From Brevundimonas sp. (GTDB lineage: Bacteria > Pseudomonadota > Alphaproteobacteria > Caulobacterales > Caulobacteraceae): DNA of 64,000 nucleotides. Both the position numbers and the translations under genes were made by a program. How positions within the stretch are numbered: the first letter of the stretch is position 1; every line of letters starts with the position of its first letter. The stretch is from assembly GCF_035626975.1 (NCBI RefSeq), contig NZ_DASPMQ010000001.1, positions 4,574 to 68,573 of the forward strand, in the 5' to 3' direction. Positions 1-64,000 of this stretch are shown piece after piece. The notes beneath the pieces were generated by a model. The model did not search any database. It had not been told where the DNA came from and saw only the letters and a list, made by a program, of their open reading frames with translations.

Positions 1-552
1 GCGGGGCTGACGCTCGCCTCGGGCGCCGCGGCGCAGAGCAAGCCGCCGCAACCGCCGGCGGCGGCGGTCGAAGGGCAACCGTCGGCGCGCCAGCTGGAGC
101 TGACCCGGCGGTATGTCGACCTGATGATGTCCGACCAGTTCGAAACCATGATCCGCCAGATGATCGACATGGAGGCGTCCATGGATCCCGAGGCCCGTGG
201 CATGCCCGAGGAGGATCGGCGATTCATGACCGACCTGGCGTCGGAGCTCGTCACCGACATGATCCCGCAGATGCTGGACGAAATGGTGCCGGTCTACGCC
301 CGCACCTTCTCCGAGGCCGAGCTGGAGGCGCTGATCGCCTTCTACGACAGCGAGATGGGACGCTCGATCATCAACAAGACCTATGCCTCCATGCCCGACG
401 CCACGGCGGCGGCGATGACGGTGATGCCGCAGATGCTGGAGAAGATGGCGTCGCGCATGTGCCAGCATTACGGATGCACCGCCGACGAGTTGCGGAATAT
501 GCGCGAGGAGATGCAGGGCGCGTTCGCGGAACCGACCGCCCGCTCCAAGTAG
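1..552 (+). CDS. DUF2059 domain-containing protein (5' end lies outside the window)
   Basis: Frame 1 is open from base 1 (signal-peptide-like AGLTLASGAAAQ) through ORF 124..552; the motif YARTFSEAELEALIAFYDSEMGR is typical of DUF2059. Confidence 0.8.
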   Translation, partial: AGLTLASGAAAQSKPPQPPAAAVEGQPSARQLELTRRYVDLMMSDQFETMIRQMIDMEASMDPEARGMPEEDRRFMTDLASELVTDMIPQMLDEMVPVYARTFSEAELEALIAFYDSEMGRSIINKTYASMPDATAAAMTVMPQMLEKMASRMCQHYGCTADELRNMREEMQGAFAEPTARSK

Positions 553-562
553 GGGCTGGCGC

Positions 563-1033
563 TCAGGCCCGTTCGGCCGCGGCCATAAAGCAGCCCCGCC
601 GGGCCGTGTGCAGATGGATGCGCGACACGACGGGATCGGCGAACCACGCCTCCAGCCGCCCGGCCAGATCGCGCCCTTCGACGACGTCGGCGTCGGTCAT
701 CATCCAGCCGGCGTCATAGACCCGCGCCGACAGCAGCCGTCGTCCCAGCATGTCCGGAACCTCGCCGACGACGGGCGTCGTCTCTGCGGCGGCCTCCCGC
801 ACGAAGATGGGCCCTTCCGCGCGGTAGGGGCTTCGCGGGTCGTCGAGGTGGCGGTGGTTGAGCAGGATCAGCCGTTCGCCGGGCTCCGCGTCAGCCAGGC
901 TGACCCGGCATGGCGCGGCGTTCGGGGCGTCGGCGATCATGCGGCGCGCGCCCATGGCGGTGAGGGCCGCGTCGTCCATGTCGAACAGCGGCCGGAACGG
1001 CGCCAGGGTCAGGCCGTGGATGCGAAAGCTCAT
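563..1033 (-). CDS. DUF1203 domain-containing protein
   Basis: Motifs PCRVSLADAEPGERLILLNH, SPYRAEGPIFV and IHLHTARRGCF. Confidence 0.8.
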   Translation of the reverse strand: MSFRIHGLTLAPFRPLFDMDDAALTAMGARRMIADAPNAAPCRVSLADAEPGERLILLNHRHLDDPRSPYRAEGPIFVREAAAETTPVVGEVPDMLGRRLLSARVYDAGWMMTDADVVEGRDLAGRLEAWFADPVVSRIHLHTARRGCFMAAAERA

Positions 1034-1131
1034 GCGATGTCTCCTTCGCCGTCGATATGGCCGGCGCCGCGCCGGAGGTCTGGCGGCTTTCGGCCGTTGC
1101 GTCGAAGGCCCGGCGTCCCCACAACGGGGGC

Positions 1132-2934
1132 ATGAACGCGCCCTTCAAGACCCCCGCCGATCCCGCCGAAGCTCCCGTCTGGGACCTGACCGACCTGTAC
1201 GCCTCGCGGGAGGACACTCGCATCGAGGCCGATCTCGACCGCGCCCGGGCGCTGGTCGGCGAGCTCAACGCCCTGCAGGGCCGGCTGGTCGGAGCGCGGG
1301 CGGAGGCCGCTCTGCTCGGCGAGCGGCTGGACCGGGCGGTGACGCTGTACGAACGGGCCTCGGACCTGCTCGGCGGCCTGGGCGCCTACGCCTTCCTCGC
1401 GGCCTCGACCGACCGCAGCGACGCGGCGGCGCAGGGGTTCGAGGCGACGGTGCGCGAGAAGATCACCGCCATCGCCACGCCGACGGTCTGGGTCACGCTG
1501 GAGATCAACCAGCTGGAAGAGGCGGAGATCGAGGCGGCGTTGTCGGCCTGGCCGGCGGCGGCGCGCTGGCGGCCATGGCTGCGGCGGGTGCGGGCGATGA
1601 AGCCGCACGAGCTGTCGCACGAGCTGGAGACCTTCCTGGCCGAGCGCGGGCCGATCAACGCCCAGTGGCCGCGCCTGTTCGACGAGACGCTGGGGGCGAT
1701 GAAGGTGAAGGCCGGCAAGGACGACCTGACCCTGTCCGAGGCGCTGAACCGGTTGTCCGATCCGAAGGCCGCGCGGCGCAAGGCGGCCGCCGAGGGGTTG
1801 AACGAGGCGCTGGGCGCGCGGACGAAGACGATGGCGCTGGTGCTCAACACCGTCGCCGCCGACAAGGCTCTGGAGGACAGATGGCGCGGCTTCAGGCGGC
1901 CGGCCGACAGCCGCCACCTGGCCAATGAGGTGGACGGCGACGCGGTGGACGCCATGGCCGAGGCGGTCGCGGCGGCCTATCCGCGCCTGTCGCACCGCTA
2001 TTACGCCCTGAAGGCCCGGGCCATGGGCAAGGCGAAACTGGATCAGTGGGACCGCAACGCGCCGATCGAGACCAGCGCGCCGCGCGGCTACGACTGGGCG
2101 CAAGGGCGCGAACTGGTGCTGGAGAGCTTCGGCGATCTGGGCGGCGAGTTCGCCGACCGGGCGCGGGGCTTCTTCGAGCGGCCGTGGATCGACGGCAGGG
2201 CGCGGCCGGGCAAACAGTCCGGCGCCTACGCCCACCCGGTGACCTCGGACCGCCATCCCTATGTGTTCCTGAACTGGATGGGCGAGCGGCGCGACGTGCT
2301 GACCCTGGCGCACGAGCTGGGCCACGGGGTGCACCAGACGCTGGCGGCGGGGCAGGGGAGCCTGCTGGCCGACACGCCGCTGACCCTGGCCGAGACGGCG
2401 TCGATCTTCGCCGAGGGCCTGACCTTCGACCGGCTGCTGAAGACCGCGCCGAAGGCCGAGCAGCGGGGCCTGCTGGCAGGGCGGATCGAGGACGGACTGA
2501 ACACCGTCATCCGCCAGATCGCCTTCCACCGCTTCGAGACGCGGTTCCACGACGAACGGGCCGGGGGCGAGGTTCCGGTCGAGCGCATCGGCGAGCTGTG
2601 GCTCGAGGAGCTGGGCGGCTCGCTGGGGCCGGCGGTGACGCTGAATCCCGGCTATGAGCACTGGTGGTCGTACGTCAGTCACTTCGTGCACTCGCCCTTC
2701 TACGTCTACGCCTACGCCTTCGGGGATCTGCTGGTGGCGGCGCTCATGGAGACGCGCGCGAAGGATCCGGAGGGCTTCACGCCGCTGTATCGCGAGCTGC
2801 TCGCGGGCGGGGGCTCCCGGGGCTATGTCGAGGCGCTGGCGCCGTTCGGCCTGAACCCGCGCGACCCGGCCTTCTGGACCATCGGCACGAAGCGGCTGGA
2901 GGGGCTGATCGACCGGTTCGAGGCGCTGGTGTGA
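1132..2934 (+). CDS. pepF: M3 family oligoendopeptidase F
   Basis: WDLTDLY N-terminus, HELGH zinc motif, LAETASIFAE, HSPFYVYAYAFG; ATG at 1132 chosen within ORF 1057..2934. Confidence 0.9.
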   Translation: MNAPFKTPADPAEAPVWDLTDLYASREDTRIEADLDRARALVGELNALQGRLVGARAEAALLGERLDRAVTLYERASDLLGGLGAYAFLAASTDRSDAAAQGFEATVREKITAIATPTVWVTLEINQLEEAEIEAALSAWPAAARWRPWLRRVRAMKPHELSHELETFLAERGPINAQWPRLFDETLGAMKVKAGKDDLTLSEALNRLSDPKAARRKAAAEGLNEALGARTKTMALVLNTVAADKALEDRWRGFRRPADSRHLANEVDGDAVDAMAEAVAAAYPRLSHRYYALKARAMGKAKLDQWDRNAPIETSAPRGYDWAQGRELVLESFGDLGGEFADRARGFFERPWIDGRARPGKQSGAYAHPVTSDRHPYVFLNWMGERRDVLTLAHELGHGVHQTLAAGQGSLLADTPLTLAETASIFAEGLTFDRLLKTAPKAEQRGLLAGRIEDGLNTVIRQIAFHRFETRFHDERAGGEVPVERIGELWLEELGGSLGPAVTLNPGYEHWWSYVSHFVHSPFYVYAYAFGDLLVAALMETRAKDPEGFTPLYRELLAGGGSRGYVEALAPFGLNPRDPAFWTIGTKRLEGLIDRFEALV

Positions 2935-2970
2935 GTTGACGGAGCGGTGGCGGCGGGGGAGCGTCCGGCC

Positions 2971-4311
2971 ATGCGCATTCTGATCCTCGCGGCCGTCGCC
3001 GTTCTCGCCGGGCCCTCGTTCGCCCAGGCGCCGCCCGCGGAGCCTACGCCGGCGACCCGCGCGATGGCGGCGGGCTACAAGGCGCTGATGGTCTGCGGGG
3101 CGCTGAAGAACGCCGAGGCCGCGGGCGGATCACGGACGGTCGAAAGCGTCGAGGCCAATGAGCTGGTCGGAATCTATCCGGAGCTGGATGCGCTGGTGCG
3201 GGAGATGCCTGCGGAGGTGGGCAGCCACAGCGTCTCCGTCCGGTGGGACGAGACCCTGCCGCCACGCACGGCGCTGTTCGAGCGTGGCCACGGCTGCAGC
3301 ATCATGCCAGTGGGCTGGACCGGACGCGGGCCCGAGCGGGCGCATGGTCGCCCTCCCGCTCGACCCCGACCGCTGATCGAAGCGGCTCCCCGGGGCGATG
3401 CAGCCGCTCTTGGGGCGGTCGTGGCGCGCGCGCTCGACGAGGGCTATGGCAGCGGGACGAACACCACGGGCGTCGTGATCCTTCAGGACGGCCGCCTCGT
3501 CGCGGAACACTATGCTCCCGACTTTGGCCCCGATGTGCCTCAGCGGACATGGTCGGTGGCCAAAAGCTTGGCGGGGACGGTCATCGGGGCCGCGGTCCAG
3601 CGCGGCGAGGTCGACGTCAACGCGCCCGCCGCTATCGCCGACTGGAGCCGGGAGCGTGATCCGCGAGGGGCGATCACGCTCGACAACCTGATGCGGATGG
3701 CCTCGGGCCTGACCAGCGACTTCGCCGGCAACCGGACCGATGCGTTGTATTTTGGCGGGGTCGGAGTGGACGAGCAGGCCACCACCTGGCCGCTGATCGC
3801 GGCTCCGGGATCGCGCTTCCGCTACGCCAACAACGACATCCTGCTGGCCATCCTGGGCATCGCCCCGACGTTCGGGGAGCATCCGCCGGCCGAACTGTTC
3901 CGGACGCTGGGCATGCTCGACACGGTCGCGGAGACGGACTGGCGCGGGAACTATGTGCTGTCGAGCCAGGTGTGGTCGACCGCCCGCGACCTGGCCCGCT
4001 TCGGACAGCTGTATGTCGATGATGGCGTGGTGGATGGCGAGCGGATCCTGCCCGAGGACTGGCGGGACTACGTCTCGCGCCCGTCCGGACCGCAGCCGAA
4101 CGGCGAACAGGGTTATGGCGCGACTTTCTGGCTGTTCGACAAGTCCGAAGGCATCCCGGCGGATGCGATCTCGGCCAACGGCAACCGCGGTCAGTACGTG
4201 GTCATCGTGCCCAGTCGGAACATCGTCATCGTGCGGCGGGGCGAGGACCCCGCGGGAAAGCGGTTCGACTTCATCGCCTTCACCCGCGATGTGCTGGCGG
4301 CGCTCGACTGA
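2971..4311 (+). CDS. Exported serine hydrolase, beta-lactamase/class C-like family
   Basis: Signal peptide MRILILAAVAVLA, SxxK (WSVAKS), YxN (YAN), and C-terminal GNRGQYVVIVPS. Confidence 0.85.
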   Translation: MRILILAAVAVLAGPSFAQAPPAEPTPATRAMAAGYKALMVCGALKNAEAAGGSRTVESVEANELVGIYPELDALVREMPAEVGSHSVSVRWDETLPPRTALFERGHGCSIMPVGWTGRGPERAHGRPPARPRPLIEAAPRGDAAALGAVVARALDEGYGSGTNTTGVVILQDGRLVAEHYAPDFGPDVPQRTWSVAKSLAGTVIGAAVQRGEVDVNAPAAIADWSRERDPRGAITLDNLMRMASGLTSDFAGNRTDALYFGGVGVDEQATTWPLIAAPGSRFRYANNDILLAILGIAPTFGEHPPAELFRTLGMLDTVAETDWRGNYVLSSQVWSTARDLARFGQLYVDDGVVDGERILPEDWRDYVSRPSGPQPNGEQGYGATFWLFDKSEGIPADAISANGNRGQYVVIVPSRNIVIVRRGEDPAGKRFDFIAFTRDVLAALD

Positions 4312-4403
4312 GCCGCCGGCGCGAATTGTCGCCGCCCGCTTGAGCGCGCGGGCCGCGCCGCTATAAGGGCGCCAACGCCTCTTGCAGATTCCCGGACCCG
4401 ATC

Positions 4404-4661
4404 ATGGCCGACCCGCACCACGCCTCCGACGCCGAGCATGACGACTATGTTCGCGGCTCACAGAAGATCGACGAGCAGGCGGCGACGTTCACGCTGTTCA
4501 TCAACCTGGCCAAGTGGGGCTCGCTGCTGATCGCGGCGACGCTGACCTTCCTGGTGCTGTGGTTCCAGCCGGGCGGCAGCCTCATCGGCGGCGCGGCCGC
4601 GGCGGCGGTGCTGCTGGTCGCCGGCTTCCTGTATCTGAAGTCGGGCAAGAAGTCTCACTGA
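4404..4661 (+). CDS. aa3-type cytochrome c oxidase subunit IV-like small membrane protein
   Basis: Motif GSQKIDEQAATFTLFINLAKWG followed by hydrophobic helices. Confidence 0.7.
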   Translation: MADPHHASDAEHDDYVRGSQKIDEQAATFTLFINLAKWGSLLIAATLTFLVLWFQPGGSLIGGAAAAAVLLVAGFLYLKSGKKSH

Positions 4662-4668
4662 CGTCTGG

Positions 4669-4803
4669 CCGCTCATCCCGGCGAAAGCCGGGACCCAGTT
4701 CTGTCCAGCTTGACGCCGGCGCATCAGGACTGGTGTTGAGTCCGTCCACGCCCACCGCCCATCACCCAAAGAACTGGGTCCCGGCTTTCGCCGGGATGAG
4801 CGG
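4669..4803. repeat. REP/RPE-like inverted-repeat element with perfect 34-bp arms
   Basis: CCGCTCATCCCGGCGAAAGCCGGGACCCAGTTCT (4669-4702) and its exact reverse complement (4770-4803); each arm has an internal CCCGGC-GAAA-GCCGGG hairpin. Confidence 0.9.
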
Positions 4804-4891
4804 GGTATTGAAAGCCCGGCCCTCAGCCGCTTTGACGCGCCGTCCCCGATCAGCCTAACGTCCCGCGTCCAGTTCTGACGGAGGGATTCGC

Positions 4892-6025
4892 TTGGCTGTC
4901 GCCATCGCCGTGACCCGCGAACGCCGAGATGGCGAGACGCGCTGCGCCGTCACCCCGGAAACGGTGAAGAAGCTTATCGCGCTCGGCGCGGCCGTGACCG
5001 TCGAGGCCGGAACCGGCGCGGGCTCGTCCATTCCCGACGCGGATTATGCCGCCGCGGGCGCGGCGGTGAAGCCGGACATCAAGGCCGTGCTGGCCGGGGC
5101 GGACATCCTGCTCAAGGTGCGCGGGCCGACGGCGCAGGAGAGCAGCGCGCTGAAGCCCGGCGCGGTGGTCGTGGCCCTGCTCGACGCGTATCGCGACAAG
5201 GAGACGGTGACGGCGCTGGCCGGCGCCGGCGTCACCGCCTTCGCCATGGAATTCGTGCCCCGCATCAGCCGGGCGCAGGTGATGGACGCCCTGTCCTCGC
5301 AGGCCAATCTGGCGGGTTACCGGGCGGTGATCGAGGCGGCCTACGCCTTCGGCAAGGGCTTTCCGATGATGATGACGGCGGCGGGCACGGTCGCCCCGGC
5401 CAAGGTCTTCGTCATGGGCGCGGGCGTGGCCGGGCTGCAGGCCGTGGCCACGGCGCGGCGGCTGGGGGCGGTGGTCACCGCCACCGACGTGCGCCCGGCC
5501 TCCAAGGAACAGGTCGAGAGCCTCGGGGCCAAGTTCGTCGCCGTCGAGGACGAGGAGTTCAAGGCCGCCGAAACCGCCGCCGGCTACGCCAAACCGATGT
5601 CGGCCGAGTATCAGGCCAAACAGGCCGAACTGACCGCCTCGCACATTGTCAAGCAGGACATCGTCATCACCACCGCCTTGATCCCCGGCCGCGCCGCGCC
5701 GCGGCTGATCACGGCGGCGCATGTGGCCTCGATGAAGCCGGGCAGCGTGCTGGTCGACCTCGCCATCGACAACGGCGGCAATGTCGAGGGGGCAAGGGCG
5801 GGCGAGGTGGTGACCACGGCCAACGGCGTGCAGATCGTCGGCTGGACCAATATGGCGGGCCGGATCGCGGCGGACGCCTCGGCGCTGTACGCGCGGAACC
5901 TCAGCGCCTTCGTCGGGCTGATGGTCAAGGACGGCGCGCTGGCGGTCGATCTGGAGGACGAGATCCTCAAGGCGGCGGCGGTGACCCACGGCGGGGCCGT
6001 GGTGCATGAGGGGGTGAGGGGATGA
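4892..6025 (+). CDS. pntA: NAD(P) transhydrogenase subunit alpha, part 1 (domain I)
   Basis: ETRCAVTPETVKKL, RISRAQVMDALSSQANLAGY, GAGVAGL Rossmann motif; TTG start after GGAGG. Confidence 0.95.
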   Translation: MAVAIAVTRERRDGETRCAVTPETVKKLIALGAAVTVEAGTGAGSSIPDADYAAAGAAVKPDIKAVLAGADILLKVRGPTAQESSALKPGAVVVALLDAYRDKETVTALAGAGVTAFAMEFVPRISRAQVMDALSSQANLAGYRAVIEAAYAFGKGFPMMMTAAGTVAPAKVFVMGAGVAGLQAVATARRLGAVVTATDVRPASKEQVESLGAKFVAVEDEEFKAAETAAGYAKPMSAEYQAKQAELTASHIVKQDIVITTALIPGRAAPRLITAAHVASMKPGSVLVDLAIDNGGNVEGARAGEVVTTANGVQIVGWTNMAGRIAADASALYARNLSAFVGLMVKDGALAVDLEDEILKAAAVTHGGAVVHEGVRG

Positions 6026-6252
6026 TGCGACGCTTTTTGAAGGGTTTGGGACTGTTCCTTGTCATTGCCGCTCCAGCTTGGGGCGTGGTCGCGATGGTGA
6101 CCGTGTTTGTCGCCGGCGGAGCGCCGGCGTCGGCGGCGGCCTTCGGCGCGATCCTGGACCGGATGTTCGACGGTATCATCCCCACTATCGTCGCGGGTGG
6201 CGGCCTCTGGCTTCTGGCCTCTATCGACGAACGGCTGGAGCGGAAGGTCTAG
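6022..6252 (+). CDS. Small hypothetical membrane protein inserted in the pnt operon
   Basis: Two hydrophobic segments; ATGA overlap with the pntA stop and 2 nt before the next start. Confidence 0.55.
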   Translation: MMRRFLKGLGLFLVIAAPAWGVVAMVTVFVAGGAPASAAAFGAILDRMFDGIIPTIVAGGGLWLLASIDERLERKV

Positions 6253-6254
6253 GC

Positions 6255-6596
6255 ATGGAACACGTCGACCCCACCGTCTTTCGCCTCGCCATCTTCGTGC
6301 TGGCGATCTTCGTCGGCTACTACGTCGTCTGGTCGGTGACGCCGGCGCTGCACACGCCGCTGATGGCCGTGACCAACGCCATCTCGTCGGTGATCGTGGT
6401 CGGCGGGCTGATCGCGGCGGCCGCCCTGTCCGCCGACAGCGGCGACAGCTGGATCGCCAAGGGCGCCGGCGTTGCGGCCGTGACCCTGGCCAGCGTCAAC
6501 ATTTTCGGCGGCTTCATGGTCACCCGGCGCATGCTGGCCATGTACCGCAAGAAGGAGCGACCGCCTGCGCCGGCGAAGGCCGCAGAGGCCGGATGA
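6255..6596 (+). CDS. pntA: NAD(P) transhydrogenase subunit alpha, part 2 (membrane)
   Basis: VTPALHTPLMAVTNAISS and NIFGGFMVTRRML signature motifs. Confidence 0.95.
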   Translation: MEHVDPTVFRLAIFVLAIFVGYYVVWSVTPALHTPLMAVTNAISSVIVVGGLIAAAALSADSGDSWIAKGAGVAAVTLASVNIFGGFMVTRRMLAMYRKKERPPAPAKAAEAG

Positions 6597-6880
6597 CCTT
6601 CGACATCCAGCAGTTCGCGGTGAGCGCGTCCTGGATCGCCACGGCGATCGGCGGGGGCCTGTGGCTGTGGAGCTGGCTCGGCGAGAAGAACGCTATCCGC
6701 AAGCTGCGCTTTCTCGACTGCGGCGTCGTGCTGCTGTTTTCGTCGGTCCTGCTGCGCATCGTGGCGCAGGAAAAACAGATGGGCATCTGGGACTGGGCCG
6801 TCGTCTTCGTCGGCCCGCTGTTCATCGCCGCCGCCCTGTGGCGGCTGGCGCGCACGGCCTGCCCGCCGCCGGGGAAATAG
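6593..6880 (+). CDS. Hypothetical membrane protein (three predicted helices) in the pnt operon
   Basis: MTFDIQQFAVSASW...; ATGA overlap with the upstream stop; high-GC3 codon usage. Confidence 0.7.
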   Translation: MTFDIQQFAVSASWIATAIGGGLWLWSWLGEKNAIRKLRFLDCGVVLLFSSVLLRIVAQEKQMGIWDWAVVFVGPLFIAAALWRLARTACPPPGK

Positions 6881-6882
6881 AG

Positions 6883-7374
6883 ATGGCCATGATGATCCTC
6901 ATCATCGCCGTGCCCCTCCTCGCCGGCTTGCTCGCGGCGCTTGCGATGGCGGGCATGGACAGCCGGCGGGCGGGGAAAGACGCGCGTCCGCTGATTATCG
7001 CCGGCCGGGTCGTGGCCGCTCTCGTCATGATCGGAGTCGTCGCTATCCTCTGGGTGGTGAGAGGCAGCCTGGAAGAGCTTGAGGGCGGACTCCTGCTGAT
7101 TTCGATCATCCTGTTGCTTGTGATGATGGTGTCCGCCGCCTGGCGGCCGGCGGTGCAGGCGCCGCTGGGCGGGGCGATGATGGCGACCGTCGCCGTCACC
7201 TTCATATTGAGCCGCTACAACGATGGCGGCTGGGCCGGACTGCTCCGCGCAGGCCTCATATTCGGATCGGTCGCCCTCGCCGCCTTCGTGCTGGTCGTGA
7301 TCGCCGGCCGGATCGTCCGGGCCCGGGAACGCCGGAAGACGCCGACCTCGATTTCCGCCGGAGAGATTTCATGA
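6883..7374 (+). CDS. Hypothetical multi-pass membrane protein in the pnt operon
   Basis: MAMMILIIAVPLL..., about five hydrophobic segments; its stop overlaps the pntB start (ATGA). Confidence 0.6.
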   Translation: MAMMILIIAVPLLAGLLAALAMAGMDSRRAGKDARPLIIAGRVVAALVMIGVVAILWVVRGSLEELEGGLLLISIILLLVMMVSAAWRPAVQAPLGGAMMATVAVTFILSRYNDGGWAGLLRAGLIFGSVALAAFVLVVIAGRIVRARERRKTPTSISAGEIS

Positions 7375-8801
7375 ACGCATCGATCGCGGCCCTGGCCTAT
7401 CTGGTGTCCGGCGTCCTGTTCGTCCTCAGCCTGAGGGGGCTGTCGAGCCCGGAGACGAGCCGGCGCGGCAATACACTGGGCATGGTCGGCATGGCGCTGG
7501 CCGTGGGCGTGACGCTGGCGACCCTGTGGTCGAGCGGGACGCTGGACCCGCTGACGCTGGCCCTGATCGGCGGCGGCGTGGTGATCGGCGGCGGGGCGGG
7601 GGCGCTGATCGCCGCGCGGGTGCAGATGACCCAGATGCCCCAGCTGGTCGCCGCCTTCCACTCGCTGGTCGGCATGGCCGCCTGTCTGGTGGCCGTGGGC
7701 GCCGTCTATGCGCCGGACAGCTTCGGCATCGCCACGGTCGCCAGTTCGGGCGCCGTCGGCATCAAGACCCTGTCGATCATCGAGCTGAGCCTCGGCGTGG
7801 CCATCGGGGCGGTGACCTTCACCGGCTCGGTGATCGCCTTCGCCAAGCTGAACGGCAATATGAGCGGGGCGCCGATCCTGCTGCCGGCGCGGCACCTGAT
7901 CAACATCGCCCTGGCCCTCGGACTGGTGCTGCTGATCGGGGTCATGATCGGTTCGGGCGGGACCGCGACCTGGGCCTTCTGGGGCGTGTTCCTGATCGCC
8001 CTGATCCTCGGCGCCACCCTGATCATCCCCATCGGCGGGGCGGACATGCCGGTGGTGGTGTCGATGCTCAACTCCTACTCGGGCTGGGCCGCGGCGGCGC
8101 TGGGCTTCACGCTGGAGAACATCGCCCTGATCATCACCGGGGCGCTGGTCGGCAGCTCGGGCGCGATCCTGAGCTACATCATGTGCAAGGGCATGAACCG
8201 CAGCTTCATCTCGGTCATCCTGGGCGGCTTCGGCGGCGGGGACGCGGCGGCGGGCGCCGGCGGCGCGGTCGAGACGCGCCCGGTCAAACAGGGCTCGGCC
8301 GAGGACGCGGCCTTCATCATGAAGAACGCCTCCAAGGTCATCATCGTGCCCGGCTACGGCATGGCGGTGGCCCAGGCCCAGCACGCCCTGCGCGAGATGG
8401 CCGATGCGCTGAAGGAGGAGGGGGTCGAGGTGAAATACGCCATCCACCCCGTCGCCGGCCGCATGCCCGGCCACATGAACGTCCTGCTGGCCGAGGCCAA
8501 TGTGCCGTATGACGAGGTGTTCGAGCTGGAGGACATCAACAGCGAGTTCTCGAGCTGCGACGTGGCCTTCGTCATCGGCGCCAACGACGTCACCAACCCG
8601 GCCGCCAAGACCGACCCGCAGAGCCCGATCTACGGCATGCCGGTGCTGGACGTGGAGAAGGCGGGGACGGTGCTGTTCATCAAGCGCGGCATGGGCAGCG
8701 GCTATGCGGGCGTCGAGAACGAGCTGTTCTTCCGCGATAACACCATGATGCTGTTCGCCGATGCCAAGAAGATGGTCGAGGGGATCGTGAAGGCGCTGTG
8801 A
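7371..8801 (+). CDS. pntB: NAD(P) transhydrogenase subunit beta
   Basis: QMPQLVAAFHSLVG, GGADMPVVVSMLNSYSG, HPVAGRMPGHMNVLLAEA, GANDVTNP. Confidence 0.97.
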   Translation: MNASIAALAYLVSGVLFVLSLRGLSSPETSRRGNTLGMVGMALAVGVTLATLWSSGTLDPLTLALIGGGVVIGGGAGALIAARVQMTQMPQLVAAFHSLVGMAACLVAVGAVYAPDSFGIATVASSGAVGIKTLSIIELSLGVAIGAVTFTGSVIAFAKLNGNMSGAPILLPARHLINIALALGLVLLIGVMIGSGGTATWAFWGVFLIALILGATLIIPIGGADMPVVVSMLNSYSGWAAAALGFTLENIALIITGALVGSSGAILSYIMCKGMNRSFISVILGGFGGGDAAAGAGGAVETRPVKQGSAEDAAFIMKNASKVIIVPGYGMAVAQAQHALREMADALKEEGVEVKYAIHPVAGRMPGHMNVLLAEANVPYDEVFELEDINSEFSSCDVAFVIGANDVTNPAAKTDPQSPIYGMPVLDVEKAGTVLFIKRGMGSGYAGVENELFFRDNTMMLFADAKKMVEGIVKAL

Positions 8802-8820
8802 TCCGTCCCTTCGCCTCCCT

Positions 8821-9606
8821 ATGAAACCGTTCCCCTACGACGCCCTGAAAAAGCGCTTCGACGACGCCATGCTGGTGCTGTGCATCAGCGTCGGAATCCC
8901 GCTGGGGATTGTGGTCGGCGCTGACTGGCTTCGCCGTCGGCTTAATTTCACCGATGAGGCAGCGATTCTGTCGTGGCCGGTGACCAACGTCCCGCTAGCC
9001 CCGTGGGCGGCCGCCGGTTGTGTCCTCGGAGCAGTCCTCGCGATTGTCATCTGCGTCCGTGGTTCCCGGCCCTGGTGGCCCGTGGTGAGGTGGCCCTGGC
9101 TGTTCCTGGCTTTGGCGGCAGCGGCCGCAGTCGCCCTCTCATTGGGCAGCCACGTCAGGATATATCCCGACCGGATCGTCGCCTCCGGTGTGGATGGCGC
9201 GCCGGGCGAGGAAGTTCTGCGATTTGAGACCGCCACGCAGATCGAGGTGGGCTGCGCCCTGATCAACTACCGTCGGCGGTCAGATATCGCGACGTTGAGC
9301 TATGCCGTGTATTTTCCAAGGGGCGAGGTCGTGCATCTGCAGGACGCCCGTTCAGGCGGCCAGGCCGGCGCTCGTCGGTGGTTTGAGGCGGTGAACAAAC
9401 TGGACGAGCAATCTCTCGCGTCCATCCCTCATGGTCCGAGGGCCCCCGCCCATTCGATTTCGTGCGTCCGGGCGTTACGGGCCGAGTTGGGCGAGCCCGC
9501 GTTTAGCAGTGCGCGCCGCATGCTCGGCATCAGCGGCAGGGACCTCAGCCGATACTATGCCGAGCCGCACGAGGCCTTCAAACGGAAGTCAGACGATGGC
9601 CTATGA
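8821..9606 (+). CDS. Hypothetical membrane-anchored protein with atypical codon usage
   Basis: 261-aa ORF with three N-terminal hydrophobic segments and more A/T-ending codons than its neighbours. Confidence 0.6.
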   Translation: MKPFPYDALKKRFDDAMLVLCISVGIPLGIVVGADWLRRRLNFTDEAAILSWPVTNVPLAPWAAAGCVLGAVLAIVICVRGSRPWWPVVRWPWLFLALAAAAAVALSLGSHVRIYPDRIVASGVDGAPGEEVLRFETATQIEVGCALINYRRRSDIATLSYAVYFPRGEVVHLQDARSGGQAGARRWFEAVNKLDEQSLASIPHGPRAPAHSISCVRALRAELGEPAFSSARRMLGISGRDLSRYYAEPHEAFKRKSDDGL

Positions 9607-10018
9607 AGCCAAAACCAGGCCCACCGAGGTTTCCGCAGCCGACTTCATCGCCGCCGTCGAGGACCCCAAACGCCGCGCCGACGCGGAGGCCGCCTGCGCG
9701 CTGCTGAGCGAGGCGACCGGCGAGCCGCCGGTGATGTGGGGGCCGTCGATCGTCGGCTTCGGCGCGTATCACTACCGCTACGCCAGCGGGCACGAGGGCG
9801 ATGCGCCGCTGGTCGGCTTCTCGCCGCGCAAGGGCAATCTGGTCTTCTACCTGTCCGGTTGCGACGAAGGGCGGAGCGATCAGCTCGCGCGGCTGGGCAG
9901 GCACAAGGCCGGCAAGGGCTGCGTCTACGTCAACCGGTTGGCGGATGTGGACCCGGCGGTGCTGAAGCAGATGGCGGTCTCGTCGGTCGAGCACCTGCGG
10001 GCGCTCTATCCCGGCTAA
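9596..10018 (+). CDS. DUF1801 (YdhG-like) domain-containing protein
   Basis: MWGPSIVGFGAYHYRYASGHEGD, LGRHKAGKGCVYVNRLADVD; ATG at 9596. Confidence 0.85.
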   Translation: MAYEAKTRPTEVSAADFIAAVEDPKRRADAEAACALLSEATGEPPVMWGPSIVGFGAYHYRYASGHEGDAPLVGFSPRKGNLVFYLSGCDEGRSDQLARLGRHKAGKGCVYVNRLADVDPAVLKQMAVSSVEHLRALYPG

Positions 10019-11499
10019 CGGCCGTAGGCGTCGAAGAACGGCTTCAGGTGCCTCTCATACCGCTTCCACGCCTCCTTGGACGAGGCGTACACAGGCTTGC
10101 GGACCTGGGCGAAGCTGGCGGTGGTGACGGCCCGTTCGATCTTGTGGAAGTCGCGGACGCCCTCTTCCCACTCCAGTCCGACGTGTTCGATGATCCGCCG
10201 CATCCAGGTGTCCGGATCATCCACCAGCGCCTCGTAGGGCACCGTCAGCAGGCTGTCGCCCAGCACAGCCGACCAGTGGGCGTGCAGCCGGTCCTCGCCC
10301 TTGAAATAGGCGGCGATGTCGGTCAGCGACCGCGTCCAGTCGACACCCCTGGCGAAGCGGGTGCGGTAGCAGGACCAGGCGATGCCGGCGGGATCACGGC
10401 GCAGCCAGATCAGCTTCGCCTTCGGCAGCACCTGATGGATCAGGCCGAGGTAACGGGTCTGGTTCAGGGTCTTGTCGACCACCTTGCCGGTCTTGCCGAA
10501 CCGCTCGTCGACCAGGTGCAGATACGCCCGGCCGATCCGGCCGGGCAGGGTTTCCGCGTCGGGGCGGTCAAAGGAGGCGCGGATCTCGTCCGGCGTATAG
10601 CCCTTGATGGCCATGGCCGCGGGCCGGAACAGATTGGCCTCGGCCCCGTCGACCACCTGCGAGTGGCTGACCAGAATTTGCTCGACCAGGGTGGTGCCCG
10701 AGCGCGGCAGGCCCAGCACGAAGATCGGCCGGTCGCTGTCCACTGTGCTCTTCGGCAGGCTGTCCCTGAAGACGTGGTCGTAGCCCTTGACCACCGCGTC
10801 GACGAAGGCGTCGGCGTTGTCGGCGTTGAAGGTGCTGTCGAGCTTCTGGAGCCTGGCCGCCTCATCGAAACAGGCAAAGGCGCGGTCGGTCTGGCCGGCG
10901 TCGTCCAGCGCCTTGCCGAGCGCATAGAGCAGAACGATGCGGCTCTGACGGTTGGCCTCCGATGTGCCGATCCGCTCCAGCATCGCCTCCATCTGCGCGA
11001 TGTCGGGATCGTCGGGCGTGAACTTCTTGATGTCCGCCAGCACATGCCAGGCGTTCTCTGCGCCGAGGTGCACCGTCGGCAGGGCGATGATCCGGCGCAG
11101 GTTGACGATGGCGGCGTCGTGGTCGCCGAGCTGGACCTGGCAGGTGGCCAGGAAGTGCAGCGCCGCCGGATCGTTGGGCCGTTCGCGGGCGAGGGCGGCG
11201 CCCTCGCGCAGGGCGTCCTGCGTCCGTCCGCTCTGGATCAGCAACTGGGCGTAGGCCAGCCGCGCCTCGGCGGTCGGGGTCGCGGCGACATGCTTGCGCG
11301 CCGCCGCCAGGGCCAGGGTGATCTCCCCGATGGTGGCGGCCAGCCGCGACACCGAAGCCCAGCGCGCGCCCAGCGGCGGGTCGGCCTGCACGGCCTTGGC
11401 CAGCAGATAGGCGGCGTCGTCGCGTTCGCGGGCCTGGAATGCGGCCAGCGCGCCGTTGACCAGCCGCGCTCCGTCCACCGTCTGCGTCGCCATGCTCAA
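10015..11499 (-). CDS. TPR-repeat sulfotransferase family protein
   Basis: PIFVLGLPRSGTTLVEQIL (PAPS-binding loop), TASFAQVRKPVY, N-terminal TPR-like helices. Confidence 0.88.
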   Translation of the reverse strand: MSMATQTVDGARLVNGALAAFQARERDDAAYLLAKAVQADPPLGARWASVSRLAATIGEITLALAAARKHVAATPTAEARLAYAQLLIQSGRTQDALREGAALARERPNDPAALHFLATCQVQLGDHDAAIVNLRRIIALPTVHLGAENAWHVLADIKKFTPDDPDIAQMEAMLERIGTSEANRQSRIVLLYALGKALDDAGQTDRAFACFDEAARLQKLDSTFNADNADAFVDAVVKGYDHVFRDSLPKSTVDSDRPIFVLGLPRSGTTLVEQILVSHSQVVDGAEANLFRPAAMAIKGYTPDEIRASFDRPDAETLPGRIGRAYLHLVDERFGKTGKVVDKTLNQTRYLGLIHQVLPKAKLIWLRRDPAGIAWSCYRTRFARGVDWTRSLTDIAAYFKGEDRLHAHWSAVLGDSLLTVPYEALVDDPDTWMRRIIEHVGLEWEEGVRDFHKIERAVTTASFAQVRKPVYASSKEAWKRYERHLKPFFDAYGR

Positions 11500-11563
11500 T
11501 CGTCCTCCCGAGGCAGTGGAGGGCTAGCCGCCCCCGGCCGCCGCCGCAAGCCGGACGGGACGT

Positions 11564-11794
11564 TCAGGCGGCGATACGGAAATCCTCGGCCGGATCGAAG
11601 GCGGGCCTGGCCTCGTCCCACAGGGCGTCCTCGTCGGCGTAACGGGCGGACAGGCGGGCGTCGATGACGTCGATCACCTGTTCCTCGAGCCGGTCCCAGA
11701 TCACGGCCAGATCGCCGCAGCCGTCGGCCTCGCACGGCACGATCAGATAGCGGGAGGCGGCGACGGCGGTTTGGGGGGTGAAAGCGCGGGCCAT
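11564..11794 (-). CDS. Small acidic hypothetical protein divergent from the WYL regulator
   Basis: 76-aa ORF with an AGGAG-like RBS upstream (reverse complement of CTCCT near 11802); clean codon usage. Confidence 0.6.
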   Translation of the reverse strand: MARAFTPQTAVAASRYLIVPCEADGCGDLAVIWDRLEEQVIDVIDARLSARYADEDALWDEARPAFDPAEDFRIAA

Positions 11795-11881
11795 GAGAGA
11801 ACTCCTGAAGCGGTGTGTCTGTCGATGGTTCGACTATGAGACAGCGTTGCGTCAAAATCGGACGTATGCTTCTGTGGAGGC

Positions 11882-12871
11882 ATGAGACACGACAAGGCGG
11901 CCATGGTCATCGACCTCGCCCGGCGCATGGCGGCGAGCGCCGAGGGCCTGACGCTGGGCGAGATCGAGCGCGACCTGGACGTGGGGCGACGCACGGCCGA
12001 GCGCCTGCGCGACGCCGTGATCATGCTGTTCCCGCAGACGGAGGAGGTTTCGGACCCGCCGAACAAGCGCTGGCGCATCCGCGGGGGCCTGTCGGCTTTC
12101 GAACAGGCCCCGACCACCGGGGAACTGGTCGAGCTGACCAAGGCCGCGCAAGGGTTGCGGGCGACCGGCGAGCCGGGACGGGCCGCCGCGCTGGAAGGTC
12201 TGGAGCGCAAACTGAAGTCGGCCATGCGCTCGACCACGCTGAACCGGCTGGCCCCCGATCTGGAGGCGCTGGTGCGGGCCGAGACCATCGCCGTGCAGGC
12301 CGGCCCCCGGCCGTCGGCGGACGAGGCGGTGCTGGCAGAGATCCGTCAGGCCATTCTGGCGGGACGGCCGCTGGGTTTCATCTACAGCCGGCCGGGGGCC
12401 GAGGCGCGCCGCCGCAGCGTCGCCCCGTGCGGGGTGATGTTCGGCCGCGCCAACTACCTCGTGGCCGCCGACCGCGAGAGCGGTCGCGTCCAGACCTTCC
12501 GCCTCGACCGGATGAGCGGGGTCCGGGCCGAGGAGGGGGTGGCCTCTCCGCCGGCGGACTTCGATCTGCAGGCCTTCGCCAGCCAGTCGTTCGGCATCTA
12601 TCAGGACGAGATCGAGGACGTGGTGCTGAAGGTGTCGCCGGACGGCGCGTCGGAGGCCCGGGCCTGGCGCTGGCACCCGACCCAGAGCCTCGAGGACCAG
12701 CCGGACGGCGGCGTCGTCGTCCGCTTCCGCGCCTCGGGCATGCGAGAACTGGCCTGGCATCTGTTCACCTGGGGCGAGCAGGTCAAGATCGTCGCGCCGG
12801 AACGGCTGAAGGCGGTGATGGCGGGGGAGCTGGCGGCCGCCGCAAGGGCGCTGGACGTCACGCGCCCCTGA
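11882..12871 (+). CDS. driD: HTH-WYL-WCX transcription factor, DriD-like
   Basis: MRHDKA..DLAR..SAEGLTL..GRRTAERLRDAV, APDLEALVRAETIAVQAGPRP, GMRELAWHLFTWG closely match Caulobacter DriD as I recall it. Confidence 0.8.
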   Translation: MRHDKAAMVIDLARRMAASAEGLTLGEIERDLDVGRRTAERLRDAVIMLFPQTEEVSDPPNKRWRIRGGLSAFEQAPTTGELVELTKAAQGLRATGEPGRAAALEGLERKLKSAMRSTTLNRLAPDLEALVRAETIAVQAGPRPSADEAVLAEIRQAILAGRPLGFIYSRPGAEARRRSVAPCGVMFGRANYLVAADRESGRVQTFRLDRMSGVRAEEGVASPPADFDLQAFASQSFGIYQDEIEDVVLKVSPDGASEARAWRWHPTQSLEDQPDGGVVVRFRASGMRELAWHLFTWGEQVKIVAPERLKAVMAGELAAAARALDVTRP

Positions 12872-12891
12872 CCGGGCTTGGGGATATTGCT

Positions 12892-12916
12892 GGAACCGCT
12901 CCCGTCAGTTGGCGTT
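12892..12916 (+). promoter_or_regulatory. EcfG/SigT-type promoter
   Basis: GGAAC-N16-CGTT, 40 nt upstream of the kinase start at 12957. Confidence 0.7.
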
Positions 12917-12956
12917 ATCGCCAGTTCCGTGACAGACGGAGCCCGGGGGCGGATGC

Positions 12957-14903
<1,947 letters not shown>

Positions 14904-14904
14904 C

Positions 14905-16344
14905 TCAGCCGCGCGCGACGGCGTCGGCGAACGGCCAGGGGCTGACGGACTTGGACCAGTCGTCGACCACCAGCGGCCGGTCCACCGGCGGGGCCGCGCG
15001 CTCGGCGCAGGGGTGGCGGTGGCACAGGCGACAGGCGGGGCCGATCGGGGTGACCTCGGGGGCGACGAGGTCGAGGCCGCGGGCGTGGATCAGGCGATGC
15101 GCATGCTTCAGCTCGCAGCCGAGGCCGATGGCGAGGTCGTGGCCCTCGGTGAAGGCGTCATGGCCCTGACGGTCGACGGTTCGGGCCAGGGTGAACCAGC
15201 GCTGGCCGTCCGGCGTCTCGATGATCTGGGTGACGATGCGGCCGGGCGTGCGAAAGGCGCTGTGCAGTCGCCAGCGCGGACAGGCCCCGCCGAAGCGCGA
15301 GAAGGGAAAGGCGCCCGAGGCGAACCGCTTGGAGATGTTGCCGGCCTGATCGACCCGCATCAGGAAGAAGGGCACGCCCCGCGCCGTGGGCCGCGACAGG
15401 GTGGTCAGCCGGTGCGCCGCCTGTTCGAACGACACCCCGAAGCGGGCCTGCAGCCGCGCCAGGTCGTAACCGGTCTCCTCGGCCGTCCGCTGGAACGCGG
15501 GGTAGGGCATCAGCAGGGCGGCGGCGAGGGTGTTGGTCAGCGACACCTTGAGCAGGCGGCGCGTGGGTTCGTCGGGCGCCGAGGCCGCGTCGGCGAGGGC
15601 GGTCAGCTCGGCGTCGTGCTCGGACAGGGCCAGCTGGAAGGCCACGGCGAAGGCGCGCGACGACGGGCCCAGGGTTTCGGACAGCAGGAGCCGCTTGCGG
15701 TGCGGATCGTAGCGGCGGGTCCATTCGACCATGACGTCGGCGGGCAGGGTGCGGACGGTCAGGTCATGGCGCGACTGCAGCCGGGCCCGGGCCCGGGCTT
15801 CAAACGATTCCCCCGGCGTCCCGGCCTCGAGCGTGTCCGCCAGAGCCTCGCCCAGGGCATCCAGCTCCGGAAAGTGGTTGCGGCGGCCCTGAACGTAATC
15901 CCGGACCCAGTCCGCGGGACTGTCGTCGCCCGCGCCGCCGGTGACGTCCGCCTCGGCCCGGTCGCGGGCGCGGCGGTCGGCGAAGGCGCGGTAGAGCCTC
16001 AGCAGGGCGTCGGCGGCGGCGGGCTGGTCCTCGGCCAACTGGACGATCTCGTGCCGCGGCACCGTCAGGCCCTGGAACAGCGGGTCGGCGAAGGCCTCGG
16101 CCAGTTCCGACTCGGTCGCCGGCCCGCCGGACTGGCCAAGGGTGCGCAGATCGACGTCATAGGTGTCGGCCAGACGCAGCAGAAGCTGGGCTGACACCGG
16201 TCTTTGGTTGCGCTCTATGTGATTGAGATAGCTGGGGGAAACGCCCAGGTCGGCGGCCATGGCGGTCTGGGTCAGCGCCAGATCGCGCCTGAGCCGCTTG
16301 AGGCGGCCTCCCAGGAACAGCTTGCGGTCGGCGTTCGCTTCCAT
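14905..16344 (-). CDS. XRE-family short-chain fatty acyl-CoA regulator (ScfR/RamB-like)
   Basis: N-terminal HTH (LGVSPSYLNHIERNQRP), FFLMRVDQAGNISKR, GACPRW, C-terminal CRLCHRHPC; divergent from aceA. Confidence 0.88.
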   Translation of the reverse strand: MEANADRKLFLGGRLKRLRRDLALTQTAMAADLGVSPSYLNHIERNQRPVSAQLLLRLADTYDVDLRTLGQSGGPATESELAEAFADPLFQGLTVPRHEIVQLAEDQPAAADALLRLYRAFADRRARDRAEADVTGGAGDDSPADWVRDYVQGRRNHFPELDALGEALADTLEAGTPGESFEARARARLQSRHDLTVRTLPADVMVEWTRRYDPHRKRLLLSETLGPSSRAFAVAFQLALSEHDAELTALADAASAPDEPTRRLLKVSLTNTLAAALLMPYPAFQRTAEETGYDLARLQARFGVSFEQAAHRLTTLSRPTARGVPFFLMRVDQAGNISKRFASGAFPFSRFGGACPRWRLHSAFRTPGRIVTQIIETPDGQRWFTLARTVDRQGHDAFTEGHDLAIGLGCELKHAHRLIHARGLDLVAPEVTPIGPACRLCHRHPCAERAAPPVDRPLVVDDWSKSVSPWPFADAVARG

Positions 16345-16354
16345 CACCGCACGA

Positions 16355-16394
16355 TGTCACAAAATGACTTAACAGCAGGTGTCATATCATGACT
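16355..16394. promoter_or_regulatory. Tandem candidate operators TGTCA-N5-TGACT
   Basis: TGTCA-CAAAA-TGACT (16355-16369) and TGTCA-TATCA-TGACT (16380-16394) in the regulator/aceA intergenic region. Confidence 0.5.
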
Positions 16395-16497
16395 GAATGA
16401 CGCGAAATGTGCCGCTTGCACTGTATAATTCATGACTGCGACGTGGTTCCCTTCGTGTCATCCGCGGCCTGACGCCGTGATCGCGCAGAGATCGACC

Positions 16498-17778
16498 ATG
16501 ACCACCTTCGCCGACCTCGTCCCTTCGCCCGCCGGCCGCTTCGACGGCGTCGAGCGCCCGTACACGCCGGAGGACGTTCTGCGCCTGCGCGGCTCGCTGC
16601 CGATCACCCATACCCTGGCCGAGCGCGGCGCCAACCGGCTGTGGCAGCTGCTGCACGACGAGCCGTTCGTGAACGCCCTGGGCGCCGTCACCGGCAACCA
16701 GGCCATGCAGATGGTCCGCGCCGGCCTCAAGGCCATCTACCTGTCGGGCTGGCAGGTCGCCGCCGACGCCAACACCGCCGGGGCCATGTATCCCGACCAG
16801 TCGCTGTATCCGGCCAACGCTGCGCCGGAGCTGTGCCGGCGCATCAACCGCACCCTGCAGCGCGCCGACCAGATCGAACACGCCGAGGGCGGCGTCAAAC
16901 GCGACTGGTTCGCCCCGATCGTCGCCGACGCCGAGGCCGGCTTCGGCGGGCCGCTGAACAGCTTCGAGATCATGAAGGCCTTCATCGAGGCGGGCGCCGC
17001 CGGCGTCCATTTCGAGGACCAGCTGGCCTCCGAGAAAAAATGCGGCCACCTGGGCGGCAAGGTGCTGATCCCGACCCAGGCGCACGAGCGAAACCTGATC
17101 GCGGCGCGCCTCGCCGCCGACGTCATGGGCGCCCCGACCCTGGTCGTGGCCCGCACCGACGCCGAGAGCGCGCAGCTGATCACCTCCGACGTCGATCCCC
17201 GCGACCATCCCTTCATCCGCCGCGACGACCGCACGCCCGAAGGCTTTTTCCGGCTGAAGGAGGGGACGGGCCTCGATCACTGCATTGCGCGCGGTCTCGC
17301 CTACGCCCGATACGCCGACGTGCTGTGGTGGGAGACCTCGCACCCCGACCTGGAGGACGCGCGCCGCTTCGCCGAGGCGGTCCAGCGCGAACACCCCGGC
17401 AAGCTCATGGCCTACAACTGCTCGCCGTCGTTCAACTGGAAGGCCCGGCTGGACGACGCCACCATCGCCAGATTCCAGCGTGAGCTGGGGGCCATGGGCT
17501 ACAAATTCCAGTTCGTGACGCTGGCCGGTTTCCACGCCCTGAACAACTCGATGTTCGAACTGGCCGACGGCTACCGCGACCGGGGCATGGCCGCCTATTC
17601 CGAGCTGCAGCAGCGCGAGTTCGCCAACGAGCCGCGCGGCTACACCGCCACACGCCATCAGCGCGAGGTGGGCACCGGCTATTTCGACGAGGTGGCGACC
17701 GTCATCTCGAACGGCCGATCCTCGACCACGGCCATGAAAGAATCCACCGAAACCGCCCAGTTCGTCGCGGCGGAATGA
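16498..17778 (+). CDS. aceA: Isocitrate lyase
   Basis: [10 protein letters not shown] catalytic motif, [30 protein letters not shown]. Confidence 0.97.
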
Positions 17779-18002
17779 GCAGGAGAAGCCCCATGGAACC
17801 CATGTCCAGCCCGCAGGCGATCATCGATTTCTGCCTCGCGCCCCTGAAGCTCGAGACCGGCTCGGAGGCCGAGCGTGAGGTGCGCCGCCGGCTCGAGCAC
17901 GTCATCAAGACCTTCCGGGCCAAGGCCGCCCGGCCGGTCGCGGTAGACTTCTCGTCCATGCCCTCGCAGGTCATCAACGAGGCCGCGCACGGCTACGAAT
18001 AG
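17775..18002 (+). CDS. Small hypothetical protein coupled to aceA
   Basis: ATGA overlap with the aceA stop; the real start may be the later Met at 17793 or 17802. Confidence 0.6.
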
Positions 18003-18011
18003 GGTGTCTCG

Positions 18012-20315
18012 TCAGGCGGCGGCCAGCGCCCGGGCGGCCGCCCGGGGCAGGGTGACCAGCAGGTTCAGCAGCTCGGCCGCGTCGAACGGCTTGGCCAGGT
18101 GCAGGTCCGCACCGGCGGCCTCGGCCGCGGCGATGTGCTCCGCCAGGGCGTTGGCGGTGAGCATGACGATCGGCGTCCGCCCCAGCCCCATGGCCGCCTC
18201 GTGCAGCCGGATCTCCCGGGTCGCCGTCAGCCCGTCCATGACCGGCATCTGCATATCCATCAGGATCAGGTCGTAGTCGGCGTCACGGACCGCCTGGACC
18301 GCCTGGGCGCCGTCCTCGACGGAGGTCAGGGCCACGTCGGCCTGGCCCAGGATCATTTCGACCACGCGGCGGTTCACCGGGTGGTCATCGGCCATCAGCA
18401 CACGGACGGTCCGGCGCTCCTCCGCCGCGTCCTCCACCAGCGCCTCGCCGGACATCGCCGGCGCCTCGGCCGCCTTGAACGGGACCGTGAGGATGAAGGC
18501 CGAGCCGCCGGCCGGCTCGCTCTCGCAGTCCAGGTCGCCGCCCATCATTTCGGCCAGCTGGCGCGAGATGGCCAGGCCCAGCCCCGAGCCGCCGAATTTT
18601 CGGGTGATCGCCCCGTCGGCCTGTTCGAACCGGCTGAACAGCCGCTCCCGCGTCTGGCAGTCGAAGCCAATGCCGGTGTCCTCGACCGAGAAGCGCAGGG
18701 TCGGCGCGCCGTCCCGATCGGGGCCCGCGGCGGCCGTCAGACTGACGAAGCCCTCGGTGGTGAACTTGACCGCGTTGGAGACCAGGTTGGTCAGGATTTG
18801 CTTCAGCCTCACCACGTCGCCGGCGATCCAGCGGTCGGCCTCGGGCGCGATCTCGACGAAGAACTGCAGCCCCTTCTCCCGCGCCGAGGCCTCATAGAGC
18901 TGGGCGGCCTCGCGGACCGCGCGGCCGAGGTCGAACGCCTCCTCCGACAGCTCCAGCCGCCCGGACTCGACCCGCGCGAGGTCGAGGATGTCGCTGAGCA
19001 GGACCTGGAGCGTTCGCCCCGACGACTGGATCAGCTCCAGCATCTCCGTCTGCTGCGGCGACAGGTCGGTGCTGGCCAGCGCCTGGGCCACGCCGATGAC
19101 GCCGTTCAGGGGCGTGCGGATCTCATGGCTCATATTGGCCAGGAACTGGCTCTTGGCGGCGTTGGCCGCCTGGGCGGCGTCGCGGGCCTCGGCCAGGGCC
19201 CTGGCGTCGTTCTTCAGGTCGGTGATGTCGGTGCAGACGGTGACGATGCCGCCGGCCGCCGTGCGGCGGTCGGCCACGCGCAGCCAGCGGTCGCCGGCGA
19301 TGCGTTGCTCCATCATGGCCGAGAGGGCGCGGCGCGAGTTCATGCGCTCGGTGATCCACTCTGTCTCACGCCCCCGGGCTTCGGCGTACAGGCCCTCGTC
19401 CAGCCCGATCTGGATGATCTCCCGGAAGGTCATGCCGGCCTGGAGGTTCGACGACAGCTCCGGGTTCACCTCGTCGTAGCGGTTGTTCCACAACACCAGC
19501 CGATCGTCGGCGTCGAAAAAGGCCAGGCCGTCGGGCATGGCGTCGATGGCCTCGCGAATCTGGTTCAGGGCGCTGGCGCGCGAGAAATAGCCCATCCAGA
19601 CGACGGCGCCCGCGACGGCGACAATGGCCATGACCATGGCGGTCAGCACCATCAGCATGGTCGAGGCCGAAAAGCTCGGACCAAGGCCGCCCGTCGCGGC
19701 CATCGCCTCGGTCACGGGGGTAACGGCCATGGCGCTCATGGCCGTGAAATGAAGGACGATGATCGACAACGCCCCTGACAGGCAGGTCGCCACGAAGCGG
19801 GCGGCGCCCTTGCCGTAGACGACTGCCCCGGTGAGCAGCGCCATGGAGAGACCGCCGGCGACCGCGGCCCCCGCAAGGACGGGATCCCAGCCGATGGCGC
19901 GCCCCGGAAGCTCAAGCGCGGCGATGCCGACGAAATGCATGGCGGCCACGCCGGACAGGCCGACCATGCCGCCGAGCCCGCGAAACAGGCGGTTGCCCCT
20001 GATCATCAAGATCATGGAGCCGAGCGCCACGCCGCCGACCCCGAGGGCCAGGGAGACAAGGGTCAGAGACAGGCCGTATCGGACCTCGCCGCCGGCGTTG
20101 TAGCCTTGCATCGCCGCGAAATGGGTGGAGAAGGCCGCCACGCCGCCGACGACGGCGCCCATCAGGCCGACTTCGCGCCGGCGCGCGCGCTGCAGGCCCC
20201 GGGCCTCAACCAGAAGACGAAAGGCGGTCCCGAGCCCGAAGACGCACAGGACTCCGGCCGCCAGCGTCCAACGCCAGTCGTGCTCGATCGTCAGGCAGTA
20301 GAGTATCCGGTCCAA
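18012..20315 (-). CDS. MHYT-domain membrane hybrid sensor histidine kinase (MHYT-PAS-HisKA-HATPase-REC)
   Basis: STHFAAM / AMHFVGI / VLHFTAM MHYT-like repeats, LANMSHEIRTPLNG, GGSGLGL, REC domain; TTG start. Confidence 0.88.
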   Translation of the reverse strand: MDRILYCLTIEHDWRWTLAAGVLCVFGLGTAFRLLVEARGLQRARRREVGLMGAVVGGVAAFSTHFAAMQGYNAGGEVRYGLSLTLVSLALGVGGVALGSMILMIRGNRLFRGLGGMVGLSGVAAMHFVGIAALELPGRAIGWDPVLAGAAVAGGLSMALLTGAVVYGKGAARFVATCLSGALSIIVLHFTAMSAMAVTPVTEAMAATGGLGPSFSASTMLMVLTAMVMAIVAVAGAVVWMGYFSRASALNQIREAIDAMPDGLAFFDADDRLVLWNNRYDEVNPELSSNLQAGMTFREIIQIGLDEGLYAEARGRETEWITERMNSRRALSAMMEQRIAGDRWLRVADRRTAAGGIVTVCTDITDLKNDARALAEARDAAQAANAAKSQFLANMSHEIRTPLNGVIGVAQALASTDLSPQQTEMLELIQSSGRTLQVLLSDILDLARVESGRLELSEEAFDLGRAVREAAQLYEASAREKGLQFFVEIAPEADRWIAGDVVRLKQILTNLVSNAVKFTTEGFVSLTAAAGPDRDGAPTLRFSVEDTGIGFDCQTRERLFSRFEQADGAITRKFGGSGLGLAISRQLAEMMGGDLDCESEPAGGSAFILTVPFKAAEAPAMSGEALVEDAAEERRTVRVLMADDHPVNRRVVEMILGQADVALTSVEDGAQAVQAVRDADYDLILMDMQMPVMDGLTATREIRLHEAAMGLGRTPIVMLTANALAEHIAAAEAAGADLHLAKPFDAAELLNLLVTLPRAAARALAAA

Positions 20316-20381
20316 GTCGCCCCCATTCTCAACCGGACACTATCCAGAGAATGGGTGAACAAACCGTAGGTATGGCGCCGC

Positions 20382-21008
20382 TTAAGCGCTGATTTCTGTC
20401 ACCGGTATCTCGAATTCCCGACCCAGAACCGTGGTCGGATTGACCTGGGCGTGATCGCGGCGGACCTCGAAATGCAGGTGCGGACCGGTCGAATGGCCGG
20501 TTGAGCCGACGAGGCCGATACGCTCCTGGGCGGTCACGCGATCGCCGGTGGAGACGTCGACGCGGCTCAGGTGGGCATAGAGGGTGCTCATGCCGTTCGG
20601 GTGGCGCACTTCGATGAAGCGGCCATAGCCGTCGGCGTCGTAGCCGGTGCGCAGAACCTCGCCCTCACAGGCGACGAAGACACTGGTGCCCTGCGGCGCG
20701 GCCATGTCGACGCCCTTGTGCTGGCGCGCCCGGGCCTCGCCGGCGAGGCGGCGCAGGCCGAAGGCCGAGTTGATGGCGTAGCCTTTCAGCGGAGCGACGA
20801 AGGCGATCAGCCGGGTCATCGGGCCGGCAGGCGAGGCGACGGCGGTCACGGGCGGCGCTTCCGGCACGGCCAGTTCGGCGTCGGCCGGAGGATAATAGGG
20901 CTCCGGAGCGGGGGCGGCGGCCATGGCGAGCACGGCGACCGAGACCAGCGCGGCGGCTTGACCGGAATGGAACAGGAACGACCGGGCGGTCGGCAACAGG
21001 CGTCGCAT
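20382..21008 (-). CDS. M23 family metallopeptidase
   Basis: HKGVD, YAHL, GSTGHSTGPHLHFEVR. Confidence 0.9.
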   Translation of the reverse strand: MRRLLPTARSFLFHSGQAAALVSVAVLAMAAAPAPEPYYPPADAELAVPEAPPVTAVASPAGPMTRLIAFVAPLKGYAINSAFGLRRLAGEARARQHKGVDMAAPQGTSVFVACEGEVLRTGYDADGYGRFIEVRHPNGMSTLYAHLSRVDVSTGDRVTAQERIGLVGSTGHSTGPHLHFEVRRDHAQVNPTTVLGREFEIPVTEISA

Positions 21009-21272
21009 GGCGGCGTCGGCTCCGTCTTTTCGGCTCAATCTGAGCGGTGAAGGCGCCGGTGGGCCGCAAGCTGGCGACACTCTCGGCCGGCGACCGGGAG
21101 AGCTGTCTTTCTACGGGCAGGGCGGGGCGACTTTGGGGCCGAAAAGGTTCCCCCAGGGTGACAGGAGGTCGCAGCGGGGCGGTAAAAATCTGTGAGAAAA
21201 CAATGAAATCGCGCCCACGAAAAAGGCGCGCCACCCGAAAGCGACGCGCCTGATCCGTATATCGGCGGGTTG

Positions 21273-23114
21273 TTACTGCAGGGGCAGGCTGAAGGTCACG
21301 GCCCCGACGTGGCTGTCCGCGGCGTCGCCGAAGCGGCCGCGATAGCCGATCGACACCGTGCCCGGGCCGACGGCCGCCTCAAGCCCGGCCGAGGCGATCA
21401 TCGAGCCGCCGAACGGATCCTCGATGTCCCGCTCGAGGACGTGGGCCGGATTGCCGGCGATGCCGACCCGCACCGCGTCGCTGCTGTCGCCGAACGTGTC
21501 GCGATAGCCGCCTTCGATCCAGAAATTCAGGCCTTCGCCGCCGCCTTCGGCCCGCAGCGAGATCTCGCCGCTTGCCGCCTGCACGCTGCGGTCCTCGTAC
21601 TGGTACTGCGCGGCCGCCCCCTGCTCGACGTAGCCGTTGACGTCGGTGGAGACGAAGCTGACCGCGGCGCGGGGGGACAGGGCGATGCCGCCCATGTCGA
21701 ACCACATCCCGCCCTGCAGGCGGGCGCCGAGGCTGCCGCCGTCCGTCGTGCCGGTGTGGACGATGGGAGTCAGGGATGTGATGCGGGTGATCTCGTCATA
21801 CTGGTCGATCGAGCCGCCGACCGTGGCGTTGACGAAGGTATTGCCAGAACGCCAGCCGGCGAAGATGTCGAAGGCGTAGGTCTCGACGTCGAAGGCCATC
21901 GGCCCGGCCTCGACCTCGGCGGTGCGGAAGGTCCCGGCCATGCCGAAGCGGGTCGTGTCGGACACCACGTGGTCCAGCCCGACCCGACCGCCCCAACCGG
22001 TGGCCTCGGCCTCGGCCACGACGCCGCGGGCGTCCGTCTCGACGCTGTCGGCGATGGCGCCGAAGGTCAGACGGGTGCCGGGTTCCCACGATCCCCGCGC
22101 CGACAGGCCCTCGCCGGCGAGATCCAGCAGGTCTTCGCGCTGGCGGAAGCCGGTCTCGGCCTGGACGGTCGACTGGGCGCCGAGGTCGCCGTAGTACAGA
22201 TAGTCGTTGGCCAGCGCCGCGATCAGACGGTGCCCGGCGGCGGTCGGGTGCACGCTGTCCCAGTACAGGTAGCTGTCGGGATTGGCGCACACCGTCATGG
22301 CGATGGGGTTGAAGCAGGCGGTGGTGACGTTGGTCAGGCCGAAGGCGCCGGGATCGGCCGCCAGCGGACCGCTGATCTTGTACAGGTCCATCATGATGAT
22401 GTTGGAGTTCGGGTTCGCGGCGGCGACCCCGAACAGGCCGGTCAACAGCGCCGAGTTGAACGTCGTGGTCGTGAAGTCCGCCAGCGCCGAACCGGCGGGT
22501 CCCACGAGGGGGTTGCTCGCCGAAAACTGCGGTGTGAGCCCCAGCCGCGGCAGGTTGGTGACGAGGACCGTCCCGGCGCCGGCGCCGGCGACGGAGTTGA
22601 CGATGAAGTTGATGTCGTTGGCCGCCCCGGTCGCCACCGCCTGCATGGTCGCCTGGGCGGTCAGCGGGTTGGCCGCCGCGCCCGGGAAGGCCTGGAAGAT
22701 GTTGTTGGCGCCGCCGAGGACGCTGACCAGGTCATTGGCGCCGAAGGTGCCGCCGGCGCCGATGTAGGCCAGCAACTGGTTGCGCATGCCGGGGGGGAAG
22801 GCCGCGTTGTCCGTGCGGGCCCCGCCGAAGGCGTAGTTGACGCTGCCGGTCACCGGCGCGCCGGCGGTGTAGCGGCCTGCGTTGAAGCCCAGCAGTTCGG
22901 TGAAGACCGGCCCGTTCGAGAATCGGCCCTGATAGTAGGGCGGCGAGGCCGGCTGGGTGTTGCCGGAGGCGGCATACAGGTTGCCGTTGTCGCTCAGGCT
23001 GTCGCCGAATACGACCAGGCGGCTGTAGGTCTGGGCGCTGGCGGTGGACGCGAACGCGCCGACAGCGGCGACGGCCAGCGCGGCGGCGGCCGCGTTGCGC
23101 AGGAAACGAGACAT
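21273..23114 (-). CDS. GDSL/SGNH esterase autotransporter (EstA/ApeE-like)
   Basis: Signal peptide, VFGDSLSDNGN, GRFSNG, GGANN, WDSVHP, C-terminal beta-barrel ending VTFSLPLQ. Confidence 0.88.
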   Translation of the reverse strand: MSRFLRNAAAAALAVAAVGAFASTASAQTYSRLVVFGDSLSDNGNLYAASGNTQPASPPYYQGRFSNGPVFTELLGFNAGRYTAGAPVTGSVNYAFGGARTDNAAFPPGMRNQLLAYIGAGGTFGANDLVSVLGGANNIFQAFPGAAANPLTAQATMQAVATGAANDINFIVNSVAGAGAGTVLVTNLPRLGLTPQFSASNPLVGPAGSALADFTTTTFNSALLTGLFGVAAANPNSNIIMMDLYKISGPLAADPGAFGLTNVTTACFNPIAMTVCANPDSYLYWDSVHPTAAGHRLIAALANDYLYYGDLGAQSTVQAETGFRQREDLLDLAGEGLSARGSWEPGTRLTFGAIADSVETDARGVVAEAEATGWGGRVGLDHVVSDTTRFGMAGTFRTAEVEAGPMAFDVETYAFDIFAGWRSGNTFVNATVGGSIDQYDEITRITSLTPIVHTGTTDGGSLGARLQGGMWFDMGGIALSPRAAVSFVSTDVNGYVEQGAAAQYQYEDRSVQAASGEISLRAEGGGEGLNFWIEGGYRDTFGDSSDAVRVGIAGNPAHVLERDIEDPFGGSMIASAGLEAAVGPGTVSIGYRGRFGDAADSHVGAVTFSLPLQ

Positions 23115-23203
23115 CGATGATCCTCCCTCGGCCGTCATCATGCGACCGTTGCGAGCACTCTGCGCGGGTTTTCGCGGCGCGCAAGATACCGTCGGGGAAG
23201 CTT

Positions 23204-25093
23204 TCAGTGCAGCATCCGGAAGCGCAGCGTCCCGGCCACACTTCTGAGCGCCGTCAGCGAGGCGGGATCGTAGTCGCGGTCGACGTCAGTGATGACGTAG
23301 CCGGTGCGCTCGTCGGTCTTCAGGTGCTGGCCAAGGATATTGAGCCCGGCCGCCGCCAGGGCCCGGTTCAACTCCGCCAGAACGCCCGGCTGGTTGCGGT
23401 GGATGTGCAGGATGCGGTGCGCCCCCGACACCTCGGCCAGTTGCACGTTCGGCAAGTTGACGCAGAAGGTGGTGTCGCCGCGATTCAGATAGCCCAGCAG
23501 CCGCTCGGCCGCGAACTCGGCGATGGCTTCCTGGGCCTCCTCGGTCGAGCCGCCGATGTGCGGCGTCAGGATGACGTTGGGCAGGCCGCGCAAGGGGCTG
23601 TCGAACGGATCGGCGTTGGTCGCCGGCTCTTCCGGGAACACGTCCACCGCCGCGCCGCCGATGCGGCCCGACCCCAGCGCCTGCGCCAGCGCGCCGACAT
23701 CGACCACATGACCGCGCGACAGGTTGAGCAGCAGGGCGCCCGGCTTCATCCGCGACAGCTGGGCCGCGCCGATCAGGGTGGTGTTGTCGCTGCGCCCGTC
23801 GACATGCAGGCTGACCACGTCGCTCTCGGCCAGCAGGGCGTCCAGCGACGGCATGCGCCGGGCGTTGCCCAGGGCCAGCCGCTCGGTCAGGTCATGGAAG
23901 ATCACCCGCATGCCCAGCGCCTCGGCCAGCACCGACAGCTGCGAGCCGATGGCCCCGTAGCCGACGATGCCCAGCGTCTTGCCGCGCAGCTCGCGCGAGC
24001 CGGTCGCCGACTTGTTCCACTCGCCCCGGTGCATGGCCGCCGACTTGTCGGCCACGTCGCGCAGCAGGGCGATGGTCAGGCCCACCGCCAGCTCCACCAC
24101 GGAGCGGGTGTTGGAGTAGGGGGCGTTGAACACCGCCACGCCGCGCCCGGCGGCGGCGTCCAGGTCGATCTGGTTGGTCCCGATGCAGAAGGCCGCGACC
24201 GCCATCAGCTTGTCGGCGGCGTCCAGCACGGCGGCGCTGACCTGGGTCTTGGAGCGGACGCCCAGCACGTGCACGCCCTTGATGCGCGCGATCAGGGCGT
24301 CCTCGCCCAGCGCCCCCTTGACCGTCTCGACCTGGTAGCCCGCATCCTCCAGCCGTTTGACGGCGGCGGGATGGATGTTCTCAAGCAGCAGCATCCTCAT
24401 CCGGCTGCGCGGATACGACCAGCGGCCGGTCAGGCCCTCGAGATGCAGCAGTTCGTCCAGTGACCGGACCTCGGCGTCGGCGGCGGCGACCACCGGCGGG
24501 CGGCGCACGATCTCGGTGAAGGCGTAGAAGCGGTCGGCGGCCCCGGCCTGCTTGACCTCGGCGTCGGTCCAGCCGTCGCCGACCATGACCACCGGACGCG
24601 CCAGCTTCAGCGCCTTCAGCGCCTCGGCCTTGCCGCCCGCGCGGGACAGGGGATTGGCGTCGTCGACCCCGCTGACCCGGCCGTCGGCGTCATAGACCAG
24701 GTCGTTGCAGAGGATCCGCTCCGGCGCGACGCCCAGCCGCTCGGCGATCGGGGCGATGATTTCGCGGAAGCCGCCTGAGACGATGACGATCCGCCCGGGC
24801 CTGTCGCGGAAGAAGGCGAGGTTCTTGCGCACCGAAGGCGTGCCCTCGTCGAGAATGCGGCCGGCCAGTTCGGCGACGTGCTCGCGGGTGAGCGGCAGCA
24901 GGGCGAGGCGGCGGCGCAGCGCCTCCCCGAAGTCGACCTCGCCGGCCATGGCCTGGTCGGTCAGCCGCGCGATCTCGCCCCGGACGGCCTCCGCGTCCGG
25001 CGAACCCGCCAGGGCGATGTCGGCGAGCGCCTCCAGCGTCTCGATACGGACGAGCGTGGAGTCGAAGTCGAAAACGAAGGTCGCGTCAGCCAT
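23204..25093 (-). CDS. serA: D-3-phosphoglycerate dehydrogenase with N-terminal HAD (phosphoserine phosphatase-like) domain
   Basis: N-terminal FDFDST HAD motif I, SGGF and GDGWTD; then LLLENIH, FCIGTNQ, GIVGYGAIG, TPHIGGSTEEAQ and an ACT domain (HRNQPG). Confidence 0.92.
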   Translation of the reverse strand: MADATFVFDFDSTLVRIETLEALADIALAGSPDAEAVRGEIARLTDQAMAGEVDFGEALRRRLALLPLTREHVAELAGRILDEGTPSVRKNLAFFRDRPGRIVIVSGGFREIIAPIAERLGVAPERILCNDLVYDADGRVSGVDDANPLSRAGGKAEALKALKLARPVVMVGDGWTDAEVKQAGAADRFYAFTEIVRRPPVVAAADAEVRSLDELLHLEGLTGRWSYPRSRMRMLLLENIHPAAVKRLEDAGYQVETVKGALGEDALIARIKGVHVLGVRSKTQVSAAVLDAADKLMAVAAFCIGTNQIDLDAAAGRGVAVFNAPYSNTRSVVELAVGLTIALLRDVADKSAAMHRGEWNKSATGSRELRGKTLGIVGYGAIGSQLSVLAEALGMRVIFHDLTERLALGNARRMPSLDALLAESDVVSLHVDGRSDNTTLIGAAQLSRMKPGALLLNLSRGHVVDVGALAQALGSGRIGGAAVDVFPEEPATNADPFDSPLRGLPNVILTPHIGGSTEEAQEAIAEFAAERLLGYLNRGDTTFCVNLPNVQLAEVSGAHRILHIHRNQPGVLAELNRALAAAGLNILGQHLKTDERTGYVITDVDRDYDPASLTALRSVAGTLRFRMLH

Positions 25094-25150
25094 GCGCAGA
25101 CCTTGGCCGACCTTCGCACTTGCAGCAATGCCCGAAAGCGACCTGGCCGG

Positions 25151-26557
25151 TCAGAATTTTCCGAGGCTGCGCAGCTTGCTGTCGGGCCGCCGTGCGTCCA
25201 GCGCCGCCGCGCCGATCGCCGCCGCTATGGTGGCCAACGCCAGGATGGCGCCGCCTTCCTTCGCATGGTCGCGCGCATAGCCACCGGCCTCGGCGGCGTA
25301 GTGGCGCGCACGCTTGCCGTGCTTCTTCAAGGCCTTGCGCGAGGAGCGGCGGGTGTCGTCGAAGAAGCGCCGCGAGCGGTGGCCGGCGTCGTCGCCGAAC
25401 TCCGCGGCGCGTTCGCCGGCGCCGGCCAGGCCTTGCCGCACCGTTTCGGTCAGATCGTCGAACCGGGTGCGCAGCCCGCCTGTATCGATCCAGCCGCGCG
25501 GATCGAACCGCCCGCGCAGGTTTTCAAGCCGCGTCGGGCCGGTGCGCTGGTTCAGCAGCAGGGTCGCCAGGCCGACGCCGGCGAGGATGGCGACGACGCC
25601 GGCGGTGATGCCCGGATGCTTCCTGACTTCGGCAAGAGCGGAGAATTGTCGAACCATCGGATAGTAGACCTCTTCGTCGAGACCGTCCTCGGTCGGGTCG
25701 TAGAGCCCGTCCTCGTCCGGTTGCCACGCGGAACGCCTGTCCCGCATCAGGGAAGGAGCGAACCGCGCGAAAAGAGGTTCCGCCACGCCGGGCAGGGCCG
25801 AATAGAAACTGGCGATCAGCCGGCTGCCGCCGCCGACGGTGATTTCGCGGATCGGATGCTCGGCGCAGTACAGGATGGTGTCGGCCACCACATGGGTTGC
25901 ATAGACCGGTTGCGGGTTCTGCATCGCCTGCCCGGTCAGGTTCCGCGCGTGTTTGTTATAGGGGGTGTCGATCGCCCCCGGCTTGACCAGGCTGACCGCG
26001 ATCGGGGCCTGCTCGCGCATCAGCTCCATGCGCAGGGCGTTGGTGAAGCCCTTCACCGCGTGTTTGGAGGCCGAATAGACGCCCTGCACCGGGATCGGCG
26101 CGTCGGACAGGATCGAGCCGACATTGATGATCGCCCCGCCGCCGGGCCGTTCGCGCAGGTGTTCCGAGGCCACCAGCGAGCCGTTGACCACGCCCCAGTA
26201 GTTGGTCTCGAACAGCCGCCGCTGGTCCTCCAGCGCCGTCTCCCGGATCGCCCCGAAGATCGAAACGCCGGCGTTGTTGATCCATGTGTCGAAGCCGCCG
26301 AACAGCCGCCGGCACTTGTCCGCCGCCTCGGCCAGGGCGTCGTAATCGGCCACGTCGGCGACGGCCCAGGCCGCCCGCGCGCCGGTGGCCTGAAGCTCCT
26401 CGGTGAGGGCCTTCAGATCGCCTTCCCCCCGGGCGATCAGGAATACGCAGGCCCCGGCCCGCGCCGCCCGCCGCGCCACCGCCAGACCGATCCCCGACGT
26501 CGCGCCGGTGATCACGATGGCCTGCTGCTTCAGGGGCTTGAGCGTCGCTTTGGTCAT
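25151..26557 (-). CDS. SDR family oxidoreductase with long C-terminal extension
   Basis: TGATSGIG, NNAG, YSASK catalytic motif; about 140-aa tail with two hydrophobic segments. Confidence 0.88.
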   Translation of the reverse strand: MTKATLKPLKQQAIVITGATSGIGLAVARRAARAGACVFLIARGEGDLKALTEELQATGARAAWAVADVADYDALAEAADKCRRLFGGFDTWINNAGVSIFGAIRETALEDQRRLFETNYWGVVNGSLVASEHLRERPGGGAIINVGSILSDAPIPVQGVYSASKHAVKGFTNALRMELMREQAPIAVSLVKPGAIDTPYNKHARNLTGQAMQNPQPVYATHVVADTILYCAEHPIREITVGGGSRLIASFYSALPGVAEPLFARFAPSLMRDRRSAWQPDEDGLYDPTEDGLDEEVYYPMVRQFSALAEVRKHPGITAGVVAILAGVGLATLLLNQRTGPTRLENLRGRFDPRGWIDTGGLRTRFDDLTETVRQGLAGAGERAAEFGDDAGHRSRRFFDDTRRSSRKALKKHGKRARHYAAEAGGYARDHAKEGGAILALATIAAAIGAAALDARRPDSKLRSLGKF

Positions 26558-26596
26558 GAAATCGCCGGCTGGATGGGTTCGACAGGGGCCTTCTGG

Positions 26597-26622
26597 AACG
26601 GGGCCGCGGCCCCGCCGGTTCC
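26597..26622 (-). promoter_or_regulatory. EcfG/SigT-type promoter
   Basis: The minus strand reads GGAAC-N17-CGTT, 40 nt upstream of the SDR start. Confidence 0.7.
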
Positions 26623-26707
26623 TGCTCTAGCATGACGCCCTTACCAATCGCGATACGGGCGCCTATCTTGCGGCGCTTCCGCACAATCGCCCCCTTTGAG
26701 GACCGCC

Positions 26708-27643
26708 GTGACCGATCACGCGCCCGCCGCCGCCGCGCCCCCCGCCGCGCCCCTGGCCGACAACATCGCCGCCGCCTTCCAGATCGAGGGTTGGCCGGTG
26801 CGCGGCCGTCTGGTCCGGCTGGGCGACGCCATCGATGCCATCCTGTCGGCCCACGCCTATCCCGAGCCGGTCGCCGCCCTGCTGGGCGAGGCCTGCGCCC
26901 TGGCCGCCCTGATCGGCTCCGCCCTGAAGTTCGAGGGCCGGCTGATCGTCCAGGCCCAGGGCGACGGCCCGGTCCGCTACGTCGTCGCCGACTACGACAC
27001 CCAAGGCCATCTGCGCGGCTACTGCCGTTTCGACGAGGCCGAGGTCGCCGCCGCCTCGCAGGGCTTCGCCCGCCCCGGCGCGAAGACGCTGCTGGGCGAG
27101 GGGGTGTTCGTGATGACGCTCGACCGCGGCCCCGATTTCGAGCGCACCCAGGGCATCACCCCGATCGAGGGCGAGAGCCTGTCGCTGGCCGCCGAACATT
27201 ATTTCCAGCAGTCCGAGCAAATCCCGACCAAGGTGCGGCTGGCCGTGGGGGCCATCACCACGGACGCGGGCACGGCGTGGCGCGCCGGCGGGGCCATGAT
27301 CCAGGTCATCGCCGCCGACGACGCCCGTGGCGAGACGCTCGAGACCTGGGACCGCAGCCGGGCCCTGTTCCAGACCCTCGGCGACGACGAGTTGATCGAT
27401 CCGACCATTTCGCCGGAGACCCTGCTGTTCCGCCTGTTCCACGAGGACGGCGTGCGGCTGGAGGACCCGCGCGCCCTTAGCGCCGTCTGCCGCTGTTCGA
27501 AGGACCGCATCGGCGCTGTGCTGGCCTCGTTCGGGCCGGAGGAACGCGCCGACATGGTTGAGGCCGACGGCAAGATCCGGGTCACCTGCGAATACTGCGC
27601 CACGGTCTACGAACTGGAGCCGGAGGACATCGTCGCGGGGTGA
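26708..27643 (+). CDS. hslO: Hsp33 redox-regulated chaperone
   Basis: VRGRLVRLG, YFQQSEQIPT, CRCS...CEYC zinc motif; GTG start at 26708. Confidence 0.93.
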   Translation: MTDHAPAAAAPPAAPLADNIAAAFQIEGWPVRGRLVRLGDAIDAILSAHAYPEPVAALLGEACALAALIGSALKFEGRLIVQAQGDGPVRYVVADYDTQGHLRGYCRFDEAEVAAASQGFARPGAKTLLGEGVFVMTLDRGPDFERTQGITPIEGESLSLAAEHYFQQSEQIPTKVRLAVGAITTDAGTAWRAGGAMIQVIAADDARGETLETWDRSRALFQTLGDDELIDPTISPETLLFRLFHEDGVRLEDPRALSAVCRCSKDRIGAVLASFGPEERADMVEADGKIRVTCEYCATVYELEPEDIVAG

Positions 27644-27648
27644 AGGCG

Positions 27649-27674
27649 ATGTCCGTTAGGGGTGGATGGCGGAC
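27649..27674 (-). repeat. CACCC-core hairpin unit
   Basis: Minus strand GTCCGC-CATC-CACCC-CTA-ACGGAC(AT), 1 nt after the stop of ORF 27676. Confidence 0.75.
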
Positions 27675-27675
27675 C

Positions 27676-28131
27676 TCACTTCCGGGTGAAGCGCCGGATG
27701 TCGAACCCGAGCAGAACGCCCTCACCCAACCGGGCAACGCAATTGGGCGACAGCGCCACAAGATCCGATGCTGGACGATCGTCCAGCACGATCCTGACCC
27801 GAGACTTTGACTCCGCGGCGAGGACAGTGACGGGGCCGTCGAAACAACGCTGGGCGACGGCGCCTGCATCCAACACAAGGCTTCCGGGTGTCGCATCTGT
27901 CGGAAACGGCTCAAACAGGCGCTCACCCGCCCAATGCGTGCTGTGGATCATAAGCTCGAGCCGACAAACCATCCTCCCTTCCGCAAACGGGAGCAGCAAA
28001 GAGCTGTCGATGTTGAGTTCATCCTCGACAGTCGGCCAACCTGAGTCGACGATCAGGAACGGCCGCCGCCGCGCATGCGCCAGCGATCCTCTGGGGGAAA
28101 AGGGGCCGCGTGTCGCGCGGATGTGGGCCAT
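27676..28131 (-). CDS. Hypothetical protein (putative cassette cargo; start uncertain)
   Basis: Open frame with atypical, AT-richer codons, bracketed by hairpin units at 27649 and 28158; alternative starts at 27972 and 27951. Confidence 0.45.
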   Translation of the reverse strand: MAHIRATRGPFSPRGSLAHARRRPFLIVDSGWPTVEDELNIDSSLLLPFAEGRMVCRLELMIHSTHWAGERLFEPFPTDATPGSLVLDAGAVAQRCFDGPVTVLAAESKSRVRIVLDDRPASDLVALSPNCVARLGEGVLLGFDIRRFTRK

Positions 28132-28157
28132 GCTGCAGCTAAGCAGAAGCGAGGCAG

Positions 28158-28180
28158 GGCCGCCACGGGTCGATGCGGCG
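28158..28180 (-). repeat. GACCC-core hairpin unit (degenerate)
   Basis: Minus strand CGCCGC-ATC-GACCC-GTG-GCGGCC. Confidence 0.55.
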
Positions 28181-28224
28181 AATGTCTCCACCGCAAAGAG
28201 CCGCCTTATCCGCCATCCCTCTCC

Positions 28225-28362
28225 CCGTCACCCTCGGGCTTGACCCGGGGATCAGACCGTCCGGTGCTCCGTCGAGCACACCACGGTCGGGCACGCAGGG
28301 CCGTCACCGCCGCACAGCCCGTCTCTCGCCCCTGATCCTCGGATCAAGTCCGAGGATGACGG
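28225..28362. repeat. REP/MITE-like inverted-repeat element (GTCATCCTCGGGCTTGACCCGAGG family)
   Basis: Arms 28225-28255 and 28332-28362 are near-perfect reverse complements; same family as 37992-38123. Confidence 0.85.
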
Positions 28363-28411
28363 CGGTGGTGAGATTGGGGCCTGAAAAATGCTTGGAACAG
28401 ATACGGTGAAG

Positions 28412-28435
28412 GACTGCAGCGGGTCGGAAGCGGCT
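28412..28435 (-). repeat. GACCC-core hairpin unit
   Basis: Minus strand AGCCGC-TTCC-GACCC-GCT-GCAGTC, 5 nt after the stop of ORF 28441. Confidence 0.65.
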
Positions 28436-28440
28436 CGGCG

Positions 28441-28857
28441 TCAGTTCCGGACACTCGCCGTCGCCTCCAGCCCGGCTGTCACCGGCGGCGCCCTTCGCTG
28501 CATCCGGAACGTCCCTGACCAGTCGCCAGGAATGACCCAGTGTCCGTCGATGCTGTTCCCGTCGGCGGAAATCTCCCCGGTGTAGTGGATCGGGTCCTGC
28601 CTCGGGCTGTCAGGGTATTTGGTGAAGCGGAGCTCGGCGCCCGCGCGCCGGCCCTCGATGGAAGCCCTGACCTCAAGGTTTCGGACAGGTCCGGTCAGGT
28701 CCGGCTCGAGCGTGGTTCCGCTGACCAGGCCCTGGTCGTCGACGAGTTCGGCCGTGAATGGCGTCGGAGGATAGGTGTCATTGGCGTTCCAGGCCGTGTC
28801 CTCCGGGTAGAAATAGACCCCGGTCCAAGTGCCCGAGAGGTCCGCCTCTGCGCTCAC
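28441..28857 (-). CDS. Hypothetical beta-rich protein coupled to phoB
   Basis: LSGTWTGVYFY...IHYTGEISADGNSIDGHWVIPGDWSGTFRMQR; its GTG start overlaps the phoB TGA. Confidence 0.7.
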   Translation of the reverse strand: MSAEADLSGTWTGVYFYPEDTAWNANDTYPPTPFTAELVDDQGLVSGTTLEPDLTGPVRNLEVRASIEGRRAGAELRFTKYPDSPRQDPIHYTGEISADGNSIDGHWVIPGDWSGTFRMQRRAPPVTAGLEATASVRN

Positions 28858-29543
28858 CCCCCCAGATCCAGCGAATACCCCGCCGAGCGCACCGTGCGGA
28901 TCGGGTTGATCGTGCCCTCGACGCTGAGCGCCTTGCGCAACCGGCCGACGTGGACGTCGACCGTGCGCGCCTCGACATAGACGTCCGAGCCCCAGACCGC
29001 GTCCAGCAGCTGTTCGCGGCTGAACACCCGGCCGGGGTGCTGCATCAGGTGGTCGAGCAGGCGGAACTCGGTGGGGCCGAGGTGGATTTCGGACCCGGCG
29101 CGCCTCACCCGGTGGGCGACCCGGTCGATGACGATGTCGCCGTGGTTGATGCGGTCGTCGGCCAGGCCCGGACGGATGCGGCGCAGCACCGCGCGGATGC
29201 GGGCGATCAGCTCGGTCATCGAGAACGGCTTGGTCATGTAGTCGTCGGCGCCGGTGTCCAGTCCGCGCACCCGGTCAGTTTCTTCCCCCCGGGCGGTCAG
29301 CATGATGATCGGCAGGTTGCGGGTCTCGGCCTTGCCGCGGATGCGGCGGCACACCTCGATGCCCGACAGCTTGGGCAGCATCCAGTCCAGCAGCACCAGG
29401 TCGGGCAGCCGCTCGTCGATCTGCAGCATGCCCTCCTCGCCGTCGGGGGCGACGACGACGCGATAGCCTTCCTTTTCGAGATTGTACTGGAGGAGCGTCG
29501 CCAACGCGTCCTCGTCTTCCATCACCAGAACATAGGGCTGCAC
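28854..29543 (-). CDS. phoB: Phosphate regulon response regulator PhoB
   Basis: LDWMLP, GLDTGADDYMTKPF, HLGPTEFRLL, RTVDVHVGRLRKAL. Confidence 0.96.
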   Translation of the reverse strand: MQPYVLVMEDEDALATLLQYNLEKEGYRVVVAPDGEEGMLQIDERLPDLVLLDWMLPKLSGIEVCRRIRGKAETRNLPIIMLTARGEETDRVRGLDTGADDYMTKPFSMTELIARIRAVLRRIRPGLADDRINHGDIVIDRVAHRVRRAGSEIHLGPTEFRLLDHLMQHPGRVFSREQLLDAVWGSDVYVEARTVDVHVGRLRKALSVEGTINPIRTVRSAGYSLDLGG

Positions 29544-29573
29544 GTCGTACTCTCCCGGCTAGTCGGTCGTCAC

Positions 29574-30287
29574 TCAGGGGGCGGCGGGGCCGCCGTCGTC
29601 CGGCGCGGGAGCCCAGCGCGGGCGTTCGCCCGCGAACTCCAGTCCGGTGATCTCGTAGTAGATGGTCTCGGCGATGTTGGTGGCGTGATCGCCGATCCGC
29701 TCCAGGTTCTTGGCCATGAACAGCAGGTGGGTGCAGGCCGTGATCGTGCGGGCGTCGCCCATCATGTAGGTCAGCAGCTCGCGGAACAGGCTGTTGTAGT
29801 GCTCGTCGACCTCGTCGTCGGTGCTCCAGACGGCGATGGCGCGATCGACCTCGCCGGCGGCGTAGGCGTCCAGCACGTCGCGCAGACGCATGGAGACCAG
29901 CTTGCCCATCCGCTCGATCGACCGCGTCAGCGGCTGCATCGGCTCGCCCTCGGCGAGGATCAGGCCCCGCTTGGCGATGTTCTTGGCGAGGTCGCCGGTC
30001 CGCTCGAGGTCGACCGCCAGCTTCATCGAGGCGAGGGTCCGGCGCAGGTCCGAGGCGACCGGCTGACGCAGCGCGATGAGGCGAATGGCCTTCTTCTCGA
30101 TGTCGTGGTGCATCGCGTCCAGCCGGCCGTCCCGCTCGACCACGGCGCGGCCCAGGGCCACGTCGCGGCGGGCCACCGAGTCGATGGCGTCGGCGACCTG
30201 CGCCTCGGCCAGGCCGCCCATGCGCGCGACCTCGGCCGTGAGCTGGTTCAGCTCGTCGCCGTAGGCCTTGACGGTGTGCTCGGGCAT
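29574..30287 (-). CDS. phoU: Phosphate signalling protein PhoU
   Basis: EHTVKAYGDEL, RQPVASDLR, DLERTGD, KNLERIGDHATNIAE. Confidence 0.96.
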   Translation of the reverse strand: MPEHTVKAYGDELNQLTAEVARMGGLAEAQVADAIDSVARRDVALGRAVVERDGRLDAMHHDIEKKAIRLIALRQPVASDLRRTLASMKLAVDLERTGDLAKNIAKRGLILAEGEPMQPLTRSIERMGKLVSMRLRDVLDAYAAGEVDRAIAVWSTDDEVDEHYNSLFRELLTYMMGDARTITACTHLLFMAKNLERIGDHATNIAETIYYEITGLEFAGERPRWAPAPDDGGPAAP

Positions 30288-30298
30288 GACGGTCTATC

Positions 30299-31162
30299 CT
30301 AGCCGAAGCGGCCGGTGATGTAGTCGAGCGTGCGGCGCTCACGGGGATTGGTGAAGATGTCCTCGGTGTCGCCGGTCTCGACCAGCCGGCCCAGGTGGAA
30401 GAAGGCGGTGCGCTGGCTGACCCGCGCCGCCTGGGCCATGGAGTGGGTGACGATCACGATGCAGTAGCGCTCGCGCAGCTCGTCGATCAGCTCCTCGATC
30501 CTGGCCGTGGCGATCGGATCCAGCGCCGAGCAGGGCTCGTCCATCAGGATCACCTCAGGTTCGACCGCGATGGCGCGGGCGATGACCAGCCGTTGCTGCT
30601 GTCCGCCGGACAGTCCGGTGCCGGCCGAGTGCAGCCGGTCGGCGACCTCTTCCCACAGGCCGGCCCGCTTCAGCGACGCCTGTACGATCTCGTCCAGTTC
30701 GCCCTTGCTGCTGGCCAGGCCATGGATGCGCGGACCGTAGGCGACGTTCTCATAGATGGTCTTGGGGAAGGGGTTCGGCTTCTGGAACACCATGCCGACG
30801 CGGGCCCGGAGCAGGACGGGGTCGACCGAGCGGGCGTTGATATCCTCGCCGTCCATCTCGATGCGGCCGGCGACCCTGGCGCCCGGGATGGTGTCGTTCA
30901 TGCGGTTCATGGTCCGCAGGAAGGTCGACTTGCCGCAGCCCGACGGGCCGATCAGGGCGGTGACGGTCTTGTCCGGAATATCCAGCGACACGTCGTAGAG
31001 CGCCTGCTTGTCGCCGTAGAAGACGGAGACGTCGCGCGCGGCGATCTTGGTCGGGCCTTGCGGGCCGGAACCGTGGGTGACCGGCGGCGCGGCGATCACG
31101 GGCGCGGTCGTCCCGGGGCCGCCCTGCGAGCCGTCCGGTGCGCGAAAGAGCTTGAACTTCAT
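30299..31162 (-). CDS. pstB: Phosphate ABC transporter ATP-binding protein
   Basis: [46 protein letters not shown]. Confidence 0.97.
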
Positions 31163-31166
31163 ACGA

Positions 31167-32477
31167 CTACCACCGGCGTTCAAAGCGTCGCCGCAGGAAG
31201 ATGGCGGCGGCGTTCATGACGATCATGAAGGCGAGGAGGACGAGGATGGCCGCGGCCGTACGTTCGTGGAACGCGCGCTCCGAGGCGTTTTCCCAGATGT
31301 AGACCAGCGAGGGCAGGGCGCCGCCGGCCTCGGTCAGGGCGTGCGGCACGCCCGGCACGAAACTGACCATGCCGATCAGCAGCAGCGGCGCGGTCTCGCC
31401 CAGGGCGTGGGCCATCGAGATGATGGCCCCGGTCATCACGCCCGGCATGGCCAGCGGCAGGGTGTGCTGGAACACCGTCTGGGTCTTCGACGCTCCCATG
31501 GCCAGCGCCGCCTCGCGGATCGACGGCGGCACCGCCTTCAGCGAGGAGCGGGTGGCGATGATAATGGTCGGCAGGGCCATCAGGGCCAGAACCAGCCCCC
31601 CGACCAGCGGGCTGGCTCGCGGCAGGTGCATCCAGTTGATGAATAGCGCCAGGCCCAGCAGGCCGTAGATGATCGACGGCACCGCCGCGAGGTTGTTGAT
31701 GTTGACCTCGATCAGGTTGGTCAGCCGGCCGCGGGGGGCGAACTCCTCCAGGTACAGGGCCGCCCCCACCCCCAGCGGAATGGCGATGACCGCCGTCACC
31801 AGCAGCATCAGGGCCGAGCCGATCACGGCCCCCAGCACGCCCGCCAGCTCCGGCTCGGTCGAATCGCCCTTGGTGAACAGGGCGCTGTTGAAGCGGCTCG
31901 CGACCTGGCCGTCGGCCTGCATCCGGTCCAGCCAGCCGATCTGTTCGTCGGACAGGCGGCGCTGGTCGGCCGGGGTGTCGCGCGAGATCTCGCCCTTGAA
32001 ATAGAGGTCCGCGTCATCCGACAGCGGCGCGGCGATCGGCACGGTCTGGCCCAGCAGGCCCGGCTGCCTCTGAAGCCGCCCGGCGGCGATGAATTTGAGC
32101 TCGGACGAGAACAGGCCGCGCATGGCCGTCGCCTTCGTCCCCTGCGCATCATCCTGGACGCCCAGTCGGGCCAGTTGCTGTTCGGCGACCAGCAGCTCGA
32201 AGTTGGTCCCTTGCGGATAGGCGCGGTCGATCCGGGCGGGGTCCATGTAGACCGGCACGGTCATGGTGTGGGCGTAGAAGGCCGTGTGGCCCTGTTCGAC
32301 GATCCGGCCGAGCAGCAGCAGCAGGAAGCCCACGGCCACGCCGATGGCCAGCAGGCCATACAGTTTGAAGCGCTTCTCGCGGGCGTAGCGCCGCTTCAGC
32401 CCGGCGCGCAGCCGGTCGACCCGGACGGCCTCTTCCGCGGTCATCTCGCCCGACTGGGATACGGTCGCGTCAGTCAT
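31167..32477 (-). CDS. pstA: Phosphate ABC transporter permease PstA
   Basis: [35 protein letters not shown]. Confidence 0.95.
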
Positions 32478-33900
32478 ACTGCTGCCGGTAGGTCTGGACG
32501 ATGCGCTGGGCGACGATGTTGAGCACCAGGGTCATCAGGAACAGGGTCAGGCCGAGGCCGAAGGCCGCGAGCGTCTTGGGGCTGTCGAACTCCTGGTCGC
32601 CGGTCAGCAGGGTCACGATCTGGACGGTCACCGTGGTGACGGTGTCCAGCGGATTGAGGGTCAGGCGGGCGGCCAGACCGGCCGCCATGGTGACGATCAT
32701 GGTCTCGCCGATGGCCCGCGACATGGCCAGCAGCATGGCGCCGGCCACGCCGGGCAGGGCGGCCGGCAGCAGCACCCGCTTCACGGTCTCGGACTTGGTC
32801 GCGCCCATGGCGTAGGAACCGTCGCGCAGGCTCTGCGGCACCGCATTGATGATGTCGTCGGACAGCGAGCTCACGAACGGGATCAGCATGATCCCCATCA
32901 CCGCCCCGGCGACCAGCGCCATCTGGTTCTGCACCAGCATCAGATACTGGCCGACGCCGTCCAGCGGCCCGCCGACCAGCAAGGCGCCAAGCCCGTTGAA
33001 GAACTCGCGGAACGCCGGCCCGACGGTCAGGGCGGCGAAGAAGCCGTAGACCACGGTCGGCACCCCGGCGAGGATTTCCAGCACGGGCTTGACCGTCGCG
33101 CGGAACACCGGCCCGGCGTACTCGGACAGATAGATGGCGGCGAACAGCCCGACCGGGGCGGCGACGGCCATGGCGATCAGCATGATCAGGAAGGTGCCGG
33201 CGAACAGCGGCAGGGCCCCGAAGGCGCCGGTCGATCCGACCTGGTCGGCGCGGATCGCCGTCTGCGGGCTCCACTGGGTTCCGAACAGGAACTCCGCGAT
33301 CGGCACCGAGGAGAAGAAGCGGATGGAGTCGAACACCAGCGAGGCGATGATCCCGACGGTGGTCAGCACCGCGACCGCCGAGCTGGCGAACAGCAGGCCG
33401 ACGATCCAGCCCTCGACCCGGTTGCGGGCGCGCAGGCCCGGCCGGATGCGGCTGAACACGAACCACGCCCCCAGCAAGGCCGCCAGCGCCGCTCCGGCGA
33501 TCCCCGCGAGGTCCAGCGCCAGACCGATCCGCGCCACGCGCTGGCCCTCGGCCGGAAGCAGTTCGGCGTAGGGCGCGGGCCAGATCTGCGCCGCCTGCTG
33601 TCCGGCTCCGACCGCGCGGGCGTCGGCGAAGAAGGCCGCCCGGCGGAACGGTTCGAGCTCGCCGACCGCCTCGGGCGCGCCGGCGGCGGTCAGCTCGCCT
33701 TCGATGGAGGGGCCCAGGATCGTGGCGCCGATCAACACGACCAGCGCCGGAACCACGGTCCAGATCAGCGCATAGGCGCCGTGCTGGCCCGGCCGCGAAT
33801 GGGCCCGCTCCCCCTGCTGACGCCGACGCGCCAGCGCGCGCCCGCCGACGTAGGCGGCGACGGCTGCGACGATCAGGATCGGCAGGAAAAACCAGGTCAT
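32470..33900 (-). CDS. pstC: Phosphate ABC transporter permease PstC
   Basis: EFLFGTQWSPQ, LEILAGVPTVVYG, SRAIGETMIV. Confidence 0.95.
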   Translation of the reverse strand: MTWFFLPILIVAAVAAYVGGRALARRRQQGERAHSRPGQHGAYALIWTVVPALVVLIGATILGPSIEGELTAAGAPEAVGELEPFRRAAFFADARAVGAGQQAAQIWPAPYAELLPAEGQRVARIGLALDLAGIAGAALAALLGAWFVFSRIRPGLRARNRVEGWIVGLLFASSAVAVLTTVGIIASLVFDSIRFFSSVPIAEFLFGTQWSPQTAIRADQVGSTGAFGALPLFAGTFLIMLIAMAVAAPVGLFAAIYLSEYAGPVFRATVKPVLEILAGVPTVVYGFFAALTVGPAFREFFNGLGALLVGGPLDGVGQYLMLVQNQMALVAGAVMGIMLIPFVSSLSDDIINAVPQSLRDGSYAMGATKSETVKRVLLPAALPGVAGAMLLAMSRAIGETMIVTMAAGLAARLTLNPLDTVTTVTVQIVTLLTGDQEFDSPKTLAAFGLGLTLFLMTLVLNIVAQRIVQTYRQQYD

Positions 33901-33994
33901 GCGGGTCCGGACAGGGGGAATCGGACGCGCCGGTCGCCCGGCCGTCCCGAGGCCGGAACCTGCCTGTGAATGGTCAGCGGATTAAGACGGGCGC

Positions 33995-34012
33995 GTGACA
34001 GTTCTGTTACGG
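33995..34012 (-). promoter_or_regulatory. Pho box upstream of pstC
   Basis: Minus strand CCGTAAC-AGAA-CTGTCAC, two 7-mers at 11-bp period matching the CTGTCAY consensus, about 95 nt upstream of pstC. Confidence 0.7.
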
Positions 34013-34037
34013 CGTTCGGCCGTCCGAGACACGGTCG

Positions 34038-35456
34038 TCACAGTCCGTCCGGAGATCCCTTGGGGGCCGCCACCGGGAAATAGGCGGTGAACACCGCGCC
34101 CTGCCCGGGCGCGCTCTCCACCGTCAGCCCGCCCCGGTGACGGTTGACGATGTGTTTGACGATGGCGAGCCCCAGCCCGGTGCCCGAACGCTCGCCGCTC
34201 TTCTGGCCCTCGACGCGGTAGAATCGCTCGGTCAGCCGCGGCAGGTGCTCGCGCGCCATGCCGGGGCCGTGATCGCGCACGACGACGGCGGCGTAGCGCA
34301 GCCCCGGTTCGCGGTCGGGCGTCACCAGCGGCAGCCGCGTCGCCCCTTCGCCCCGGTTGCCGCCGGACCACGGCGCCGAGGCCTGCTCCAGCGTCACCTC
34401 CGGCTGGATGACGATCTCGACGGCGTCGCCGGCGGCCGAATATTTGATGGCGTTGTCGACCAGGTTCTGGACCACCTGAACGATCTCGTCGCGGTCGCCG
34501 TGGACCGGCGCGCTGATGGTCCGGTCCTGCAGCACGACCCGCACATTCCGCTCCGCCGACAGCACGCTGACCGCGTCGACCACGTCCGAAGCGGTCCGCG
34601 CCAGATCGACCCGGCCGGCGGGCGGGACGTGTTCGTTCAGCTCGATCCGGCTCAGCGACAGCAGGTCGGCGACCAGCCGGCTCATCCGGTCCGCCTGCGC
34701 CGCCATGATGTCGAGGAATTTGTCCCGCGCCTTCGGATCGTCCCGGGCGTGGCCCTTGAGCGTCTCGATGAAGCCCGACAGCGAGGCCAGCGGCGTCCTC
34801 AGCTCGTGGCTCGCATTGGCCAGGAAGTCGACGCGCATCAGCTCCATGCGCCGCACGTCGGTTTCGTCGCGCAGAACCACCAGGGCCAGCGCCCGTCCAT
34901 CGGTCGAGGGCAGGGGTCGGGTCTGCGCCCGCCAGTGCCGGGTCTGGGCCCCGACCCCGGCGTAGTCCGTGGTCCGCGCCACCCCGCCGAACAGCGCCTC
35001 GTCCACCGCCTCCAGCACCGCCGGATCGCGCAGGGCCGAGACCAGCAGCGCCCCCTCCCGCGAAATCCTCAGCAGGTCGCGCGCGGCGGCGTTGGCCAGC
35101 ACCACCCGGCGGCCGGCTATGTCGTCCGCCTCGCCCCCGGAGACCACCAGCACGGGGTCGGCCAGCGCCTCGAACAGCCCGTCGAGCAAGACCCGGTCCG
35201 CGGCCGGCTGGTCCGGGTCCGCCGCGCGTGCGGTCTCTACCGCGCCGGGCGCCGGAGTTCGTCCCGGCCGCCGGTTCGCCGCCCAGGCGGTCAGCGCCAC
35301 TAGCGCCGCTCCCGCCAGCAGGGGCCCGGCGATCTCCCGATGCAGCGCCGCCAGCCCTACCAGCACCGCGACGGCCACGCCGGCGGTGGCCCCCGCTGTC
35401 CACAGGCGAGAGCCGGACGGCGGCGCGACAGGCGAGGGCGGGTATTCGTGGGGCAT
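34038..35456 (-). CDS. phoR: Phosphate regulon sensor kinase PhoR
   Basis: DFLANASHELRTPLAS, NLVDNAIKY, RFYRV, GTGLGLAIVKHI; directly upstream of pstCAB-phoU-phoB. Confidence 0.9.
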   Translation of the reverse strand: MPHEYPPSPVAPPSGSRLWTAGATAGVAVAVLVGLAALHREIAGPLLAGAALVALTAWAANRRPGRTPAPGAVETARAADPDQPAADRVLLDGLFEALADPVLVVSGGEADDIAGRRVVLANAAARDLLRISREGALLVSALRDPAVLEAVDEALFGGVARTTDYAGVGAQTRHWRAQTRPLPSTDGRALALVVLRDETDVRRMELMRVDFLANASHELRTPLASLSGFIETLKGHARDDPKARDKFLDIMAAQADRMSRLVADLLSLSRIELNEHVPPAGRVDLARTASDVVDAVSVLSAERNVRVVLQDRTISAPVHGDRDEIVQVVQNLVDNAIKYSAAGDAVEIVIQPEVTLEQASAPWSGGNRGEGATRLPLVTPDREPGLRYAAVVVRDHGPGMAREHLPRLTERFYRVEGQKSGERSGTGLGLAIVKHIVNRHRGGLTVESAPGQGAVFTAYFPVAAPKGSPDGL

Positions 35457-35604
35457 TCAGGATTCCGGCCGGCTCGCCGACTCTATCCACCGAACATGAC
35501 ACGGAATTCATGACAAGGGCACGGCGGCGGGCGTCATCGTCGTTGTCAAACGTCCTTTACAATCCTACCAATGCCCTCACAGACCGGAATCCGGTGGAGG
35601 GCAT

Positions 35605-36561
35605 ATGACGGCGGCATTGACGCTCGACGGGGTCAGCAAGCGCTACGGCGATTTCCAGGCCGTGCGCGACCTCAGCTTCCAGGTCGAGAAGGGCACGATC
35701 TGCGGCTTCCTCGGCCCCAACGGCGCGGGCAAGACCTCCACCATCCGCATGATCCTCGGGCTTCAGCCGGCGACCTCGGGCCACATCACCATCCTCGGCG
35801 CCGACGACGGCCGCAAGGTGCGCGACCGGATCGGCTTCCTCCCGGAGGAGCGCGGCCTCTACAAGAAGATGACGCCCGTCGACGCCATCGCCTTCTTCGG
35901 CGCGCTCAAGGGCCTGCCGACCGGCGAGGGGCGCCGCCGCGCCCGCGAGATGCTCGACGCCCAGGGCCTCGGCGACGCGAAGCGCAAGAAGATGAAGGCG
36001 CTGTCCAAGGGGATGGCCCAGAAGGTCCAGCTGATCGCCTCGGTGGTGCACCGGCCCGAGTTCGTGATACTCGACGAACCCTTCAGCGGCCTCGACCCGG
36101 TCAACCAGCAGGGGTTGGAGACGGTGATCCGCCAGCTGGCCGCCGACGGCGCCACGGTGCTGTTTTCGACCCATGTGATGCAGCACGCCGAGCGGCTGTG
36201 CGACAAGGTCGTGCTGCTGGCGCGCGGCAAGAAGGCTTTCGAGGGCACGGTCGCCGAGGCCCGCGCCACAACGCCCCGTTTCCTGGAGCTGGAAGGCGTC
36301 ATCGCCCCTGATCAGGCCGCCGGCCTGCCCGGCGTCAGCGGCGTCGAGGTGGTTTCCGAGGCCGACGGCGTGCGCGTGCTCAAGGCGGCGCTGACCGCCG
36401 GGGGCCGGGGCCAGGACGCGCTCAAGGCCGCCTTCCTCGGCGGCCTGGACGTGCGCCGCTTCGAACTGCGCGAGCCCAGCCTGCACGACGCCTTCATCGG
36501 CCTGACAGGCGACAACCCGGATCAGGACCAGTCCGTCAAAGCCGCGGAGATCGCCCGATGA
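35605..36561 (+). CDS. ABC-2 type transporter ATP-binding protein (NatA-like)
   Basis: GPNGAGKT, LSKGMAQK, LDEPFSGLDPVN. Confidence 0.92.
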   Translation: MTAALTLDGVSKRYGDFQAVRDLSFQVEKGTICGFLGPNGAGKTSTIRMILGLQPATSGHITILGADDGRKVRDRIGFLPEERGLYKKMTPVDAIAFFGALKGLPTGEGRRRAREMLDAQGLGDAKRKKMKALSKGMAQKVQLIASVVHRPEFVILDEPFSGLDPVNQQGLETVIRQLAADGATVLFSTHVMQHAERLCDKVVLLARGKKAFEGTVAEARATTPRFLELEGVIAPDQAAGLPGVSGVEVVSEADGVRVLKAALTAGGRGQDALKAAFLGGLDVRRFELREPSLHDAFIGLTGDNPDQDQSVKAAEIAR

Positions 36562-37946
36562 AACGCACCCTGCTGATCGCCCGGCGCGAGTTCGCGGCCT
36601 ATGCGAAGACGGTGGGCTTCTGGCTGTCGCTGCTGGCATTTCCGATCTTTGGCGTGCTGGGGGGCGCCATACCGGTCCTGATGAAAACCAGCGAGCCGAT
36701 CCGGCAGGTGGTCGTCGTGGAAGAGGGGCCGCAGGCCTCCGGCCTCGCCGCCGCCGTCCAGAACGCCTTGCGGGAGGATCAGGCCCGGCGCGAAAAGCGG
36801 CGTCAGGAGGCGGAGGCGAAGATTCAGGCCGCCGCGGGAGGGACCGCCGGCGGGCAGGCGGCCAAGGGCGCGCTCAGCGGCCTCGACGGCCCGCGAATGA
36901 CCTTCGTCGCTCCCCCCGCCGATCTGACCGCCGCGGCGCCGGGCGAGGCGCGGGAGGAGATCGCCCGACGCTATCTCGGCGACGAGGTCGCCGGGCCTGA
37001 CCGGCTCGACGCCGTCGTGCTGCTGAACCGCGCGGACGGACAGCCGACCGCCCGCGTCTGGAGCCGGCGCGCCACCGACACCTCGGTGGAACGCTTCGTG
37101 CGCACGGCGCTCAAGGACGAATGGCGTCGCGAGGTCTTCCGTGAGGCGGGTATAGACGCAACGGTCGTTTCGACGACCGAAGCCTTCCAGCCCGAGGTGA
37201 CGACCCTGTCGCCGAAGTCGGCCAGCGGTGGCGAGGTGTCCTTCCGCGACCAGTTGCCGGGCATCATCGGCCTGGTCTCGGGCTTCATCCTCTGGTCGCT
37301 GATCATCACGGGCGCCTCGATCCTGCTGAACAGCGTGATGGAGGAGAAGTCGAACAAGATCCTTGAGGTGCTGCTGTCGTCGGCTTCCGCCACGGAAATT
37401 CTCGCCGGCAAAGTGCTGGGCGTGGCCTTCCTGACCATGACCGTGCTGCTCGTCTGGGGCGGCATCGGCGCGGCCGGCCTGATCGCCGGCCTGCCGCAAT
37501 ATGCGGGGATGATCGGCGAGGTTCTGCTGGAGGGCGGCCTGCTCGGCTATTTCGCGATCTACGCCGTCGGCGGCTACCTGATGTACGCCGTGCTGTTCGC
37601 GGCCATCGGGGCCTTTTGCGAGACGCCGCGCGACGCCCAGACCCTGATGGGCCCGATCATGATGATCCTGGTCGTGCCGCTGCTGGTCATGCAGATGGCG
37701 ATCCGCACGCCCGACGCTCCAGTGGTCCAGATCATGTCGTGGATCCCGTTCTTCACGCCCTTCCTGATGAGCGCCCGCGCGCCTTCGGACCCGCCGATGA
37801 TCGAGATCGTCGGCACCATGGCCGGCATGTTCGCCTTCGCCCTGCTGATGGTCTGGGTCGCGGGACGCGCCTTCCGGGCCGGGGCGCTATCGGACGTGAA
37901 GCTGAGCTGGAAGGCGTTCGGGGCGGCGATCGGGCGGGGGAGATGA
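36558..37946 (+). CDS. ABC-2 type transporter permease (NatB-like)
   Basis: ARREF N-terminus, MEEKSNKILEVLLSS, GKVLG, SWIPFFTPFLM. Confidence 0.9.
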   Translation: MKRTLLIARREFAAYAKTVGFWLSLLAFPIFGVLGGAIPVLMKTSEPIRQVVVVEEGPQASGLAAAVQNALREDQARREKRRQEAEAKIQAAAGGTAGGQAAKGALSGLDGPRMTFVAPPADLTAAAPGEAREEIARRYLGDEVAGPDRLDAVVLLNRADGQPTARVWSRRATDTSVERFVRTALKDEWRREVFREAGIDATVVSTTEAFQPEVTTLSPKSASGGEVSFRDQLPGIIGLVSGFILWSLIITGASILLNSVMEEKSNKILEVLLSSASATEILAGKVLGVAFLTMTVLLVWGGIGAAGLIAGLPQYAGMIGEVLLEGGLLGYFAIYAVGGYLMYAVLFAAIGAFCETPRDAQTLMGPIMMILVVPLLVMQMAIRTPDAPVVQIMSWIPFFTPFLMSARAPSDPPMIEIVGTMAGMFAFALLMVWVAGRAFRAGALSDVKLSWKAFGAAIGRGR

Positions 37947-37991
37947 CAATGCACGCCATCTGCGTCGGGCTAGGACCGAACTTCACCCCTT

Positions 37992-38123
37992 GTCGTCATC
38001 CTCGGGCTTGACCCGAGGATCAGATCGTCCGGTGCGCGGTGCAGGGTGTATTTCACGTTCCGAGGGCCGCCACGGACGCCCGGCCCAGCCTCTGATCCTC
38101 GGGTCAAGCCCGAGGATGACGAC
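37992..38123. repeat. REP/MITE-like element with perfect 33-bp inverted arms
   Basis: GTCGTCATCCTCGGGCTTGACCCGAGGATCAGA (37992-38024) and its exact reverse complement (38091-38123). Confidence 0.92.
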
Positions 38124-38156
38124 GGAAAGAGCGGTCAGTCGGCAGGTTCCGGAACG

Positions 38157-38187
38157 AAAAAGGCCGCCCCGGTTTCCCGGAGCGGCC
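38157..38187 (-). terminator. Intrinsic terminator after rpsU
   Basis: Minus strand GGCCGCTCCGG-GAAA-CCGGGGCGGCC followed by TTTTT. Confidence 0.75.
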
Positions 38188-38213
38188 CCTGATCTTCAGT
38201 TCGTAACGTCGGC

Positions 38214-38471
38214 TCAGCCGCGGCCCGGGCCGCCCACGCCGGGAACCCGGGGCTTCGGCGGCGGCAGCAGGCCTTCGCGCTGGGCGCGCTTGCGGGCCAG
38301 TTTGCGGGCGCGGCGCACGGCCTCGGCCTTCTGGCGGGCGCGCTTCTCCGAGGGCTTCTCGTAGTGCACGTGGCGCTTCATCTCGCGGAAGCTGCCTTCG
38401 CGCTGCATCTTCTTCTTGAGGGCCTTCAGCGCTTGATCGACGTTATTATCGCGAACGAAAATCTGTACCAG
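38214..38471 (-). CDS. rpsU: 30S ribosomal protein S21 (probable CTG start)
   Basis: [25 protein letters not shown]...[10 protein letters not shown]; AGGAG 8 nt upstream of CTG. Confidence 0.93.
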
Positions 38472-38659
38472 GTTGAACTCTCCTTTGGCCGCCCGCCGCG
38501 TCCTGTGAGGGAGACGGGCAGACAAATAAATCTCATCCTCGCCAGACGGGGGTCCGCGAGTGAAGGCGGGCTGATACACGAGCGGCCCCGCCCTGTCCAG
38601 ATCGTCGCGGCAAGATGTGAAGGCTCGAAACGCCCGCCGGACGGGCATATGCTGCGTCC

Positions 38660-39349
38660 ATGACCGAGGCGCCACACCTGTCGAACAGCCGGCCCGAAGG
38701 GGCCAGTCCTGGAGGAGATTGGGCCGACCGTATGGAGCAGGCGGTGCTGGACGCCGGCGTCGAGCGCGCGCCGGCGCTGGGCTGGAACAGCCGCATGGTG
38801 CGGGCGGCCTGCGAGGCCAACGGCCTGTCCCTCGGGGACGAGGAGTTGCTGTTGCCCAACGGGCCCCGCGACCTCGCCGCACTGCTGTCGCGCCGTCACG
38901 ACGCGCGGGCGCTGGCGTCGCTGGCCGACGTCGATCCCAAATCCCTGAAGATGCGCGAGCGAATCGCCCGCGCCGTCTCCGCCCGGATGGAGGCCGGCGC
39001 CGCCGATCTTGAGGCGACCCGCCGCTGCGCCGCCTTCCTGGCCCTGCCGACCAACGCCGATCTTGGCCTCAAGCTGGCCTGGGAGACCGCTGACGAGCTG
39101 TGGCGCTGGGCCGGGGATACCGCCACCGACTGGAACCACTACTCCAAGCGCGTCATCCTGTCGGGCATCCTGATCCCGGCCCTGACCATGCGCTGGTTCG
39201 ACGGCAGGGACGCCGCCGAGGCCTTCGTGGCCGCCCGGATCGAGAACGTCATGGCCTTCGAGAAGTGGAAGGCCGGCAAGGACTTCGACGCCCCGCTGCG
39301 CAAATTGGCGGATGCGCTGAGCCGGATGCGGTACGGGGCGAAAAGCTAG
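38660..39349 (+). CDS. COQ9-family (rpsU-divergent) ubiquinone biosynthesis protein
   Basis: [31 protein letters not shown]; divergent from rpsU. Confidence 0.88.
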
Positions 39350-39352
39350 AAT

Positions 39353-39496
39353 CCTTCTCCCCTTGGGGGAGAAGGTGCCCCGGAGGGGCGGATGAGGGGT
39401 CGGGCGGCTCCATACCGGCTGTCAGCCAGCTTGCCCCAACCATCCCCCTCATCCGGGCGGCTCCGCCGCCCACCTTCTCCCCCGGAGGGGAGAAGG
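39353..39496. repeat. CIR/RPE-like palindromic element
   Basis: Terminal hairpins CCTTCTCCCC..GGGGAGAAGG at both ends, plus inner inverted pair CGGATGAGGGG (39389-39399) / CCCCTCATCCG (39445-39455). Confidence 0.8.
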
Positions 39497-39790
39497 CAAA
39501 ACCCTGTCATCCCGTACCCTGTCATCCCGACACTTCGGGCGTCATTCCGACACTCCCGGTCACGCCCAGGCGAAGCGCGCCGGCGGCTCTAAGACCCCCA
39601 CGTCCGCTTCTGACGCAGGCCCGTGCATAATGGTCCAAATGCCCGCCGGGCGTGGTCTTTGACAGCACCCATCACCCCGCCGCCGCCGTCCAGGCGCGGT
39701 GATCCCGCAATCGGAACCCTACGTGCGATTGTTCATGAAGTGACAGCCCGCATTTTTCAGCGGGAACCCTGTCATCCCGCACCCCCGGGC
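39497..39790 (-). repeat. Degenerate ~300-bp non-coding repeat, copy A
   Basis: ACCCTGTCATCCCG at about 39501, 39516 and 39766; the reverse complement carries CTTCATGA, TGTCAAAGACC and TGCGTCAG in the same order as 51060-51360. Confidence 0.55.
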
Positions 39791-39794
39791 CTCC

Positions 39795-40877
39795 TCAGGC
39801 CAGCGGCTTCACCCGGTTCACATGGCCCATCTTGCGGCCCGGCCGGGCCTCGGCCTTGCCGTAGAGGTGCAGGCGGGCGTCGGCCTTGCCGGACAAGGCC
39901 TTCCACTGCTCGACCTCGTCGCCGAGCAGATTGGTCATCTCGACCCGGGCGTGGGCCGCGGTCGGGCCCAGCGGCCAGCCGGCGATGGCGCGGACGTGCT
40001 GTTCGAACTGGTCGCAGACGCAGCCGTCCTGGGTCCAGTGGCCGGTGTTGTGGACCCGCGGCGCGATCTCGTTGACCAGCAGCTTGCCGTCTCCGAGATC
40101 GAACAGCTCGACGCCCAGCACGCCGACATAGTCCAGGCCCTCGAGAACAGCCTTCGCGATGGCCCTGGCCCGCTTCTCCGTCTTCGCGTCGACGGCGGCG
40201 GGGGCGAGCGTGGTCTTCAGCACCCCGCCCTTGTGGATGTTCTCGCCCAGCGGATAGACGGCGATGGCCCCGTCGCGGCCGCGCGCGGCGATCACCGACA
40301 GCTCGCGTGTGAAATCGGCCTTCGCCTCGAGGATGGCCGGCCGCTCGCCGATGGCGTGCCAGGCGTCCGCCGCCATCTTCGCCGAATGGATCCAGACCTG
40401 GCCCTTGCCGTCGTAGCCTTCACGCCGGGTCTTCAGCAGGGCGGGCGCGCCCAGCCGCTCCAGCCCGGCCAGCAGGTCGTCGAGGCTGTCGACCGCGACG
40501 AAATCGACCGTGGTCGCGCCGGCGCCGTTCAGGAAGGTCTTCTCGTCGACCCGGTCCTGGGCCACCGCCAGCGCCTTTGGCCCCGGCGAGACGACGGCGC
40601 CGCCCTCGGCCAGCCGCGCCACCGAGGCGGCGGGCACGTTCTCGAACTCGAAAGTCACGGCGGCGCAGGTCTGGCCCAGCACGCCCAGCGCCGTGGCGTT
40701 GTCATAGGCGGCGACGATCTGGCCCTGGGAGACGCGCCCGGCGGGGCTGTTCTCCTCCGGATCGAGAATGACGACGTTGAAGCCGAGCCGCGACGCGGCC
40801 TGGCTGAGCATCCGGCCCAGCTGGCCGCCGCCGAGAATGCCGAGGGTCGATCCGGGAGGCAGCGGAAGCGTGGTCAC
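39795..40877 (-). CDS. purK: N5-carboxyaminoimidazole ribonucleotide synthase
   Basis: GILGGGQLGRML, TFEFENVP, GYDGKGQ, NEIAPRVHNTGHWT, GRKMGH. Confidence 0.96.
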   Translation of the reverse strand: MTTLPLPPGSTLGILGGGQLGRMLSQAASRLGFNVVILDPEENSPAGRVSQGQIVAAYDNATALGVLGQTCAAVTFEFENVPAASVARLAEGGAVVSPGPKALAVAQDRVDEKTFLNGAGATTVDFVAVDSLDDLLAGLERLGAPALLKTRREGYDGKGQVWIHSAKMAADAWHAIGERPAILEAKADFTRELSVIAARGRDGAIAVYPLGENIHKGGVLKTTLAPAAVDAKTEKRARAIAKAVLEGLDYVGVLGVELFDLGDGKLLVNEIAPRVHNTGHWTQDGCVCDQFEQHVRAIAGWPLGPTAAHARVEMTNLLGDEVEQWKALSGKADARLHLYGKAEARPGRKMGHVNRVKPLA

Positions 40878-41369
40878 TCAGTCCTCGACCGTCTCGTGGA
40901 CCGCTTCGGTCTGGGCCTCGCGGAAGGCGGTCAGCCGTCCGGCCAGCACCGGGTCGGACAACGCCAGGATCTGGGCCGCCAGAATGCCGGCGTTCTTGGC
41001 GCCCGGCTCGCCGATCGCCAGGGTCGCCACCGGCACGCCGCCCGGCATCTGGGCGATGGAGAGAAGGCTGTCCATGCCCTTCAGCGCCTTCGACTCGACC
41101 GGCACGCCCAGCACCGGCAGTTCGGTCATCGAGGCGGCCATGCCCGGCAGATGAGCCGCGCCGCCGGCCCCGGCGATGATCACCTTGTAGCCCGCGGCCC
41201 GGGCTCCCGTGGCGAAGTCGAACAGGCGTTGCGGGGTGCGGTGGGCGCTGACGACCTTCGCGTCCCAGGCCACGCCCAGCCGGTCCAGCGCGTCGGCGGC
41301 GTGTTTCATCGTCGGCCAGTCCGAGCGGCTGCCCATGATGATCGCCACCGGCGGTGTCTGAGTCGCCAT
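40878..41369 (-). CDS. purE: N5-carboxyaminoimidazole ribonucleotide mutase
   Basis: [37 protein letters not shown]. Confidence 0.97.
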
Positions 41370-41491
41370 GCTGGACGCCTTTCGCGGGAAAGCGGCGCGA
41401 TACAGGACTCGCGTTGCGCCCGCAACCGACGGCGTTAGGCTCATTCCTGGCCGGGGCGTGGTGAGTCGCCGGCCGGGGAGCTCTTTCGCTT

Positions 41492-42055
41492 GTGACCGAC
41501 GCGGCCGTCATCAACCCCATCGCCGAGATCGAGCGGCTCCGCGCCGAGGTCGAGGCTCTGCGCCGCCGCGCCGAGGCGGCCGAGGCGGCGGCCGATCACG
41601 ACGTGCTGACGCCCGCCCTGAACCGCCGCGGTTTCGTGGCGGCGATGAAGAGCGCCATGGCCTTCTGCCAGCGCCATGAGGTCCCCGCCGTCCTGCTCTA
41701 CCTCGATCTCGACGGCTTCAAGGGCGTCAACGACACCCTCGGCCACGCCGCCGGGGACGCCGCCCTGGTCCACGTGGCCGAGATGATGCGGGCCAATCTG
41801 CGCGAGTCGGACGCCGTCGGGCGGCTGGGCGGCGACGAGTTCGGCCTGCTGATGCTCAACGCCGGTCTCGACGAAGGCCGCGAGAAGGCCCGCCGCCTCG
41901 CCGAGACGCTGGAGAAGGCGCCGTTCGTATGGGAGGGCCGTTCCGCCGGCCTTGGCGGCTCGTTCGGCGTCCGCGCCTTCGCCGGCCACACCGACCCCGA
42001 GGTCTGGCTCGCCGAAGCCGACGCGGCCATGTGGGTCAGGAAGAAGGGCCGGTAA
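41492..42055 (+). CDS. Diguanylate cyclase (short coiled coil plus GGDEF)
   Basis: [36 protein letters not shown]-site five residues before GGDEF. Confidence 0.9.
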
Positions 42056-42058
42056 GCC

Positions 42059-42283
42059 TCAGGCGATGATGTCGGGCAGGACGATGGCCTCGATCTTCAC
42101 GATCTCGTCGCGCAGGGTCAGTTTCTTGCGCTTGAGCCGGGCGATGGTCAGCTGATCCGGCAGAGGCATCCGCGACAGCGCGTCTATGGAGACGTCGAGG
42201 TCGGAATGCTCCTGACGCAGTTCCTTGAGCCGGGCGTGAAGCGCCAGCTCTTCCTCGCTCAGAAACGGATCGTCGTCGTTCAT
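42059..42283 (-). CDS. DUF465/YdcH family protein
   Basis: LRQEHSDLDVSI, LTIARLKRKKLTLRDEI. Confidence 0.88.
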   Translation of the reverse strand: MNDDDPFLSEEELALHARLKELRQEHSDLDVSIDALSRMPLPDQLTIARLKRKKLTLRDEIVKIEAIVLPDIIA

Positions 42284-42320
42284 GGTCGGCCCCGGAGGCG
42301 GGCTTATAGCGTGCGTCGGC

Positions 42321-42797
42321 TCAGGCCGGAAGTCGTTCGGCGAGTTGGACCAGCCCCGCCCGCGGCGTCATCGGCGACCACTGCCGGGCCGCCGCGACCA
42401 AGGCTTCCAGCACCGGCCCCGGCGCACCTCCGGACGGCGGAGACAGGGCTTCCAGGGCGGCCAGAAGGCGGCGCTCCGCCTCCAGTTCGACGGCCTTGAC
42501 CTGAGCCCGCACCACCTCCCGGTCGCCGTCCTCCAGATCCGGATTTCGGCCCTTGAGCGTGCGCCGGATGGCTCGCAGTGGCGCGATGGCCGCCTCCTGC
42601 CAGGCCCGGGCGACGTCGCAGGCGGCCTCCAGCGTGTCGGCGTCCGGTCGCCGGCCCGTACGCGCGGCCCAGGCGGCCCACAACAGCAGGGGCACGTTCT
42701 GGCCGGCGGCATCCTGCAGATGCAGGCAGGCCTCGCCCACGCCCTCGGAGGCATAGGCCCGCACCGCCCAGTCCCACAGCGAGCCGTCCGAACTCAT
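42321..42797 (-). CDS. TIGR02444 (DUF2390) family protein
   Basis: LWDWAVRAYASEGVGEACLHLQD, VKAVELEAER; its start overlaps the ubiX stop. Confidence 0.82.
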   Translation of the reverse strand: MSSDGSLWDWAVRAYASEGVGEACLHLQDAAGQNVPLLLWAAWAARTGRRPDADTLEAACDVARAWQEAAIAPLRAIRRTLKGRNPDLEDGDREVVRAQVKAVELEAERRLLAALEALSPPSGGAPGPVLEALVAAARQWSPMTPRAGLVQLAERLPA

Positions 42798-43408
42798 TCC
42801 GCTGTCGCGCTCTTCAGGCCGGCCCAACGCCTGACGCCCGACCACTCGAGGCCGAACAGGTCCAGCGCCCGGCCGACGGACTGGTCGACCATCTCCTCGA
42901 TCGACGCCGGCCGGGCGTACAGGGCGGGCAGGGGCGGGGCGATGATCGCGCCCATCTCCGCCAGAGCCGTCATGGTGCGCAGGTGACCCAGGTGCAGCGG
43001 CGTCTCGCGCACCATCAGCACCAGCGGCCGCCGCTCCTTGAGCACGACATCGGCGGCGCGGGTCAGCAGGGTCGAGGTCACGCCGGTGGCGATCTCGCTC
43101 ATGGTCCGCACCGAACAGGGGGCGACGATCATGCCCATGGTCCGGAACGAACCCGAGGCGATCGAGGCGCCGACGTCATTGAGCCGGTGCGTCACGTCGG
43201 CGCGGCCCATCAGATCGTCGGCCGACAGATCGGTTTCCTGCGACAGGGTCAGCAGCGCGGCGCGGGTGACGACGAGATGGCTCTCGACCCCCATCTCACG
43301 CAGCGCGTCGAGCGTCCGTATGCCGTAGGCCGCGCCGGACGCTCCGGAAATTCCGACGACGAGGCGGGGAGGCGAGGTCCGTACGGCTCCGTTCAAATCA
43401 TCGGCCAT
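42794..43408 (-). CDS. ubiX: Flavin prenyltransferase UbiX
   Basis: VVGISGASG, IASGSF, APCS, RAADVVLKERR, RETP. Confidence 0.95.
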   Translation of the reverse strand: MADDLNGAVRTSPPRLVVGISGASGAAYGIRTLDALREMGVESHLVVTRAALLTLSQETDLSADDLMGRADVTHRLNDVGASIASGSFRTMGMIVAPCSVRTMSEIATGVTSTLLTRAADVVLKERRPLVLMVRETPLHLGHLRTMTALAEMGAIIAPPLPALYARPASIEEMVDQSVGRALDLFGLEWSGVRRWAGLKSATAE

Positions 43409-43523
43409 ATTCGGGTCCAGGGCGTCGGGTCCGGACGGCCGGCGGCCTCACCGGAAAGTGATTCCACAGCCGGTCAAGCCGGGCGCTCAATCTAGTGGTC
43501 CCTTAGACATGGAGGCGCAAGCC

Positions 43524-43697
43524 ATGACCATCGAAGCTCGTATCCGCGAACTGGGAAACCGTCACCGCAACCTGGATGAGACCATCCGGCGGGAGATGAT
43601 CCACCCGGCCACGGACTCGCTTCGCGTAAGGGAGCTCAAGCAACAGAAGCTCCGGCTCAAGGAAGAGATCACCAGTCTGGAGGCCCGAGCGCACTAG
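43524..43697 (+). CDS. DUF465/YdcH family small protein
   Basis: ELGNRHRNLDETI...ELKQQKLRLKEEI; GGAGG RBS upstream. Confidence 0.85.
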   Translation: MTIEARIRELGNRHRNLDETIRREMIHPATDSLRVRELKQQKLRLKEEITSLEARAH

Positions 43698-43718
43698 CGA
43701 CGGTCTCCCGCACAAGGA

Positions 43719-43751
43719 AAGACGGCCCCGGAGCGATCCGGGGCCGTTTTT
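43719..43751. terminator. Intrinsic terminator between convergent genes
   Basis: GACGGCCCCGGA-GCGA-TCCGGGGCCGTT followed by TTT, with an A-run upstream. Confidence 0.8.
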
Positions 43752-43752
43752 G

Positions 43753-44421
43753 TCAGTCCTTCTTGCCGAAGACCGATTCGGCGGTCGGTTCGGCGCCGCG
43801 GCGTTCGCGGGCTTCCGGAACGAATTCCGGCTCGGCGGGCTCGGCGGCGTCGGCGGGCTGCAGGGTGGCGCCGCCCTTCTTGGCGTCGTCCTTCGCCTTC
43901 TTGTCGGCGGCCTTGCGAACCAGTTCGTCCAGGGCAAGCTGGCCGACGAGGCCCAGCGTCACCGGATCGACCGGCTTGATGTTGGGGCTGTTCCAGTGGG
44001 TGCGGTTGCGCACGCTCTCGATGGTCGACTTGGTCGTGCCCAGCAGCTTGGCGATCTGGGCGTCGGTGACCTCGGGATGGTTGCGCACGAACCAGGCGAT
44101 GGCGTCCGGGCGGTCCTGGCGGCGTGACACCGGCGTGTATTTCGGCGCCGGCTTGTGGCTCTTCATCAGCTCGGCGTGGCGGCTGACTACGGCCTGCATG
44201 CGGTAGTTTTCGTCGTTCTGGGCCTTGTCCAGCTCCTCGCGGGTCAGCTGGCCGTTGACCAGCGGGTCAGCGCCGCGGATGTCGCGGGCCACGTCGCCGT
44301 CGGCGATCCCGCGTACTTCCAGCGGGTGCAGGCCGCAGAAATCGGCGATCTGCTCGAAGGTGAGGGAGGTGTTGTCGACCAGCCAGACCGCGGTGGCCTT
44401 GGGCATCAGGATGTCGGTCAT
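43753..44421 (-). CDS. DUF1013 domain-containing protein
   Basis: LMPKATAVWLVDNTSLTFEQIADFC, KYTPVSRRQDRPDAI, PVDPVTLGL. Confidence 0.9.
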   Translation of the reverse strand: MTDILMPKATAVWLVDNTSLTFEQIADFCGLHPLEVRGIADGDVARDIRGADPLVNGQLTREELDKAQNDENYRMQAVVSRHAELMKSHKPAPKYTPVSRRQDRPDAIAWFVRNHPEVTDAQIAKLLGTTKSTIESVRNRTHWNSPNIKPVDPVTLGLVGQLALDELVRKAADKKAKDDAKKGGATLQPADAAEPAEPEFVPEARERRGAEPTAESVFGKKD

Positions 44422-44579
44422 GAGCGTCTTTGCTTCTGTTTTTGGCCCGCCGCGGCGGGTTCCGGATACGACGGCGCCCGACCTTTCGGCCGGGCGCGGA
44501 AGCCACCGATATAGGCTCATTCGCGACAAAAGAAAACGAAAGCCGACATCCGCATACAGCCACGGTTCATCCGGGCGGC

Positions 44580-44604
44580 TGAACAGTGGTTCCACAGACG
44601 CGTT
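44580..44604 (+). promoter_or_regulatory. ECF (EcfG-like) promoter, variant -35
   Basis: TGAAC-N16-CGTT, 30 nt upstream of the ATG at 44635. Confidence 0.5.
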
Positions 44605-44634
44605 GTGCGTCCATGAAACCCGATGGAGGGACCC

Positions 44635-45228
44635 ATGTTGATCGAAACCCTTGCCGCCGTGGCCCTGTTGTCCGGCGCCGGCCAGGAAGCCGCTCCGAAC
44701 GGGGGCGGTCAGGAGCGCGTCGCGCCGCGCGGCGACTATCGTGACACCTGCAGCGGCGAGTACGTCAATCGTGGGCGGCTTTACGCCGATTGCCGCGACC
44801 GTCGCGGAAACATCCGCGGCACGTCGATCGAGCTGAACCGCTGCTCGGACTATGAGATTCGCAATGACAACGGCTTGCTGGCCTGCGGGCCGTTCCGCGG
44901 GACCTATGAGGACCGGCCGGGCGGCGGACGTCCCGACGACGACGGCGGCTGGGGCGGCGGGCGCAACTCGATCACCGTGTACCGCGATTCCAATTTCCGC
45001 GGCGCCAGCACCCGCTTCACCGGCGCGATGCCGAACCTGCGGAACAGCGGTTTCAACGACGTGATCAGCTCAATGGAGTTCCGCGGCGAGTGGGTGGCCT
45101 GCACCGACGCCTATTTCCGCGGTCAGTGCCAGACGTTCCGCGACGACGTGGCGAACCTGCAGCGGTGGGGCATGAACGACCGCATCTCGTCGCTCCGTCC
45201 CGCCGGTCGCGGCGGCGGACGCTGGTAG
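44635..45228 (+). CDS. Secreted protein with CVNH/lectin-like domain and beta/gamma-crystallin-like domain
   Basis: Signal peptide; YRDTC..LYADCRDRRG..SIELNRC..IRNDNGLLAC; ITVYRDSNFRG..FND.ISS repeated twice; GGAGG RBS. Confidence 0.7.
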   Translation: MLIETLAAVALLSGAGQEAAPNGGGQERVAPRGDYRDTCSGEYVNRGRLYADCRDRRGNIRGTSIELNRCSDYEIRNDNGLLACGPFRGTYEDRPGGGRPDDDGGWGGGRNSITVYRDSNFRGASTRFTGAMPNLRNSGFNDVISSMEFRGEWVACTDAYFRGQCQTFRDDVANLQRWGMNDRISSLRPAGRGGGRW

Positions 45229-46200
45229 TCAGGCCGTCAGCACGATCTTGCCGACGTGGTCGCCCGCCTCGAGCCTCAGGTGGGCGGCCGACGCCTGTTC
45301 CAGCGGAAAGGTCGCCTCGACGGGCGGTCGCACCGCCCCCGCCGCGATCCACGGCCAGGCGCCCGCCTCCACCGCTGCGATCAGCCGGGCCTTCTCGTCG
45401 GCTGGCCGGGCGCGAAGCGTCGAACCGGTCAGCACGATCCGCTTCATCATCAGCCGGGCCAGGTCCACCTGCGCCAGCGAACCTGACAGGGTGGCGATGA
45501 CCACCCAGCGGCCGAAGGGCTTCAGCACGGTCTGGTTCAACGCCGCGTAGTCCGCGCCGACCATATCCAGCACCACGTCGACGCCGCCGAAGGCTGTGAT
45601 CGCGGCCTCGAGGTCGTCCGTACGGGCATCAAGGCTGAGCTCGGCGCCGAGCGCCCTGGCGGCCCTCGCCTTGTCCGCGCCACGCGAGGTGGCGACGACC
45701 CGGGCGCCCGCCGCCCTGGCCATCTGGATGGCGGTGACGCCGATACCGCTGGTCGCCCCGTGGATGAGCAGGGTTTCGCCGGCCTTCAGCGTCCCCGCCT
45801 CGAAAACATTGGCGAAGACGGTGCAGACCGTCTCGGGAAGGGCCGCGGCCTGCACCATATTGAGGCCGTCGGGGACGGGCAGGACGTGGCGGGCGTCGAC
45901 GACCGCGTATTCCGCATAGCCGCCCCCGCCCAGCAGGGCGCAGACGCGGTCGCCTGCGCTCCAGCGGCTGACGCCTTCGCCGACCTGGTCCACCTCTCCG
46001 GCCACTTCGAGGCCGAGTATGTCGGAGGCGCCGGGCGGAGCGGGGTAACGGCCCTGCCGCTGAAGGAGGTCCGGTCGGTTCACGCCGGCGGCGCGCACCC
46101 GAATGCGAATCTGGCCGGGACCGGCGACCGGATCGGGCCTCCCGACGAGCGCCAGCGCCTCCGCGGGACCCGATCCGCCAGTAATTTCGATAGCCCGCAT
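45229..46200 (-). CDS. NAD(P)H-quinone oxidoreductase, PIG3 family
   Basis: AAGVNRPD, GLEVAG, GGGYAEY, LIHGATSGIG, GSTLRAR. Confidence 0.92.
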   Translation of the reverse strand: MRAIEITGGSGPAEALALVGRPDPVAGPGQIRIRVRAAGVNRPDLLQRQGRYPAPPGASDILGLEVAGEVDQVGEGVSRWSAGDRVCALLGGGGYAEYAVVDARHVLPVPDGLNMVQAAALPETVCTVFANVFEAGTLKAGETLLIHGATSGIGVTAIQMARAAGARVVATSRGADKARAARALGAELSLDARTDDLEAAITAFGGVDVVLDMVGADYAALNQTVLKPFGRWVVIATLSGSLAQVDLARLMMKRIVLTGSTLRARPADEKARLIAAVEAGAWPWIAAGAVRPPVEATFPLEQASAAHLRLEAGDHVGKIVLTA

Positions 46201-46281
46201 CGGCTCCCCGTTCTTGCAATCGTCCGTGTCCGGGCGTTCAGATAGGCGTCTGGTTGCCGGTTGGCCAAGAAGGAGGCGGCG

Positions 46282-46485
46282 ATGTTCGAGGATCTGGAGC
46301 CCCGTCCGGCGCGGGGAGCGCCCCTGATCGCCCTGACGCGCGAGGATCTGGACGGCTATTCGGTCGAGGACCTCAAGCAGCGTATCGCCGGGCTCGAGGC
46401 GGAGATCGCCCGCTCGAACGCGGCCATAGAAGGCAAGTCCTCACAGCGGAACGCGGCCGACGCCATGTTCAATTTCCGCCCCTGA
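46282..46485 (+). CDS. DUF1192 family small protein
   Basis: EDLDGYSVEDL..RIAGLEAEIAR...AADAMF; AGGAGG RBS. Confidence 0.85.
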   Translation: MFEDLEPRPARGAPLIALTREDLDGYSVEDLKQRIAGLEAEIARSNAAIEGKSSQRNAADAMFNFRP

Positions 46486-46567
46486 CCCGGTCTGCTGGCA
46501 TGGCCGTTGCAAGCGCCTCGGCTACCGCGCGAAACCGTGCCGGTCGTGATACGGATGCGCCTGCCCC

Positions 46568-47104
46568 ATGAGTCTGACCGAGTTGATGCCCAGCGACGAC
46601 CTGATCATCCCTACGCCCGCCGGACGCAACCGCGCGGCCGTCGTCGACGACTTCGCCCGGTCGGAGTTGTTCGACCGCACATTCCGGGAGGGGATGGAGC
46701 TGGTCGAGGAGACCGCGGCCTATCTGGACGGGGATGGCCGGCGAGAATCCAAGCTGCTGTCCCGGGCTACGGCCCTGGCCTATGCTGGCGAGAGCATGAA
46801 GCTGACCACCCGGCTGATGCAGATCGCCTCATGGCTGCTGGTCCAGCGGGCGGTGCGAGAGGGCGACATGACCGCCAGCGCGGCGTGCGAGCCCCGCTAT
46901 CGGCTGGCCGAGCGCAAGATCGAAACGGACCCGACGCACCCCGACCTGCCGATCGCGCTGATCGAATACGTGGTCCGGGCCGAGAAACTGTACGACCGCG
47001 TGCTCCATCTCGACCGGCGCATGTATCTGGATGCGCCGGAGGAAGAGGCCGTCAACCCGGTGCAGAGCCAGCTGGACCGGCTGACGGCGGCGTTCCGGCA
47101 GTAG
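46568..47104 (+). CDS. rcdA: Regulator of CtrA degradation RcdA (DUF1465)
   Basis: DFARSELFDRTF.EGM.LVEETAAYLDG, ESMKLTTRLMQIASWLLVQRAV, LDRLTAAF. Confidence 0.9.
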   Translation: MSLTELMPSDDLIIPTPAGRNRAAVVDDFARSELFDRTFREGMELVEETAAYLDGDGRRESKLLSRATALAYAGESMKLTTRLMQIASWLLVQRAVREGDMTASAACEPRYRLAERKIETDPTHPDLPIALIEYVVRAEKLYDRVLHLDRRMYLDAPEEEAVNPVQSQLDRLTAAFRQ

Positions 47105-47107
47105 GGA

Positions 47108-48673
47108 CTACGGCCCGACGTCGTTCGCCACGTTGCGGCCGTCGTCGACCGGCTTGGGCAGACTGACGGCGATGCCGAGGGCCTCGGCCAGCTTGTCGTC
47201 ACGCCCGTAGACGTCCTCGCGGAAGGCGACGCGGCCCTGACCGTCGACGAAGGCGGTCCAGTACAGCAGGCGGACGGTGATCTCGCGGCCGGTCTGGATA
47301 CGCTTGGTTTCGCGGCTGTCCTGGGCTTCGTCGAACTGGGCCAGCAGGGCAGGATCGGGCGACAGCAGCAGACGGGCGAACTCGACCGCGTCCTGGACCC
47401 GCACGCAGCCGTGGCTGCGCTGGCGCATGGACAGGTTGAAGGCGGCCTTGGACGGCGTGTCGTGCAGGAAGATGGCGTAGCTGTCGCGCAGCTCGAACTT
47501 CACATAGCCGAGCGCCGCCGTGGGCCCGGCGCGCTGCACGACGGTTCCGGACTCGGTGATGAACATGTTCTGGCTGGCCAGATAGCCCGGGCCGCGCGGC
47601 AGGATCTCGTTGCGGGCGATCGAGGCGGGCACGTACCAGGGCGGGTTGGCCACGACCGAGGCGAACTGCTTTTCGAGGCTGGGCGTCTGGTTGGTCGGCG
47701 AGCCGCAGACGACGCGGTTCGAGTGAACCGGCTTGCCGTCCTTCCAGTAGACCATGATCGCTGCAGCGGTGTTGACCTCGATCCGCTCGGGCGCAAGGTC
47801 GCGCTTCAGCCAGCGACGGCGTTCCAGGTTGAGCGCGATCTGGCGGGCGCGATCCTCGGCCGAGGCTGACAGGGAGCGCTGGGTGCCCGTGCCGATGCGG
47901 CCGTCGGAACCCAGTCCGTGCCGGACCTGGAAACCCTTTACCGCTTCCTCGAGCTCGGGACCGTAGAGCGTGCCCATCGACGCCAGCCGGGCGCCGTCGG
48001 TCGCGGACAGATCGCCCTCGGCGACGAGGCGCTGGATCAGAATGGGGATGCGGGCGTCGCTGGTCCCCGGTTCGATGGTCGGCCCAACCTGGAAGGTCGG
48101 CCAGCCGCGGCCGTCGCGGATCATCCGGCGATAGCGCACATAGCCGGCCGAAAGGTTCGAATAACCGATGTCGGTCGGGGCCAGCGCCTCGAACCAGTCC
48201 ACCAGACGATTCTGGGCGAGGGCGTCGTTGAGCCCGACGGGCAGGTCGACGCGGTTCTTCTGCATCTCCCACAGATCTTCGACCGTCTCGGGCCGCACCC
48301 GGCCTTCGGCCAGCACACGGCCGTAGCCCAGGGCCGCCGCCGTGGTGCGCATCTCGGCCGCCGCAGGGACGGCGGCCAGGGCGTCGAAGTCGAAGAAGTC
48401 GCCCTGCGACAGGCCGTGGCGCTCGGCGCGTCCGGCGGCGCCCCGGAGGGCCTGCAGGCGTTCCGGAGTCCACACCGGCCGCCAGCCGTTCAGCTCGTAG
48501 AAGGCGCGGACGTCGGGCTGGACCGTCGCCGGCAGCCGGGCCAGCTGGTCATTGAAGCTGTCGTAAAAGGCGACCGACGCCGGATCACGGGTCTGCGCCC
48601 TCACGGCGAACCCGCTTGCCGACGCGATGGCCGCCGCCGCCGCGCCCAGACCCAGTTGCCGTCGATTCATCAC
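47108..48673 (-). CDS. L,D-transpeptidase (YcbB/LdtD-like) with peptidoglycan-binding domain
   Basis: Twin-arginine signal (MNRRQL), FQVRHGL..DG.IG, LHDTP..SHGCVRV catalytic motif. Confidence 0.9.
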   Translation of the reverse strand: MMNRRQLGLGAAAAAIASASGFAVRAQTRDPASVAFYDSFNDQLARLPATVQPDVRAFYELNGWRPVWTPERLQALRGAAGRAERHGLSQGDFFDFDALAAVPAAAEMRTTAAALGYGRVLAEGRVRPETVEDLWEMQKNRVDLPVGLNDALAQNRLVDWFEALAPTDIGYSNLSAGYVRYRRMIRDGRGWPTFQVGPTIEPGTSDARIPILIQRLVAEGDLSATDGARLASMGTLYGPELEEAVKGFQVRHGLGSDGRIGTGTQRSLSASAEDRARQIALNLERRRWLKRDLAPERIEVNTAAAIMVYWKDGKPVHSNRVVCGSPTNQTPSLEKQFASVVANPPWYVPASIARNEILPRGPGYLASQNMFITESGTVVQRAGPTAALGYVKFELRDSYAIFLHDTPSKAAFNLSMRQRSHGCVRVQDAVEFARLLLSPDPALLAQFDEAQDSRETKRIQTGREITVRLLYWTAFVDGQGRVAFREDVYGRDDKLAEALGIAVSLPKPVDDGRNVANDVGP

Positions 48674-48759
48674 TGCTGCTCTTCGCCCGATTCCACGCAG
48701 GACCCTGCGTCCACGCCCCGATGGTCCAACGCGGCCATGTTATCGGCGTTCCGGGGAAA

Positions 48760-48791
48760 CAAAAAGGCGCCGGTCCGGGGACCGACGCCTT
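48760..48791 (-). terminator. Intrinsic terminator after rpmE
   Basis: Minus strand AAGGCGTCGGTC-CCCG-GACCGGCGCC followed by TTTTT. Confidence 0.75.
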
Positions 48792-48831
48792 CGTGAACGT
48801 CCTGGCGGGGACTGTGACCCGAAAACCAGAC

Positions 48832-49056
48832 CTACTTCTTGATGAAGCCGCCGAACTTGTTGTTGAAGCGCGAGACGCGGCCGCCGCGGTCCATCAGCTG
48901 CTGGTTGCCGCCGGTCCAGGCCGGGTGCGTCAGCGGGTCGATGTCCAGGTTCAGGACGGCGCCTTCCTTCTGGTAGGTGGAGCGCGTCTTGTAGGTCGTA
49001 CCATCCGTCATCGTCACGGTGATGAAGTGGTAGTCGGGGTGCGTATCGGCCTTCAT
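48832..49056 (-). CDS. rpmE: 50S ribosomal protein L31
   Basis: [10 protein letters not shown]...[13 protein letters not shown]...[11 protein letters not shown]. Confidence 0.95.
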
Positions 49057-49188
49057 GGTCGTTGTCCGGTCTCTGCGCGATGACGATGCCGACCGTCGGT
49101 GCGCGAAAATGAGAAATCCCGCCAAGGAGGGCGGGAATGAGCGGCGGCGTTTACACCGGGGGCCGTTCCGGGGCAAGAGGCGCGCGCC

Positions 49189-51039
49189 ATGACAGACACG
49201 ACCGCCCCTGCTCCCGACGTCGCCGACCTTCACGGGCGGCCCGGCGCGGGCGCGCTCCTGGTCGAGCAGATGAGCGAGGCGGGCGCCCGGCGGGCGAAGC
49301 GGCGGGACATCCGCCCCCTGGGCCGGCTGCTGCCCTACGCCCTGCGGCACAAGGGGCATATGGCCATGGCGGGGGTCTGGCTGATCCTGTCCACGGCCGC
49401 CTCGCTGGCCCTGACGGTGACCGCGCGCGGGGCGATCGACAACGGTTTCGAGAACGGCGGAGCGCAGCTGAACCTGTGGTTCATGGTGCTGGCGGTGAAT
49501 GCGCTGTTTCTCGGCCTCGCCACGGCCGTCCGCTATTTCTTCGTCACCAAAACCGGCGAGCGCGTGATCGCCGATGTGCGCAAGGGGCTGTTCGAGCGAA
49601 TCCTGACGCTGGACCCGGCCTTCTACGCGCAGATGCGCACGGGCGAGGTGCTGTCGCGCCTGACCACCGATATCGCCCTGGTCGAGACCCTGCTGACGAC
49701 GTCGGTGTCCTACGCCCTGCGCAACGCCCTGACCCTGATCGGGGGAACGGTGCTGCTGTTCGTGGTCAGCCCCAAGCTGACCGGACTGGTCCTGCTGGTG
49801 GTGCCGCTGCTGCTGGGACCGCTGTTCCTGTTCGGGCGCAAGGTCCGGCGGCTCACCGTGGCCTCGCAGGACCGGTTCGCCAGCGCTGTCGGCTTCGCCG
49901 GCGAGAGCGTCGACGCCATCGAGACGGTGCAGGCCTTCGGGCGCGAGAAGAGCGCCATCGCCCGGTTCGGCGACGCCGTCGAGGCGGCGTTCGGCGTGTC
50001 GCTGGTCCGCATCCGGGCCCGGGCCCTGATGACCGCCATGATCATTGTGGTGATGTTCGGCGGCGTGACGCTGGTGCTGTGGCTGGGCGCGCAGGACGTG
50101 ATCGCCGGGCGGATGACGCCGGGGGCCCTGCTGCAGTTCGTGCTGCTGTCGGTGTTCGCGGCGGGCGCGGTCGGAGCGCTCGGCGAGAGCTGGGGCGACG
50201 TGCAGAAGGCCGCGGGGGCCATGGAGCGGATCGACGAACTGATGCGTAGCACGCCGGCGATCGCGCCGCCCGCCGCGCCGCGAGCCTTGCCGCAGCCGCC
50301 CATCGGCGAGGTGTCGATGTCGGCGGTGCGGTTCAGCTATCCGGGGCGACCCGACCTGCCGGCGCTGAAGGGGTTCTCGCTGACCGTCCGGCCCGGCGAG
50401 ACCGTGGCGCTGGTCGGCCCGTCGGGGGCGGGCAAGAGCACCGTCTTCCGCCTGCTGCTGCGCTTCTACGATCCCCAATCCGGCGTGGTGTCGGTGGATG
50501 GCGTCGACGTGCGCGAAGCGGATCCGGTGGCGGTGCGCGACCGCTTCGCCTGGGTCTCGCAGGAGGCGCCGCTTTTCTCAGGTTCCGCGAGCGAAAACAT
50601 TCGCTTCGGCCGGGAAGCCGCCAGCCTGGATGACGTCCGGACCGCCGCCGCCGAAGCCCAGGCCCTGGGGTTTATCGACGCCCTGCCGCAGGGGTTCGAC
50701 ACCCCGCTGGGCGAGCGCGGCAAGAGCCTGTCGGGCGGCCAGCGCCAGCGCATGGCCATCGCCCGCGCCCTGGTTCGCGACGCCCCGATCCTGCTGCTGG
50801 ACGAGGCGACCTCGGCCCTCGACGCCGAGAGCGAGCGGCTGGTGCAGAGGGCGCTGGACCAGGCCATGGAGGCCCGGACCACCATCGTCATCGCCCACCG
50901 CCTCGCCACCGTCCTGCGGGCCGACCGCATCGTGGTGATGGAGGACGGGCAGGTGGTGGAGGAGGGGACCCATGCCGCCTTGAAGGCGCGCGGCGGCCTG
51001 TACGCCCGGCTGGCGGAGCTGCAATTCCGGGCGGACTGA
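49189..51039 (+). CDS. Fused ABC exporter, permease plus ATPase (MsbA-like)
   Basis: [42 protein letters not shown]. Confidence 0.93.
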
Positions 51040-51059
51040 CCCTGTCGCCCAAAAATCGC

Positions 51060-51360
51060 GAAACCCTGTCATCCCGACACATTCGAGCGGCCGGTCCTGG
51101 GCGGAGCGACGCTTCATGACGATGTCAAAGACCGATACCGTGCACTGTAGGGCGAGGGTGCGTCAGGATCGGTCGTGGCGCTTGGTGGCCCGGTGGCGGC
51201 GGGAGTCGTCGTCGCGCAAGTGTCAGCGTGGGTTGCCGGCGGGCGCATTATCCCTTTGCGTGACTCCCGGCCCATCGGCGTTCCGCCAGAGCATCGACGC
51301 TGGAGGGCGGGGTGCACGGGATGGCAGGGTTTGGCGCCGTTTGGCCGGGATGGCAGGGTC
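51060..51360 (+). repeat. Degenerate ~300-bp non-coding repeat, copy B
   Basis: AAACCCTGTCATCCCG at 51061 and inverted CGGGATGGCAGGGT twice at about 51317 and 51346; internal motifs shared with 39497-39790. Confidence 0.55.
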
Positions 51361-51437
51361 CGGGAATCCACCCCGGAGAGGACACGAGCGAGCGGTGACA
51401 GCCTGGGATAAGAGGGCTTCGCTGCGGCCGTCGGCGA

Positions 51438-51463
51438 GTCCGGATCGACCCAACGCGGACATT
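51438..51463 (+). repeat. GACCC-core hairpin unit (array junction 1)
   Basis: GTCCGG-ATC-GACCC-AAC-GCGGAC-ATT. Confidence 0.7.
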
Positions 51464-51567
51464 CGGAAACCCGCTGAAGCCGGGCAGATGGACCCCGTGT
51501 TCCCATGGGCTTTGAGGCGTCGTCACCGCATTTGCGGATGGCGACGACGCCGGTCACAGTCGACAGC

Positions 51568-51930
51568 ATGGAAAGATATCTTTGGCCACATCCAGCGGGC
51601 GTAGAAGCGGTGAACGAGCTGCTTCGCCTCCCTGTTCGTGGGACAGAACAAGACTGGGAAATTGAGCTCGCCGATGGCGCCCGGACATCCGGGTTCCTGC
51701 AGGCATTCGAAAGCGGCGTCCTCGATCTCGAAGGCCGCAGTGCGCTCGCGTTGCTGATCCTGTTTTCGATCACCTATTCCGAGGTCGATATTGGCCACGA
51801 GGACCTCGAAAGAGTCCGACGCGCAATCCGGGGCGACCCGACAGTCCTGCAACGCATGCAAAGCTACTGGGGCAAGGGCTTCGCGGATCACGAGGAAAAG
51901 GTGAAGAGTCTGATCCTCCAGGTCTGCTAG
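51568..51930 (+). CDS. Hypothetical protein (cassette cargo, immunity-protein-like size and composition)
   Basis: 120-aa ORF (TEQDWEIELAD...); its TAG stop lies inside the next repeat unit. Confidence 0.6.
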   Translation: MERYLWPHPAGVEAVNELLRLPVRGTEQDWEIELADGARTSGFLQAFESGVLDLEGRSALALLILFSITYSEVDIGHEDLERVRRAIRGDPTVLQRMQSYWGKGFADHEEKVKSLILQVC

Positions 51931-51968
51931 CCACCCTTAGGCGCGTCGGCTTCCGACCCATTGCGGAC
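51922..51968 (+). repeat. Hairpin doublet (array junction 2)
   Basis: GTCTGC-TAGC-CACCC-TTA-GGCGC + GTCGGC-TTCC-GACCC-ATT-GCGGAC. Confidence 0.85.
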
Positions 51969-51987
51969 TCCGGCTTCCCAGTAGCCC

Positions 51988-52392
51988 TCAGCGGGCAGCG
52001 GCTCGCTCGAAGTCGCCTACCGCGAACCGGGGTCTGGCGCAGGCGCTTGTGGACAGCGTGCTGCCCTGCGTGCGGGCAAGAACGAGAACTTCTCGTGATT
52101 GAACGAAGTCTATACCGCAGGTAGCCCCCCAAGCACCGGGCGCGTGCGCGATCCGCTGAACAGCGCTGTGACCCCCCTTTAATGTGCGGGAGACAACGAA
52201 CTCAGTCACCAAGTATCCTTCGCGCCCCTTTGTCGAGTCAGGCACGGTCGATACCGCCTGTCCAACGAACGCGATGTCTGCAGCACCTAGTTGATCGGAG
52301 GCACTTCTCCAAGTTGGGCAGGAGCATGCCCACGCCACTCCGGCGATCAGCATCAAGGCATTTGCACAGATCAGCGTGGTAATGATGCGCAT
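51988..52392 (-). CDS. Secreted N-TIMP/NTR-fold-like protein (cassette cargo)
   Basis: Signal peptide ending AWA then CSC; ADIAFVG, FVVSRTLKG, TCGIDF, EVLVLA, STSAC. Confidence 0.6.
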   Translation of the reverse strand: MRIITTLICANALMLIAGVAWACSCPTWRSASDQLGAADIAFVGQAVSTVPDSTKGREGYLVTEFVVSRTLKGGHSAVQRIAHAPGAWGATCGIDFVQSREVLVLARTQGSTLSTSACARPRFAVGDFERAAAR

Positions 52393-52428
52393 GACGGCAC
52401 GTTAGCAAGGGCGCATCGTTTTACCAAA

Positions 52429-52477
52429 GTCAGCTAACCATCCTTAGGCGACGGTCGGCTTGCGACCCATTGCGGAC
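52429..52477 (+). repeat. Hairpin doublet (array junction 3)
   Basis: GTCAGC-TAAC-CATCC-TTA-GGCGAC + GTCGGC-TTGC-GACCC-ATT-GCGGAC, 25 bp apart. Confidence 0.85.
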
Positions 52478-52554
52478 GTGCAGCATCGGTGAAAAGGTCG
52501 AGAAGCTGGAAGCCGCGATTTTAGGTTTGGCCTGAACGGTTATCTGACGGCGAA

Positions 52555-52740
52555 ATGGACGCCCGCGAAGACATGAAAGCTGCTCGGGTTCTTACCTTCG
52601 TAGGTCTATGGGTCCTCCTCTGGCTCCTTTTGGTTTTCCTTGGAGCCTCGACGACTTGGTGGCTCGCGGTTCTCATGCTGCCCGTAGCCGCTGTCCCCGC
52701 CGTGCTGACCACGCGAGCACTATTTCGGCAAAAGGCTTAG
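52555..52740 (+). CDS. Small two-helix membrane protein (cassette cargo)
   Basis: Two hydrophobic segments and a basic C-terminus; T-rich codons; lies between two doublets. Confidence 0.5.
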   Translation: MDAREDMKAARVLTFVGLWVLLWLLLVFLGASTTWWLAVLMLPVAAVPAVLTTRALFRQKA

Positions 52741-52772
52741 CATCTGACGGCTTTGGTCAGCGCGTCAGGAGA

Positions 52773-52824
52773 GTCCGCTAATCACCCGCAGGCGACAGTC
52801 TGCTCCCGACCCGTTGCGGACATT
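52773..52824 (+). repeat. Hairpin doublet (array junction 4)
   Basis: GTCCGC-TAAT-CACCC-GCA-GGCGAC + GTCTGC-TCCC-GACCC-GTT-GCGGAC-ATT, 25 bp apart. Confidence 0.85.
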
Positions 52825-52866
52825 GCGTGCCTCGGCTCAGGTTGGCGTTGGTGAACGGGGGCCGAG

Positions 52867-53265
52867 ATGCCGAGACTTCTGAGGTGGGTGTCGCAATTTG
52901 GATTGATGGTTCTTTGCGCCTGTTCGGGCGTCGGCCAGTCCGATGACAATATGTGGGGGAAGTCGGTCGCTGCACCGGGTCCGTTTTTCGCCGAGCCCGG
53001 CGGCGAGTCTCTTGTGTTGCCGACTTCGGTATCTGCGTTGAACGGCTACATCGCCCGCACCGGCGCGATCTCAGATTATAGAGGCCCCGGTCAGACGCTA
53101 AGCGCACCGGTTCCGCTTCCTCGATCAATATGTCAGCCGACGATTGAAGCCGTGGTGTTCAGCTATCCTCTCCAGCCCAGCGGTTTTGTGCCGGGTTACA
53201 CCGCCCACATCACCGGTGGGACAGTTGTGTGTATTGACCGCCGATTTGCTTACACGGGACCATAG
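52867..53265 (+). CDS. Putative lipoprotein (cassette cargo)
   Basis: Basic N-terminus and lipobox-like VLCAC; atypical codon usage; stop 5 nt before the next doublet. Confidence 0.55.
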   Translation: MPRLLRWVSQFGLMVLCACSGVGQSDDNMWGKSVAAPGPFFAEPGGESLVLPTSVSALNGYIARTGAISDYRGPGQTLSAPVPLPRSICQPTIEAVVFSYPLQPSGFVPGYTAHITGGTVVCIDRRFAYTGP

Positions 53266-53270
53266 CCAAC

Positions 53271-53322
53271 GTCCGCTTCCCACCCATTGCGGTCCGTCGG
53301 CTTCCGACCCTTTGCGGACATT
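53271..53322 (+). repeat. Hairpin doublet (array junction 5)
   Basis: GTCCGC-TTCC-CACCC-ATT-GCGGTC + GTCGGC-TTCC-GACCC-TTT-GCGGAC-ATT, 25 bp apart. Confidence 0.88.
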
Positions 53323-53361
53323 CCCTTCGCCATGAAAGGTCGAACCTCCATCTACAGCAGA

Positions 53362-55140
53362 TCACCGCCCCGAATTGGTCCGAGACCTCGGGGCAATCCT
53401 CGGCCTGAGCGCGGAAATGCTCGCCGCCAATTCGGCCTGGCGGAACGGTTTGCTCAACCGCGGCATGCCGGGCTCTATTTCGATCGCTTCAGCGTAGCCG
53501 GACACGATGAGGACAGGCAGGTCCGGGTCCTGGGAGGTAAGCTGCCGGGCCAACTGAGCGCCGTTCATCCCTGGCATCATATGATCTGTCACGAGAAGGT
53601 CAGGGTTGAGGCCGTCATCGAGCAAGCGCAACGCCTCCTCGGCCGAGGCTGCTTCCAGCACGCGGTAGCCGAGGTCCATCAGCATCTGACCGGTGCTCAT
53701 GCGAACCAGGTCGTCGTCGTCAACAAGCAACGCCGTGCCGAAACCTCGGCATGGGTCGGCGGCATCTCCGGGTTGGTCGTTCGCGTCCGCCGGGACGGCG
53801 CTGACCGGAAGCCACAGGTCGACCGTCGTCCCCCGCCCGGGACTGCTTGTAATGGTCAGGTCGCCGTTCTGCTGCAGAGCCAGCCCATGAACCATGGAGA
53901 GGCCGAGGCCGGTGCCGTTGCCGACGCCCTTTGTCGAGAAGAAGGGTTCGATGGCGCGTGAAAGCGTCGCGTCGTCCATACCGGCGCCGGTGTCCGACAC
54001 AGACAGCCGCACATAGCGGCCCGCGCCGAGGCGGCGCGATTTGCCTGAAGGGGTCAATTCCGGCACCGCGGATATCTTCAGCACGCCGCCTTCCGGCATG
54101 GCGTCGCGGGCGTTCACTGCGAGGTTCAGGAGCGCCATCTCGAGTTGGTTGAAGTCGGCGGTTACAGGAGGAAGGTCATCCGGCAGTTCAATCCGAACCT
54201 CTACTTTTGCGCCGACTGTGCTTGAGATGAGCTGGACCATCTCCTGCACCAGTTGGTTCAAATCGACTGCACCTGGCTGAAGAGGCTGACGTCGTGCGAA
54301 CGCCAGAAGGCGCTGCACGAGGATTTTCGCCCGCTCGGCGGACTGCAGCGCCCCGTCGACCAGTCTCTGCTCACGCTCGCTGCCCACGCCCCGCCGCATG
54401 AGCATGTCCAGGCTGCCGATAATCGGCGAAAGAAGATTGTTGAAGTCATGCGCGACGCCACCCGTCAGCTGACCAATCGCTTCCATTTTCTGGGCTTGTC
54501 GCAGGGCGTCCTCCGCTTTCAGGCGCTCGGCGATCTCATCCTGCACACGCAGCTCCAGCGTCTCGTTCAGCAGGCGAAGCTCCTCGTTCAGGCGCGCTGA
54601 ATCGGACAAGGCATTCCGCAGGGCCAGAGCGTTTCTGGCGAGCTCGGCCCGCGCCCGATCCAGCGACGACGCCAGCGCGGTGGCGCGGCGGGTCACATCG
54701 CCCGACGACCGCGCGCTGGCGGCGGCGGCCTCTTCGCGCACCTCCGACCTTAGCAGCGCAAGCATCAAATCGGCGGCGTCGGCAAGGTCGGAGACCAGGA
54801 CCTGGGGCTCCCCGCCGATGAGCATCAAAACCGCGCCGTCAGGGGCGATGAAAACGTCAGCGGAGGACAGGCTCCGGGCTTCGGGCCAGGCGACGGTTGT
54901 GCGGAACTCCCCTCCGCCGGCGCACCGGGCCAGAAGCTCGGTCCAGGTGGGGCCTCCCGGAAGCGTCTGGCGAAAGCCGGGCGCCGGCCGCAGTACGCAT
55001 AACTCCGGATCCGGCAGCAGGATGAGAAAGTCCAGCGCGCCAAGGCGCCGCGCCAGTGCGGCGGCCTCGGACGCGCGACTCCGTCTGTCGGCCAGAGCCG
55101 AGATGAGGCGAATCAGGTCGTGGCCGCTCTGATGGGTCAC
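53362..55140 (-). CDS. Cytoplasmic hybrid histidine kinase-response regulator
   Basis: GGVAHDFNN, FFSTKGVGNGTGLGL, REC (VDDDD, TDHMMP, KP); GTG start overlaps the FIST gene TGA. Confidence 0.88.
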   Translation of the reverse strand: MTHQSGHDLIRLISALADRRSRASEAAALARRLGALDFLILLPDPELCVLRPAPGFRQTLPGGPTWTELLARCAGGGEFRTTVAWPEARSLSSADVFIAPDGAVLMLIGGEPQVLVSDLADAADLMLALLRSEVREEAAAASARSSGDVTRRATALASSLDRARAELARNALALRNALSDSARLNEELRLLNETLELRVQDEIAERLKAEDALRQAQKMEAIGQLTGGVAHDFNNLLSPIIGSLDMLMRRGVGSEREQRLVDGALQSAERAKILVQRLLAFARRQPLQPGAVDLNQLVQEMVQLISSTVGAKVEVRIELPDDLPPVTADFNQLEMALLNLAVNARDAMPEGGVLKISAVPELTPSGKSRRLGAGRYVRLSVSDTGAGMDDATLSRAIEPFFSTKGVGNGTGLGLSMVHGLALQQNGDLTITSSPGRGTTVDLWLPVSAVPADANDQPGDAADPCRGFGTALLVDDDDLVRMSTGQMLMDLGYRVLEAASAEEALRLLDDGLNPDLLVTDHMMPGMNGAQLARQLTSQDPDLPVLIVSGYAEAIEIEPGMPRLSKPFRQAELAASISALRPRIAPRSRTNSGR

Positions 55141-56297
55141 GCCGGAACAACAACGACCACGGCCGTGCAGTTGTGAAATCCTTCGAACTGACCCTCTGCG
55201 CGGGCGATCTGCCCGTGGGTGTTGCACCCGACGAGATCGGCGCCGGCGAGCTGCGCGCGCACTGTGGCGATTTCGTCGCTGAACCGGTCGCCCATCCGGA
55301 GCCTGGTCGCCACGCAGTCAAAGAAGAGCGCCGCCTGCGGCTTCATCCCTCCGAGGGCGGCCAGGGCAGCCTGGGTCGCCTCCTGGGCCGCCTCGACGGC
55401 TGACGCCGCTGAGGCCCGCATGATGTAGACGACAGCGCCTTCAGGGATCTCGGCGGCGCAAAGGACCGCCCCATCGGCGAGGATCGCCAGGGGCACGCGC
55501 AGACGGTGAGAACCACCGCTCTCGATGCCGAGAATATTGTGCAGGAAGAACGGGATCGGCGCCGCGCGATCCAGGCTTTGGCCCGTCGTGGCGGCGTAGG
55601 TCTCGAAGATTTCGGCCGCTGGCAGACCATTCAGACTGACAAGCCTCATCCCGTCCGCTTCCGTCACCCGGAAAGGAGTGGATGCAGGCGCCCACCCGTG
55701 GCGCACGCCGATGCCGACTGGCTTCGCCGTGAGCATTTCGAGGGCGACGGCGGCGCCATTCAGCACCTCACGACCCAGAAACACCGAGGTGCGTCGAAAC
55801 TGCGCATTGTCGCCGGCCCCGCCGCCGAAGAACTGATATTGCCCCCCGGTTGCGAGCGTGAGCTCGTCCACCAACAGATCGGCGTGACCAGCCAGGGCGT
55901 CAGTCATCACGAGAGCCGACCGGTGCGGGAAGGCGTAATCGGAAAGCCCGGTAAAGCTGGACGTGATCTGCCGGGCCGCTATCGCCGCGCCGCCAGCGAC
56001 GTCCCGGGCGACGCCGGCTCCGAAGCGCACATCGTCGCCTGCGAGGCCGAGGGCGCAGGCCAGGCCCTCGCCGCGCTCGTGATTCATGAACTCGCCTGCC
56101 GATGAGGCGCCGACCACGAGGGCCGAAGGGCAACGAATGGCGAGTTCGTCGAGAAGAGCGACATGGTCATACGAGGGTGCGGCAAAGACCATGAGGGCCT
56201 GCGGCTCTCGCCCCAGTCCGCGCGTGATCTCACCCGCCAGCCGTCGTCCGGCCTCGCGGGCGTCATTCACATCAGTGGAAGCTGCCGCAGTTTGCAT
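55137..56297 (-). CDS. FIST (NosP-like) signal-transduction protein
   Basis: LVVGASSAGEF, FFGGGAGDN..F, VGIGVRHGW, FFDCVATR, GCNTHGQI..FHNCT are typical FIST_N/FIST_C motifs. Confidence 0.85.
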   Translation of the reverse strand: MQTAAASTDVNDAREAGRRLAGEITRGLGREPQALMVFAAPSYDHVALLDELAIRCPSALVVGASSAGEFMNHERGEGLACALGLAGDDVRFGAGVARDVAGGAAIAARQITSSFTGLSDYAFPHRSALVMTDALAGHADLLVDELTLATGGQYQFFGGGAGDNAQFRRTSVFLGREVLNGAAVALEMLTAKPVGIGVRHGWAPASTPFRVTEADGMRLVSLNGLPAAEIFETYAATTGQSLDRAAPIPFFLHNILGIESGGSHRLRVPLAILADGAVLCAAEIPEGAVVYIMRASAASAVEAAQEATQAALAALGGMKPQAALFFDCVATRLRMGDRFSDEIATVRAQLAGADLVGCNTHGQIARAEGQFEGFHNCTAVVVVVPA

Positions 56298-56334
56298 GGT
56301 TTCCCCCCGTCCAGCCCGCTGGCAAGGCGGAGGG

Positions 56335-56359
56335 AACGTGCGGCCCCTCGTCAGGTTCC
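56335..56359 (-). promoter_or_regulatory. EcfG/SigT-type promoter
   Basis: The minus strand reads GGAAC-N16-CGTT, 37 nt upstream of the FIST start. Confidence 0.7.
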
Positions 56360-56407
56360 GGGGCGATTTCGGGCTTGAGACTAGGGTCAGTCCAGGCGGT
56401 GGTGAAC

Positions 56408-56467
56408 GTCCGCTTTCCACCCGTTCCGGCCGTCTGGCCGGTCCGCTTGCGGGATCGCCGCGCGGAC
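56408..56467. repeat. Hairpin unit plus degenerate inverted unit (right end of array)
   Basis: GTCCGC-TTTC-CACCC-GTT-CCGGCC (56408-56431) and GTCCGC...GCGGAC (56441-56467; reverse complement has a GATCC core). Confidence 0.65.
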
Positions 56468-56527
56468 GTCCGGTGGGCCGTTCATCCCGCCCTCCGGGCC
56501 ACCTTTTCCGAGGAGGGCAGAACGGAG

Positions 56528-57571
56528 CTAGGCCGTCAGCGCCGGATCCAGATATTTCAGGTTCTCCGCGCGGATCTTCGCCGCCGCCTCGTCGTAGAGG
56601 AAGGGCAGGAAGGCGAAACGCTCGCCGCGGGTCACCGGCGTCGCCTCGTGCAGGATCGAGCAGGAGAAGACGCAGGCTCCGCCGGGGGGCGGCCGGTAGG
56701 TGCGCGAGCCGAACTCGGGGAACCTGAGATCGCCGCCGTCGTAGTCGGCGTTCAGGTTGATCGAGACCGCGAAGCGCCGGTGCGCCGTGCCCTTGGTGGT
56801 GTTGTCACGATGCGGCCGGAAGAAGCCGCCGGTCCCGGCGTCGTAGCGGGCGACCAGATAGCGCTCGATCCGGGTCGGCTTGAAGTTGAAGACCTTTTCG
56901 ATCTGGGGGAGCAGACGGCGCGTCAGGCGCGCCACCACCTGCTTCTGAAGCAGGTCGTCCTCGACGATGACGTCCGAGCGCCGCTTGTGCTGGTCGTTCA
57001 TCATCAGGGTGGTGACGCCGTCCACCTCGCGCATGAACCCCGACGGCTCGCCGCCGATCTCGCGGTAGAGGGCGATCAGGCGTTCGCAGAAAGCCGGTTC
57101 GAAGATGCGCGGCGTGACGAGGACCGGCGCCGTGGCCGGGAAGCCGCCGTGTTCCGCCGGCGACGGGAGCGACGGGATGCGGTCGATCAGCGCGCCGGCC
57201 TGGTCCGGATCCACGGCGGCCATGACGTGCAGGGCCGGATCGATCAGGAACCAGCGCCCGGCGTCGCGCGCCTCGTAGAGGTCGGCGACCGCGCCGTCCT
57301 CGTCGAACAGGAACCGCAGGCCGGGCAGGGAGTCCTGGCGGGACTTGCGCCCCTTGTCCTTGCCGATGACCACGACGAAGGCGCTGGCATGGACGTCGTT
57401 GAAGGCGGCCCGTTGCCGGTGGATCGCCGCGACGGCGGCCGCGACGGCCGGCCCCGCCTTGACGAAGGCGAGCAGCAGATAGCGCCCCGCCGCCGTGTCG
57501 AAGACATAGCGGGGGTTGCTCAGCCCCTCGGCCGAGAAGGTCGGGGCGGGATCGCCGTAGAGAAGCGCCAT
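56528..57571 (-). CDS. 2OG-Fe(II) oxygenase with N-terminal thioredoxin/AhpC-like domain
   Basis: GDPAPTF redoxin-like start; RPHRD (HxD), GGDLRF, HEATPVTRGERF. Confidence 0.82.
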   Translation of the reverse strand: MALLYGDPAPTFSAEGLSNPRYVFDTAAGRYLLLAFVKAGPAVAAAVAAIHRQRAAFNDVHASAFVVVIGKDKGRKSRQDSLPGLRFLFDEDGAVADLYEARDAGRWFLIDPALHVMAAVDPDQAGALIDRIPSLPSPAEHGGFPATAPVLVTPRIFEPAFCERLIALYREIGGEPSGFMREVDGVTTLMMNDQHKRRSDVIVEDDLLQKQVVARLTRRLLPQIEKVFNFKPTRIERYLVARYDAGTGGFFRPHRDNTTKGTAHRRFAVSINLNADYDGGDLRFPEFGSRTYRPPPGGACVFSCSILHEATPVTRGERFAFLPFLYDEAAAKIRAENLKYLDPALTA

Positions 57572-57617
57572 GCGGGCACGATGCCCGGCAAGGCGGCGCC
57601 ATTACAAGCCCGCCCGG

Positions 57618-58193
57618 CTATCCGGCGGCCATGACGCCGCAGATCACCCGGGCGCCGGCTCCGCCGATCGGCTGGCTGGTGTGGTCGTCTATGGCGGCGT
57701 GGATCACCAGGGCCGAGCCGTCGACGTCCCACAGCCACTGGCCCGGGCCTTCGCCGGCGAGGCGGGCGCGGGTGGTGAAGACCTCGGCCCGGACCCGGCC
57801 CCCGGCGTCCGCGAACACATTCGGCAGATCGCCGTCGTCGGGCCCCCGGGGGTTCAGCAGGCCGTGCGGCGCCGCCGGCTCGCCGTGGTTGATATGGGCC
57901 CCCGCGGAGGTGAAGGGCGCCGCGCATTGTCCGGTCGCGTGGATGTGGGCCCCGTGCCAGCCGGGGGTCAGGCCGTCCGCCTCGATGCGGATCAGCAGGC
58001 CCGTCGGGCCTTGCGTCAGTATGGCGCGACCGACGGTCCGGCCCTCCGCGTTCACCAGCGTCGCCTCGCCGAAATCACCGACCGCGGCCCGCACCGGGAT
58101 GTCGGCGTAGTTGGTCGCGGTGACGCTGACGCAGGCCGCCAGTGAGGCCGTCAACGGCAGGACGGCGAGGGTGGCGAGCCGGACAAGGCGCAT
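57618..58193 (-). CDS. sodC: Cu/Zn superoxide dismutase family lipoprotein
   Basis: LAAC lipobox, HGAHIH, CAAPFTSAGAH, GDLPN, VIHA, GGAGARVICG. Confidence 0.82.
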   Translation of the reverse strand: MRLVRLATLAVLPLTASLAACVSVTATNYADIPVRAAVGDFGEATLVNAEGRTVGRAILTQGPTGLLIRIEADGLTPGWHGAHIHATGQCAAPFTSAGAHINHGEPAAPHGLLNPRGPDDGDLPNVFADAGGRVRAEVFTTRARLAGEGPGQWLWDVDGSALVIHAAIDDHTSQPIGGAGARVICGVMAAG

Positions 58194-58318
58194 GGTTCAA
58201 AATCCCTGTGTGGAAGGGGCGCCGGTCAGCGGCTTCGCTTTGCCACCACAGCCCCCGGATGCTAGAAAACCCTTTAGCGGATCACGTTCCGATTCCGGCC
58301 ATTTAAAGCCCGATTTCC

Positions 58319-61108
<2,790 letters not shown>

Positions 61109-61125
61109 TCCCGCCGCTGAACCTC

Positions 61126-61929
61126 ATGGCTGACGCCGCCGAAATCCTGATCGACGGCGCCCCCGCCACCCGGGCGGATTTGATCCACATCGCCCTGGTC
61201 AACTACGGCGCCTACACCTCCTTCCGGGTCGAGGACGGCGGCGTGCGGGGCCTGGACCTGCATCTGGCCCGGCTGGAGGCGTCGGCGCTGGAGCTGTTCG
61301 GCGAGGCCGTGAGCGAGGCGCGGTTGCGCGACCTGATGCGGGCCGCGCTCGGAGACCGCGACGCCGCCTTTCTTCGCGTCAGCCTGTTTTCGCCCGACAT
61401 CTGGCCGCGCACCCCCGGCTGGACCGGCGCGCCGAAGGTGATGACCGGCGTCTTTGCCCCGCCCCCGCCGCTGGCCGAGAGCCTGCGCCTGCAGACCCAG
61501 GTTTACGCGCGGGAAACGCCGCATCTGAAGCACACGGCCAATTTCGGCCTGATCCGGGCCCGGCGTCTGGCCCGGGCGGCCGGGTTCGACGACGCCCTGT
61601 TCGTCGACGCCGGCGGGCGGGTGTCCGAGGGCAGTCTGTGGAACATCGGCTTCGTGAGGGAGGGCGAGGTGGTCTGGCCGCAAGCCCCGATGCTCGCCGG
61701 CGTGGCCCAGGCCCTCATCCAGCGCGGATTGGCGGAGGCCGGGATGAACAGCGTGCTCAAGCCCGTCCATCGGCGAGATCTGCCCCGGTTCGACGGGGCC
61801 TTCATCTGCAACAGCGCGACACCGGCCTGCGCCGTCGCCTCGATCGACGGGTATGACTTCGACCCGACCGCCGCTCCGCTGGACGCGCTGAGGGCGGCAT
61901 GGGCTTCACAGCCCTGTCAGCCGATCTAG
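61126..61929 (+). CDS. Aminotransferase class IV (PLP-dependent, ADC-lyase-like)
   Basis: YGAYTSFRV, HLARL, HLKH, SEGSLWNIGF, LAGV. Confidence 0.82.
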   Translation: MADAAEILIDGAPATRADLIHIALVNYGAYTSFRVEDGGVRGLDLHLARLEASALELFGEAVSEARLRDLMRAALGDRDAAFLRVSLFSPDIWPRTPGWTGAPKVMTGVFAPPPPLAESLRLQTQVYARETPHLKHTANFGLIRARRLARAAGFDDALFVDAGGRVSEGSLWNIGFVREGEVVWPQAPMLAGVAQALIQRGLAEAGMNSVLKPVHRRDLPRFDGAFICNSATPACAVASIDGYDFDPTAAPLDALRAAWASQPCQPI

Positions 61930-61978
61930 GCCGCCGGTTTCGCACCTGCTAGACCGCAGGAAAGGCGGGGAGGAACGC

Positions 61979-62461
61979 ATGCGCATCGGCCTGTACCCAG
62001 GCACATTCGATCCCGTCACCAACGGGCACATGGACATCATCGGGCGGGCCGTGAAGCTGGTCGACCGGCTGGTCATCGGCGTGGCGCGCAATGACGACAA
62101 GGGCCCGCTGTTCACGACCGAGGAGCGGGTGGTCATGGTCCGCGCCGAGGTCGCCCACCTGGGCGCGAAGGTCGAGGTGCGGTCGTTCGACAGCCTGCTG
62201 ATGCATTTCGCGGAATCGCTGGACGCCAACATTATCGTGCGAGGTCTGCGCGCCGTCTCGGACTTCGAGTACGAATTCCAGATGACGGCGATGAACCAGC
62301 GCCTCAATGCCGACATCGAGACGGTTTTCCTGATGGCCGACCCGCGGCACCAGGCCATCGCCTCGCGGCTGGTCAAGGAGATCGCCCGGCTGGACGGCGC
62401 GATCGACAGTTTCGTCGGTCCCGAGGTCGCCAAGGCGGTCCGGGCCAGGGTCAAGGGATAG
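61979..62461 (+). CDS. coaD: Phosphopantetheine adenylyltransferase
   Basis: YPGTFDPVTNGHMDII, RGLRAVSDFEYE, ETVFL. Confidence 0.97.
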   Translation: MRIGLYPGTFDPVTNGHMDIIGRAVKLVDRLVIGVARNDDKGPLFTTEERVVMVRAEVAHLGAKVEVRSFDSLLMHFAESLDANIIVRGLRAVSDFEYEFQMTAMNQRLNADIETVFLMADPRHQAIASRLVKEIARLDGAIDSFVGPEVAKAVRARVKG

Positions 62462-62468
62462 TCCGAGC

Positions 62469-63323
62469 TTGAACATCGTCACCGCCGCCGCGCTTTCGCT
62501 CACGCTGCTGTCCGCCGCGTCCCCCGCCGGACTGGCCGTCGCCCAGACGGCCTCGCCCGCGGACTGGCGCACCGTCGCGCCCGAGAACCTGCTGGTCATC
62601 GACACGGCCAAGGGCCGCATCCTGGTCGAACTCGAGCCGCGCATGGCGCCGCTGACCGTGGAGCGGATCCGCACCCTGGCCGACCGGGGATTCTACGACG
62701 GACTGAAGTTCCACCGGGTCATTCCGGACTTCATGGCCCAGACCGGCGATCCCCTGGGCACGGGCGCGGGCGGCAGCGACCTGCCCGACGTGCCCGGGGA
62801 GTTCCGGTTCCGGCGCGGCCGCGATGCGGGCTTCGTTGCGGTCGTGGCGACGCCGCAGGGACAGGCGGGCCTCGTCGGCTCCGTCCCGGTCGTCACCCAG
62901 CCCGACGCGCAGATGATGGTGACGGCGGACTTCAAGACGGGCGCGCAGGGCCTGTTCTGTCCGGGCGTCGCCGGCATGGCCCGCTCCGCGTCGCCGGACA
63001 GCGGCAACAGCCAGTTCTTCCTCATGACCGGCGCGAGGGACACGCTGAACGGCGCCTATACGCCGTTCGGCCGCGTCGTGGCCGGGATGGACGTGGTCCG
63101 CGCGATCAAGGCCGGCTCGGAGGCGGGGAACGGCCGGGTCGAGGATCCCGACGTGATGACCCGGGCCCGGACCGCGGCGGCCCTGCCCGCAGGCGAGCGG
63201 CCGGCCGTGCGCGTGGCTACGGGCGCCGCCCTGCAGCGCGAGGTGGCGCGGGTCCAGGCCGAGCGCGGGGCCGCCTTCACCATTTGCGATGTGCAGCCTC
63301 CGGCCGAGGTCGTCGGGGGCTGA
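62469..63323 (+). CDS. Periplasmic cyclophilin-type peptidyl-prolyl isomerase
   Basis: Signal peptide, FYDGLKFHRVIPDFMAQTGDP, GMAR, NSQFF. Confidence 0.9.
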   Translation: MNIVTAAALSLTLLSAASPAGLAVAQTASPADWRTVAPENLLVIDTAKGRILVELEPRMAPLTVERIRTLADRGFYDGLKFHRVIPDFMAQTGDPLGTGAGGSDLPDVPGEFRFRRGRDAGFVAVVATPQGQAGLVGSVPVVTQPDAQMMVTADFKTGAQGLFCPGVAGMARSASPDSGNSQFFLMTGARDTLNGAYTPFGRVVAGMDVVRAIKAGSEAGNGRVEDPDVMTRARTAAALPAGERPAVRVATGAALQREVARVQAERGAAFTICDVQPPAEVVGG

Positions 63324-63354
63324 TCCATACCGTCCGGAATCCTGGGAGGCTGCC

Positions 63355-64000
63355 ATGAAGTCGATATCCGCCGCCGCGCTGGCCGCCATTCTGTTCGCCA
63401 TGCCCGCCGCGGCCCAGGAGGCCGCTGGACCTCCGCCGCCGCCGCCCGCGCCGACCCCGGAGACCACGATCGCGGCCGTCGAGTGGCGCGCCGTGCCGGC
63501 CGAGAACCTGCTGGTCATCGACACCACGCGCGGCCGCATCCTGGTCGAGCTGATGACGGAGGTCGCGCCGCTGCACGTCGAGCGGATCAAGCTGCTGGCC
63601 CGGCGCGGCTTCTACGACAACATCCCCTGGCATCGGGTCATCGACACCTTCATGGCCCAGACGGGTGATCCGCTGGGCAACGGCGAGGGCCAGAGCCCGT
63701 ATCCCGACCTGAAGGCGGAGTTCACCTTCCGCCGTGACCCGACGATGCCTTTCGCGGCCGCGGCCGAGCCTGCCGGCGCCCGCGTGGGCTTCCTGCATTC
63801 CCTGCCGATCCAGACCCAGCCGGATGCGGTGTTCTCCACCAGTAGCGACGGCAAGGTGCACGGCTGGGGGCTATATTGCCCCGGCGTGGCCGGCATGGCC
63901 CGGGATGAGGGCAACGACACCGCCAACAGCCAGTTCTTCATCATGCGCCAGGCCTATCCGGCGCTGGACAAGCGCTACACCATCTGGGGCATGACGGTGG
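63355..64000 (+). CDS. Second periplasmic cyclophilin-type PPIase (runs off the 3' end)
   Basis: MKSISAAALAAILFA signal, FYDNIPWHRVIDTFMAQTGDP, GMAR, NSQFF; missing from the supplied ORF track because it has no stop in the window. Confidence 0.88.
   Translation, partial: MKSISAAALAAILFAMPAAAQEAAGPPPPPPAPTPETTIAAVEWRAVPAENLLVIDTTRGRILVELMTEVAPLHVERIKLLARRGFYDNIPWHRVIDTFMAQTGDPLGNGEGQSPYPDLKAEFTFRRDPTMPFAAAAEPAGARVGFLHSLPIQTQPDAVFSTSSDGKVHGWGLYCPGVAGMARDEGNDTANSQFFIMRQAYPALDKRYTIWGMTV

Follow-up and report, generated by a model that had tools for sequence, protein, structure and literature searches.

Integrons are the textbook means by which bacteria stockpile and shuffle single genes, and the Xer-dependent dif modules are, to our knowledge, the one further system of such modules that is well documented. 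Clusters of attC sites without an integron-integrase have been termed CALINs (Cury et al., PMC4889954). The pdif modules carry accessory genes between 28-bp double-strand sites, which come in two alternating configurations and are found in many contexts (PMC6449649, PMC13141974). The locus described here lies between hslO and phoB in a 64,000-nucleotide stretch of Brevundimonas sp. DNA (the window) and holds a cargo gene bounded by 24-bp sites of two kinds. We propose, at a probability of roughly 0.6, that positions 27651-28435 represent a small, immobile and decaying gene-cassette array of this two-site family, integron-like in character, whose likely enzyme this genome does not encode. The 24-bp CACCC/GACCC two-site family is defined here and not in the literature; a full-text search for the unit sequences, or for Brevundimonas gene cassettes with a tyrosine recombinase, found nothing. 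The studied genome (G000) was compared with genomes of the genus (G numbers) and with contigs (L numbers).

Layout of the hslO/phoB locus

Read on the phoB strand, the ORF1 stop is followed by G-type site C, a 35-nt spacer, G-type site B, ORF2, C-type site A and the hslO stop (Table 1). Unit A is separated from the stop codons of ORF2 and hslO by 1 and 7 nt, respectively, and the positions of the units relative to stop codons had been given correctly in the preliminary description. hslO was found in 119 of the 121 genomes of the genus. The TGA stop of phoB overlaps the GTG start of ORF1 as GTGA at 28854-28857, as read in the sequence, which agrees with the earlier claim that ORF1 is coupled to phoB; the 4-nt overlap also occurs in L127-L130.

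Table 1. Features of the hslO/phoB locus, with positions in the window
Feature	Position	Strand	Description
hslO (Hsp33 chaperone)	26696-27643	+	Pfam HSP33, E=1e-70; left flank, conserved, convergent with the array
Unit A, C-type (CCACCC core) 24-bp site	27651-27674	-	3' boundary of the ORF2 cassette; PWM score 20.2 bits
ORF2, 151 aa, cassette cargo	27676-28131	-	Between units B and A
Unit B, decayed G-type (CGACCC core) site	28158-28180	-	5' boundary of the ORF2 cassette; 1-nt deletion
Insertion, 196 nt, only in this genome	28181-28376		Abuts unit B; missing from L127 (alignment)
MITE-like element, 138 bp	28225-28362		Inside the 196-nt insertion
Spacer, 35 nt, between units C and B (pre-MITE state)	28377-28411	-	Conserved in L127
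Unit C, decayed G-type site	28412-28435	-	5 nt past the ORF1 stop; 9.7 bits
ORF1, 138 aa	28441-28857	-	Last gene of the pst-phoU-phoB operon in this genome
phoB response regulator	28854-29543	-	Pfam Response_reg and Trans_reg_C

The inverted-repeat element that had been noticed between two of the units was confirmed, with terminal inverted repeats of 31 nt. It is a MITE-like dispersed repeat with at least 30 copies in the genome (72-86% identity) and sharply defined ends; no target-site duplication was recognised at its borders. The C-B spacer is now interrupted by the insertion bearing this element, whose presence is polymorphic with respect to L127, and by alignment the order of events can be taken as established, the MITE having arrived after the cassette.

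ORF1 is not cargo of the units, since it adjoins hslO without any unit in seven genomes of the genus, half of the 14 (of 121) that encode a homologue, and its earlier description as unit cargo has to be given up. Conservation of both ORFs in relatives lacking the units, which had been named as evidence against a repeat-plus-cargo association, was found for ORF1 in these seven genomes and not for ORF2, that is, by half. ORF1 (GC3 of 0.82) has no Pfam, NCBIfam or PADLOC match; it is predicted from its AF2 model, a calycin-like barrel with a pLDDT of 86 whose best PDB match is the Cap15 barrel (TM 0.55-0.68), to be a cytoplasmic eight-stranded beta-barrel protein.

Identity of the 24-bp sites

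In each 24-bp site an asymmetric core that does not vary, CCACCC in the C-type and CGACCC in the G-type, is enclosed by short inverted arms (GTCCGC...GCGGAC). About 50 copies occur in the genome, in approximately 15 same-orientation clusters. Unit A, which reads GTCCGCCATCCACCCCTAACGGAC on the minus strand, was scored with a PWM built from 39 other copies in the genome; the real genome yields 45 hits of at least 20 bits, the reversed sequence none, and order-2 Markov genomes an average of 0.2. It also aligns with the C-type sites that follow the ORF2 homologues. By itself, unit C is at chance level (71 real hits versus 11-25 expected), and unit B reaches only 5.9 bits, which requires a 1-nt gap. 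It is extremely unlikely that B and C are mere chance matches in GC-rich DNA, with A alone real and no array to speak of: their own scores are indeed of a size that chance produces 11-25 times per genome, but this reading is already contradicted by orthology, as orthologous copies, placed identically with respect to ORF1 and ORF2, score far higher. The orthologue of unit C in the approximately 97%-identical contigs L127 and L128, GTCCGCTTCCGACCCGTTGCAGTC, has 27.9 bits and differs from the copy in the window by a 1-nt deletion and one substitution in the latter, and L129 carries a 20.5-bit G-type site at the same place. Unit B is conserved in L127 and aligns column for column with the G-type sites (17-30 bits) upstream of the ORF2 homologues in L034, L035 and L036, the pattern CGACCC.T.GCGG.CCT being invariant among the four. 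The three same-family units placed on the minus strand by the preliminary description are all genuine members, A by score and B and C through their orthologues; its concern that such matches might be expected in GC-rich DNA does not apply to A and does apply to B and C when scored alone, where the orthologues rescue both.

All three units lie on one strand, with the G-type 5' and the C-type 3' of the cargo, and the order B(G)-ORF2-A(C) is that seen in L034-L036. However, units C and B are both G-type and both upstream of ORF2, which breaks with the regular succession of C and G sites in the main array of the same family (51.9-56.4 kb in the window), where the two kinds alternate strictly, and counts against the cassette-array reading. 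The main array has the same 24-bp sites, the same G-upstream/C-downstream order around cargo and the same recombinase family in relatives. The hslO/phoB locus, in contrast, has only one cargo gene and eroded sites, has received a MITE and lies at the tail of a core operon that is regulated; among close relatives, moreover, one and the same junction can be found occupied, occupied by something else, or empty.

The preliminary description called the units hairpins, a label that the data do not support. Their stems are 5-6 bp long with energies of -1.4 to -3.7 kcal/mol, and pairing amounts to 77.8%, where shuffled sequences reach 78.9%. Of 45 units, 26 lack pair 4-21, and neither covariation nor any compensatory change was found in the stems. 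Invariant positions are C3, A12, C14 and C15, so that the supposed loop is the conserved part. This pattern of conservation, with no covariation in the stems, makes the units look like sites bound by a protein. A hairpin or terminator identity was rejected on the energies and the lack of covariation. We consider it very unlikely that the units act in RNA as terminators, attenuators or mRNA-stabilising hairpins and punctuate the operon tail. Units A and C do lie 1-5 nt past stop codons on the coding strand, and arrays are co-oriented with upstream genes; yet the weak hairpins have no T tract, their pairing equals the shuffled expectation, unit B stands upstream of a gene, the cargo of other arrays can be on the opposite strand, and there is no Rfam match (nothing relevant at E<=1 in 27000-29600).

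The proposed ORF2 cassette, its junction and a candidate recombinase

The start of ORF2 was corrected to the ATG at 28131, which gives it the length of its homologues, so that unit B lies upstream of ORF2, 26 nt from the ATG, and not inside it; the remainder of the ORF stands as first described. Its GC3 of 0.72 compares with 0.92-0.96 for the core genes nearby. Searches of Pfam, NCBIfam and PADLOC gave no match for ORF2, and its AF2 model is poor (pLDDT 36) and unfit for a structure search. A homologue is absent from 120 genomes of the genus; six metagenome homologues have 133-160 aa and identities of 60-89%. In L034, L035, L036 and L127 the homologue is preceded by a G-type site at a distance of 10-50 nt and followed by a C-type site after about 5 nt. 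Homologues with both sites (60-94% identity) stand in four other contexts, where homology stops at the sites and the flanks beyond are unrelated; one cargo gene thus recurs in four contexts, each time accompanied by the same pair of site halves. The comparison brings the mobility of the [G-site]-ORF2-[C-site] cassette close to demonstrated, and the claim that a repeat-plus-cargo association recurs at hslO/phoB holds for ORF2.

The hslO/phoB interval was compared across relatives, as had been suggested, and the occupancy of the gap between ORF1 and hslO changes at the units. This gap holds ORF2 in G000 and L127, other unit-bounded cargo in the order G-x-G-y-C in L129, and unit-free DNA in L130; in seven genomes it is only 5-45 nt long and unit-free. 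Elsewhere, G106 and G027 have a C-type site 18-30 nt after hslO with different cargo, with a G-type site at the far end of the insert in G027, and G021 carries a G-orf-C-orf-G-orf-C array from 27 nt past the phoB stop. From these alignments we regard as established that the sites are genuine, that the cargo travels with both of them and that gap occupancy differs exactly at the sites. Throughout the genus the junction as a whole is a hot spot whose size ranges from a bidirectional terminator of 50 nt up to 6.3 kb, with units in 6 of 62 genomes, always on the phoB strand. Two observations count against the cassette reading: most inserts at this hot spot are unit-free, which means that homologous recombination of the flanks can also remodel the locus, and the empty ORF1/hslO gaps of relatives contain no recognisable resident site. 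The notion of an independent second site therefore survives in part: the association does recur, but at a general hot spot with mostly unit-free inserts, and so not simply as a second independent array.

Cargo and units are co-oriented with phoB, and 10 of the 11 arrays in G000 are co-oriented with an upstream core-like gene. The bidirectional terminator found between hslO and phoB in compact relatives is missing here, and no terminator-like or promoter-like site was detected in 27500-29700, where the sigma-70 consensus that was used does not cover Caulobacterales promoters. Neither a promoter nor a terminator could be recognised for ORF2 itself, which follows phoB-ORF1 in the same orientation, and it is therefore plausibly transcribed by read-through from the phosphate-starvation (pho) operon. 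Cassettes behind phoB would then be switched on by phosphate starvation.

A candidate enzyme was found in related species. A tyrosine recombinase of 210 aa (Pfam-integrase-type, scoring below all NCBIfam cut-offs) is encoded in 38 of the 121 genomes of the genus and absent from 83. In 20 of the 27 loci that include the 3' end of its gene, a C-type site lies on the opposite strand, 34-45 nt past the stop, and often further sites come after it, G and C in turn. The number of sites per genome is higher with an intact recombinase (median 9 versus 6, one-sided p=0.016), a weak difference that is not corrected for phylogeny. G000 itself encodes no homologue, beside a site or elsewhere, and the six PF00589 matches in this genome all lie outside the hslO/phoB locus. 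P4-type integrases occur within 1-2 kb of arrays in C44 of G000 and in 3 of 20 arrays inspected; they were rejected as the cassette enzyme, and their adjacency, which has no fixed geometry, is read as arrays sitting in genomic islands.

Based on these comparisons, we propose the following hypothetical course of events, in which (i) [G-site]-ORF2-[C-site] would be a mobile cassette, inserted where the convergent genes ORF1 and hslO end towards each other; (ii) the 24-bp sites would be double-strand recognition sites of a site-specific recombinase; (iii) the most likely enzyme would be the 210-aa, catalytic-domain-only tyrosine recombinase with a C-type site past its stop in related species; (iv) exchange may take place inside or next to the core, the crossover point being placed by two sequence comparisons only; and (v) the array would since be frozen and eroding, like an integron cassette array without its integrase. 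In G000, which does not encode this recombinase, the array is therefore probably frozen. Decay is visible in the 1-nt deletions of units B and C and, in L127, in a frameshift of ORF2 and a truncation of unit A by 9 nt.

An alternative that we rate as unlikely but deserving of attention is that the units are passive REP-like or selfish repeats at gene ends and that the differences between genomes arise by homologous recombination of the hslO/phoB flanks. The breadth of junction sizes with mostly unit-free inserts, the lack of a recombinase homologue in this genome and the location of units at gene 3' ends, as for REPs, are all in keeping with it. Such repeats would be expected in hundreds of dispersed copies, however, not in the small number of same-orientation clusters found; the stems do not covary, and it is the loop that is conserved; ORF2 keeps both sites in four unrelated contexts that are not flanked by hslO and phoB; and the recombinase gene is physically tied to a site in most loci. 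A REP/RAYT assignment was rejected, as G000 has no match to Y1_Tnp (PF01797), whereas six control genomes matched.

Quite unlikely, in our estimate, is the explanation that the units are recombination sites served by the core host enzymes XerC/XerD, as in the dif modules of Acinetobacter plasmids. The sites are present in 117 of 121 genomes of the genus and the small recombinase is absent from most of these 121, so that another enzyme could act on them; G000 has XerC/D-like genes (in C16 and C20), and the two alternating kinds of site resemble the alternating orientation of pdif sites (PMC6449649, PMC13141974). Against this, the only dif-like site of the genome (C39:90004, TTTGCGCCTAAGATATATTATGCGAAAT) has the classical 11-6-11 form, with XerC arm, 6-bp spacer and XerD arm, and no similarity to the units, and the C-type site is conserved in its place behind the small recombinase gene. 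The cassette array with a dedicated recombinase that this genome lacks is the reading that we retain.

Exact site matches occur in Sphingomonadales, Lysobacterales, Caulobacter, Methylobacterium and viral contigs, which suggests a platform reaching far beyond Brevundimonas. The recombinase also has homologues on Cupriavidus pMOL30, a P. aeruginosa megaplasmid and a Bosea plasmid; the sites that flank these are not of the Brevundimonas type, and the Bosea plasmid alone shows a loosely similar TTCCCACCC motif. Tentatively, and at somewhat less than even odds, this locus and these matches may belong to an undescribed cassette-exchange system widespread in Proteobacteria, in which a recombinase of about 210 aa and two heterospecific 24-bp sites (shared arms, different core) would put promoter-less cassettes into operon tails, such as that of the PhoB-controlled pst operon, where they would inherit host regulation.

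Comparison with described systems

The value of the locus is that a single core-gene junction can be followed through several states, without an insert, with ORF2, with different cargo and in erosion, a series that the larger array cannot give. The proposed mechanism lends itself to direct testing, since a two-plasmid assay can accommodate both 24-bp sites and the 210-aa enzyme. If the sites prove to be inert repeats, the junction would still be a well-resolved example of a core-gene hot spot.

With REP/REPIN elements the units share the form of short GC-rich imperfect palindromes past stop codons. They differ from them in that there is no RAYT gene, no stem covariation of the kind by which compensatory changes keep a REP hairpin, a low copy number and an arrangement in one-orientation clusters around cargo. 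The pdif modules of Acinetobacter plasmids are similar in that bracketed accessory modules move with their sites and that the mechanism is likewise derived mainly from comparative data. However, pdif mimics chromosomal dif and depends on host XerC/XerD, whereas the units described here, which are chromosomal and run in direct orientation, are unlike the dif-like site of the genome and are linked to a small recombinase of their own.

The comparison with integrons and CALINs cuts both ways. Their attC sites are hairpins of 57-141 bp with R''/L''/L'/R' boxes and GTTRRRY; in contrast, the units are 24 bp long (49 bp as a doublet), have an asymmetric core and no conserved GTTRRRY, come in two kinds and show nothing that suggests single-strand folding. 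Neither attI nor Pc was found, and instead of an IntI-type integrase placed divergently at attI there is, in related species, a recombinase of 210 aa, consisting of the catalytic domain only and convergent at the distal end of the array. The likeness lies in the organisation: accessory genes, most of them lacking a promoter, stand in a row with short recombination sites of one orientation at their borders and are presumably expressed from an upstream promoter, with a tyrosine recombinase found elsewhere in the clade and arrays that persist and erode without the enzyme.

Sites and layout of the hslO/phoB interval

The three minus-strand units of the interval (A, B and C) belong to a family of 24-bp sites, of which the genome under study (G000) holds approximately 45–50 copies in about 15 clusters, each cluster using a single strand. 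C-type units (core CCACCC; GTCCGCTTTCCACCCnnAGGCGAC) and G-type units (core CGACCC; GTCGGCTTCCGACCCATTGCGGAC) frequently form a C-then-G doublet with a period of 25 nt, and the main array at 51.9-56.4 kb of the window has the order CGCGCGCGC. A position weight matrix trained on 39 confident copies from other parts of the genome gives unit A 20.2 bits. The real genome has 45 matches of at least 20 bits; its reversed sequence has 0, and simulated genomes average 0.2. Taken alone, units C (9.7 bits) and B (5.9 bits with a 1-nt gap) are at chance level (11–25 such matches per genome). However, metagenome contigs L127 and L128, approximately 97% identical to the window over phoB-ORF1-ORF2-hslO, carry GTCCGCTTCCGACCCGTTGCAGTC (27.9 bits) at the exact position of unit C, from which the window copy differs by one lost and one changed base. 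In three other contigs, a G-type site precedes the ORF2 homologue; unit B aligns to it, and the positions CGACCC.T.GCGG.CCT do not vary. These orthologous copies settle the weak scores, so that the preliminary description of three units of one family stands: unit A lies far above the chance expectation raised there, whereas B and C are rescued by their orthologues.

Features of the hslO/phoB interval in the window (G000:C1:4574-68573; Brevundimonas assembly of 3.37 Mb)
Feature	Position	Strand	Remark
hslO	26696-27643	plus	
Unit A	27651-27674	minus	
ORF2	27676-28131	minus	
Unit B	28158-28180	minus	
Inverted-repeat element	28225-28362		
Unit C	28412-28435	minus	
ORF1	28441-28857	minus	
phoB	28854-29543	minus	then phoU and pstB

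The term hairpin, initially applied to these units, is a misnomer. Their stems are short and weak (5-6 bp, -1.4 to -3.7 kcal/mol), and pairing of the proposed stem, counted over 45 units, amounts to 77.8% of cells against 78.9% in shuffles, with no covariation of stem positions. The invariant positions C3, A12, C14 and C15 fall mostly inside the supposed loop. This pattern marks the units as probable protein-recognised double-strand sites, with short inverted arms and an asymmetric core.

The inverted-repeat element, initially described as unrelated to the units flanking it (B and C), is MITE-like and 138 bp long (CCGTCATCCTCGGGCTTGACCCGAGGATCAGACC...CTGATCCTCGGGTCAAGCCCGAGGATGACGG), and its terminal inverted repeats measure 31 nt. 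G000 has at least 30 copies of it at 72–86% identity, on C4, C5, C6, C18, C20, C39 and other contigs. With its short flanks it makes up positions 28181-28376, a block of 196 nt directly next to unit B that L127 lacks; the element is thus a recent arrival in an existing array. The insertion also carries an imperfect outer inverted repeat of 14 nt (28181-28194 / 28362-28375), and no target-site duplication was seen. L127 shows decay of its own: unit A is short by 9 nt and ORF2 is frameshifted by 1 nt.

Junction content and cargo

Compared with an empty ORF1/hslO junction, the window holds 797 extra nt, opened by unit C 5 nt past the ORF1 stop and closed by unit A 7 nt from the hslO stop. The same gap contains G-x-G-y-C with unrelated cargo in L129 (ORF1 74% identical) and an ORF without units in L130. 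G106 and G027 rank among the genus genomes closest by hslO; both have a C-type site 18-30 nt past hslO with different genes behind it, and in G027 a G-type site closes the far end of the insert. In another species, the G021 array (L045 6184-7309; G-133 aa-C-114 aa-G-84 aa-C) begins 27 nt past the phoB stop and comprises three genes, so that cargo occupies G-to-C as well as C-to-G intervals. Where the hslO/phoB interval contains units (six genomes), they are always on phoB's strand. Aligning the interval across relatives, as had been proposed, reveals that its content varies at the sites.

Among 61 relatives surveyed (L013-L032, L045, L087-L126), both genes lay within the fetched stretch in 51. 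In 14 of these the spacer of approximately 50 nt is a bidirectional intrinsic terminator, and the others have 0.4–6.3 kb of varied, mostly unit-free genes between hslO and phoB. The junction (window 27644-28853) is a genus-wide insertion hot spot. Its inserts include a ~600-aa Tat-signal protein, a BlaI/BlaR-like pair, a 928-aa RTX-like protein and SDRs. By eye, several lineages (L014, L129, L130 and the window, 27644-27650) show a short remnant, GTCCGC(C/T)TCC(C/G)..., between the stop of hslO and the C-type site nearest to it; the remnant resembles the left half of a G-type unit and may be what is left of a resident C-G doublet used as entry site.

ORF2 has no homologue in the 120 other genus genomes and six in metagenomes (60–89% identity, 133–160 aa), whose lengths fix its start codon as the ATG at 28131. 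A C-G doublet and a C-type site enclose the homologue in L035 and L036, in arrays that also carry a methyltransferase or DUF7668 gene; in L034 (89% identity), in another context again, one side has a G-type site and the other a degraded C-type site. Within alignment A1, similarity starts within the G-type site and stops within the C-type site. At the G-type site, G000 and L034 share the cargo-proximal arm and differ in the distal arm; at the C-type site they share an unusual cargo-proximal arm, GTCCGCCA. This arm pattern, from two comparisons only, fits the prediction for exchange at or near the core. The GC3 of ORF2 is 0.72, compared with 0.92–0.96 in hslO, phoB and phoU. We infer that ORF2 is cassette cargo.

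ORF1, by contrast, is not cargo of the units. Of 121 genus genomes, 14 have a homologue of it (45–55% identity); in seven of them the gene is convergent with hslO, with 5-45 nt between the stops and zero units, and in four of these seven it is coupled to an upstream gene of ~600 aa. It stands directly behind phoB, as in the window, in G080, G008, G086 and contigs L127-L130. The suggested recurrence of repeat plus cargo thus holds for ORF2, bounded by sites in several contexts, and fails for ORF1, which stands beside hslO in seven genomes with no unit at that position. The predicted structure of ORF1 is a confidently modelled eight-stranded calycin-like barrel (pLDDT 86), matched in the PDB best by the Cap15 barrel, a cyclic-dinucleotide-receptor barrel, and next by lipocalins. 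ORF1 appears as a small cytoplasmic calycin-like beta-barrel, patchy in the genus, whose partner is phoB or a ~600-aa periplasmic-enzyme gene.

The coupling of ORF1 to phoB noted earlier is borne out by a GTGA overlap of its GTG start with the phoB TGA stop. ORF2 and all three sites are co-oriented with phoB, a consensus scan of 27500-29700 found no terminator-like or sigma-70-like site, and the bidirectional terminator of compact relatives is gone from the window junction. These features make it plausible that ORF2 is transcribed by read-through from the Pho-regulated operon. Across G000 (arrays on C1, C8, C19, C30, C38, C39, C44 and C57), the upstream core-like gene has the same orientation as the array in 10 of 11 scorable cases, and five arrays lie between convergent genes, which suggests that arrays settle in operon tails.

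A candidate recombinase

None of the six integrase-family matches in G000 (two Xer-like, the others larger integrases including P4-type) lies at the hslO/phoB locus, and no RAYT gene was found in the genome. Its sole dif-like site (C39:90004-90031; TTTGCGCCTAAGATATATTATGCGAAAT; 7 mismatches to E. coli dif) is unlike the units and is probably the chromosome's dif. Arrays fetched from relatives contain a 210-aa catalytic-domain-only tyrosine recombinase that falls under every NCBIfam cut-off, with XerC and XerA as nearest models. This recombinase is present in 38 of 121 genus genomes, with an intact copy in 22, and was not found in G000. Of the 27 loci that include the 3' end of the gene, 20 have a site 34-45 nt beyond the gene on the opposite strand (19 C-type, 1 G-type), and alternating sites frequently follow. 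The median site count is 9 with an intact recombinase versus 6 (p = 0.016, without correction for phylogeny). Since sites occur in 117 of 121 genomes and the recombinase in only 38, either arrays outlive the enzyme or another enzyme acts.

In four cases (G000 C44:182.2-184.6 kb; L039, L047, L056), a P4-type integrase of ~420-440 aa, once beside a tRNA gene fragment, is located 1-2 kb from a unit array, so that some arrays may ride on integrative islands. Two contig ends of G000 (C40:45633 and C44:184514) share one cassette, a GNAT-like gene stopping 9 nt before an identical C-type unit, which reflects either duplication of the cassette or a repeat in the assembly.

Breadth and relation to described systems

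Beyond Brevundimonas, the unit pattern (up to 2 mismatches) occurs sparsely in sister genera of its family and in a single genus from another family of the same order. Exact matches are present in 27 IMG/VR contigs classified as viral (L134-L160), several as arrays, and in at least 120 GTDB contigs, including Sphingomonadales, Lysobacterales, Caulobacter, Phenylobacterium and Methylobacterium; one Sphingomonadales MAG (L224) has eight exact Brevundimonas-type sites within 4.5 kb. Homologues of the 210-aa recombinase (60–72% identity) are common on large plasmids of Alpha-, Beta- and Gammaproteobacteria. At the three loci inspected (L131, pMOL30; L132, P. aeruginosa pPUV-1; L133, a Bosea plasmid) the flanking sites differ from the units, and in pPUV-1 the homologue is bracketed by inverted GGCCGGTTAGCGAC motifs, another site type.

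The special value of the locus is that close relatives show one junction empty, filled and differently filled. Our literature search found no paper with the unit sequences or such a system in Brevundimonas. Integron/CALIN arrays (PMC4889954) and the dif modules of Acinetobacter (PMC6449649, PMC13141974) are the closest described systems, and defining features of both, when tested here, proved absent from this array. On the sequence comparisons, the most fitting reading of the locus is a cassette array of one gene, frozen and eroding, that belongs to a two-site system resembling integrons but distinct from them.

Follow-up and report, generated by a model that had tools for sequence, protein, structure and literature searches.

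To our knowledge, integrons are regarded as the only general platform by which bacteria capture single-gene cassettes. The pdif modules of Acinetobacter plasmids, which are mobilized by XerC/XerD, are bounded by 28-bp sites of 11-6-11 layout; these sites are similar to chromosomal dif, occur in alternating orientation and are acted on by the Xer proteins of the host. Recombinase-mediated cassette exchange, an engineered method, uses heterospecific lox or FRT sites whose differences are confined to the core or overlap region, which permits a double-crossover swap that is resistant to simple deletion. The fimS switch is governed by FimB and FimE, tyrosine recombinases of about 200 aa with a very short N-terminal part that lie beside short inverted-repeat sites. 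Here, an array at positions 51040-56527 of a 64,000-nt stretch of Brevundimonas DNA (the window) was compared with these systems. It is probably an orphan array of five cassettes belonging to a Brevundimonas-wide site-specific system that has integron-like logic and different parts, the likely enzyme being a 208-aa recombinase. No published description or name for such a system was found.

The array forms a low-GC insert of 5.5 kb that separates the convergent core genes of an ABC transporter and a 2OG-oxygenase. The five cassettes are o1, o2, o3, o4 and a FIST plus hybrid-kinase pair, and the features of the insert are listed below.

51040..51437, + strand: non-coding leader, from the stop codon of the ABC transporter gene to the first unit
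51358-51383: degenerate CACCC-like unit within the leader
51438..51460, + strand: lone first unit with a CGACCC core, GTCCGGATCGACCCAACGCGGAC, and an atypical 5' arm
51568..51930, + strand: cassette 1, o1, 120 aa without a family match, GC3 0.68
51922-51944 and 51945-51968, + strand: doublet 1, a CCACCC-core unit and then a CGACCC-core unit
51988..52392, - strand: cassette 2, o2, secreted Cys-rich protein of 134 aa, reversed relative to the units
52429..52477, + strand: doublet 2, a CCATCC-core unit and then a CGACCC-core unit
52555..52740, + strand: cassette 3, o3, membrane peptide of 61 aa, GC3 0.63
52773..52821, + strand: doublet 3
52867..53265, + strand: cassette 4, o4, lipoprotein-like protein of 132 aa, GC3 0.62
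53271..53319, + strand: doublet 4
53362..56420, - strand: cassette 5, the FIST and kinase operon, fifth unit-bounded block
53362-55227, - strand: hybrid histidine kinase/response regulator of cassette 5 (Pfam match)
55137 to about 56300, - strand: FIST sensor of cassette 5 (Pfam match)
56408-56431, + strand: terminal CCACCC-core unit
56441-56467, + strand: degenerate unit-like remnant, followed by the stop codon of the 2OG-oxygenase gene at 56528

The repeated element is a 24-nt unit of 9-6-9 layout, in which an arm GTCNGCTNN is followed by an asymmetric 6-bp core of one of two types, CGACCC or CCACCC, and then by an arm NNNGCGGAC or NNAGGCGAC. The motif was matched 12 times in the window against 2.3 matches expected, and none of 100 shuffles reached 12. 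The clear units that the first-pass annotation had placed at 51438, 51922/51945, 52429/52454, 52773/52798, 53271/53296 and 56408 were all recovered, facing one way on the + strand and with the doublet spacing it had described (25 nt, but 23 nt at 51922/51945), and the weaker units that it had placed at 51358 and 56441 are present only as degenerate look-alikes. Among pooled doublets, a CACCC unit preceded a GACCC unit in 16 of 16 and the period was 25 nt in 15 of 16. The sequence is conserved across 361 units, which had no match in Rfam and no T-run. The proposal that the units fold into hairpins serving as single-strand substrates was not supported: the arms show no compensatory changes, the folding energy is scarcely better than that of shuffles, a stem of six pairs is open to just 35% of the GACCC and 20% of the CACCC units, and the whole doublet, 49 nt long, does not fold. 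The units look like duplex core-type sites of 9-6-9 layout.

The four small ORFs, which had been described as mutually unrelated and atypical in codon usage, gave no BLASTP match to one another at E<1, and their GC3 of 0.62-0.68 (0.76-0.77 in cassette 5, 0.62-0.77 over all cassettes) compares with 0.92-0.93 in the flanking core genes. Stop codons were found where they had been read, with the TAG of o1 (51928-51930) within a unit and the stop of o4 5 nt ahead of 53271. Cassettes travel as ORF-plus-unit blocks, a behavior anticipated in the first-pass annotation, and relocated copies were found across arrays and species. The o2 cassette occurs in six contexts in five species at 75-80% identity and with identical bounds, a GACCC unit on one side and a CACCC unit on the other in every context. 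The FIST/kinase block was found in one of 200 congeners, at a different locus and with 83% identity over 2.96 kb, where it is also bracketed by unit-like sites. The cargo of the arrays includes ORFans, secreted proteins, GNAT/glyoxalase/SUKH-type proteins and the sensor-kinase pair; genes in relatives were called with a crude GC3 heuristic. In the source genome, the four ORFans and the pair of FIST and kinase genes are best viewed as recently acquired, swappable cargo outside the core regulon.

Whether gene content at the locus varies was a test set beforehand, and the content was found to differ among relatives, with an empty site present in the genus. In five congeners, the ABC transporter and 2OG-oxygenase genes are convergent with just 2-6 nt between them, and the ...CTAGGC.GTCAGCGCC sequence of empty sites, which is ancestral, is still represented by one copy at the right junction of the array. 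The closest relative, G043, carries the same leader at the equivalent site (L007; 75% identity to 51040..51437) followed by a different five-unit array, so that cassette content diverges beyond the leader; at this junction, similarity between the source genome and G043 spans the 5' arm and core of the first unit and ends in its 3' arm. The layout is identical on the sole other contig that encodes the same ABC protein.

Where copies of the same cassette were compared between arrays or species, homology was lost exactly at the unit cores, which were of the CCACCC type at some boundaries and of the CGACCC type at others. Loci L002 and L003 of genome G023 match at 98% over 722 nt in a segment that begins at CGACCC and stops after CGACCCA, and their outer arms differ. 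Core-located breaks were also found between L001 and L002, at the leader junction shared with G043 and for a GNAT cassette on contigs C8, C19 and C44; homology between C40 and C44 breaks at a CCACCC core. The homologous blocks are relocated, not inverted. The boundary between L001 and L002 suggests that the two core types sometimes recombine with each other.

About 50 units, making up some 12 arrays, were counted in the source genome, where they are clustered instead of being scattered genome-wide, the pattern that had been named as contrary to a cassette system. The exact motif was present in 43 of 61 congeners and absent from all 16 genomes examined outside the genus, and the doublet signature is nearly restricted to Brevundimonas among 185,579 species. 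Orientation was single in 17 of 19 arrays, and the median spacing was 580 nt.

No tyrosine recombinase or HUH transposase is encoded in the window, as had been reported, and the source genome has six PF00589 matches, none of them beside the array, and no match to the Y1 transposase/RAYT family (PF01797), to which control genomes do match. A short recombinase gene is absent from both the window and the source genome. The lack of a nameable recombinase applies to the source genome only, since in relatives a minimal tyrosine recombinase is linked to the units. At each of 11 short-recombinase loci (11 of 11), distributed over 9 congeners, the stop codon is followed after 1-416 nt by a CACCC unit in reverse orientation, for which the chance expectation is <1e-23. 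This recombinase has ~200-208 aa and consists of the catalytic domain only; its match to PF00589 extends over residues 35-198 of 214, the protein aligns to the catalytic part of XerC alone, and a search for an equivalog or a solved relative found neither. The gene is itself flanked by unit-family sites in congeners, in two of which arrays extend outward on both of its sides. Congeners with an intact recombinase copy hold more units (7.0 vs 2.5, p=0.004). Because the source genome and six other congeners contain 7-23 exact units despite having no recombinase copy, the enzyme assignment rests on linkage in other genomes; the arrays of the source genome are therefore orphans, comparable to integron CALINs, and would either have formed at an earlier time or rely on a copy that enters the cell and acts in trans. 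We infer from gene-site linkage that the 208-aa recombinase catalyzes the exchange, although it could itself be one more passenger between sites.

In the proposed mechanism, each 24-nt unit would be a duplex core-type site and a cassette would extend from a CGACCC core to the following core, the junction of abutting cassettes being the CACCC-then-GACCC doublet. Strand exchange within the cores would lead to the insertion, excision or swapping of cassettes, and the two different cores would permit blocks to be exchanged without deletion, as in recombinase-mediated cassette exchange. The likely enzyme would be the 208-aa catalytic-domain-only tyrosine recombinase, acting in trans. The exact cleavage positions and the heterospecificity of CGACCC versus CCACCC cores are likewise presumptive. 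This scheme keeps the non-integron cassette array and the action in trans of the first-pass annotation and dispenses with its hairpin substrate. There is about an even chance that Brevundimonas represents the chromosomal, multi-locus form of a general integron-independent exchange system, in which a pair of heterospecific 9-6-9 sites is the target of a catalytic-domain-only recombinase that acts in trans to insert, excise and swap gene blocks, as a natural counterpart of recombinase-mediated cassette exchange, and in which orphan arrays are the footprint; as part of that joint reading, the recombinase family would comprise at least 8000 sequence clusters and occur on hundreds of plasmids across the Alpha-, Beta- and Gammaproteobacteria.

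A second platform, if real, would explain how small accessory genes turn over at numerous places in the chromosome when neither transposases nor integron integrases are involved. Its enzyme would be far smaller, its sites would be ordinary duplex DNA, and each genome would offer many loci for insertion. The accessory genes concerned include those for secreted proteins, acetyltransferases, SUKH proteins of immunity-like kind and a full sensor-kinase pair. To assign a function to the recombinase family, a very large one that has none assigned, would annotate thousands of genes. A compact genome-engineering tool could also come from a 208-aa recombinase combined with 24-bp sites of two specificities.

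The resemblance to integrons lies in arrays of a single orientation whose cassettes are small, mostly ORFan and of foreign composition, in the single site per cassette junction, in the occurrence of enzyme-free arrays, in the implication of a tyrosine recombinase and, in logic only, in a platform that is conserved while its content varies between relatives. They differ in that the likely enzyme here is a 208-aa catalytic-domain-only protein rather than an IntI of roughly 320 aa, that the sites are 24-bp duplex 9-6-9 sites conserved in sequence and with two core types rather than folded single-stranded attC, that crossover lies in a CGACCC/CCACCC core, that arrays occupy about a dozen loci per genome, and that the recombinase gene is distal, convergent with the units and itself site-flanked. 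Like pdif modules, the cassettes are bounded by short sites of arm, 6 bp and arm and moved as blocks, mostly without an internal recombinase, but the sites here are 24 bp long, co-oriented, of two core types and chromosomal, and a minimal recombinase of their own is linked to them; in a comparison by eye with a dif consensus, the units have no resemblance to dif. FimB and FimE are similar in size and architecture, whereas they invert one promoter segment and the units here are mostly direct repeats bounding many cargo blocks. Recombinase-mediated cassette exchange, unlike this system, is a laboratory design, by analogy with which the cores here may be heterospecific.

It is unlikely, though not negligibly so, that the units are real cassette sites worked by a host or other recombinase such as XerC/XerD or an island integrase, with the 208-aa recombinase as a frequent passenger or a selfish mini-element whose sites are similar. 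Conserved units and arrays do persist in seven genomes without the short recombinase, and on C44 the gene of a 516-aa integrase is found some 1 kb away from a doublet, but that integrase has no adjacent tRNA and was not found beside other arrays. XerC/D-like genes occur in every genome, so their co-occurrence with units is uninformative; the units are patchy in presence whereas Xer is universal, they are unlike 28-bp dif-type sites in length and layout, and the linkage of the short recombinase to the same site family at all 11 loci would otherwise be difficult to account for.

Distinctly less probable is that the units are REP/MITE-like selfish repeats, or stabilizing or terminator hairpins, that gather in horizontally acquired DNA and lie at block borders incidentally. 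Such elements would, like the units, be short, partly palindromic, intergenic, enriched in low-GC islands and accompanied by other MITE-like repeats. The reading is largely refuted by the clustering of about 50 co-oriented copies, neither scattered nor in inverted pairs, by weak folding with arms that do not covary and no T-run, by homology breaks of cassette copies precisely in the cores and by the missing RAYT/Y1 transposase in the source genome, to which the lack of an Rfam match is added; and because some genes run in the direction of the units and others against it, a role at RNA 3' ends does not fit. A remnant of a classical integron (CALIN) with unusually short attC sites is least probable, to the point of being nearly dismissible. 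Its layout would be integron-like, and ORFans with GNAT/glyoxalase/SUKH-type cargo are typical of chromosomal integrons, but an IntI (NCBIfam TIGR02249) scoring >265 bits was found in 0 of 61 Brevundimonas genomes, the best score of 94 bits being due to XerC/D-like genes. The RYYYAAC/GTTRRRY boxes of attC are lacking, as first annotated; conservation is in sequence and not in structure, and crossover maps to CGACCC/CCACCC and not between the G and TT of attC.

The second array in the window is a mini-array of one cassette.

27651-28435, - strand: mini-array with a low-GC3 ORF
near 28416 and 28158, - strand: GACCC-like units of the mini-array
27651-27674, - strand: CCACCC unit of the mini-array

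The ends of the leader of the main array were found again on contigs C17 and C6 and at 39.5 kb of the window. A MITE-like repeat with inverted ends, separate from the units, lies inside this leader at 51046-51347, and further MITE-like repeats occur near units.

The array occupies the 5,488 bases between the stop codons of an ABC transporter gene and a convergent 2OG-Fe(II) oxygenase gene in a Brevundimonas genome of 3.37 Mb (61 contigs, 69% G+C), and the G+C content drops to 56-63% within this stretch. The sites in it are co-oriented 24-nt units, each composed of a 9-nt arm, an asymmetric 6-bp core of one of two types (CGACCC or CCACCC) and a 9-nt imperfectly inverted arm; a CCACCC-core unit followed by a CGACCC-core unit is termed a doublet. 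The units bound four small ORFs (o1-o4) and a fifth cassette, the kinase/FIST pair, in the following order.

49189-51039, +: ABC transporter gene, left flank of the array
51040-51437: non-coding leader, first element of the array stretch
51438, +: lone CGACCC-core unit, after the leader and before o1
after 51438: o1, doublet, o2 (reversed), doublet, o3, doublet, o4, doublet
after the fourth doublet, reversed: hybrid histidine kinase and FIST sensor operon
56408, +: last CCACCC-core unit, with a degenerate remnant behind it
56528-57571, -: 2OG-Fe(II) oxygenase gene, right flank, convergent with the ABC transporter gene

Every unit reported in the first-pass annotation was found at its coordinates, all on the plus strand, and the unit motif gave 12 matches in the window against 2.3 expected, a count that no shuffled sequence reached. 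No Pfam family matched o1-o4, and the four are not related to one another. Their GC3 was 0.62-0.68, compared with 0.76-0.77 for the kinase/FIST pair and 0.92-0.93 for the flanking core genes.

A profile search of the whole genome identified about 50 units in about a dozen clusters, several of which lie at contig ends because the same cassette sits in more than one array. The exact motif was present in 43 of 61 congeneric genomes, at 0-25 copies per genome; among 16 genomes representing other genera of the order it did not occur, and a control with the pattern reversed gave zero matches. When one genome per species of all prokaryotes was searched with the doublet signature, 73 stretches were recovered, the great majority in Brevundimonas or unclassified Caulobacteraceae records, and the few matches outside these were at about chance level. 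Regularity was assessed over the pooled fetched genomes: 17 of 19 arrays of three or more units had a single orientation and each of the two exceptions flipped once, the doublet order was CCACCC then CGACCC in 16/16, the 25-nt period was kept in 15/16, and the median unit-to-unit distance was 580 nt (197-2396).

The ABC transporter gene served as a single-copy anchor in the 61 congeners, and the DNA downstream of it was fetched for the 13 closest. The site is empty in G074, G070, G005, G023 and G041, where the ABC transporter and oxygenase genes are convergent with stop codons 2-6 nt apart. The closest relative, G043 (ABC transporter 92% identical), shares the leader of about 400 nt at 75% identity, after which five units enclose a wholly different set of ORFs (gene calls in the relatives being heuristic); similarity between the two genomes continues into the first unit, across its 5' arm and core, and stops inside the 3' arm. 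At the strain level, the sole other contig encoding the exact ABC protein has an identical layout. No record of o4 was found elsewhere.

Most of the leader (51046-51347) is filled by a non-coding MITE-like repeat of about 300 nt with inverted ends AAACCCTGTCATCCCG / CGGGATGGCAGGGTTT, also present at the same site in G043. Further copies, with no adjoining units, were located at 39497-39790 in the window and on two other contigs of the genome (C17:18613-18865 and C6:48203-48453). The 400-nt leader was considered as an attI-like platform and rejected, since its ends are copies of this unrelated repeat, which occurs elsewhere without units; only the 5' arm of the first unit can be said to belong to the platform. 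A second MITE-like element, unrelated to the first and bounded by CGTCATCCTCGG...CCGAGGGTGACGG, is found at about 28190-28400 on the minus strand of the window, inside a mini-array that lies where the pho operon ends, and again adjoining the end of the G043 array (L007:5300-5440).

Unit-bounded blocks also recur at other loci, with homology that ends at the cores. One cassette of G023 occurs in two arrays at 98% identity over 722 nt; the identical stretch starts at the CGACCC core of one unit and, at the next CGACCC unit, extends just past CGACCCA, with outer arms that differ, and in a second cassette pair of the same genome the borders likewise fall at unit cores. In the genome under study, a GNAT acetyltransferase cassette is common to the ends of contigs C8, C19 and C44, with 5' arms GACCGTTTCT and GTCAGCTTTC and identity from GACCC onward, and in the C40/C44 pair identity stops at a CCACCC core. 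The o2 cassette was also found, at 75-80% identity, in G090 (twice), G081, G160 and G022, making six different contexts in all, of which that in G081 is a lone insertion between high-GC3 core genes. In the six-way alignment, homology begins a little inside the CGACCC unit on the left and reaches the right-hand CCACCC core, with none outside. Among 200 further congeners, only G205 has the 3-kb kinase/FIST block; its copy is 83% identical, lies at another locus and is bounded by a degenerate GACCC-like unit on one side and a CACCC-like plus GACCC doublet on the other. Insertion at an otherwise empty site, different blocks in close relatives and relocated blocks support the earlier proposal of a separate capture system acting in trans. 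None of the three contrary outcomes named beforehand was found, namely scattered units, invariant gene content and ordinary attC sites. The units are thus very probably recombination sites that bound mobile cassettes.

A different role for the units, as hairpins serving as single-stranded substrates, had been put forward in the first-pass annotation, and was rejected on covariation and folding. A total of 361 distinct units were collected (224 with a CGACCC and 129 with a CCACCC core), and their arms do not covary: position 4 of the 5' arm is freely variable and its partner fixed, giving 72 G.G mismatches and only 4 G-C pairs, while the GGCGAC 3' arm of 64 of the 129 CACCC units is mismatched at two of six stem positions. 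All six stem pairs are possible in only 35% of CGACCC and 20% of CCACCC units, and the folding energies of -3.8 and -2.5 kcal/mol, respectively, are barely apart from those of shuffled sequences (-2.0 and -1.45). No Rfam family matched the units apart from a sub-threshold chance match. What is conserved in the units is sequence, not structure, and an arm-core-arm layout is that of duplex core-type tyrosine recombinase sites such as lox, FRT and dif. An integron was rejected as well: the absence of attC boxes from the units, noted at first pass, was borne out, the crossover maps elsewhere, and the best integron-integrase score in the 61 genomes is 94 bits, below the cut-off of 265. A RAYT/REP origin was dismissed, the genome being without a Y1/RAYT transposase.

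For recombination sites bounding cassettes, a candidate enzyme was found in congeners. The largest G023 array is adjoined by an ORF of 214 aa, which stops 1 nt short of the first unit and encodes a tyrosine recombinase (Pfam match, residues 35-198). Nine of the 61 congeners have homologs of this short recombinase, at 11 loci in total, and another six have fragments. Within 1-416 nt past the stop codon, all 11 loci have a small hairpin and, beyond it, a CCACCC-type unit in reverse orientation, a linkage whose chance probability is below 1e-23 by a generous estimate. One G072 locus consists of the gene and one unit only, among ordinary genes. Inverted repeats of about 46 nt that include the unit surround the gene in G056 and G051, where arrays run outward on both sides. 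Genomes with an intact short recombinase carry a mean of 7.0 units versus 2.5 (Mann-Whitney p=0.004). Alignment of the protein to XerC is confined to the catalytic part (model positions 123-281 of 295), and the catalytic residues R, K, HxxR, H and Y can be read from its sequence; neither an NCBIfam equivalog nor a solved structure of a relative was found for it. In the main classification of tyrosine recombinases, even 'simple' members comprise core-binding and catalytic domains, and the literature searched describes neither this system nor a class of catalytic-domain-only recombinases. The family contains at least 8000 clusters, occurs on 398 plasmids and has 80% identical members in Hyphomicrobiales and Phenylobacterium; downstream of a homolog on a Bosea plasmid (72% identical) there is also a CCCACCC core.

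No homolog of the short recombinase was found in the genome under study or in G043. The arrays of the former are therefore orphans, the counterpart of CALINs among integrons. Fragmented copies or copies with a stop codon are frequent (G013, G046, G059, G007, G019, G022, G051:C2:375487-376118 and G023 L102), and the gene appears often to decay or be lost while arrays stay. A third kind of unit, built around a TGGCGC core, precedes the gene start by about 90 nt at most short recombinase loci. Sites of this type (GTCCGCTnnTGGCGCnnnGCGGAC) were located in the genome under study at C59:16087, 17692 and 26840(-), C5:100201, C61:106245, C25:10033(-) and C8:51795(-), 58304(-) and 60264(-); this search is noisy at 3 mismatches (33 control matches), and only near-exact copies support conclusions. 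Those on C8 are inverted and 50-70 nt from array units with nothing between, and could have been left behind by the loss of a recombinase module. At an array end of G023 (L003:5133(+) / 5250(-)), two inverted CCACCC-type units lie about 70 nt apart with no gene between, an empty version of the arrangement seen around the short recombinase in G056 and G051.

In the proposed mechanism, the short recombinase would carry out strand exchange in the 6-bp cores. Two like cores on either side of a block would recombine to give a circle with one doublet, able to enter any like core; since a block lies between two different cores, a double crossover could swap blocks without deletion. At the L001 versus L002 boundary a GACCC core is preceded by a CACCC-like 5' arm, so the two unit types may not be strictly exclusive. 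As a whole, a cassette system with the short recombinase as its enzyme is considered likely from the comparisons of sequence.

Two further candidate enzymes were rejected. The 516-aa integrase on C44 has no tRNA and does not recur beside other arrays, and the large serine recombinase near the G023 and G056 arrays is absent from the genome under study and at least 2 kb from units. The latter, the same 553-aa protein in two species (G023 L003:11145-12806 and G056 L093:11495-13156, 2-3 kb beyond the arrays), is probably the integrase of a larger surrounding island that carries the array.

Among the cargo, o2 (51988-52392, minus strand; homologs in L105-L109) encodes a protein of about 130 aa with a signal peptide followed by C-S-C-P. 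It is the only window cassette conserved across species (75-80% nucleotide identity, five species), which suggests a selected function for this putative secreted Cys-rich protein. Cassettes in other arrays of the same genome and of G023 encode SUKH-1/SMI1-KNR4, YunG, glyoxalase, GNAT acetyltransferases, HAD hydrolase, ankyrin-repeat proteins, DUF2283, DUF4279, many small secreted or membrane ORFans and, judged from motif alone, putative serine-hydrolase-family proteins. Two unit-bounded cassettes (C8:56938-58224(-) and C19:119708-121132(-)) encode putative secreted serine hydrolases of 430-470 aa with a beta-lactamase/transpeptidase-like fold and an S-x-x-K motif. Directly upstream of the short recombinase in G023 (L001:67-3945) are genes for a UvrD/PD-(D/E)XK helicase-nuclease, a multiubiquitin protein and a DUF6791-ThiF (E1-like) protein; this cluster looks like ubiquitin-like anti-phage defence, and the array would thus border a defence island.
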